64,000 nucleotides of DNA from Ginglymostoma cirratum. Its lineage: Eukaryota. Shown in pieces: positions 1 through 64,000 of this stretch (position 1 is the stretch's first letter; each line of letters begins with the position of its first letter). The stretch is taken from contig JAHRHZ010000036.1 in assembly GCA_024137785.1 (NCBI GenBank), positions 3,111,091 through 3,175,090 on the forward strand, written 5' to 3'. The notes under the pieces are model-generated. The model searched no databases, was not told the DNA's origin, and saw only the letters and a list, made by a program, of their open reading frames with translations. The translations under genes and the position numbers were made by a program.

Positions 1-144
1 ACCCTTCATCAGGTTTCTGATGAAGGGTCTAGGCCCGAAACGTCAAGTTTTCCTGCTCCTATGATGCTGCTTGACCTGCTGTGTTCATCCAGCCCCATGC
101 TTGTTATCTCGGATTCTCCAGCATCTGCAGTACCTTTTTATCTC
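1..144 (+). mobile_element. Penelope-like (PLE) 3'-end fold-back element, copy A (left arm cut by window edge)
   Basis: Palindromic centre acccttcatcag-gttt-ctgatgaagggt, hammerhead core, then shared arm ending ...ttgttatctc + tail ggattctccagcatctgcagtacctttttatctc. Confidence 0.85.
17..44 (+). ncRNA. Minimal type I hammerhead ribozyme core (PLE-associated)
   Basis: CTGATGA-A-GGGT CTAG GCCC-GAAA-CG-TC: conserved core, 4-bp stem II, palindromic ACGT stem III, GUC cleavage triplet. Confidence 0.75.
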
Positions 145-1259
145 TTCTGTAATAATGGTTGTTTCCAGGTCCTCATCTACCCTTCGTCTCTTTGTCAATT
201 ACTGGTATGTTATTAGTGTCCTCCACTGTGAAGACCGATACAAAATACCTGTTCAATGCCTCGGCCATTTCATCACTTCGAGTCATTCTGGCCTCTAAAC
301 GTTAACTGTTTCTCTCCACAAATGCTGCCAAACCTGTTGAATTTCTCCAGCAGTCTCTTTGATTTCCAGCATCCTGTAGTATTTTGCTTGTTGCCTGATT
401 TTAATTCTGTTACAATTGGTTGTGGGATTGTTTTAAACTTCTGGTGCATGTTATGTAGGGTCTCATGTGACATGAATGATCTAGTTATCTAGATTGGAGT
501 TCTACACATTCATTGATGAGCAGGTGCACTCCTGCACAGTCATGTCATGTTGTCCAACAGCCCCAGAGAAAATAGTCTGTTTCTGAAGACTTCAACATTC
601 CAGGAAACACTCTGATGCAATGGACCAACAGCCTTCTGCATTGCATTTGTACAGAATGCTGTGCTGCTTGCCTGTATTTGGGGTCTGGGACTGACATACA
701 TATTTTTAATTCTTTCCCTTCATTTTATTCTATTAATTTCTGACTGCAATGCATTTCTGGTAGCAGAAGTTCACTGGTACGAGTGTGTTACCTAGTACCA
801 GCTGTGCTTTGTTGCCTCATTTGGCACTTTGTACTTTAAACATCTGAAAGCAGGCTTGCCGCTTGTTTGCGGGAGACCGTAACGGCGCTATCGTTGTGAT
901 GACTGTGTGGATTTGATAATGTGCTCTTGTTTGATTCTGGAGCTTTGCTAGTTTACATGATTCACCTATATCCTGCATGAAATAGAATTCTGTGATGCTA
1001 TTTCACTGAGAGGGTGGGGGCTGAAAGATGGTCATTTATTGTCTTCTATCTTTAGGCAATAATGACAAATATTCTAGCTGAAACATTCTGTCGTTTCCAC
1101 GTGTACATCTTTCATCTCTTGGAGGCTGGATTATTGCAGATGCCACTCTCAATGTAAAATGTAAATAAACATTGAAGTATGGTTTAAAAATTATGGTTAA
1201 AATCTGAATTGCAAAATGTTTAAAAAAAAGGGATTTTTAAAACTACTTCTGTCTGTACT

Positions 1260-1750
1260 TCAATGCAGTACCAAGGGGTCAGTTGTTGACAGTGCTGCCT
1301 TTCAAATGAGTAGCTGAACCACTAACTCACATGGTTTCTCAAGTGAATGTGAAAAGCATCTGTGACGCTATTTCAAAGTGATGTGCAGAAGTGCTTCTTG
1401 GTGTCCTGACGACAAGTATTGTGATTCAGAAATAACTCTGAAGAAGGTGAGGCTTGAAACCAGGTCTTCTGGCCTACAGGTAGGGACACTACCACTATGC
1501 CGCAGGAACTCTGCAAGCTGTCATCTTCGGCAACATTTTGAGCTCCCCACAGTCGTGTCAGGTTGAGGACTAAAGCAGATGGTCTGGCCATTGTTACGTT
1601 GCTGTTTAAGCAACCTTGCTTTGTTCAAGTTGCCTGCCATGCTTCCTGCATTACAATAGTACCTAAACAGCACAATGTACTTGGTTAGCTGCATAGTGCG
1701 CTGGGACATCCTGAAGTTTTGAAAGGGGCTGTTTTGAATGTAAGCTTATT
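1260..1750 (+). mobile_element. Deu-domain SINE (DeuSINE/SacSINE1-like), interrupted by a tRNA-derived SINE head at ~1440-1510
   Basis: gctgcctttcaaatgag...ctatttcaaag...ggtgtcctgac...cttcctgcattacaatag...gggacatcctgaagttttgaaagg resembles the Deu domain and L2-like tail. Confidence 0.6.
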
Positions 1751-3459
1751 GTTCCTATAGTTGGTCCACTAATCTGTATGGAAATAAAGAGGAACTTGTT
1801 TGTAGCTGGTTTATTGACCTTTTTAGGCTGGAATATTCCAGTTTAATTGACTTCCTACTCTTGAGTGAGGGGAAAGCATTTATTTGGCTCCCAGCCTTAG
1901 TGATTTGTGCACGCTATTGGACATGGAGTTGGCTCGGAGCAAATATTGTATTGTGCTTGACTCTTCCTGTTTTCTTGCTGATTGTCCAAGCTTGACATGA
2001 TTGCTTAATAACAGGAGAGGTGTTGGTGACTTCCTTTCATGAGTGTCACTCATTTTTTTGATTTTTCCTGTTTACTATCTTCCAAATAGTTGCATGGCAA
2101 CTTTTCGCTTCAACTTTTCTGAATAATGGGCCAGGTTTTAAATGAAAATTAGCTCGTGCAATTGTAGTTTATGTAAGCAGTAAAGCTGCCAAACATCAAT
2201 CTGCCTTTCAATTCTCTATTTTAATGTCACAGTTTAACCAGTTTGTACCCCATATTTTAGTGACCGAATGAAGCCTTTCAAACCATTCAGACAAGGAATG
2301 GGAATGACTTCCTATTAAAAATCATTGGTTTTGCTTGAGAAATATGATCTGTCTATAGCACAAATTAGTTTCAAATGGTGCAGAAGTGTCTTTCAAGTTG
2401 ACTTTTTTTGCAGTGTACTACAGATGACATTTTATAACTCTTGCACATTGTGTTCCTGTTAGTGTTTTCAAAACTTCTAATGCTCCTCACATTCACACAC
2501 GTTTTTCCTCTTTCTTTCACCTACCCCCAAAAACGTTGTTCGTGTTTTCAATGGCTTCACAGTAGAATCACGTTCCGTTTGTTAGTGAGTTACTTAAACA
2601 TTTGCTTTTCCTTTCGATTTAAAAAAAAAAGCAGTTGACCGTATGACATGTGGTACATTGGTTCTCTAGTAAGATGCACTCCACTGGCTTGATAATTGAT
2701 TTTAACAACTGAATTGGCCAGAATTTCATGCCCATGGTCCATGTTAGAAATTGCGTGTTTACGTACAGTGGGATGCTTTTCAGTGAGGTGCTAGTTAGTG
2801 CCAATACGTTGCTTGGCTACATCAGAATGCAGATATTTGATTCTGGCAAAGTTAGAGTTGTCAGACCATTGTATGATTTAATGTCACGCTAGTGAGCTTG
2901 GACCCCTTTTAGGTTCATGCTGGTCTCTTCAGATTGGAAATGCTAAATACAACAGACTTGATGTAGGTCTTTTTGATAAGACATGTCCAAAACACTCCAG
3001 TTTTCATTTTAACTGACTTTAACTGGGATGTTCAGATTTGTCAAAACCTCTTGTGCCACATAGAATGATACAGCACAAAATGCAGGCCATTTAGTCCACC
3101 AACACTATGCCAGCTCTTTGTGCTCTCCAGTTAAATCCCACTCCTGTGCTTGTCATCAGATTTTCTGCTTTTCAAATATATATCCAGCCTGCTTCTGAAG
3201 ATTATGCCCTGTGCTTTTACAGGCAATCTATTTCAGATCTTCAAACTTTTTTTTAAAATTCTCCTGTCCTGACCACCAAAACTAAACTGTTCAGTCACCC
3301 CAGCAGAAGAACCATCAGAAATTAAGATTTGAATGCTGATTATTCAGGCCAGACGGAGTCAAATTGCCACTGAGAGAAATCTGTTTGAACAGGTTGTTTT
3401 TTAACGGTGAACTATTTAAAAAGTTGTTTCAAGCTAATGCACACTTTTCAAAAACAAAA

Positions 3460-3815
3460 GTCTGTACTTCCAGATGAGATGCTCAATGGAACTCCCAACT
3501 ACATCCACCAAAGAGGGGAAGAGATCTTGTGCCTCTATTTCAAAGAAAAGCAGGACTGTTTCACTGTTTCACCAATTTTAATTTTGCACAAATTCATTCC
3601 CTCAACGAACATCACCAAAACAGATTATCTCAACATCACTAAAACAGCAACATGATGTTGAGATAATCTGTTTGTGGGACCTTGCTGCACTCAAATTGGC
3701 TGCTGCATTTTGTACGCTACTAGTGTGGCAAAATATTAGAAGTACTCAAATGGATGAAATGAGCTTTGGAGATCCTGAGATTTTGAAAGGCACAATATAA
3801 CTTCAAATATTTCTT
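3460..3815 (+). mobile_element. Deu-domain SINE (further copies ~22270-22630 and ~50500-51035)
   Basis: ccctcaacgaacatcaccaaaacagattatc...ctgtttgtgggaccttgctg...aaattggctgctgc...gagctttggagatcctgagattttgaaaggc. Confidence 0.65.
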
Positions 3816-6800
3816 TGCCCATTACAGCCTGTGTATCCAGCCTATCTTATAGCATGCAAGACATTACTGCACAACTTTTTTTGTTTTCGTACACGGTTAG
3901 ATAAGAATACAATCATGGCAATGTTACAGCCTGCTCGAGGAGGGTTTTGATCCTGTTTGGAGTCTGGGCAGCTGATGCAAATTGAGTTCTTATTGGATAA
4001 CAAGGATGCATATAGTGGGGTCCCAACTTGTCTGTCTATGTCTCAATTAAAGCAATTGATGTATTTTGGGACCACATTCTGTATAATCAGTCTTGATCCT
4101 TTTACCAGATGAAAGGATCTTGCGGTCTGTCTAATCTAAATTCACACTTAATCTGAATGCTTAAATGCGTTTGACATCAGAAACCTGTTAAAGCTATGCT
4201 TGTTTGAAGCACCTTTGACTAAACCACATGTTTCTTTAAAAATCCTACTTTCCTTCCTTTCTAAGGTTTTTTGCAGTTGGTTTGAATGCCACAAGGACGA
4301 TGATGAAATAAATTTGTTATTTCAGCCTAGTAACCTGGTAAAATATCCTTTGTGTCTTCAGTTTTAAGTTTACTTTCTAGAATTTCCTCCATTATTCAAT
4401 CAGATACAAAGAGCTGCTGTTTAAAGAAACGTTAGAGATAATGTATTGGCAACTGCTAATTTCAGGTTTCCTTTTTCTGCACTGGTAGCTGGTACATTAT
4501 TTGAATTTTTATGTAAACACACATTTTAGATCTATTTCAGAAAACTGTTCCAATTTAGCTTTATTCCTAACTTTAACGTTGGTGACTGCCCTTCTCCTAA
4601 TCACCCTTTGAACTGATTTGGTTCTCTGGCTCTTAACAGCCTTTGAAATGGGCTAAACACATTGCTGTGGGTCTGGCATTGCATGTAAAGAAAGACAACA
4701 GATTTCCTCCCCTGTCAAAACCAGATTTGGTTTTCATAAAATCCATGGTTGCCATTAGTTTTCATTTCCAGATTTTAATTGAATTTAAATTCTACTGGCT
4801 GCCATGGTGGGATTTGAACTAGTGTGCACAGACCTCCTGGATTATGTGACTTGTGACTTTACCATTATACCACCATCTCCCATGTCTGACACACTTATAA
4901 AGACATGGTCTGTGCTGCTTCTGAAGGTCTTCCTTTCCGTTATCCAACTTATGCAAAATCTTTTCCACCTATTTTGTCTTGTTGCATGTCGACATTGCTG
5001 TCTACTAGGATGTGGTTTTTTTATTGCAATTTGCTAAATTCAGATTTCCAGTCATAATGCAGTGTCCCTCAATGAGCAAATGTTGCCAGTATTAGAAGAA
5101 AGGTGAATTAACCGAGGCTAATTTTTCCTCATTTGGAAGGAAATATTACAATTATTGCATACTTGGGACATCCTTTCTGCACTCTTGCTTCAAAGTTTTA
5201 CACATCCCACAATGAAGGGTTCTTGGAGGTGGAAAATGAATGTGCTCAATTTTTAATTGTAGACTATTTCTCATTGCTTTCTTTTACTGTTGTACTCCTG
5301 TTACAGAACGCAATTTTTCTGGTCCTTTTATCATGACCTCCCTTCAGCACAATGTTTTTCTTTACTCTCCTCTGACCAGTGCAATGCATCACTAAAGTTC
5401 TTTTTGTTTAAGAGAACTTGGTAAATCCAAAATGAATTGTTTATTTTCTCTGCTTCCCCTAGTGCATTTCATGTGAGCTTTGTCTCTTCCTTATCTCCTC
5501 TGAAGACATTGGTTCCTTGTTGAAGTGTCATCAAGAATGAAGCTGAGGTGTATCTTTAACCACAGGGACGGTCAAAGCCCAATCTTGACCTTATGTGCAA
5601 TTTCATCATCTGGCGATCAGTAGTGGGAACACTGGCTAATCTTACTAATCTTTTTGTCAGTCTATAAGTGCTGGAATCCCCCTCATTCTGCCTTGGCTGC
5701 GCATCATTTTTAAAACATAAACTTGGAATTGATCCTGAGACCGCCTTGCTGTCTCTGTCTTGGCCACTCAGCTGAACCAGTAACTGTGTGGATGAGGGTT
5801 TTTCTTGCTTTTTGCCAGTGCTTCATAAGTTCCAGCAGGCAGCCTAGGCAGATATGGTGAGTGATTCCATTAGTTGAGGGTAGAGGTGGCCGTTTTTGGT
5901 GCAGGTGATTTCATAATTCACAGTAGATTAATTTGTGTGAAACCCAAAGGAATAAAACATAGCTGGAACGTTTTGAAATTGTTGTGAAGAGGAGTATATC
6001 AGACTTGACATTAACTCTGTTCCTCTTTCTGTAGATGCTGCCAGACCTGAATTTTTTATTCATTTTCTGCTTTATTTTGATGCCCTACAGGGTTTTGCCA
6101 TGTACTTGAAGTTGTTTTAGATGCAGCAGGTTTTGTTGGTTTAGGCAAATGATGAAAAGCCGTGTGTTCATTTTATGTATGGTGCATCAGAATGCTGTGA
6201 AAATAAGGGGATTTTTCAGTTTAACTACTTGTTTGGGCATAGTAATGTATTTTTGACGTTTGCTCCCTGCTAGAATTGACGTGCAGTTGTTGAGGTGAAA
6301 CTCTGCGTATCCTAATTCAAGATCTTCGCTACGCTGTGATTTATAAAACATTGTTCCTAAAAGTCGTCTTTAGACAATGAAACCTGAACCTATGAACACA
6401 AGACTGTAGCTGCAGTTTCGAGTAGTTATCTTTTGAAATAAAAGCCATGTACTTTTGGGAGGAATGTCAGTTTTGCAGAGGTTGCATTCTGAAAATAGTG
6501 CACGACCTAACATTCCTCTCTCTGTGAAGTGGCTTGAAATCTACCTGTTTTTCAAGGGTGGAATGCTCCTTGAACACTAATGGCACTTAAACAACTGTTA
6601 CCAACTATTGGTTTCAAGTTAAAAGCAAACGGTGATTGTTCTCATAACCTTCAAGCACTTTGTTTAAATCCCCTAGAGTATGATTGTTTTCTGTCACATG
6701 TTCCATGTAGAACACTTCAATTTTTTTTTTGTGTATGCTTTTAAAACTTTCTATAAATTCATCTGTTTATTGTGAAATAAATCTTGGACTATTGTGCTTT

Positions 6801-9289
6801 GCTTCTGCAGCAGTGTTGCCTCTACAAGACATCCCTGATCTATTCTTTGATTCTGTAGTAGAATGCACTCTGTTAATTGTGTTGTTCTGGAAAACCAGGG
6901 CAAACATGATGGACCAAATGACCACTGTTGCTGTAACCATTCTGTGATTCAAAGGCAAAAATAAACTGAATTGCAATATGATACCATGCAGGTAGTGGCA
7001 TCAATACTAGTGCCAATCTGTTTGCTTAACATTGATTTAGAAGCAAAGAATGGTGTACCTTTATAAGCCTAGCTTCACGCTATGTGGAGTAATGTACTTT
7101 TTTGTTAATATACTTGTGATTGGAAAGGGAACATCATGCAGCACTTCGATCTTGCCTGCTCATTATTTGACCCAATGGCTGAAACAAGTTTTCTTTCATT
7201 GGAGAAGATTCTATCTTTTCAATTTCCATGGTTCCATGTTCTTCCTTCCCCTTGCCACCAAATAAAAATGTTGTTATCCAGCTATGAATTTGTAATCAAT
7301 GAACAAAGAATTTTAAGTTGTATTGCACAAGGTAGCAAGAATGTATAATACATATCAAAAAAAAAACCTTGCAATGAGCATCCCTTCATTATTGGTTTCC
7401 ATTGCTGATTGCTGTCGACCTGACTTGTTTGTGACAAATATTGGTTGACAGTGTTGGGCTTCATTCCAATGCCTGTCAAGGTCATTAAGCTCACTGACAC
7501 AATCTGGGATCAGGCGTCAAGATACTGGAAGTCTGCTAGTACAAGCAGGAAACGGATGAGAGAGAACAAACTGAGGACTCTTTTTTTTTTTTAAAAAGTA
7601 CACATTATCAAAATGATTTGAAAGTTTAGGACCAAATCTGCTGTTTCTGGATTACTCATACAGATCTTGTAATCTCAACATGCTTTTGGACCCCAACATA
7701 GCATCCAAATGTATGGTTGCTGTAAATGATTAGATCAAATAAATAATTTAGGAGAAATTTCTTTACATAATTAGTGACAAGAATGCAACTTGCACCATGT
7801 TGGTGTGGTTGTGACAGATGTATAAACGAAGGGGACGGGAATAGCAAGATAAAGGGCAAGGTGGGGAGGAGTTTTGTGGAGAGTAGAAGCACCATGAACC
7901 AGTTGGGCTGAATGGCCTGTTTTTGTGCTATTAGTTCTCCATAAAACCTTGCAATGGCACAGCAAGTCTTAAGGTTTGCTTTGGTTTACAAAAAAAGTCT
8001 GTAGGAGCTCAGCTGGTCTGTAGTATATGTGAAGAGGAAGAGATGACAATGTTTCAAGTCACCTAATAAGACTTTTGGAACAGGGTTGCTATTTTTAAAA
8101 ATCTCATCCCTTTCATTTAAACTGTTAAAACTACTGTATATGTAAACAAGACAATTACCAAAGGATGCTGTTGCAACAGAATCATATGACAGTAAGCAAA
8201 AGTCTTGTCACCTGTGACCAGCTCAAAAACGTATTCTTAGTTGTTTGTTAATCTGGATCTTAAATTCTAAGTGGATTAATGGTGTGTGCTTATGAGATTT
8301 ATAGTAGTCAACCTTGCTGGGAAGAACCAATTGGCTCTAAGTTGTGTTTTCTTATTTCTATTAGATGTTTTACTTTATTTTCTGCATTTTGCACTTTGGA
8401 AACCTTTATCGTCTTAGTTCCCCTATTGTCCTACACACATTCCCTGAGGGACCACTGTCACATTTTTGTAAGATGAAAACAATTTTGCTCTCAGTACTTC
8501 AGGCTCTTTCTGTACTTTAAAAAAAAATTGTATTTCTGGGCCTATCCAAATAATCTACCAGAACTGGAAGTAACAAAACAACTGTTATACCTCAGGCAGT
8601 GATAGTTTTATGTTTAATAATGGTTAGCATTATTAAAGCTCAGAGCTGCCATCTCATTGCTGTAGCCTTGCTGTGTGCAAACTGGCCCTCGTATTTGCCT
8701 GCAAACCATGAGTGACTGCACTTCAAACTGTAAAGTACTTATCACATCCTGAGAATGTGAAAGACACTGCTCAAATGCATTAGTTATGCATCCAGCTTGC
8801 AGATGCCACAGCAGCAGATGCAAAAAAGCCCTGTGACCACTCGTGGGCTAAATGAGCCTCTTCTTTTTTCAGTTTACACTCATGCTGTTGGTACAGCTCT
8901 GAAATAAGTTTTTTTTTGTTTTGTTGTGCATCTATTTTCCTCTCCACTTCTTGAAAATTATTTCTGCCACCTTTTCCAGCTGCTTTAGTGTAGTATCTAG
9001 AGGACCCATCTAGTAATAGACATTTTAGTGAATCAGCTGCAGGCAGCTCATGGCCTGGAGAGAGAGCAAGATGAGCATAGATCTGGAGGTGCCACTTTAG
9101 TCTTAATGCTGGTGTGCGTGAAGATTCAATGTTGGAGGAATTTGAAATCCCATTTGCTGTTTCTGTGGTCGTGATCTACAGTTTGTGAACCACTCCTGTA
9201 CAATATTATCTAAACTTCTGTGTTTTACGCAATCATGTCGTGTTCACCCCATTACCAGTACCACCCATCCCAATACTAAACTCCTTTTA

Positions 9290-11090
9290 CCCACCTTAAA
9301 TGTTTCACATGCAACTCATCAAAAAAGTCCAAAATATTAACTGCCTTTTCTTCATCAACTTTGTTACCTCTTCAAAAAATTCCAGCAAATTAGACAGACA
9401 TGATACCCCTTAACAATCCGTGCTGACTGTTCTGATTCAGCCCACATTTTTCTGTAATTAATAACTACATCTCAAGTAACAGTTTTGAGGTGTTTCCTCA
9501 CCACCAAAGCTAAACTGACTGGTTTGCAATTGTTGGACTGATCTTTACAACCTTTTATTGAATAAGTACATTATGTTTGTAATTCACCAATCGTCCAGCA
9601 CCAGTTCTGAATCCATGGACGATTAAAGATTGTCAGCTTATCTGAATGTATCCTCGGATGCATCTCCTCCAGTCCTGGTGCCTTATCAAGTTTAAATACT
9701 GACTGCTAATCCAGTACCATCAACTTTAAATCGCCTTGTGGCCTAGTTTCCTCCTCTGTTACCATGGTCGTGCATCATCTGCCTGTAAGTAAAATGCAAA
9801 GTATTCATGTGATATTTCAGCCATACCTTTTTGCCTCTATGTAAATTCCTTTTCCTTTTTAAATCTAATTGGCCCAGTTGATTTATCTCTGTTTTACTGT
9901 TTATGTGCATATAGATGACTTTGGGGTTTCCTTTGTTAGCTACCATACTGTCTCTTTGTTTTCTGTATTTGCTTTTTCACCTCCCTCCTGTATTCTGCTT
10001 GATCTCCATTGCGTTTACTGCCTGACACCCCTCTTGAGCACACTTTTTCTTCAATTATTTCCTTTGTAATCCAGGGAGCTCTAATCGTTTCACCTTACCT
10101 TTTCAATTTTAAAGGAAATATCTCTTTTCTAATATTCTCTTTTGAAGGTTGCCTATTGTTTCTGCAGCCAACCTTTTTGGTTCCAGTCTTGATAGCTCTG
10201 TTGTTACTCTCTTGAAGCCTGCTGTCTGCCAGTTGTTTGTTCTTATTCTGGATTGACCAATGTAATTTTCCATCATCTAAATGTGTTGATTCCATGATCA
10301 CCATACTACATATTACCTCACTGTCACTTGATCTACTTGGCCTGCCTCATTGTCAAAAACCATGTCTAGCAGTGCCTCCTTTCTTGTTGGACTGGACACA
10401 TCCTGCTGCAGGAAAATTCTCCTGAACACAATCCAGGAACACTTGCCCCATGCTGCCCCTTACACTACCATTTTCCCAATTGATGTTCAGGTAATTTAAA
10501 GGCCCCACTATTGCTGCTGTATGATGTTTACCCTATTGTGTAATTTCTTTGAATCTTTCCTACTAGTCAGTGATCTCTAGATAACACCAATATAATTGTA
10601 CTTCTCTTGTTCCTTAGCTGTAGCAAAATTGATTTTGTCTTTGAACTTATGAAATATCCTGACTTTCCAGTACTGCAATGCTTTCCTTACCCAAAATGAT
10701 ACTATTCCTTTTATTCTCTTTCCTATCTTTTCTGAATAGCTTGTAACCAGGAATAATTAACACTCAAATTGACCCTTCCTTAAGCCAGATCGGCATTATC
10801 GCCACAATATTATCATCCCACATGGCAATCTGTGTGCTTGTATCTCCCTGGTCGGGTTAGCTATACGCTATGCGTTCACGTTCTTGCAGTACAACCCTGA
10901 ATTTAAGCTTCATTACTTTCTCCTTACTCCAGCTCCATCTTTTTAATTATTGTTCTGTAATTTAGTGTATCTGCCTCCTAACATTTTGAGCACCCTGGTA
11001 TTACTTATATTTTCTTCCTGCTTCTCAAACTTCCGCTGAGTTAATTTAAACCCTTCCTAACAGAACTAACAAAAGCAAGGAGCCTGGAAA
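9290..11090 (-). mobile_element. Highly degenerate CR1-like LINE remnant (endonuclease and RT regions)
   Basis: Minus strand encodes decayed QHG...NLLEFFEEVTK (9340-9430) and FLQQDVSSPTRKEA.LDMV (10360-10420) motifs. Confidence 0.7.
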
Positions 11091-13344
11091 CCTCTCCCTA
11101 ACAGTGTTGATGTAGCTGTGCCAAATAGATTACAACAGTTCAAGAAAGTATCTATCTACCAGCTTCTCCAGGGTAATTAAGAATGGCCAATAAATGATGG
11201 CCTAGACAGCAATACTCATCCCCTAAAATCTCTCTCATCTATTTATTGTGACACTGTGATGCTTTGCAATTTGCAGGAAACCAATGTGTCAGTCAGGATC
11301 TTCAGGTTACTGCTCAAATCCTTTGGATTTGTGCACTTTATCTTTTGATCTTGGTGAAGCTTGGAAAGCCAAATGGTGTTCACCAAACTGCATCTCTACA
11401 AACCATGACAGATATGGATATTTAGTGCAGAAAAGGAAACTTTAAGAACCGTGGTGTATGACAGTGGACACCCAGAACAGTCATCAAACACAATGACTTA
11501 ATGCTGGATTATCAAATATGAGGAAGCATCAGTGATATACTTTGCATTGGACTAACAACTATCTAGTTTGGCCAACTGAATGTAGAGTTACGGTTGTAGT
11601 TCTACACCAACATCAGCCATGTGAAAACTGATTTTGGTCTGTAATTGGATCTGGAGCATCCAGTGCTTGGAATGAGTGGTTGGAGATTGAGGCTTCTTTG
11701 TACACCAGAGCCACATGATAATGTAACATTGTTCTGAATCACTGAATTCAATGTTTTATTTTGTATGACCTAATTGAGGAAGTGGGATAGGGAAGGAAGA
11801 GCCCTTCAGACAAACTCGTGGGTTCTTCCTACGTTCACCATTGGTAGTAAGGCCACCAGTTTTAGTCTCTTATTTCCTACTTTTCACTGGGACCACACCG
11901 ATGCCATAGCTGACAAAAAGACCAGTAGATTTTGTATAATATTAAAAATTAACTTTAAATTTAGCACTGGAATTTGATCGAGACTGCATCCTTAATCTTT
12001 TTCCTGATTTGACCACTCATATTTACACGGTTTTTCTGTTGGATTGTGGTGGTGTTTGAGCCTTGCCCTAATTCATGGATAAGCTGGTTAAGGCATCTGT
12101 TACCACCATGAATTTGCGTCTGGTCTCAGTTGATGTTCTTTTGGGTTATTTCCCAATTAAAAATTGCAACTTGTATGAAGCTTGTTTTCTCTGTATTCGA
12201 AGGACAGCTTTGTTTTTTTTGTTCATCCCTATGCTGTAAGCTGCGGAAGATTAGCTAGCTTGGGGCAGTCTAGGGATGAGAAACCTTTGAGTTGTAAAAG
12301 TGAGGTGATGCAATTGCCCTGGCTGACATTGAGAACACCATCGGGTTCATTTGTTTTAAGAACTTGCAAGGTGATCGGGCCCTTTTTTTAAAAATAGCGC
12401 AACCTATATTGCTTCTGCAGAAAATTTTGAAAAGTTGACCTTTTGTAATATGCAAAGTCATCAGCACGTCTGTCTACTGATTATATTTTTGGCTGCTTTC
12501 CATTCCTGCTTTTCAACCTGTACAAAAATGCTGCATAGCTCAAAGGCTCATAACCTTGAATAAAACACACTTTTTATATTTTGGGAGCAATGTGTTCAAT
12601 TGGTATTAAAAATGTTTTTGCCAAATAAGTTTGAATGGAGGTATATTTAGTGTTTCAGAATTTTCAAAATATATCTTACAGTACGTTTTAGTTTTGAATT
12701 CTTGCATGAAACATGCAATAAAATATTGCTACCACATCGATTCCAGAGTACGGGAGCTATGTTAAGCTTGCCTTTGAAAAGAACAGCTCCCTCAATGCTA
12801 ATCTTCAGAAGTGTTTGGCTGGGACTGGTCCTGTCTCTCTCTAGATGGCATTCCTTGCAATTTGTAAGCAATGGATTGTTTATGGTCCCAAGGTGTTTGT
12901 ATAAAATATCTGTGAATAACAACCAGTAATAAAGCTGACTAGTGTTTATTGTTTTGTAAAATTGAAACTTACTTTCAAAAGGAAGAAAACTTTTAGCGTG
13001 AGCACTATGGAAAATATTTTAAATTCTAAGGCTGTATTTCGTTAAAGAATGAGTCTTGTGCTGAGACTTGTATGAGGTTGGAAATGATAACACTATCTTT
13101 GGTCTTGGTGCTTTCCCATAGAGAAAAGGAGCTGTGCTTATACTCAATTATCTTTAATGTTACACAACAGATGAGAACCAGACATTCTTTTAGATGCAGT
13201 GGGATGGAGGTCTTGGAATACTGTGACCAAGTTACAAAGAGTTAAGAGATAAAAGGTACTGCAGATGCTGGAGAATCCGAGATAACAAGCATGGGGCTGG
13301 ATGAGCACAGCAGGTCAAGCAGCATCACAGGAGCAGGAAAACTT

Positions 13345-13372
13345 GACGTTTCGGGCCTAAACCCTTCATCAG
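13345..13372 (-). ncRNA. Minimal hammerhead ribozyme core, minus strand
   Basis: Reverse complement reads CTGATGAAGGGTTTAGGCCCGAAACGTC. Confidence 0.72.
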
Positions 13373-13402
13373 AAAATGGATTTTCTGATGAAGGGTTTAG
13401 GC

Positions 13403-13802
13403 NNNNNNNNNNNNNNNNNNNNNNNNNNNNNNNNNNNNNNNNNNNNNNNNNNNNNNNNNNNNNNNNNNNNNNNNNNNNNNNNNNNNNNNNNNNNNNNNNN
13501 NNNNNNNNNNNNNNNNNNNNNNNNNNNNNNNNNNNNNNNNNNNNNNNNNNNNNNNNNNNNNNNNNNNNNNNNNNNNNNNNNNNNNNNNNNNNNNNNNNNN
13601 NNNNNNNNNNNNNNNNNNNNNNNNNNNNNNNNNNNNNNNNNNNNNNNNNNNNNNNNNNNNNNNNNNNNNNNNNNNNNNNNNNNNNNNNNNNNNNNNNNNN
13701 NNNNNNNNNNNNNNNNNNNNNNNNNNNNNNNNNNNNNNNNNNNNNNNNNNNNNNNNNNNNNNNNNNNNNNNNNNNNNNNNNNNNNNNNNNNNNNNNNNNN
13801 NN
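13403..13802. other. Assembly gap (400 N)
   Basis: Run of N in the sequence. Confidence 0.99.
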
Positions 13803-13830
13803 CTAAACCCTTCATCAGAAAATGGATTTT

Positions 13831-13858
13831 CTGATGAAGGGTTTAGGCCCGAAACGTC
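13831..13858 (+). ncRNA. Minimal hammerhead ribozyme core, plus strand
   Basis: CTGATGAAGGGTTTAGGCCCGAAACGTC. Confidence 0.72.
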
Positions 13859-16800
13859 AAGTTTTCCTGCTCCTGTGATGCTGCTTGACCTGCTGTGCTC
13901 ATCCAGCCCCATGCTTGTTATCTTACAAAGAGTTAATTTGGTTTTTGTTTTAAAATAATGCATTTTTGTCTTGGCGTTCCAATTCTAAATGCTTGAGTAC
14001 ACATCTGCAATGGAAATTACCCTTGCAAATTTAGCAGGCTAGAAGTGTTAGGGTGTAATTACAGAGACACATTGGTAGGTGTAATTACAATGTCACAAAT
14101 TTACACAGGCAGCTTCTATTGTAAATGGAGATGTAGAATTTATTATATAGCGAAGTTGCCAGGAAGTATCTACAGCTGTAAGATAGACATAAGATTTCAA
14201 GTTCCTGTCTTTCCAGAATGAGTGAGTGTGGCTTTTTGGGACCCCCTAAAACAAGTTTTCCGGAAATGCTGTTAATGTTTTCATTCTTGTGGGTTTTTGG
14301 CATGGCATATATTTTTAGAGGTGGGGTGGAAGAGGATGATATTTTTTCGTAACATTTCTCTAATATTTCAGCGTCCTTGCTCTGATACATCTGTACCGTA
14401 GGTGTGTCCTTGACCAAAGACTCTACATGTTTCTGATTGTGCCAGGGGAAATGTTGGTTCCTGGCCTTTGACAGACTTGAGGATATGAAGCAAAATGAAT
14501 TTTTCCTTTGTCAGGATGTTCGTGTCGTTTGTGGTGTCAGGACAGTTAATGGGGCACAATGATGGTGTAGTGATAATGAGACTATTCTGTTAATCCAAAG
14601 GCCAAGCAAATGCTGTGGGGACATTGCAGAGGAATCGAGTAAGGGAAAGGGCAAGAAAATGAATGTGAGGAGTGTTGGATTAGTCATGACTCTATTGAAT
14701 AGCAAAACAGATTTGAGAGGCTGAACAGCCTGTTCCTATTACTTATGGTTCTTATAATTCAGATTCTGCCATGAACTTCAGTTAATAAATCTGGAATCGA
14801 AAGCTGTTCACTGTTGGTGACCATGACACAGTTGATTATAGGAGTCTTCGTTTCCACCCCTTGCACTATTAAATGTTGCTTCACTACTGTAATTTTTGAC
14901 TGTACCTCAGTTTTCAATGTGCCTTCAGAAAATTAAGGATGCTGTTTCTGTCGTTTGCAGCACCTGATGCTAATAAAAGCCTCATTGAGGTTTGTGTTCA
15001 AAATCAAATGGATTTGATTATAACAACCATAGTGTCCCTAACCCAGAACCAGAAGGCCTGGGTTCAAGTCCCACCTTCTCCAGAGGTGTTTAACATCTCA
15101 ACGGGTGATTTTTGAAAGAGGTTAAATTTTTAAAAGATTTAATTTTGCATATTGATATGTAAAAGTAACTCGGGTATGGTTTAAAATTTAATGCAATCAG
15201 CATGAATTTATCTCTGCTTCCCACAGGCTGAGAATTTCTGCTTTTGGGCTCAAGCAGCAAAAGCAATCATGCAGTCCCACCCCAAGCCCCCGACTCTGTC
15301 AGGTCTCCTCCCCCCACCTCCCCTTTTAGTTCACAATGAGGGGCTTGTGACAATTTTCCACCCTCACAATAGGGTCACAAGATTTGAGAAGCACTGATTT
15401 ATCTCCAAGTGTAAACCAGTACAGAGGTAAAGGGCATGTGTCACAAATGTTGACTCTGCATGTGCTGAGCAGAGCCAAGCATGTCTTGATTCCCTGTGGT
15501 TGTGCTGTGTGAGAACAGGAGTTGGGGTGGGTTTAGGTACAGTGTGGACAGGGTGAGTTGGGGGCTTTGGGTAAGAGAGTAGGGGATGGAGGAGGGACCT
15601 CAAATACCACTTCACAAACAGAAGCTCGCGTTACATGTAACCTCCATCTGATTTCAGTATCCAAAACTCTTCACAAGGCTGCAGGGAAGCACTGTGCAGA
15701 CATGTTATTTTGAAGAAAAACATTTGTTTTCTTTACCAAATGCAATGTTTACGCAGACAGTTGGAGCTGCATTTCTGTACAGCTGTAGTCTCAGCATGAA
15801 GCAGATCACTACTACAGTTTTAAGACTGTGCTGCTCGAGTCATCTGCGGTGTAGTCAGAGGACGTGTTTTGGTGCAAACTCAATTATTTGTTTGTAGTTT
15901 GTGTCGAGCTGATTTTTGCCCAAAATCGCAAGCTTTCTGCTGGGAGTCAGTGGCTACAAAATTGTTTTATACCACTTCCACTGTGTAATTCTGTTAAAGG
16001 GCTGAAAATTATTTATCTCCACTCCTAAAACTCTATAATTAATATTGTTGCACCTGCTTTATGGTTTATATGAAAAAGTGCAGATTTTTGTTTATAGTTT
16101 TGGTATTTGAAGGAGCAGGACAACTACCAGCCAGCGTCATCCCACAACCTTTCTTTCCCCCTTCACCCACAATTTGAATGATTTTTATTCTGATGAAGCT
16201 TGAGGTTGAATTTACTTCAGTCCTTGGGTCTCTCGGTTCTGACGTATCACCAGAATTGCATCATGTTTGCATCAGTAAGAAACTTAAACTCCTTTTGTTT
16301 TATCCTAAATGTGTTAACTGTGAATACTGTGTTCTATGAGTACCTCCCAAAATCCTGCAACACAATGTACGCGATTTGTTATGCTGTGTTAAGTTTGTTG
16401 CCCATGAGTCATTGCACCGCGATGTTTTTAATTCTTTTGGAACAGAAGGTGAATGTTGTGCTCTTTAAGAAAGGTGTTGGTGTTGTGAAGCAGGATGTTT
16501 CATGTTTTTGCATTCATGTTAACTTAGAGCATTGCCAACTGAAGTATAACACAATGCTCTTGCACTGCTTCAATTTCATAGTTCTTAGCCTGATCAAACT
16601 ATTCATCTTGATTAAATTCAGCACTCGAGTGCTTTGAATGAAGGACCACCCTTGTCCTGTTTTCTTTGTGACTGCTGCATTGCCTGATAGTTTAGGACTA
16701 GCTCCCTTCGTTCTTACACTTTCCAGTAACTTATTGGAGTTACTGATTGGAGTAACTTTTGATTGGAGCATCTTTTGTTGTTGTTCTTGCCCTCAATAGC

Positions 16801-17081
16801 CTTAGCCGTTGCTGCCCACTGCTATGACTGGCTGTAGTAAAACCTGTGCTATTGCTGTTGCTTCTGTCTTCTGTTTGCCAAACTCTTAAGATTGACCTAA
16901 CATTTTGATTTTTGTTTGGATAAGCTTCTCCGTCTATTAACAGCATAAGTGACTACACGCAAACAATTTGCTATTTAAATTCTACATGTAGCTAGAATAT
17001 ACAGAAAATCTAGACTTGTAATAAAATAACTTGAAGTGATTTAAGCTAATACCAGTGGACTCGCAAGCAGTTTCCTGCAGG

Positions 17082-17172
17082 TGAAGGGTCTAGGCCCGAA
17101 ACATCGAGCTTTCCTGCTCCTATGATGCTGCTTGGCCTGCTGTGTTCATCCAGCTCCACACCTTGTTATCTC
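17082..17172 (+). mobile_element. PLE 3'-end fragment, copy G (single arm, older subfamily, hammerhead 5' core lost)
   Basis: tgaagggtctaggcccgaaacatcgagctttcctgctcc...ccttgttatctc. Confidence 0.8.
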
Positions 17173-17719
17173 TATTGCAAGGCATCTGCTTTTCATATGA
17201 AATTGAAAAAGTATCATGATCAAGGCTGGAGGAGTGCACTGTCATTCTAGTCTCACTACTGCATGAATTGCAACATGAAAATATTTTTCCAGCAACCAAG
17301 ATGACCAATTAAATGTCTTGCCTGTATCAAGTAAAAGGTCTATCAACCAGATTCCTTAAAGCTATGGGATTATTATCAAAACAAAATTATTAAATAAAGA
17401 TGCAATAACTGGCTAACATTACTGTCCAGTTATGTAGAAATATAAATGCTTATTCCCCAAACGTGTGCATACTCCATTACAAAATGAAAACTGGTTTCTT
17501 TGCAGAGAATGGCTTTCTGAAAAGAGAACCACTCTGGCCATTGAGTGTTCTTGAAGGCAAAAGGGTAAAGTACTCAAAGTTCTGGTATCTGTTCTAACAA
17601 GTATGGTCAAGTCCATAAACATGAACAGTTGTCTGTGTAATGTTGCAGATACAAATTACTAAGGGAGTACAACCTTGGTGGGTTTTTTTTCAACCTCAAA
17701 ACCGGTTTCACCCTGCACT

Positions 17720-17864
17720 GAGATAGCAAAAACTGCCGATGCTGGAGTCAGAGATACCACTTTCTTTTCTGAAGAAGGGTCCCGACCTGAAATGTCAGCT
17801 TTCCTGTTCCTCTGATACTGCCTGGCCTGCTGTGTTCCTCCAGCTCCCCACTTTTTGTTATCTC
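17720..17864. mobile_element. PLE 3'-end inverted element, copy H (tail on left arm, degenerate hammerhead on right arm)
   Basis: gagatagcaaaaactgccgatgctggagtcagagata...ctgaagaagggtcccgacctgaaatgtc...ttgttatctc; degenerate TSD tcaccctgcact / ttaacctgcact. Confidence 0.78.
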
Positions 17865-19744
17865 TTAACCTGCACTGTTGTGGGGGTTTTCTGTTCAGAA
17901 ATGGAAGAGATCAGAAGGCAAGCTTGTTCATCGCAAGCTTTCCTTGAATTCATCTGGTTTCTAGCAGGCTTTCTTCCAAAGGAACCAGATGAAACCAGAA
18001 TCTCTCCAAGCCAGCCACAATGTTTGTTTTTTTAAATGTCTCAACTGTAGCCAAAGCAATTAACTATCTATCACCAAATATGATTGCTAGAAAGCTGTTC
18101 TTAAAAGATTCTCCAGTGTAAACTTTAAGTTGCTTCTTAAAGAAATTACTCAAGGATTATCCACAACTTGAAATGTATTTTTCCACACATCCTTCAAAAC
18201 CCAAGTCCTCCAAAAATTATTTAATATAAACATCTTTGCAGTTAGTCTCATCTGGGAGCGTTTAACTGAAGTTCTGAGCATCAAGTTGTTTCTTCACTCA
18301 TTGAGCTACAGTTATGCAACTAAAATTAATTGCACCTTTTTTAAGTTAAACATGGTAGGCATAAGCCAATTTTTGCTAAATAAGGGTAAGTAGACAATGA
18401 CCCTATGTAGACTGAGTACGAGACTTTGTTGGAAAGCCAACCTAATTTTCTGATTTTAGTTTGAAAAATTGGATATTTTATATTGTTTACAACCAGTGTG
18501 GAGAATTATTCAAATGCCCTTACCTAGGATTTGAAACAGAATATCTTCAATACTCTTTATTTAACAAGGGACATTATATTTACAGAGTTAAGGATCCATA
18601 TTAAGCATGGAAAGAGCAGGTTCCTTCCAGTGACCAGGATAGAAGTCAAATTAAGTTTACACCGCAGGATTCAGACTGATACTTTCAATTCTCAACCCAG
18701 AGTCTGTCCACAATGTTCCATCTAGCTCAATGCGTTCCCAAGAAATCCATTGGGGAATTTGAAATTTGTTTTCCCAAAGAGTGGCGAGCATGTGGAACCT
18801 GTTACTCAAATGGTGTTTTCTGTACCGTGTATCCCGTGTAATCAAAACTCATCCTAATAATCTTCAAATTTTATTGGTAAAATTATGTTGCTGCTGCTTA
18901 TAAAATGACCTGATGCTCCTAACTGCCGCATTGATATTCACCTTGGCTTAACAGTTCCATGACCTGCTCTGAAACCACGTGTAAGCCTTGCAACTTGCTA
19001 TATCCCTCAAATTCTGGCCACTTACACAGCCCCAGTTCTTATTGCTCCACTATTGATGGCCCTTCAGTTGCCTCTGCTTTAACTGTGATTTTTCCCTAGT
19101 AATCTTCTCTGGCTTGCAATCTCTCCTCCTTTACAGTACTTGTTAACATCTACTAATTTGATCATGCTTTTGGCCGTCCATTCTAATATCCCCCTTGGAT
19201 GGCTTTACATAAATTTTGTTTGCTGCCACTCCTATAATTAAGATAATTTTGCTGTGTTAAATGCACTAAATAGAAGCAAGTTACTTTGGTTCGCCTGAAG
19301 AAAATCATTCACTTGCACAGCGTGAGATATTTGACAAATTGTGTTCAGTTTTCAAAATGATGTACTCCCCTTTATGAATGTGAAATGTTAAACAGAATTT
19401 CTAAAGTTCGTGCCTGAACTAGTCTTGCCATCTGTACTTAGATTATAAATGAAGCTGAGCCTCTCTCACTTCCTCCCTTGAAGGTGTATTCCCAATCTTA
19501 ACCTCCATTCTAAGCCTTTTCAAAGTGTGGCTATGAGCTTTCAAAAGAAATTGGAGAGTCTTCCACTAGACTGACGAGTGGTGAGAGGGCTTTGATCAGA
19601 ACTGGCCTCCGACACCGAAAGCCTTGGCTGGAGGAGGTATTCCGTGGTATTTGTGGAACAAAACTTGCCAATTTTTTAAAAATTGGCTTGATGAATAGAG
19701 GGGGACAATTCCAGTTTGCTTGATCTTAAAACCAAACTTCTTGA

Positions 19745-19975
<231 letters not shown>

Positions 19976-20787
19976 TAAGAGACTTTGTTTGTTTGTTTGT
20001 TTGTTTTTTACTGAGTTTGGTGTGTATTTTGTGAAATGACATAACCACCATATATTGCGCAGTGTTCAACACTAGTGAATTTCATGTGAAGGAGATGCTT
20101 TGTAGGAATAGTTTTCTTTACCTGGACAGATTCATTTTATTTTTGGATGTTTAATCTATCCAGATGTAACTTTTATTCCCAAACTTTATAAGAGAACTTT
20201 GGGCATCCTGTGTATTCTTAGAGGATCTTTAAAATATGGGCAGTTTCGTGTTGTGCATTGTAATCACAAAGAACTTGACTTCGTGGTCCAAATTTTACTC
20301 TAATAGTTTTAACCTATGGTAAGGGCATTAAGTATTTTTTTGATTTGATTGAATAATTGAGTGCCACTGTTCAGTCTCTTTGTCCTGGGGCTGGAGGGGT
20401 TTGGGATGGTGCAGAAGAGAAAATTGCAAGTGTGGCGTCTCAATTATTGCTGGAGATTTTAATTTTTATATTAAGATTAATTTTTGTTTCCCTTTTTTGT
20501 CTCATCCCATCTGGATATCCCAACTTTAACTTGGCTTGCAATGCAATTGTTTCCTGTTCTTCACCTTTCTAATTTGTAACTTATCAGTAAGGATTCTTTA
20601 ATCTGGTTGAAGAATCTCCTGGAGCATACCTGCTCAGATTCCACATATACCCTGAGAGGGCATAGCACGTGAAATACAGGATCGATAGAAATTCCTGCAG
20701 ACAAGCCGGAGTAGTACCTCTGGGCAACTGTATGTGAGGTAAATGACCGGGTTTACAAATGGCCCAGATAGTCCTCTCAGAAAAGCA

Positions 20788-20890
20788 ATTAAAAGCAGAA
20801 ATTGCTGGAGAAATTCGGCAAGTCTGCCAGCATCTGTGGAGGGAAAGCAAAGTTAAAATTTCAAGTTCAGTGACCCTACTTCAGAGTTGA
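20788..20890 (-). mobile_element. Old PLE-like 3'-end fragment (similar fragments at ~295-390, ~6000-6080, ~32890-32945, ~44810-44915 with 9-bp TSD tgtaatcct, ~48880-48990, ~49685-49780)
   Basis: aaaagcagaaattgctggagaaattcggcaagtctgccagcatctgtggagggaaagcaaagttaaaatttcaag...gaccctacttcag; decayed hammerhead-like remnant on minus strand. Confidence 0.6.
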
Positions 20891-21567
20891 GCTCAAAAAT
20901 GGTGGTGTTTTAAGTGTCTGAAATGGATTGATGGTCCCTGACATCTAAGGCTTGTGTTTTAAATGGCTGATCCAACCTGTTATTTTTTGTTAGCTGTTTT
21001 CTCAATACACAATTATTGCTTCTCTCCATCTCCCCTAATTTATTTCCCTATTTGCAATTTGTGGTGAATTTTGCAGTAAAAATAAAGTGAAGAAAAGAAT
21101 ATTACAGTATTGTTTTCGTAAGTGAAAAGACCTGTGCATCACATTCCACTTATTGGAACATTGTGGTCAGAGGCAAGTATTACATATGGCTTCACAAGAT
21201 TTTCATGGCTTCAAGTTTTTGACTGTATTTTTGTATTCCTTTTAAACATCTGGTGCTCAAAATTACACTTCTATTCATCGTGGTTCATACATCTTATTTT
21301 CATGAAAGAATCAGTTAACGTTTAATAGTTGCACCAGTCCTTTTTCTAGTCAAAACTTTTCATCTAGTAACATTGAAATATTTTGCAAATTTGTTTTCCT
21401 GTTTTGAAGTATTACACCTGCAACTAAATCTCAATAAGGAGGGTACTCCTGGAGGTCCTTAAAAACCTGGCAGGACAAAGAGTAAATTTTTATTGTCCCT
21501 TCTGAGTCTCTCAAAATGCTAAGAACAGAGTTTTTGTAACTTTTTGCTCCTTTCTGTTTTATTGCAG

Positions 21568-21597
21568 GAACTGAAAGGTGGAAAGACGTTTTCTAAG
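21568..21597 (+). CDS. EEIG1: EEIG1 coding exon 3 (30-nt microexon): ELKGGKTFSK
   Basis: tttctgttttattgcag|GAA...AAG|gtagga; phase 0-0; matches ELKGGKAYSK of FAM102A. Confidence 0.95.
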
Positions 21598-21769
21598 GTA
21601 GGATCACATATCTTTATACAGACGTTGACGTGTGAACCATAGACTGAGGGAACGAGTTATGGGGTTCACACAGTCAGGTTGTTGATATTTTGAGTTAGAT
21701 GAGGCATTTGCTGAGAAGTCACTTTACAGAGGGAATTGATCTGGTGAGCCAACTTCCACCCATTTGAGG

Positions 21770-22155
21770 GAGATAGTAGCATAGTGGTAATACTGCTGGT
21801 CTAGTTATCGAGAGGCCCGGGTTAATGCTACAGGAACACTGGTTCAAATCCCACCACGGTAACTGGTGGACTAGTTGGCAGTGATGACTGTACAACTATG
21901 ATTGAGCATTGCAAAACCCATCTGATTCACTGTGTACCTTAAAAAGGACATGAATCGGCTATTCTTTTTTTAATTTGCTCTGGCCTACATTTCATGCCAG
22001 ATCCAGATCCAGATCCAATTCAACATCAACACACTGTTGTCTCTCAGCAGCCCTCTGAAATGACCAAGTAAGCCCCTTAGTTCAAGGGCTGTTAGGGCTG
22101 GGCAACTAATGTCAGTCTTGCCAGTGATACCCACATCCCGTGGAAGAATAAAGAA
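21770..22155 (+). mobile_element. tRNA-derived SINE (related copies ~4560-4880 minus, ~14555-14845 plus, ~37030-37330 minus, partial ~44690-44950)
   Basis: A-box tagcatagtggtaat, B-box ggttcaaatccc, tail ...gccagtgatacccacatcccgtggaagaataaag. Confidence 0.7.
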
Positions 22156-25100
22156 TAAACCATAATTTCAGCCCAAATGTTTCCTGACTGGAGAATTTAA
22201 CTCAACCCAAACTGGGGCAGGACCCTTGATTCAGGTGGCAAAATCCTTGCTTCTGCTGGGTGTTAGTGGCTTTAGGACCTCTCCATCCAGAACTCAAGTG
22301 GATAACCTCACGTGATGTTACAACGCAGCAATAAGTAAACACCTGGACTTGCTGTCCTTTGGGTTATGTTAAAAACAAGTTTTCCCTGCATTTCCATTGT
22401 TTCTGGTGGGTATGAAATATGCCAGAAAATAGCTGGGAGTTTTCTGGTTACTCTGGCCAGTGTTCCTTAGTTAACCAACACTGCTTCAAAAAAAGATAAC
22501 TTGGGTAATTTGTCCCATACTGTTTATAGGTTATAACTACAGAGTTATTGTGCCCATACATTCAAAGTAGTAATATGTGAAGTGCTGAGAGATTTATTCA
22601 GAAATATGATGACCATCTATAATAAATGCTTCTCTGTTTCCTTGCCATAATGATGTAAGGGTGTGATTTAAGAAATGCAGTGTATTGGGAAAATTGCACA
22701 TGTGCCAGGAGTTAGAGCTCATAGCCCTTTGCTCCTTAGCACTACCTACAGCAAAGCATGATATGTCTGCATGCTTTTTTTTGTAAAGGGCTATATTAGT
22801 GACCTAATAAAATAACACTCTTTCCAGTGATTATTGAACATTGTCCGTGAAAGGAAAAATTGCATGGTTCCCTGATCAATGCAGTTGTCAACAGTGACAC
22901 AATTTTTCCAAAAGTCAACTGTTTGTCGGCAGTTGCAGTTGCCATGGTGAAGCTGCAAGATAGAGGTCAATGTGAATACGCGTTTTACTTTCAGTATGAC
23001 CTCCAAATGGTAATTGGAATTGCACCAAATTTGTCATTAGACTATTTTTAAGTGTTGTGCTGTTCATATAGTGAATACTCACCCATAGACAAATTGTTTC
23101 CAAGGCCTGATATGTTTCTCAATATTTGAAAAGTAGTGATTAGACTGAGCAATGTGTTAACTGGTCAGTGGAATAACACAGGCTGTGTTAATTGTGTTTT
23201 GTGCTGCAGCTGAAAGAGGACGGTTTTTTTGTACATGTTATATTGTTTCCGTGCTGAGCAAGCATTTTTCTCACCATTGCTCTGGTATTTTAGGAGGTTC
23301 TATAGTTTGAGGTTCTTTGCAGTCTGACTGCATCTTCATTAACATAAGATTTCATGGACCTGCTTGGTTTTACCCCCCCTCACATGTTGCCTTCCCTTAG
23401 TCTTTTTTAAATAGCTGTTTTTCACAAAGAAACATGCTAAATCCTGTTAGGTGCTGTTGCTGTTCCTCTTCCTGTCTGACTTTCAGGGTCGACTAGTCTG
23501 AAACACTGACTGACTCAATGAGCAGTTGAAGTAATGTGTTTTGCTTCTCCCAAGACTCTGTGGCAATGAGAAATGTGTTGTATCTGATGTCTTGGCTCAA
23601 AAGTTGGATTATAGTTGGCTCAAAAGTCTCTTGCATATATAAATTTATGATAAAGTGAACCATTTGTGAATATTTTATTTCCATGAGCACCTAAGGATAC
23701 AGATAAAGAGCCAGATCTTGAACAATGCATAAGTAATATTTTTGAGTACTAGTTTACACCTGATCAAAAGTTTTAGTTTCACAGGTGTCTCACTCGGGTA
23801 TCAAAAGGGATTATTTTAGAGAAATATAACATTGTTCTGTTTTACCAGTTTACGTTAATTCAGAATAGTTCTGGATTTTATTACATTGAATGTATTAAGC
23901 AGCAGAAAATCTAATCAGTTTCCATCAGCCTAAAATCATTTTAACACCCCTCCGTTCTACTTCCTCCTCCATTCCCAACTGACTCGATCCTTTCCTTGCT
24001 CTCCAAGATCAAGTATTTATATCTATGCTACTTTTGTTTATCAGCCAAGACTTGTCCTCTAGTACTTCGTAGTTAGCCAATAGCAAGCGCAGTTGGAAGC
24101 ATTTTCAATGTCTTTGCATCCCACCTTGGAAATAAGATTACTTGACATCTCCATTGCGAGCAAATAAAGCCTACCTTGTTGTCCAGTTCCATGCTCTTGG
24201 CATATTTTTGCATTCAACTCAAAATAATCTGACACAAAAGTTGCAAGGTTTTCTCCCAGTATTTGTACGCCAGCTTTGAACAGTTATAAGAGTCATAGAT
24301 ACAAAGCACGGAATCAGACTCTTCAGAACAACTCATTCATGCTGAACAGGTATCCTAAATTAATGTTCCAGGGAAAATAGCCCCAGGCTGTTCAGCCTCT
24401 CCCTGTAGCTCAAACCCTCCAACCCTGGCAACATATTTGTACATTTTTTCTGAACCATTTCAAGTTTCATTTGTTGAATCTTTTTCCACTGGATTGTGCA
24501 TGTTTCTTTTAAACGACTATAGAGGCTGCCACCCGTCTCTATGCTAAGATGGAAATAATTGTGCAGCCTGTGGGTAATGTGGCTTCTACTTTAAAGTCAA
24601 GGGGTTCTTGACATTTAAGAGGCTTTTGCCAATATCTGGACATTGACCGAAGTATTGAGAAACTCTGAGGCATCATGTCATTCTTATGCATGTGATGCTT
24701 TTTTTGTGTTTCTGTCCAGCCCTAATTACGAGAAGGGAATCTGTTACAAGGAGTGAAAATCTGATGTAGTCTGTTATGCAGTTGATAAATCAATCCTTGT
24801 AAATGGCAAGAAAAATGCTAACATCTTGTACTTGTTTGAGAAAATCTGCAAAAGCTTAAATTATCCCTTACGTTGTGGGTTAGGGGAAGTTTGATTTTTC
24901 TAAAACTGTATTTACAGCTCTCCTAGGATAGGCTCAGAAGAGACTAGAACAATGAGTCTCTTGTTTCATTCTGAAATGACCTCCTAAACAGTGTTGCATA
25001 GTCTAAATTTGTCAATTTAATCAGCATTGTTAAGAGTATGCAATTAAACTCCTTTTGGTGGCAAACACCTGCTAGTATATCTGGGATAACCCATTAACTG

Positions 25101-26389
25101 GCATGTCTTGCCTTAGGACATTTTACAGATGGTGAGTCTTTTAATAGTAATGAGAACAGAATCTCCTCTGTGGATACTTTTTTAAGTGTCTATTACTTAG
25201 GATAACATGGCAGCAGCATGTGCAATGCAGACCAAGTAGTTGCTTGTTGTGTACCACACCAATAAAGAGCTAGAATGGAAAATCTCTTTGACTTGCTGTA
25301 TTACTGGTCAAATAACTATTGAGGAACCTGTTTATATAGAGAAACTTATTTTTGGTGACTTCTGAACATAAAGGCCTCTGAGTCACGTACATTTGTAAAC
25401 ATCTATTTCTTTTAGAAAAAGATCGTCAATTTCCAAATTTTTGCTGTTAATATTCCCATAACTAGAGTTTTACTGTAATACTCTTCACACTGGACAGTAG
25501 GGTAGCAGTGGGAAGGGGCTTAGTAAATTTCTAACAATCCGGACTACTTGTGTGGAAAAAATGTTTAAACAATTCTTTTTGCAAATTTATAAATTTTCTA
25601 TGTCGGGAGTAACAGATTAGTAGGAAGGAGAGCAGCAGTGAGCTGTATATCTGGTGGCATTCTATTCCACTTTATCTTCCTGCAAATATCCATAATGTGA
25701 CTTTTAGTTTGTGGGGGTGAGGGAGTGAAGAATGAACAGATGATTGGCAGCTCGATTTTTAAAAACAAAAAACTGTTAGTCAAAATGACTTGCTTTGACC
25801 TACATAGTTGCCTCTGTTGCTCAGCACTGTGCAGGTCAATTTAATAAGTGTTTATGGATATATGAAAAGTAATTTCCATCTTTAAAAGATTGACACATCC
25901 TGACTGCATACAAAACCAAAGTCTGAACTTTGAATGCACAACTGTTCTTTCCTACTGGAAAATCTAGCTGATTTACTTTAGTGCAAGACACCAGCTGAGC
26001 AGAACTAGGAACTGCGTTGATTGGCTAAGGGTGTGGGAGGCCACTTTCATCAGTGACCTTTCTTTTGATATTTTATTCAAGGTTTTTCTAAATATCTTAT
26101 GAAAACTCAAGTTTATATTTTAAATATCTCTTCAGTATTTATTCATGTGTGCTATTCAAATCCACTTTGTTGAATTTAATGCAGTACTGCTTTTTTTGGA
26201 CTTTTGTTAGTTGTTGGAACAGTTCCATAGCCGCCATAATCACATTTCACAATTTTTATGCATGCAGACAGTATAATAAATCTTTCATTTGGATATAGAT
26301 GAAGCTGTGGCAGGAATATGCAGCAGAATAAATTGTGCTGATGGAGTAGATGTGTCTGAGTGTCTCTAAATATTTACCTTGCCAAAAAT

Positions 26390-27900
26390 AAGTAACAGCC
26401 TGCATTTACTATGATCAAGCACTTTGCAAAGCATTACCAGGATGTTCCTCAGGAGTGTTATCAAACAAAATTAGACAAAGCCACATGAGGCGTCCATGCA
26501 GATGACCAAATCACAGGCAAATTTTAAGGAATACCTTGAAGGAAGTAAAGAGATGGTGAAGCATAGGGAGGGAATTCCAGAGTCTAAGACCAAGGGAATT
26601 GAAGGTTTAGGTATTACTAGTTAAAAGTGGGAATGGTCGAGTCTTAAATTAGCATGTAAAAACATTTGGAGTTTGGAGGGTTGAAGGAGGTTACAAAGCT
26701 AGGGAGAAGGGGATCAGGTCATGGCAGGAATTTGAAAAGAAGAATGAAACCTTTTAAAAACATTGCTTGGCTCCTGCCCTTGTAGATGACTGAGCACCAG
26801 TAACAGATGGGCAGAACTTGAGCAAGATAAGACATGCGCTCATCTAAGCTTTGGCATCTATCTGTAGGAGGGTAGGACGAGAAGCCAGCCACACATGTTG
26901 CACTAGTTAAATCTAGAGGTAACAAGCATGAATGTTTCAGTTCGTCTGTTGAAACAGACAAAGTCCAATGTTATAGAGGTGAAAAGACTTAGTGGTTGCA
27001 TAAAGCTTGGATCAAAAGTTTATCTCTGTCAAGTACAACACTAAGATTGCAAACGGTCTGGTATGGTCTCATTGTTGCCAGAGATGGGGATGGAATCTAT
27101 AATTGGGAATGGAGTCTGGCGAGGATTTTAAATCAGTAGTTTAAATCACTCCGGTATTTGTCTGGAGGAAGTTTCTTCATAGATAAGTAGTTTAGTAACT
27201 TGGCAACAATGGAGGTGCTGTGTGTTGCCAGTGTACATGTGGACATCCACATGAGTGGATGTGGATGAGAACTAGAAGGTGGTCAGAGATGGGCCCCTGG
27301 GGCACACCAGAGGTATTGATATTGGAACAAGAAGAGAAGCCTTTGCAAATGACTTTTTCTGGCTGTACCAAAGGAAGGCTGGACCGGGAATGAAGTAGGC
27401 AACCTTTTCTGAAATTTGAATTTTTTCTTTTGTTTTCTCCTCCACCATCGCTAATACACACCAACCACTAACCAGCTTACATTTTCTGACCTCCAACCTA
27501 GCGGAGTTTGCAGACAGGTTGAAAAGGATGAGGAAGGATGGTTTACATTTGACAGTTATTTAGGATATCACTTCTGAATTTGAGAGCCATTCTGGTTTTC
27601 TGGCAGGGACTGAAACCTGAACGGACACATTCAAATTGCTCTGAAGGAATGGTTATGAATTCAGTAAGCAGCAACACTCTGGAGAACTGGATGTCAGCCA
27701 TGAAGTGAGACAGTGTAAGAATTGAGGTGCTGGTGTGAGAGAGAGCTGACTAATCAGTGTACACTTGACAACTGACATGTTCCATTTGTATGCTGACAGT
27801 ATCCAGTTGGAATCGTGGGTTTATCATAAACTTGCACTGTCTCCCATTTCAACAAATTTCTAAGTTTTGGAATTGTCATGATCTCCACTTTCACATTCAT
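26390..27900 (-). mobile_element. Degenerate L2/CR1-clade LINE remnant with RT motif
   Basis: ORF 27192..27464 contains SGVPQGPISDHLLVLIHI (decayed GVPQGSxLGPLLFLIY); L2-like 3' end near 26390. Confidence 0.65.
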
Positions 27901-28520
27901 GTTTGAACTGATTGTCTGCAGTTTTTGGAAGTTGAATGTCTTTCCTTAGATTTGATAGTTCCAAACTGTTTATGGTTCAGTTCAGGGAACTTGCAGCTTA
28001 GTGTGGTTGTTTTTCTGGGAAAACTTAGACTGTAGCTTTAAAATCTGCAGTTTTACATTTCACCAAAGTGCAACTGTGTTGTTTAGTTTACAAGTTTTAA
28101 CTGCTGGAAGTGATTAGAGATCATCTTTCTCTGTCATGCTTAACCGGTCCCTGAAAATTTAGTTTACATTATGGGTTTGTAGCCACTGCCACGTAAGCAT
28201 TGTTTCAGTGTACTTTCTGGGAAAGTCATGCATGATTATGCAGCTATCTGTCCAGTGTGATTTCCTTGGTGATACAGTTTCCTTTTTTATTCAGAGGCCT
28301 GGGGAGGCGATTTGTAAAGTTCTGTTTCAATCATTTCTTTTAAATTGTATTAGCTGTCCAATAATAAAAACTATATAAATTCATTTACAGATGTGAACTT
28401 CAATGTAAGGAGAGCATGTATGTGGCTTTCTCTGGAGTTAGCTATTTTTTGAAGAATTTTAAAGCTATGTAATGCAGATCCAATGGGATATTTTAGATTT
28501 AGAACATCTTAACGAGCTAA

Positions 28521-28814
<294 letters not shown>

Positions 28815-28941
28815 TGAGGTGTAAAATGTCATTTTTAAAAATAATGAAGCTAAACTAAGCATTGAGGCTTCTTTGCGTGGACAGTTTAAAATCTTTTTTA
28901 AATCTCATGGGTTATTCAAAAAAGAACGAGTGAATTCTTCT

Positions 28942-29142
28942 GAGATAACAAGGTGTAGAGCTGGATGAACACAGCAGGCCAAGCAGCATCAGAGGAGCAG
29001 GAAAGCTGATGTTTCTTCAGAAGGGTCTAGGCCGAAGACATCAGCTTTCCTGCTCCTCTGATGCTGCTTGGCCTACTGTGTTCATCCAGCTCTACACCTT
29101 GTTATCTCAGATTCTTCAGCAGCTGCAGTTCCTACTACCTCT
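28942..29142. mobile_element. PLE 3'-end fold-back element, copy E (older subfamily), 15-bp degenerate TSD
   Basis: Inverted arms gagataacaaggtgtagagctgg... / ...ccagctctacaccttgttatctc + tail; TSD cgagtgaattcttct (28927-28941) vs caagcgaattcttct (29143-29157). Confidence 0.87.
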
Positions 29143-29509
29143 CAAGCGAATTCTTCTGGTGTCTGGCCGTTATGCCTCTTTCCAACAGTATGAACAGGTA
29201 ACTAGTTTCATTAATACACAATGCTGCATATAACTCAGCTAGCATGGAAGCATGAGAGTATAGAGAGGCAGTTAGAGGTTGGAATCATGTCTTCTTGGAG
29301 TATGAATATCAGTCAGGATCACTTCAAGGTCCTGACCCTGACAAAAACATCAGTCTCTCATGAGGAAGTGGTTAATTGAGAGGCTACCTCTGGGTCTGTG
29401 GTCCTGCTTATGGACAGCAGGTGGCTTCCTGAGACTGCAGACCCAGTCAGTGCCTGTAGCTTGAGAAGCGCATAGCACTTTTTTTTGTCAAAAAAGACTT
29501 CTGTTTGGG

Positions 29510-30655
29510 TTTAGGAGCAGAAGTAAGCCATTCGGCTCATTGAGCCTGCTCCGCCATTCAGAGATCATGGCTGAACTGATAATCCTCCATTCCACTTTCC
29601 TGCCTTTTTCCAATAATCTTTGATTTCTTACAGATTAAAAATGTCCATCCCAGGCATGAATGTGCTTAACAGCTCTCTGGTAAAGAATTCTACAATTCAC
29701 TATCCTCTGAGAAAAGAGATTCCTCCTCATCTGTGTTTTAAACAAGCAGCCCCTTACTCTGAGGTTGTGCCCTTTGGTTTTAGACACTCCAAGGGAAAGC
29801 AACCTCTCAGCATCTACACTGTCATGTTCCTTACGGATCTTGTGTTTCAGTAAGGTCACCTGTCTGTCTTCTAAGCTCCAATGAAGATGGGCCTAACCCA
29901 CTCAACCTCTTTTTCATCAGAAAATCCCTCCGTATCTGGAATCAACACAGTGATCCTTCACTGCTTTCAATTGCAGTACATCTTCCTTTAGATAAGTTGA
30001 TCAAAGCTGTTCACATATTCCATTTTGTGGTCTGACTAACTGCTTGTACTACTTTTGTCATTCCCTTTGAAATAAAAGCCAGCAGTCAGTTTGCCTTCCT
30101 TATTACCTCCTGAACTTGGATGCTAGCTTTTTTTTGAGTGATGCATACATGAGGACCTCCAAATCCCTCTGTGCTGCAACTTCCCAAAGTCTTTCTCCAT
30201 TTTAAATCTATTGCTTTTGTCTTCATACCAAAATGCATAAACTTAAATTTCCCCACATTATATTCATTTTTAAGTTTTTGCTCGATTAACCTGTCTGTAT
30301 GCCTTTGTAGACTGTCATCCTCACCACTTGTCTACTTATTTTTGTCATCCACAGCATTCACTTCACTCATCCAAGTCATTATATTGTAAATAATTGTAGC
30401 CCCAGCATTGATCTTGTAGCACTCCAAGTTACAGGCTGCAGCATGAAAATGCTGCTTTGTCTTAAGTCTCTGCCTTCTATTACTTAGCTGATTCTCCATC
30501 CATGCTAATATACTACCCCCAACATTATGGGTGATTTTTTGTTTGTTTTTTGTTTTTTTTTTTTGAGTAGCCTTATGCACGTGTACCTTATTAAATGCCT
30601 TTGGAACTCCAAACACGTTACATCTGGTTTCACCTGTTCTGCTTGTTACCACCTC
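29510..30655 (-). mobile_element. CR1-like LINE 3' portion (similar 3' ends at ~24290-24470, ~33740-33890, ~40790-41000, ~42200-42680, ~43900-44260, ~50760-50930, ~59030-59225)
   Basis: ORF 30332..30652 (KAFNKV...GSILAWMENQLSNRRQR) and ORF 29635..29859 (SKTKGHNLRVRG.LFKTQMRRNLFSQRIVN) are CR1 RT and C-terminal motifs. Confidence 0.85.
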
Positions 30656-31040
30656 TGACTTACTACCAGATGGTTTGCTGTGTGGATTGTGTAGGGTAGA
30701 CCCATTGAAACATTACTACACTGTAGTCCACTATGGATCTGCGTGCCACCAGCAGAATACAAACATGTTTTCAAATTTGCAAAGATATTATCAATAATAG
30801 TTGGGAGGGAAGGGATTTGCAGTAATTACAGGGTTGCAATTTTGTTTTGGAATTTAGCTGGCTTTTGGTTTGAGATTTTCTGATCTCAGGATGAAATCAG
30901 TGCCTTTTAATCGCTCAATTATCTATAATTTTAATTTTGTTCAGCAGCTATTTCTCTCATTTTCATGGCTGCTTCAAAAGCAGCAATTTTATTAGTAAAG
31001 ATCGTATTTAGTAACACTCCCAAACTGCTTCTCTTCACAG

Positions 31041-31087
31041 GTCACCATAGGCATGCAACTGTTGTCGGGAGATCCTTGTTTCAAAAC
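31041..31087 (+). CDS. EEIG1: EEIG1 coding exon 5: VTIGMQLLSGDPCFK(T)
   Basis: ctcttcacag|GTC...AAAAC|gtaagt; 47 nt, phase 0-2. Confidence 0.96.
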
Positions 31088-34000
31088 GTAAGTGTTTCAA
31101 CAACAACTACCTAAGCTTTGAGCATGAATTCAGCAATTTGCTGGGTTCACAGCAAATACCAATCTGTGTTTTTTCTAGATGCCGATATAATGTAGAGGAA
31201 ATTATGTTCTGCGCACGCATACTTTACTTTCCTGTATTTAAAAAGTAACTGTTCTAGATGTTTGTTCTGGGTCAGCAGCAGAGCAGTACACCAGAAAAAT
31301 TTAGCTCCCAACATCAGTTCCTTCGTTTTGTGTTTACCACTATCTCAAGAATCGAATATTGACCACACAGTGCCAGAAGCCTGTTTCAGTCAAATGAAAC
31401 AGGATGTGGTAAGAAGTCGCAAGGAAACTGCCATGCATCTCCCATCTCTGCCTCAACACAGGAAAAACCAGAATCGATGTGGCAGAGGAATATTTACTCC
31501 CTTATATTTCAGTGTAGCAGTGACACAGATTGAAAATAGGAACTTGGTGACTTTCAACCTCTGGTTATAGATTTTGTTTTAAAGTTGTTAATAATGTAAT
31601 TTGATAGTGGTAGGGCTCTTCCAAAAGTGTTTTCTTCCTTTACTTAAACTCAAGGTACTCAAACAAAACCTCAAACATATTCTGTGAAGTAATCTGAATT
31701 ATTCCGTCTGAGTCTGACAATATGCCTCCAAAAAAAACTGAAATGATCAAATTGCTAAAATTATCCTTAGGCAGCATTTGGTGATGAGTAAACTGATAAC
31801 TGTGAAAAGATGGTGAAATAATACTAAATGTTTTTAAACCATTTTATTTAAGTGTTTAAAATGTAACATTTGTATGGTCAAGGCAAAACAATTAAACAAT
31901 ACCCCATGGTGGTAACTTATCCAAGTATAATAAAATAGATTATAGATGGCTCCAATTTGCTTTAATTGCTCAGCAATTGAAACTGTAAAGTGACTGTTCA
32001 ATCCAGCGAGAGAGCCTTTTCAGTTTTGCAAAATAAAAATGCCAATTTCTTCTGGGACCCATATAGAATTCCACTGCATTGCCAGATTCAATTGTGAATC
32101 TCCACAAATTAAAAGGCAAATATTTTTAAAGGTTTTGAAAGAACCGCTTTAGTAATGCAGCTTTAGTAAGAGGGCCTAATCTACATTGATCTTAGTGTCT
32201 GTCCCACAGAGTTATAAATTTGGATTTTAAAAATCTCACTGGGTTGTTGCTGTCTGAAATAGCTGTATGAGACGGATCTGCTGCTTCAAGGTTGATTTGT
32301 CTGCATAAATTAACTTGGTATAACCCATTCTTACAGGGGTTTCATTGTGTGGGCAGAGATTCAGAATGCAGGACGCTCTGCAGTCTGTGGGATCTTGCTA
32401 ATTGGTTGAAACTCCTCTACCTGGCCAGCTTCCTGTGTGGGCTAGTTGTCTGCCAAAAACAAAGTGTGTGCAGCAAAGATGTACATTGCTGTCAATGCCA
32501 TGTGTAGAGATTCTACAGTGTCATAATTTTTATTGAATCTTAAACCTCAATCTCTGTTTTTTGAGATATTAAGTATAGTAATTAAGTTGAGTAAACATCT
32601 TGACTGAATATCATAGAAGCATTGAGCTGATGATATAGGGGAACTGACTTTTCAAAAAGTTTTCTGGAATGTGGTTGACTCTTAGCCGTCCTCTGAAATG
32701 GCCTGGGAAGCCACTCCATTGTCAAGTAGGCTATTCAGTAGCCCCACCAGCATCTTGAGTGGTTACAGATGACAACAACACCCACAGTCCCACTACTGAA
32801 TAAAACCAGCTGTGCTTTCTAATGTGAGAGAATAAATTTGACGTCTTACAGGCCATTTCAAAGGCTTCCTAACTGTTGTTTTGTGCTGGAGCAAATTACT
32901 GCAGATGCTGGAGATCACATCAGGTCAGGCAGCATCCGTGGATCAGTTTTAAACATTTCAATAAAATTGTTTTAAAAACTTAGTATAATTTTACTGCCTT
33001 TTCATAGTTATCATTAAACAGCTTTGGGTGATGTTGGATAAGAATAATTTTAGCAATTTGATCATTTCAATTTTTTTCTTTTCAGCATAGTTTTGTTAAT
33101 TTGCATAATAATTTCATATAAATGTCTGTAGTTTTTTTCTAAAAGTTTTATATTGTACTAATGGCGAAGGATGGTTCCGTACTCTTGCTTTGGAAAGAAG
33201 CAGCAATCAAGTAGGCCAGAAATCATTTCTTGGTATGGTCTTGTCAGTGAAGTCTGTACAGAGTCAAAGAATCTCAATGTAATGGATTATGCACATGCAG
33301 CAGCTTAAGTCACAGGAATTATAACTCTGCTTATTAATACAAACCCTTCAGTTAATGAAAAGTGGAAGTTGTGAAGAACAGATTCAACTTTGTGGCTATA
33401 TTTGCACTAAGAATTGAGTATATTATCACTGTAAATCCTCATCTAATGTTAGACTTTAGAGGTATGGTGATTCACTTGAAACGTGTTTGGTGAAATCTTC
33501 TTTCGGTTCTTTCAATTCTTTCAGTTCTAATCAATTTGCAAAGAGCCTTGGAATGAAGTCTGTGAAGGGGGCTGGTTCCTGATGCAATTAACAGTTTTGA
33601 GGCTGAAGAATCTTCTCTTCCCTCCCTGTCAAAAATCCCTATCATTACCTTCCCCTCTCCTCCTGTCAGGTTGTAATTATATATCAGCGTCCCCCTGCTT
33701 TCTCTGAAACTGGGACTTTTCGTCCATGATCTTTTAAGGCTTAGGAGCTGAAGTAACCTGTTCAGCTCAATGTGTCTGCACTGCTGTTCACTGAGAGCAC
33801 GTCTTATCTGAGAATCCTCAACTCCACTTTATGCCTTTTCCCATAACCCTTGATTATCTTAGACAGATTTTTAATATCTCAGCCTTGAATATATATGATG
33901 CATATGTGAACTCTGCTCTAATTGTAAAGTAATACAAGGGGGACCTTTATAATTTGCACTATGCAGCGCATCACAATCCATTAGTTATCAGCACTTATAC

Positions 34001-34244
34001 CATTAATCTCTTAGTGTTCTTCCTCTTGTGAAATTCATGCAACAATTTCATTGGCAAACAAGACCTTGACTAAATGGCCACTTTTGTTAGAATGGGCAAT
34101 AACGTTGTTGGTCTTCTGTCTTGCCTCCGGTTGCTATTTGTTGATCCGGTTCAGATAGAAACCTGGGATGATGCTGCAATGTCTGGCTCAGCATTGCATT
34201 GAACTACAGAATCGCTTTTTTTCCTTCCTAACCATTTGAAGAGT

Positions 34245-34247
<3 letters not shown>

Positions 34248-34278
<31 letters not shown>
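34248..34278. repeat. (TC)n microsatellite
   Basis: Direct observation. Confidence 0.95.
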
Positions 34279-34281
<3 letters not shown>

Positions 34282-36302
34282 CGAATTCTGCTTTACTTCT
34301 TGGAGCTTGGTATGCCTCCTCTGTCTGACAGTGCACATTATGATAGTACCGCATGTTGTCTGGACATGTGTAACCGACACTTCCTTCACACCTTTCTCTT
34401 TCCCCTCTCCCCTCCTTGTGTCCAAAGCACCTCATTTACTCATGTTTGAGATTGGGAGTTCATGTGAGGATGAGTGAAGTGGCTCAATCAACAGAATTAT
34501 TGAGCTTTGAATTTCTATCGTCAAGATGAAAACTGTTCTTTATTGCTGTTGTAACTGCAGTGACAGTCACAGGTTTTACATAATCAGGCATAATGCAAAA
34601 CAGTGCCAAGGCTACATTGCTGAAGAATGACTGAAGATTATTTTAATTGTGTGACACACTGAAGAAAATCCAGTTTGTAACTATCTGAACAAGTGGAGTA
34701 TTGCAAAAAGATTGAAGAAACCACAAAAGAAAACTCTCAGTACTTTGCAACTGCAGGAAGAAATGGCCTTTCTTGAAGGAGCTGCAGTATTGGGACACTT
34801 GGAGGTTGAGCTCATATCGTACCACAAAAGAGACTTCAAATGGATGCCAGAGTTTCTATTCAAAAATCTAAACTAGGTGGCAGGTGGTGAGGAGCGCTCC
34901 TGGTATCATGTGAAACCTTGAATTATTTTCTTGCCTCTCAGGTTGAGCAGTGTAATTTTATATGTATCCGTATTGTTTGGTCCTCCTGCTGGTTAGCAGT
35001 GATGCAGTACGGTGTGGTACTGAAACCTCCAGAAAGTAACACTGGCTTTGATGGATGGTTCATTTTAACTTTGTTCTTTCATGGGATCTGGGCATAGCTG
35101 GCAAGGCTAGTGTTTGTTACCTATCCACCACTGTTCCTTAACTGAGTAACCTGCTGTGCCATTTTTGGGGAAGGGCAGTTAAGTGTCATGTATATTTGCT
35201 GTGGATCTGGAGTCACGTATGTGGCCATCAATGATCGTTTCATTGTCTTCATTACTGGGAAGTTTTTTTTTTTTAAATTTCATGAAGTATTGATTGAATT
35301 TAACTTTCAACAGCCAGGACATTTAGTAAATGCAGAGTGCTGGTCTGGGCTCTGGCTTTGCCTTTTTGCCACAGTCTCCCCAGTGTGGCTGTCTGAGGAC
35401 AGAGCAATGGGTGGCCAATGCAAGTGTCAGCATAAATTAAGAAATTTTTGGATAAATGACTGAAGGCCCTGACAGGCCTGTGGAAGTCTATAACAAATAG
35501 TGACCTTCATGAGGGGAGAGAACTGAACGGAGACAGTTGCTGAGTTGTAGTCTGTAGTAGACCTTGGTACGTCAGTTCCCAGCAGTGTTGACACCGTGTT
35601 TGGGCATGTCCACGTAGCAGTTACTGAGATTAGCCTCTGACAGAGACTGTCCACAGTGTGTGTGTGAGTGTGTGTGAACATCAGCCTAATTCATGTGTCT
35701 GGATTCACCAGAGATCTATACACGTCTCCTGGACCTGTCACTGAATAGCAATCTCCATCTTTCTTTCACCACCCCCCCCACCCCCCGTCAATAAGTAACT
35801 GACCAATTAAACCTTGACTTTCAGGATCTATTTAAATTAGAATGAACTTGCAGTTGAGGTTTCTTGCAAGGGTGATTCTGCTGCTGATTTTAAATTCTAA
35901 GTAATCAGCGTGATTTGTGTGTTCGAATCATTGAAATGGTACTCAAACCCAAGAATCTCTGACCTAAAGGATACTGCCACTGAGGCAAAGCTGGCAACAG
36001 TTTGGGATCACAATGATTGGACACAGTGTAGTCAAGGTGAAGTATGAAGTCAATAATCCTCTGTCAAAGACATTCTTTTCAGCAGGCTCTGGTCTGTGCT
36101 TTTGGCCCTTTTCTTAAATTTCTTCATGCAGTGAATGTTTTGAATTTTTATTAGCTCCACAGTGCATTCAGAACTGAAGTTAACTTGCTATCAGTGCTTC
36201 CTTTGCAATTACTGACCAATCTTACTTTACAATACCAGTTAGAGAATCTCCATTTTGTTTCTTTGGTTCTGTATTTTGTTTGAGTACCAAGTGCTTGTGT
36301 GT

Positions 36303-36321
36303 CTGCTGCCCTCTAGTGCTC
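36303..36321 (-). promoter_or_regulatory. Candidate CTCF-binding motif in intron 5
   Basis: Minus strand gagcactagagggcagcag resembles the CTCF core consensus; motif match only. Confidence 0.35.
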
Positions 36322-36511
36322 TTGGCTGTCTGGGCCATATTCCACATCAAGATCTGAGAGGTATTCAGAATCTCGCAGCATCTGGCCAGACTGGATAGGG
36401 AGAAACCATACAGGTTGGCATAAGGGTCAAGAACTAGAGGATGTTGATTTTAAGGTGATCAGCATTGGCAAAAATGTTATTTTATAATGTGATTAGAATC
36501 TGGAATACTCC

Positions 36512-36770
36512 GGCCTAACTGGGTCAGTCAGCTCACTTGGCTGGACAGTTGTTTTGCAATGCAAAGTGATGCCAACAGCATGGGTTCAGTTTATGCACTG
36601 GCTGAAGTTACTACGAAGGTGCCACTTTGCCTGAGGTCTGGTAACCCACCACCAGTTGGACACTCCTCAACCTCCTCCCCTCATTTGAGGTGTAGTGACT
36701 CTCCGGTTGAGCTGCCACCAGTTGTCTCTTTCTCTAATGAGAGCAATCCTATGGTCTGGTAAGACTCTTG
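36512..36770 (+). mobile_element. tRNA-derived SINE, second copy at ~54625-54810
   Basis: Shared blocks gttttgcaatgcaaagtgatgccaacagcatgggttcag...ccaccagttgtctctttctctaatgagagc. Confidence 0.65.
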
Positions 36771-38507
36771 TACCTTACTCTGCCTGTGATCATGCTGGAG
36801 ATGCAATTCGATCAACTGCTTCGAGAGTTGTACAGTTACCTGAAGAGAGAATTTGCAAAACTGGGGGGGAAAAGGGAGAAAACTAAAACAGTTAATTTTC
36901 CAGACAATTAGCACAGACTTGATAGGCTGAATGGTCACTACACGTGTTGTAACTACTGATTGTTTGAATAGCTTTGTCATATGATTGAGACAAATGAAGA
37001 AAGACAGTTTTAACAAGGTATGGTATCAATTTTAAAGATTTGCTCATGGGATGAGTGTTTAGCTGGCTAAGCTGGCATTTATTGGAATCACAAGTCAGAC
37101 CAGATCAGGACAGTGAATTTCCTTCCATAAAGGACAGTAATGAACCAATGTGTTTCTATGACAGTTCACTGAACAGTCGCCACTCTTATTCCACAATTTT
37201 TTTGTCTTGTTTTTTGTTAAATTCCAATTTTATCATCTATCATAATGGAATTCAAACTCATTTCCCAATACTATTAGCCTGGGGTTTGGGAGTAGGAGTC
37301 CTGTGACATTCCCACTTCGCTGCTGCTTCTCTCTGTTTTATGATAGTCAATGTCTCTAGATTATTGGACTAAGAATCTAGAGGCATGAGTTTAGATACTT
37401 GCGCTCCCTCATCTTCTCTCTTCCCCTGTCTCCCTTCACTCCCTCCCCTTGTGCTCCCTCCCCTGACTCTGTTTTGTATTTTGGAACAAAGAATGTCTAG
37501 AACAGGGAAAAAAAAGTTGTTGTATACATTTGTGCCGTTCACTATCGGGAAGCTTGTTCATGGTGGTACAGAGGATTGATTTCCTTTTGACATTTACTAA
37601 AGATAGGCAGTATCTTAAATGACAATGCTTATGGGCTTGTTAGCATTCTGAGACAGCATCAAAACATTCCAGCCATGACCTGGCAGAGATTAGTGCAGTG
37701 GTCAAGCTGTTTGCCTCACCCAACTCTTCCACACCCCCCCCACTCCAGTTTTCAGAGATCAATTGGCACCTATGTTTACTTGCTGCTCGCATCTTTCTGC
37801 ATGCTTGCAGTGATGGAAAGAATGCTATTCTCATTCCTGGAGGTATTTTCAGGTCATCAACTTGTTCTGAGAATCTTGAGAAGTTGTTTCTAGTGACTTA
37901 CTTTGCCACTCTCCCTCCAGAAGGTAATGTGTCAAACTGGTGTTACACAGGTGCCAATAGCCCACTCTTAAGTGTTATTCTCTGAAGCCCAAGGTATCTC
38001 TAGGCCATGTGCTTGTGGGTGTTTGCAACAAAGTCCAGTAGTACCTAGGCGCAATACTAAGCAGCAGTCAGCCTGACTTCCACCAACTCCCCTCTCCCCT
38101 TCTGCCCCACTTATGGTACCTCTTGGCCAAGGGCATTGAGTCTGGTCTTTAAGCCGCAGCACTGGCTAAACTGAGAGCAACAAACTCAACAGATCAGCAA
38201 TCAAACACATGATAATTGTTTGAATTTATGTATAGCTGTTTTCTCAATATGGAAACTCTGAAATGCTCTTGAAATTAAGATGGTTGCAATGATCATTGTT
38301 TAGACAACTCTAGCTATCATGCCAGTAACTTGCAAACGATCACTATCTGTTTTTTTTCGCTTAGCTGAACTATTGAGGATATCCTTTAGAAATGTTGCGT
38401 CCTGTCATAACTTTATTGACCATTCTGGTATTTTAATGTGGTTTCAATTGAAGAGATAATGTATTTAATCTGCAGCCCAATCTCTTAACAGCCCTGCTGC
38501 TAGATGA

Positions 38508-38870
<363 letters not shown>

Positions 38871-39283
38871 TGAGTAATATCAGTTTCTCAGCACAAAATT
38901 ATGGGTTTTAACCAAATGAATGTTAACCCATATTCATGCCTTCATTACCTCTAGACCTCACTATTCCTATACACTTGCAGCTGGCTTCCCACTTTTTTCT
39001 ACCTTCCACGTACCAATATTTACAATTCTTTCCTTGTATTAACTTGCAGCAAGCCTCATTCTCTGATTACACTCTGCTCGCTGATCTATATTTATCCTTA
39101 ATGGAGGAACGTCACGATTTCTAATATTGTTCTGAACAAATCCCCTTGTCTGCCCCACCCTCTGTAATCCCCTCTAGCCCTACAGCCTTCCGAGATCTCT
39201 ATCTCCCCTAATTCTGGCCTCCTACATATCTTGACTTTGATCCATCTACTGGTGGTGACTGTGCCTTCAGACGTGCCAGCTGA

Positions 39284-39630
39284 CGTAGCATGGTGGCTCA
39301 GTGGTTAACACTGATGTCCGGGACCCAGGTTCAGCATTCCAGTTCTTAATAGCCGACTGTGTTTAAAGACATTCTTCCTTCCACCTCTCCCATGTTTGCG
39401 TGGGTTTCCTCTGGATGCTTCAGATTCCTCCCACAGTCCAAAGGTTAAGTGGATTGGCCATGCTAAATTGCTCATAGTATCCAGGGATGTGCAGATTAGG
39501 TGGATTAGCCAAGGGGTATGCAGAGTTAGAGATAAGGGAGGAGAGTGAATCTGGGTAAGATAGTAATCAAAGGGTTGCTGTGGACTTGATTGGCCGAAAT
39601 GGCTTGCTTCCACACTATAGGGATTCAATG
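39284..39630 (+). mobile_element. HE1-like V-SINE inserted in an L2-like relic (~38930-39800)
   Basis: tggtggctcagtggttaacact A-box, V-domain tgcgtgggtttcctctggatgcttcagattcctcccacagtccaaag, tail gccgaaatggcttgcttccacactatagggattc. Confidence 0.8.
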
Positions 39631-41441
39631 TCTAGAGAATCTTGGGAATTCCCTTTCTTCATCTCGTCAACATTTATGACACTTCTTGAAACCTACCTAC
39701 TTGACCAAGCTCTTTATCTTTAACCTAAAATTTGTTTTTGTATGTTTTCCAATGCTCCTGTGAAGTGCTTTGGGGTGTTTTTAATATGTTAATATAAATT
39801 ATGAAAAGCAACTGCTGTATGTAGTCACTTCCACCAATCTGCAACGATCAACAGTTCTCCGCAGACTCATTACATTCCCTGAAAAGGTTAAGGATGATCT
39901 AGTGCGACAGACCTATTAATCTGACTTGATTAAATGGGGCCGACATTATTGTTTATCACTTGCTTATTCCTCATTATCTGAGGGTTTCTAAAGTGTTATA
40001 ATTTGCACTGAATACCCTTGAACTGTTTGCTGCTCTGTTCCACAAGCAATCTTCTCAAAGGAAATAGAGATGGGGATTTTTATTTTTAAGAAGCACATCG
40101 GACGTGTGTCTGAAGCAGTCTGTGCAAACCTTGTCTTTCTTGCAAGTAAACTAATTTCCTTTTGTTGATTTCACTGTCCTTTGTAATCTGACTGGGCCTC
40201 GGCCACTGCTTATGTTGATCAGACCCATCTTGCTCACTGCAGTCGGCTGCCTGACCCGTCAATCAGGCTTTCAGCTCAAGTGGTCATGTTTTAAGTGTTG
40301 CCAACCATTTTATGGCATCTCCTTAGTGTTCCTAATGACTTCCTATTGTCTGATCAGCAGGGATATCAATTAGTGCACTCTCGTCTTAAGAAGCTATTAT
40401 ATATTAGAACAAAAGTTCAGTTTCCTGTTGACTTGTAAACTCAAACTGTTTTATTGATATGGAACATCTTGACAATTTTATTGTGTTACCAAGTTGTTGC
40501 TCTTATGTCCTGATCTGTTGAACACATTTTACATGATAGGAAGGTTAACTGCCGTACATTACGCTTTATACCCAAGTGTTGGGGTTCCTCAGCATTAGAT
40601 TCAATAATGTAAACCCCAATTAAAATGGGAAATATAAACTGCCAATGAGGTGATGTCAGGATATAGCTATTTACAGCATTGGAGTTTTGTGGCCTCCGAT
40701 GGGCACGCTAGTTATACCCAACTGCATGTTAGCATAATAACTCTGCATTTCATTGTCTATCTTAACAGTAGCTTCTTACAATAGATCAAGACCTGCAGAA
40801 CATGAGCCATTCAGCCATTGTCATCTCTGAAAGAGCTATTCAATTAGTTGCACTCTGTTCCTTCACCATAGCTCTACAGTTTTCTTTCTTTCAAGTATTT
40901 ATCACACGCCCTCTTGAATTATTTTTTTTTCAGGCACTGCATTCCAGTTCTTAATAGCAGACTGTGCATAAAGACATTCCTCCTCCTTCTACCTGACTTC
41001 TTGCCAATGACTAAATCATCCATCTTACCATCAGCGATGTCATGGCAAATTTGCTAGAATATACACTTTTTAATTTAAAATACCAAGTGATCAGGGCACA
41101 AAGCTTAAGACCATTTTCAAGGACTTGTGCATTTTAAGAATAGAATGTTACTGAGCGTTGCTGCTGGGGGGATGCTGTGGGTTCTCATTCCTGTTGTAAT
41201 GGCTTTTGCTTTTAAAGGCCAGTATAAATATGGCTTTCCTCCCACTCATTCATTTTATTCCACAGCAGAAACTCCTGTTGTCAGGCAGGTGGGAACAGAT
41301 TGGACTCAGCCCCGATCAGTAGCAGTGCTTCGTTAGCTGAGCAAAGATGGGTTTCCGCAAGTTTCAGGGTGGCACGCTGTCTTGCTGCACTATTGTGTTC
41401 CAGTTTGTCTTTGTCATTGTCCTGTGTGAATCTTGAATTAA

Positions 41442-41696
<255 letters not shown>

Positions 41697-42549
41697 TAGT
41701 GCTGTCTGTAAACTGTTGAGTAACACTATTGATCTGATGATAGGGAAATGGGTTTCATTATTGTTTGGCTAATTTTCTTTCTCCAGCCTTGTGTTCAGCA
41801 CATACCACAGCTTCTGAGGGTAGATCAGTGGACCTGGACGGAATAGTAAATTATCATGAGGGTGGAAAGAATTCTAGGACAGTAAAAATGGACTGTGTAG
41901 AAGAGCAGTTGTTAGAATAAAGTGACACTAGGCTACCAAGGCTGGATGCAGAGCCCGCGTGAGGATAAGGCCGGATTTTACAAGAAACAAAGCTGTGTGA
42001 TTAGAAGCTAAACAAATGCTTCCACACAACCCTTCAATCCCATTTTTCTAGTTGCTGCTTTGTGTAAAAATGAGGTGAATTGAGCTTTTCCTGTACTGCA
42101 GTTTTTAAAAATGGCATCGGCTGGCCTTTGCAATGTTTTAAGCAATGGAAATTTATAGGCAGTTTTAGAATAGTCACCCTCAAGCCTATGGTGTCTGCAC
42201 CTATTTAACCTAATCCTATTTCCTAGCTCTTGGCCCCATAGCCCTGTATGCTGTTGGATTCCAAGTGATCATCTAAAGACTTCTTAAATGCTGTACTGGT
42301 TCCTGCCGCCTCCACCCTTACAGACACCCACTGCCCCCTCTAGGTGAAAAAAATTCTTCTCAAACATCCTCTAGCTCTAGCTCTCTCTCTCTCCCCCCAC
42401 TACCTTAAAACTGTGTGCCTTGGTAATTACTGAGGGAATTCATTATTCCTAATGACCCCTATCTATGCCCTTCATAATCTTGTAAGCCTCAATCAGGTCT
42501 CCCTTCGGTCTTCTCTGCACTAAGGAAAACAACCCTAGCCTATGTAGTA

Positions 42550-42660
42550 GAGATAAAAGGTACTGCAGATGCTGGAGAATCCGAGATAACAAGCATGGGG
42601 CTGGATGAACACAGCAGGTCAAGCAGCATCATAGGGATCCAGCCCCATGCTTGTTATCTC
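42550..42660. mobile_element. PLE 3'-end minimal fold-back element, copy D (111 bp, no hammerhead), 14-bp TSD, nested in a CR1-like 3' end
   Basis: TSD ctagcctatgtagt at 42535-42548 and 42661-42674; tailed left arm, ~25-nt right arm. Confidence 0.9.
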
Positions 42661-43347
42661 CTAGCCTATGTAGTGTTTCTTCAGCAAATGTCATCTGACT
42701 TTTAATCACTCTTATCCAGTGTACTTGAGGTTTGACAAATAGGTACTTGTTGCCAGCAGTAATGTCTAGCTAGGCATGGGGTAGAGGGTTAAAGTTTCTA
42801 AAAGAAGGGGACTGGCATAAGATGCAAGAAATGACTATGACCCAGTCTTTCAGGTGAAGCAAATGCAAAGAACTGACAGCAACAGAACATCAGAAATCTT
42901 GGTGGCCTTTTCAGTTGCAATGACTGTGTCAACAATTGTCTGCAAACATCTTTTGTTCTATTTTGTCAGAGTAATTCGATCCTATATTGTGGGTGGAGTA
43001 CAATTCGATTGTTTTCCAGATTTAACATCCCAATGTCATGTATCTTGTCCTGGATTCACACACCTTTTGTGTTTGTATCTGTTTCTTGAACTGTTTTGCT
43101 GCCTTGCTGAGTGTGAGTAAAAAAGGGGTCAGTTCTGAGGAAAGGAGAGCTTGCTTATTTCGACACCTTGTAATTGTCACTCATTGCAGAGCATTTATAG
43201 CCCCAGTCAGCTACAGAGCAAAGCTCCTTACATTCTACACAACAAATTCTAAACCACCAGGAAAGGAAATTTGCTCATTTCTATCCTGGAATGATTTTGT
43301 CCCCAAGCTATCTGATTTAACTTTTTTTGTCTTACTCATAAGTAATT

Positions 43348-43553
43348 AAAACGCACACACACAAAAACGCGCGCGCACACAAAAACGCGCGCGCACACAA
43401 AAACGCGCGCACACACAAAAACGCGCGCAAAAACGCACACACACACAAAAACACGCACACACACAAAAACACGCACACACACAAAAACACAAAAACACAC
43501 ACACAAACACACACGCACAAAAACGCGCGCACAAAAGCACGCACGCGCACAAA
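43348..43553. repeat. Compound minisatellite, ~16-18 bp units AAAAAC(GC)n(AC)n
   Basis: aaaaacgcgcgcgcacac repeated with variants about 12 times. Confidence 0.95.
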
Positions 43554-45532
43554 GTCTAAATTCCTGTCCCATGCTTCAGATGTGGCACAACTTCTAACCA
43601 TTTGAAAGCAAGTCTCAGGAAAGCTGCTGTAGCTTGACCTGAGTAAAGCTTGAGTAGATGAAGAACTAAAGCTGTTTACGATTAAGTTCATAAAGCATGC
43701 AACTTTTTTCCCACTAATCTGTTAAATCGGCATACTGGCTTCAGAAGCAGTGCGGTAGAATGGGAGCAGTTCAGGATCCTCTGTGGAATTGGTGTGTCTC
43801 TCAGCATGTGTTTCAGCACAGTTGTCAATGCAGGGTTACAGGTGCAAAAAAGCTAAGCACATTAAACAAAGTTTTACATTTAGCATGTCTTCTAAATACT
43901 ATACATATGAACAAAGGGTAGGGCCATGTAAACCCCCCACCCCCCAAAAAAATCTGCTCTGCCATTTAAAAATCATGGTTGCCCGATGATTCGTGGCATC
44001 CACACTTGCCATCTTCCCTGATAACATTACATCCCTTGTTTGCCAAGAATCTATCCAACTCTCTCTGAAATATCCAATGACTCAATTTCTACTGCCTTTT
44101 TGAGCAGAGAGTTTCAAAGACTTATGACCCAAAAATATTTTGCTCTGTGACCCCTTAGTTCTAGATTCTCCAATAAAAGGGAACATCCACTCCACATCCA
44201 CACTGTCAAGACCCCTCAGGATCTTTTTGTTTAAATCAAGTTACCTCCAAATCTTCTAAATTCTTTCTAACATTTTCTCAAAGGTTCCTCAGTACTGACT
44301 TTGGAGACTGATTTGACCTTGTTGCTCTGAGGCCTCTGATTTATTTTATTACAGTGCACCACTACACAAGTGGCTGAGAGTGATTTTAAATTGGGTTTGC
44401 CTGTGCAGATCAGTGGATTTTGATATTGCTGCCAAGATCATGGATATGGATGACAAGGCCTATACTTATTACCAACTCTCACTCAAGTCCTCCATGAAGG
44501 AACACTTTTTTCCCCCCTTATCTTCTCCCCCCCCTCCCCCCCTTTCCCCCATTTCCCCCCTCCTTTCCCCTTCTCCCTCCCCCCCATATCAAATCTCTAC
44601 CATGTTAAATGCCTCTATTTAATCACTGTCAACCTTCCAAACTTGATTACAGACTGTTTGGAAGGAAATATGTTGTCCTTGGGTGGTCTGGTCCCCATTT
44701 GGCTCCAGATACATAGCAATGTGACTGACTGTTAACTGCCTTCTGAAATGTCCTGATGAGCTGCTTAGTTCAAGGGCAATTGGGGAAGGACAACCAATGT
44801 AATCCTTCATAAAAAACGAAAGAACTGCAGATGCTGTACATCAGAAACTAAACAAATTGCTGGAAGAACTCAGCAGCTCTGGTTTCAGGTTGAGTGACCC
44901 TTCCTCCGTACTCTGTGTAATCCTGGCCAGTGATACCCACATCCCGTTTTTAAGAGAAAAATAGTGTAAGTCTTCACTAAGCTAAGAACGCTCATGTTGA
45001 CTATCATGGTAACTATCATAATGAGATATTAAACATCTGGTATGCATATTACAGCTGCAGATTGTTTGTGCTTAGGATGATGTCATGAACAGATTAAACA
45101 CCAGATTCTGCTTACTCCCTGTTATTATTTTAATGTACAGTAATCTCATGTGAAAATGATCTTGAAGTAAAATTTAATGCCACAATGAAAGCCTATTGTG
45201 ATCACATGCAGAGGAATAGAGTTGCATGATTCACAGTCTATTGCATGACGCCCATATCCCCTTGAGGTGGTTTGCTCTTTAGAAAGCCAGGGGGTAAGTC
45301 AACTTATTGAATTAGATTCATTATGCTATACGAGTAGTGATGTAAATGAATAGTTTAGTTCTTAATAGCCCAAATGGAATTGCAACATTTAGCTAATTGC
45401 CATCGACTAAAATTAGAACTAAGAACAATGATCCCAAAATTGGAAAATCAGTGCATGGTTAAGATCTGCAGAGGAAAGTTCATTGTTTGTAATTGAGACA
45501 TATTTTTATTTCCAATTTCAATATTGTTTTAA

Positions 45533-45808
<276 letters not shown>

Positions 45809-47165
45809 TGAGACCACTGAACGTTGTGTGTACAGTTTTGATGTGAAGGGTGTTACTGTTACCAGTTTGTGATATTGTCTTTGCATTTCTTCAAACTCCG
45901 CACTGTCCTGTATCTGAGATCTGTCTGTTCCAGATCAGAAAATGTTTGTCTATAGTCTAACTTTTTGCACATTTTATTTTTAAAAAAAAAGACTGGTAGA
46001 TAAAGCATTCTTGTCCAATTAAAGGATTTCTACTCTGTCAGCAAATGCATCTTCACACCCCGCATTCCCTAATTGGAAAAGTCTGACTAAATGGGTTGGT
46101 ATTTTATAGCTCCAGATGCTTGGGTTTTACAGACATTCTGCACATGATTCAAATGGAGCAACTTTCAATTCTTTGTTCAAATTGAAATTGTGCTTTTTCT
46201 TTTATTGTAAGATACTACATGATTCTTTTTGAGCAATAAGTAAATTCGAGTGAGCAAGATTCAAATAGCTCAATATCTGGAATTTAGCCTCTGACCGTGT
46301 ATGCAGTCTAATGGCCAAGTTAAGATGTTCAGAGGCACTGTGTTGATTTTGTCCCCACACTATTGTCTAATTAGAATACAAGCTGACCATTCACAGGCCA
46401 ATCCAACCCAGACTTATTTGATGAAAGTTGTTTCTGCTGATAGCAAATGTCCTGTATGGAATGACCCCTGGAAATCCCTCTTGATATTTTAGTGGGTGAT
46501 TCTGTGTGGCCTGAGACTTAAATATTCCATTACTGGTTGGTATTGAATATGCAGCCTCTTTCAAAAAAAAAACCCGAGAATTGGTCTTGAAGGAATGTGG
46601 ACAGAGTAAAAAGTACATGAATCTTTATCTGACCTGTATTGTATTCAACTGTGCGAAAAATAGGCATAAAGTTTAGAAATAATTATCAAACCTGGAGTGC
46701 GTCAACAATGTACTCCCTGATAACGAAGGGACAAAAAAGCAACTTAATGCATCATGGATCTGTGACCTTGGCCTATTTGTGCCTGTGCTGCAGAAGTATT
46801 GTGCAATCTATCAGCAGCACAGTGTGCTGTCTGTAAATTCCATTCTGATTCGGGATCACTAACAGCACACTAAGGATACCAAAGTGCTGGTGGCTTGGCA
46901 AGCAGGTACTTCGTGTCTAAATCTCACAGATGCTGTGTTGCTCCCTATGCTGTGCTGACTCACCTGACCTGTGTGGATGCTGCTGCGGTTGGTCTTTTAA
47001 TTTTACACGCCAGCTGGAAAATGCAGGAGTGTGGATTGCTGGGGAGAGAGACTGGATTGATTTTGTTGATTCACAAGATGAAATATCTGATTGCAGCTAG
47101 AATGATTTCGACAGGAAAGGCCTGTCAGTCAGCATTCCAGTAACGTATTGTAGAGGTTATGCTAA

Positions 47166-47468
<303 letters not shown>

Positions 47469-47994
47469 TAGAAGGACTGTTAACAGTCAAATCACCCAAA
47501 CTTGGCGGGGGAGTTTACCTCCCAAAATGCTACCTAATATTGCAGATATATTATGAGGGTAATATGACTTGTACTTTCACAAGAAAAGGCAGAGTGTTGT
47601 TTAGATGTGTGTGCTGACCTCCATCGCTGTTCAGCAGTGTGATTGATGTTACTGTCAAGAATCTGGCCTCTGCCACAAGGTTTATCACATGCCTCCATTA
47701 CTCATGGAGAAAACCACAATGTGTGCTCTGCGATGAGACAACTATAGAAATATATTGTTTTCAGCAGTTGCCAAATCTTATCTCACTATTGCCATTTGGA
47801 CCACACAAGTACTGTAGAAATTACAGCATGGACAGGGACACTTAGCTGTTCTCTTCTATATCTCCAAATTGATCTCATTCCACTTAACTGTCTTTCCTGT
47901 ACTCCTTCATGCTCCCTTTCTTAGTATTTGCCCAGTCACGCTTTCAGCTTTGTTGTAATTTGAGACTGAGATTATAATGTTTCAAAAGTCTGTG

Positions 47995-48180
47995 TGTCAC
48001 AGAGTGCTGAAAGTCTGGTCGTGTCTGTGGAGAGAGAGAACAGAATTAATGCTCACATCCAACATGTTGGATGTGAGCATTAACCCTCCGTCTCCCCCTC
48101 TGTCTCCCCCTCCCCCCACAGATGCTATCAGACTTGATGAGTTTCTCCAGACTGCACAGTATTTTGTTTTTATTTCAGAC
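47995..48180. mobile_element. Old PLE-like inverted element with a perfect 38-nt palindrome at its centre
   Basis: ...tctgtggagagagagaacagaattaa / ...cacagatgctatcagacttgatgagtttctccag...tttttatttcaga; palindrome 48046-48083. Confidence 0.6.
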
Positions 48181-49859
48181 ATTAAGATAATTGGCAAAAT
48201 AAGCCAGAGGTGAGACGAGAATATTCTCTTACACAGTGGGCTATAATTAGGAATATATGGCCTTAAAGGGCTATAGAAACAGATTCAGTAATTTCCAAAA
48301 GTGAATTGCATGTGTATGTGGAAAGGGAAAACTGTTGACTACTTTATGGAGAAAGGGCATGGAATTGAATCTGGATAACTCTTACAAAGAACTGGCACAG
48401 GCCTGATGGGGGAAATGGCTTTCTCTGCTCTGTTTAAAAACTCCACTTCCGGTTGCTGAAGCTGTGAAGTGATTACTCCTACTGACGAAAAGATGCATGT
48501 GTGACTGGTGGATTTGGGAAGATAAGGTCTAGTAGGTCTTCCCCTCCTTGGTTCCTCACTGCTTGCTGTAGGTCCAGTCAGCAATGGTTATGGTAACTCA
48601 CTTTTGATGATTGGATGAAGGACTTCAATCTCTGAGTGCAATCTGTGCTTGCCACTTCAGGATTTCTCCCAAGTGGTGTTCAATGTGAAAGAATACCATT
48701 TCAACAGTTGATCAGAGGGAAACCTCCTTGCCCACACACAAGATAAGACAGTCTATCTGCCTTCTCTTAGATTCTTGAATGAGAATGAAATATGCAGTCC
48801 TTTATCACAGCTGATAGGGTTTTTGGGAAGTTATGGTTAGTATAAAAACTTTCTCTTTCTGTATTTTTGACTGTGGACTGAAATTGGAAAAGAAACAAAC
48901 AAATTGTTGGAAAATCTGAGCAGATCGGGCAACATCTATGGAGAGAAATCAGAGTTAATGTTTCGGGTCCAGTGACACTTCAGAACTGGAAAAGAATGGT
49001 TTTAAAAATTGAGGATTGTGGAAGGGGTTGCTCTACTACTGAAAAGATAATTACCAATACTTGTAAGCGGTGTTTACACTGCTGCTTTGTTCAACCAGTG
49101 GGGGCAGTCAGTTGCAGATGGGACAAAGTCGTCAGTGTGTGCAAAGTGAGATTTGGCTAGGAATAAGAGGCTGTTTGGTTTAAGGAGTGGTGAGCAGTTA
49201 TCTGACTGACTGCCAACTGCTGTGATTAGTTTCTGAATAGTTTAACAGCTTGTGGATGTGATCGGTATAGCCAGAAGCTTTCAGATCACCAGAAGGAGAG
49301 GTGGTGCATCCCTCCTTGCAGTAGAAAATACCTGAAACCTGAAGAAAGCCAGTTTATCAATTGCTGTACATTGTTACTTTTTAACCAATAAGTGAAAGGT
49401 TTTATAAGTTATGAACCAGTCACCTCTGCCTCTGTAATGAAGCAAAAAGTACCTGGAGAAGAGAGATTACAGACCAGAAAGTACCAGCAAGCAAAATGAT
49501 CATCTGAGCAAACCTCTGGGTAGGGGCTGTTGAACTGCCTTCTCACATTTTTAAATTCAACTTTCTTGAATATAGCTTTTAAATAAGCATCAAACAAAGT
49601 TAAACCCTCAATTCTATGACCTGGTTCTTGATATTAATCTGAGGTATCAGAAAATTACATAATCTCCATCTAAAGATGAACTGAAAACCAAAATGCTGGA
49701 GATCATAGTGGGTCAGACAGCAGCCTTGTAGAGAGAGCAAGCTAATGTTTCGAGTCGAGATGACTCTTCAGAGCTGACATGAAGTGTGGGGGACAGCATT
49801 TGTGCAATATTTGGGGGAGAAAGGGAGTTGATGGAGCACTTTGTCCGTTTTAAAGACAT

Positions 49860-50305
49860 GATGCATTGTAGCCAGTACAACAGATTCTCAAGATTGGTCC
49901 CTGGGAATATAGGGTTATCCTATGAAGAGAAGCTGAGTAAATTAGACGTTTATTCTCTAGACAGATCTCATTGGAAAAACATGGATGATTTTTAAAGGGA
50001 CTTGATAAGGTAGACACTTGGTTGTTTGCAGTGGTTAGGGAATCTAAAAGATAGGATCAAGTCTCAAGATGAGATGCTGTTCAATTTGCACTGACATGAG
50101 GATAAGTTTTCTTTATGCAAGGTTGTGAATCTTTGGAAGCCTCTATAGCAGAGGCTTTGGATGCTGTATTGCTAAATACATTTAAGGCCTGAAGGGCTGA
50201 GCTTTTGCTGTCATATTTTGGGGAGTGAGTTGAAATTGAAAGTCAGACATGATGTTGAATGGCAAAGCAGGTTCAGTATACCATATGGTCTACTTTTGAC
50301 GTCCC
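49860..50305 (+). mobile_element. CR1-like LINE 3' fragment
   Basis: ORF 49786..49995 ends RFSRLVPGNIGLSYEEKLSKLDVYSL (CR1 C-terminal motif). Confidence 0.75.
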
Positions 50306-51156
50306 TTGTGTTTTATTTTAGGCCCCTTTTTATGATCTTTCTCCACTGACTCTCAATCAAATGTTCATTCTCCGGCCTCTAACATTCATCAGCCAACTGC
50401 AAATCCTCTAACCTGACCTCTGAGGGGAGAAACAGTCACCAAAACTCCAGTTGGAGAAATGACCTAATTGATTTTCTCAATCCTTTTGCCATTTCAGTAC
50501 GACAGTCTATTTGCATTACCAGTGGGATGCTAGATTATTAGAATTCCCAACTCTTCAATGAATCGTTAAATCCAAGACATCACCTATTCTTTTTTTCCTC
50601 GCTGTTTGCAATTGACTTGTACATCACAATAAAAAGATGTCAGGCCACTATTCCTTCAAGGAAAGCTGGTAGCTGTCCTGCTGCCCTGCTATAACATTGC
50701 TCAGCAAACTCCTCAAGCTGTAACTAACTGGCCATTTATTTCCCTGTTTTTGTAAAAACTTAAGACCATAAGACACAGGATCTGAAGTCTGCTAATTCAG
50801 CCAGTTGGGTCTGCTCCACCATTCAATGAGATCATGGCTGATCTGATAATCCTCAACTCCACTTTCCTGCCTTTTACCCCTTACCCCTTGATTCCCTAAC
50901 TGATTAAAAATCTATCTCGGCCTTAAATGTACTTGCAGAATGGCTGATGTCTTTACCTGCTAAACAGCTACTTTCATGCTGTGATACGTTACTTGCTTTA
51001 ATAGACATGTTGAGGTGCTATATGAATTCAAGTTTCTGAATCAGTGCTCTCAAAAGGAGAGCTGCTGCCCAAGGCAAATGTTCTCGAGCTACGCAGGTGT
51101 CTGCTGTTTGTATTTTTTTTGTACGGTATGCTGATGTTGTGTATTCTCATTTTCAG

Positions 51157-51226
51157 ACAGTAATTTGAGGCTGTTTGTAAGCAGAGATGGAACAACAGCA
51201 CTCGGTGGCATTCAGCTGGGGAACAG
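51157..51226 (+). CDS. EEIG1: EEIG1 coding exon 10: (D)SNLRLFVSRDGTTALGGIQLGN(R)
   Basis: ctcattttcag|AC...AACAG|gtgcgt; 70 nt; DSNLRLFVSRDG motif. Confidence 0.95.
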
Positions 51227-51938
51227 GTGCGTTTCATAAATTGTGGCTGAGTAGACCTGTATCATTGGGTAGTTTGTCCTGAACCATAGATTATTGGTGT
51301 GGGATTTTGTTCAAAATGGTTCTTTTGCACTTTTGAAATAAAATCCTTTTGCGATTTATCTAATTAAAAAGTTGGGCCCTTTCAGTCATCAATTTATCAT
51401 TCTGCTGTTTGCTCAGGAATACTTTTGGAGTAAGATTTATTTATCCTTTAAATCTGCAAATATTTGAATGCAATGTTGTAATTGGCAAGCGCATAAATTA
51501 CATGATTCGAGATTTTGTTTCGCGTTGTCTGTGAACAGCACCCCCTGAGGAAAGCATTTCCTCGTGCCAGTTGTACTAAAATTATAAACACATTCTTTCT
51601 GAAAACATTTAAAATTTTATGCAAAGTTTTTTTTTCTTCCTGTGCTGCCAACAAGATAGTGCTCTTGTGAAGTACCTTGGTTTGTTTTAAAGGTGAAGTG
51701 TTAAATACAGGCTGTCAGCTATTCCTTCAACTAACTAATCTCTCACATCAATAGAGTTTTAATTCTTATGGGCATCTTGTCCAGTTTTGGAAAATGCATT
51801 TTCCACCATCCAACCTGTGCTGTGTTCAAGTGAGTCCTTACAGTTGTTATGCTTAAGGTGTCAGAGCTCCAGCAAGAAAATGCAATGATTGTTTTCAGTC
51901 TGTTTTCTGTAAGTAACAAGCTGTTTCTTTCTCCACAG

Positions 51939-51984
51939 GGTGTCTGCGGGTGTCTTTGAGCCTGTTGTTATTGAGAGCCGTTGA
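51939..51984 (+). CDS. EEIG1: EEIG1 last coding exon 11: VSAGVFEPVVIESR-stop
   Basis: tttctttctccacag|G; TGA at 51982-51984; matches FAM102A C-terminus VSSGVYEPVVIESH. Confidence 0.95.
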
Positions 51985-54390
51985 GAAACTTGAGCCACTC
52001 TGCACCTACTTAACCACTTTCCATTTTGAGCTCCTTGCCTACTGCACATCTAGTCTTATCCATCAGGTCATGCCACCCACCAACTCAGCTGGACTGGAGG
52101 AGGAGGGTGGCCATTTATATCCAAAAACCACCGCCCCCAAGAATTGGCCGATGTTGATTCTGACTTACATTGGAGTAAATAGGGAATTGGGTGGGACTTG
52201 GCTCCCATTTCAAAGAAAAGACCTCCATTTGTTTCTGTTTCAGAACCTACTGAACCAGTATGGAGATCAGGATTTAAGCTGAGAAGTAGTTTTTGTGACA
52301 TTGGAATGTTGTTCCAGAAATCCTCTTGAAACAACAATTAAATGCCAAAACAGTCTTGGCTGAGAGGCGTTTTAAAGGGGATAGTTTTTCCTTGAAATAT
52401 TGTCGTCCCAGTGTTATTCCAAGGTAAACCAGAGTACTCGCTTCCCCCTCTCCTCAGCCATTTGTAGACCAGCGCTAAAGACTGCACATTGCCCTGTGAA
52501 TATTGTTGCATAAAGAAGAAACTTACTTTTAAATGCTTTGAAAGATTTTATTCTGTTTCGCCCCACATTGCCGTGTGTGAGGAAATCAGTTTGGTTTTAA
52601 TCCACCAAAATTGATTGTGATTTTGGTCACTAGAAAACAAAGTTTTCGTTTAATTATCAAAATTTCAGCATAATTGCTGTCAAGTGAAGGAGGTTCTTTT
52701 TTAAATCAAAATGGTGATAATCCCAATTCCAAATGAGTGTATCAACCATGACGCTATTAACAGACACATCAAATACGGTGATGTCTTTGCAGAGTATTTG
52801 TGTATCTGTGGGGTGTTGGATTTCTCTTGAAATGAAGTAATAGGATTTTTTTTCCTTTGTCCAGTAGTGACATTTTTCGTGTTTTCTGATGCTTCTGACT
52901 CCAGTCAGGGACTTGCCATATTCATGCCCATATATTGTTCGTTAATGCACATTGTAGGAGTGAATTTCTTTACAGGCATGGAGCAGATTCATTCATCTTC
53001 ATACATCAAGTTTTCTTTTATAGTTATGCTTCAAAAGATAAATCAAATGTGTGTTTTAACCAGTACTATCTGAATTCTTACTAAAAGGCTGGCTTTAAAG
53101 GTTCCAGTCTAATGGCATGCTGTTGCAATAACAGTGATCTAGTCAGAAGGTATTCTGAGGAGAAGTGAATCCTGTGTGCTGTGCTTCCTACTTGCAAAGA
53201 CTAGCGATGCACCACTGAACCAGCCACTGGATGACTATTAATACCTTTAATTTGTGCCCAACTGTTCAGAACGGTAGTGGGCAAGTGTCTCAAAAGCCGT
53301 TAGTAAGTGGCTTGAGTACAGGCTTTTCCTGCTTTGAAACAAGGTTCCTGTAAACCTTTTGGGGGTGAAATTTGTTTTTTCCCCAGATTGATTATGGGCC
53401 AGTAGAGTACAGTTTTACTTCCCAATCGATCTGAGGGATTTGCTAAAGAAGTGCCACGGCTTTTTGCTCCAAAGCATTAACAGCTGGCTGTGTATTTTGT
53501 ACAATACCACGCGAGTGCAACACTCAATTCTTCCCCGTTGAAGAATCTAGTGAGGAGAATTGAGAGTCTGGGAAATGCACTTCTCTGCATTGCTTGTCTC
53601 CGACCTGTCGGTCTGAGTGCATAATCTGATGGGTCCAGATCTTGGCCTATTCAGGCCTGAGCTAGTTTGCTGCAAGCAGCATCTGTTGTCTCTGGTGTAG
53701 CAAATGAGTCCAGTGATTCATGACTAGAGGCTGCAGCTCTTTAACAATGTCATTTTCCTGTTCCTGCCTGAATGTCCTGGTGTTGGTTAGCTATGCACTT
53801 TGAAGACCTGTACACTTCCTACACTAGCCTTGTCGTCTTGCTTATTGCATGCCACTTGTGAATATTGTGGCTCAGTTTGACGTAATGTGAACGGTTAACT
53901 TGTCCACTATCTGTATCTGTGGTATATTTGAGGCCTAAAATTCAAGGCTGTGATGAATCTTATCTCTTTTTTGTACTGTTCTGTGACAACTAGTGTGAGG
54001 AAAATTCTTGCTTAAGCTACTTTTTGATTGCAGAGCCAAAATTAACACTTAACCTGCTGGGACATTACTTCTGTTGCACAGACTGGTTCATAAATAACCA
54101 AAAAAAACCACCTTCAGGCAACTAAAATCTGCATATTTGTTCAAGATGATCTTCCTGGCCCCCCTCTTGTTTAACCACTGAAGTACAGGGTGCTTGAAGA
54201 AGCATAAGCCCATTTGGTCAAATAATCTAAAGTAGAAAGTCTTTCCTTTTCAGTGAATTGTGTGCTCCTCCGTGTTGTGCCCAGTATATTTCTTCCTACA
54301 TCCGCAAGGTGGAAAGCTGCCCCACTGGCAAAATTATATTGAATGAAATAATATTTTAAAATTCAGCATAAATTGTTGAATATTTTACGC

Positions 54391-64000: not shown

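Follow-up and report, generated by a model that had tools for sequence, protein, structure and literature searches.

A probable dead-end insertion of head-to-head hammerhead end repeats from a Neptune-type Penelope-like retrotransposon in an intron of an NT-C2 gene

The insertion in intron 1 and its assembly gap

The window, the whole stretch of 64,000 nt analysed here, comes from what we take to be a cartilaginous fish. It carries on its plus strand a gene of the NT-C2 type (EEIG1/EHBP1 family, PF10358), two exons of which match PF10358; the gene is presumably EEIG1 and not the paralogue. Its first exon maps about 49 kb outside the window, on the upstream side, and its second begins at 19801; the stop codon occupies 51982-51984. 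Five hammerhead cores proposed in the initial annotation are present at their sites and on their strands: 17-44(+), 13345-13372(-), 13831-13858(+), 62944-62971(+) and a CTGAAGA variant at 62255-62282(-). They also show the two features ascribed to them, an additional A behind A9 and a stem III that consists of ACGT without a loop. As exon 2 starts at 19801, cores 17-44 and 13831-13858 do lie in sense orientation in intron 1 (about 69 kb). Placement of the cores within the pre-mRNA holds for these two; 62944-62971 is located about 11 kb past the stop codon, where transcription with the host gene is possible at most. Between the stop codon and 63000, AATAAA or ATTAAA hexamers occur at 10 places. 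A loose core pattern gave 16 matches in the 64-kb window compared with 6.08+/-2.52 in shuffled sequence, and 0 of 100 shuffles reached 16.

Table 1. Coordinates of the insertion in intron 1 and of its siblings in the window (TSD, target-site duplication).
Feature	Position	Strand	Evidence
Sibling insertion: right arm (core 17-44) plus tail, preceded at 1-12 by the last bases of its inverted arm	1..144	+	
Left TSD, 14 bp	13232..13245		Exact direct repeat of 13923-13936
34-nt "tail", confined to the left arm	13246..13279	-	Sequence; optional 30-40 bp tail of Penelope-like elements in the parts of PMC8557442 and PMC3846280 covered
Left arm: pLTR/leader copy antisense to the host gene	13280..13377	-	98/98 complementary to 13826-13923
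Minimal type I hammerhead core	13345..13372	-	Core pattern match
Palindrome centre, 2 nt; recurs at 13824-13825 past the gap	13378..13379		Sequence
400-N assembly gap	13403..13802		Flanks overlap by 46 nt (13357-13402 = 13803-13848)
Right arm: pLTR/leader copy sense to the host gene, tail-less	13826..13923	+	Sequence
Minimal type I core: CUGAUGA, extra A, 4-bp stem II, GAAA, ACGU palindrome, GUC cut triplet	13831..13858	+	
Right TSD	13923..13936		Exact repeat of 13232-13245
Longer sibling insertion within a 15-bp TSD, with two joined arms: a minus arm that has core 62255-62282, 3' UTR and endonuclease end, and a plus arm that has core 62944-62971 and the tail	62189..63070		
C-terminal end of the element's RT/GIY-YIG ORF	62460..62810	-	97/102 identical to the P0001 C-terminus; sister ORFs match RVT_1 and GIY-YIG

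Because its flanks overlap, the gap in the central insertion probably hides no sequence. Closed on this overlap, the locus would collapse to a single 232-bp insertion (13246-13923), which comprises a 34-nt unpaired extension and a palindrome of 98/98 pairs with a 2-nt centre, inside the 14-bp TSD. The hairpin of 514 nt described initially is thus correct as a palindrome and wrong in its span, which was inflated by the 400 Ns with duplicated flanks. No gap-bridging record was found when contigs of four sequencing runs were compared with 12300-14900; other copies of the family swamped the matches. In the 13831-13858 copy stem I has 3 bp, the family's fourth pair being replaced by the palindrome centre. 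The arm at 13826-13923 differs from a sister copy at just 2 of 93 positions, which argues for a young insertion. Both arms share two substitutions relative to the sister copy; ADAR-type editing was considered as their origin, with n=2 only.

The same kind of break is seen on another scaffold, where an identical 400-N break with overlapping ends centres four of five close opposite-strand pairs (L031-L034; the fifth, L035, is closed). Among ten centres compared, the four closed ones have 6, 10, 15 and 56 arm mismatches per 95 (the last out of register), whereas five of the six gap-flanked ones have none in their 9-15 visible bases. Closed centres thus carry mismatches and gap-flanked ones mostly none, which argues that young perfect palindromes break this assembly. 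Many 400-N gaps with duplicated flanks stand at fold-back centres on scaffolds C1-C4; their true length is probably zero or negative.

Several older relics accompany these insertions. Two fold-back stubs of the same family group, with cores broken or absent, lie inside the gene (28939-29141 and 42550-42660), and intron 1 contains unpaired sense arms at 17766-17864 and 17082-17172, the former with its core boxes and a pairable stem II kept and its stem III palindrome lost. At 54391-54588, 2.4 kb after the stop codon, a sister subfamily has left an older fold-back that no longer has its core and that bears an exact end repeat of 10 bp; it is possibly a long hairpin in the mature 3' UTR. A degenerate CA/CG-rich intronic minisatellite with a period of about 18 nt occupies 43330-43569.

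Hammerhead fold and parent element

The core boxes, the extra base between positions 9 and 10.1, the G10.1-C11.1 pair and the palindromic stem III bear out the assignment to Penelope-type minimal type I hammerheads. The minimal hammerheads of Penelope-like element (PLE) pLTRs, as described in the portion of PMC4209133 covered, share with those of the shark the type I core, the missing loop 3, the palindromic 15.2-16.2, the G10.1-C11.1 pair and a conserved extra base between 9 and 10.1. The extra nucleotide after A9 is therefore present as annotated, but it is the norm among PLE minimal hammerheads in that source rather than a tolerated oddity. Stem II has 4 bp (5 with C-G) and stem I 3-4 bp in the shark, against 7-8 and 4-5 bp in S. 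mansoni (PMC4209133, in part). Opposite-strand hammerhead pairs 100-700 bp apart in PLEs are reported in the same portion, while cartilaginous fish are unnamed among the hosts of PLE minimal hammerheads in the main text covered. An Rfam search, by which the motif was to be confirmed, matched no hammerhead model, either in the window at gathering score or in the two arms at E<=10. Its best-E hits were miRNA hairpin models far under their cut-offs, and were rejected as a product of the palindrome.

Covariation in stem II, another check proposed at the outset, is found across families only. In 65 distinct cores collected without a pairing requirement, pairs 2-4 score 170 compared with 138.2+/-3.4, a value attained by 0 of 2000 shuffles; as the rows are related and one family is dominant, this is not a probability. 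Pair 2 is G-C in 40 cores, U-A in 5 and A-U in 4. Within this shark family the only stem II change is a one-sided U-G/U-A, and the within-family list, which required pairing, carries no covariation evidence. A pattern that fixes only the first two and the last base of stem II returned 7,081 matches versus 46, including other families with different complementary stems. From these sequence comparisons the fold was likely selected in the parent elements, which says nothing on the 13831-13858 copy. Other hammerhead families of the genome (49748-49771 on the minus strand; L237-L246) have a stem II of 5-6 bp with different sequence, and some recur as opposite-strand pairs 300-430 nt apart.

The family is abundant. 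The exact 28-nt core occurs 64,762 times in the 4.36-Gb genome (reversed control, 0), the 29-mer downstream of the cut site 164,261 times, and the core start with its upstream UTR 47,820 times. In long copies (n=16, picked for long open frames) an RT and GIY-YIG ORF ends about 200-400 nt before a hammerhead arm. The tail continues, in 1,173 exact matches, into further shared sequence, where an ORF starts about 170 nt after C3, and L215, which runs from arm into body, overlaps the RT-bearing copies L083 and L093. The arm thus both precedes the ORF start and follows the ORF end, so it serves as 3' repeat and as 5' leader, that is, as a pLTR. Three ORFs were scanned: GIY-YIG scored above cut-off in two, and RVT_1 matched all three with E of 1.7e-6 to 4e-3, yet below the Pfam cut-off (17-28 bits compared with 29.6). 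The 117-aa ORF fragment of the window alone gave no Pfam match. A 701-aa ORF elsewhere in the genome, P0001, shows DKG, YIDD, CCHH and a CxxxxCxxC linker. The RT with C-terminal GIY-YIG in a repeat-linked ORF, the pLTR, and the inverted 5'-truncated copy with tail and TSD are those of EN+ Penelope-like elements. The DKG, the CCHH and the CX2-5CxxC linker before the endonuclease are the Neptune signature given in part of PMC8557442, and the whole combination resembles EN+ Neptune-clade PLEs in the portions of PMC8557442 and PMC3846280 covered. Judged by sequence, the arm is the pLTR of a Neptune-type Penelope-like element with RT and GIY-YIG, the clade being assigned from motifs rather than from a tree.

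The 5' ends of family copies provide insight into how they were made. Ends accurate to a few bases were taken from 90 plus-strand copies minus 20 that were gap-adjacent, and were placed relative to C3, with the cut site at +28. More than half of the 70 fall at -11..+7 (38); the others lie at +8..+25 (5), +26..+30 (4), +31..+48 (6) or upstream of -49 (17), and none at -12..-49. Among 30 copies that run into the body, 24 are not gap-adjacent, and these end at -11..+7 (8), in tandem (4) or elsewhere in the arm (12), with 0 at the cut site. Because 38/70 ends are at the 5' edge of the hammerhead and 4/70 near the cut site, the data suggest that the templates were mostly uncut RNA and that the pile-up represents short cDNAs from it. 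Hammerhead cleavage was accordingly rejected as the source of the 5' ends (4/70 and 0/24 at the cut site), as was a splice acceptor as the source of the pile-up, the nearest upstream AG lying within the empty interval -12..-49. As the simplest reading we infer RT run-off at the 5' end of the RNA; its rival is RT stalling at the C-rich tract. The motif CCATTTC at -6..0 from C3 is initiator-like. An internal promoter within the pLTR is described for Drosophila Penelope (PMC2377424, in part). We give even weight to the fuller proposal that the element RNA starts a few bases before the hammerhead, that the hammerhead stays uncut, and that RT from the first pLTR runs off the 5' end to yield strong-stop-like solo-pLTR cDNAs, joined head-to-head at one target. 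Neither a description of this shark family nor a report of the 5' pile-up was found in the literature searched, a scope outside which most subscription papers, Repbase and bioRxiv supplements fell.

Symmetry, folding and the host transcript

The symmetry of the insertion is shared across the genome. Of the copies sampled (90 of 100 listed plus-strand matches from a single scaffold, taken from the top of the list), 44 have an inverted arm at most 700 nt upstream, and a tight-centre pattern gave 7,762 strand-matches with many different centre sequences, most junctions being counted twice or more. An adjacent inverted truncated copy, a palindromic junction, a 30-40 bp tail at one end, a TSD and assembly trouble are all described for Penelope-like insertions (PMC8557442 and PMC3846280, portions covered), and the shark insertions share these traits together with the 5' truncation. 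Such symmetry is known from published work as a by-product of Penelope integration, and it recurs here in thousands of insertions whose centres differ; nothing therefore ties it to the host gene. We consider it highly probable that the locus is a TSD-flanked, head-to-head pair of hammerhead end repeats from a high-copy Neptune-type PLE, likely set down in one integration event, and that it forms a predicted inert 98-bp intronic hairpin.

Could the palindromic unit instead be a MITE- or retrozyme-like non-autonomous element whose hairpin is copied in one piece? Such copying would fit the thousands of similar short palindromes, the recurrence of some centre sequences among the matches listed and the substitutions common to both arms of 13246-13923. 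The last would be no less expected if both arms came from a single template at insertion, or if the assembler reused reads. Centres vary widely in length and sequence, either arm may bear the tail, there is a gradation of arm length up to long ORF-bearing insertions, and no head-to-tail array is present in the window. Copying as a whole hairpin is, on this evidence, improbable.

The initial annotation had proposed that the fold-back sequesters the ribozyme as an auto-inhibited switch, which, once opened, would dimerise with another core and cut the host pre-mRNA. The first part agrees with our models: equilibrium folding at five lengths of the transcript predicts pairing of the core with the earlier antisense arm, at a mean P of 0.995-0.999. 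The switch itself fares poorly. The hairpin has a predicted energy of -206.2 kcal/mol, compared with -142.8 kcal/mol with stems I and II forced, so about 63 kcal/mol would be needed to free the core; capture during transcription would oppose opening as well, and no trigger element was seen. Dimeric cutting in cis is disfavoured too. The putative partner 17-44 belongs, as right arm, to a fold-back of its own 13 kb away (at least 12 bp of it are visible, the sequence upstream reading N), the 62944 core is predicted to pair within its own insert, and part of an antisense arm accompanies a further sense core, which lies 7 kb before the window. The sole sense core in the readable intron without an adjacent arm, at 17769, is diverged and has lost its palindrome. 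With a 3-bp stem I, a dimer would rest on an ACGU helix of a predicted -2.3 kcal/mol. Intact sense cores in intron 1, stem II covariation across the hammerhead families of the genome, which points to selection of the fold in parent elements, and the ability of PLE hammerheads to cut as dimers or with protein help (PMC4209133 and PMC11167929, in part) speak for the switch. However, in the portion of PMC4209133 covered, monomers of PLE minimal hammerheads did not cut and dimers cut weakly. Of the Xenopus retrozyme dimers, 8/9 stayed uncut. Tens of thousands of identical cores in the genome and the youth of the insertion count further against it. In PMC11167929, as far as covered, an anole PLE hammerhead cuts only with the element's protein; by analogy, protein-assisted refolding of the hairpin core is possible. 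Taken together, these models make an ordinary dead-end insertion likely and a host-gene switch highly improbable. The gap with duplicated ends at the centre and the identity of the arms might suggest a single real arm that the assembly has doubled. This is scarcely credible, since both contigs read the same asymmetric centre, the two arms share a single TSD, one ends with a tail and the other without, gap-free fold-backs exist in the same build (L035, L193, L195, L204), and the right junction is spanned by a contig from another sequencing run (13899-14075).

Under the preferred reading of a head-to-head pair from one integration, the element endonuclease would nick both target strands, and RT would start at one of two internal sites on hammerhead-uncut RNA, giving a tailed or a tail-less end. 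RT would stop at the 5' edge of the hammerhead, most likely because that is where the RNA starts. Short cDNAs of this kind would then be linked through their 5' ends, either two of them or a single one with its fold-back copy, and a few variable bases would come between. During transcription of the host gene, the antisense arm would appear before the core and pair with it on emergence; the ribozyme would thus fail to fold, and splicing of the intron would remove the insertion as neutral double-stranded RNA. The working life of the hammerhead, if any, would lie in the RNA of the parent element.

Relation to known systems and significance

For PLEs, the literature already describes minimal hammerheads that carry an extra base after A9, hammerhead pairs on opposite strands, and insertions that are inverted and tailed. 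Comparison with the EN+ PLE examples in the portions of PMC8557442 and PMC3846280 covered indicates three differences. The 13246-13923 insert is reduced to two end repeats of about 100-130 bp; the shark family has a very high copy number (>160,000 arms); and the TSD measures 14-15 bp in the shark inserts as against 8-10 bp in the rotifer examples. Like the anole Poseidon element PAc (PMC11167929, in part), the family has its hammerhead at the pLTR and would start RT at two sites, one on each side of the tail, with unprocessed RNA as the main template; for PAc, no RNA ends were found at the cut site. PAc belongs to a different clade, and its ORF starts inside the hammerhead, while the likely ORF start of the shark element is about 170 nt downstream of C3.

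Non-LTR retrozymes (bioRxiv 10.64898/2026.07.22.740005, in part) are likewise non-coding, PLE-derived and equipped with a type I hammerhead. They are head-to-tail tandems with two same-strand ribozymes, whereas the shark insert is head-to-head with one ribozyme per strand, and no head-to-tail array of units with same-strand hammerheads was found in the window. Elsewhere, in internally deleted copies (L219, L224, L227 and L230, with L208 and L223), the ORF breaks off 100-250 nt from its start and the 3' UTR follows directly, with a second hammerhead on the same strand; these short two-ribozyme units resemble retrozyme precursors. Short same-strand tandem arms with a period of 94-400 nt (L013/L014, L034, L220) would be better candidates for dimeric cleavage than the palindrome.

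As one of thousands of like insertions, the single locus matters little. Were the switch true, a vertebrate gene would be under the control of a retroelement ribozyme, which would be striking; nothing in this analysis points there. The family is a recurrent cause of gaps in this assembly, and it is a probable major source of long double-stranded RNA in introns and 3' UTRs. It also constitutes a large natural dataset on the poorly understood integration of Penelope elements, covering RNA start, RT start, inversions and hammerhead cutting. If the run-off reading is true, the in vitro result of internal initiation would be extended to a vertebrate genome, and the tiny palindromes would be explained.
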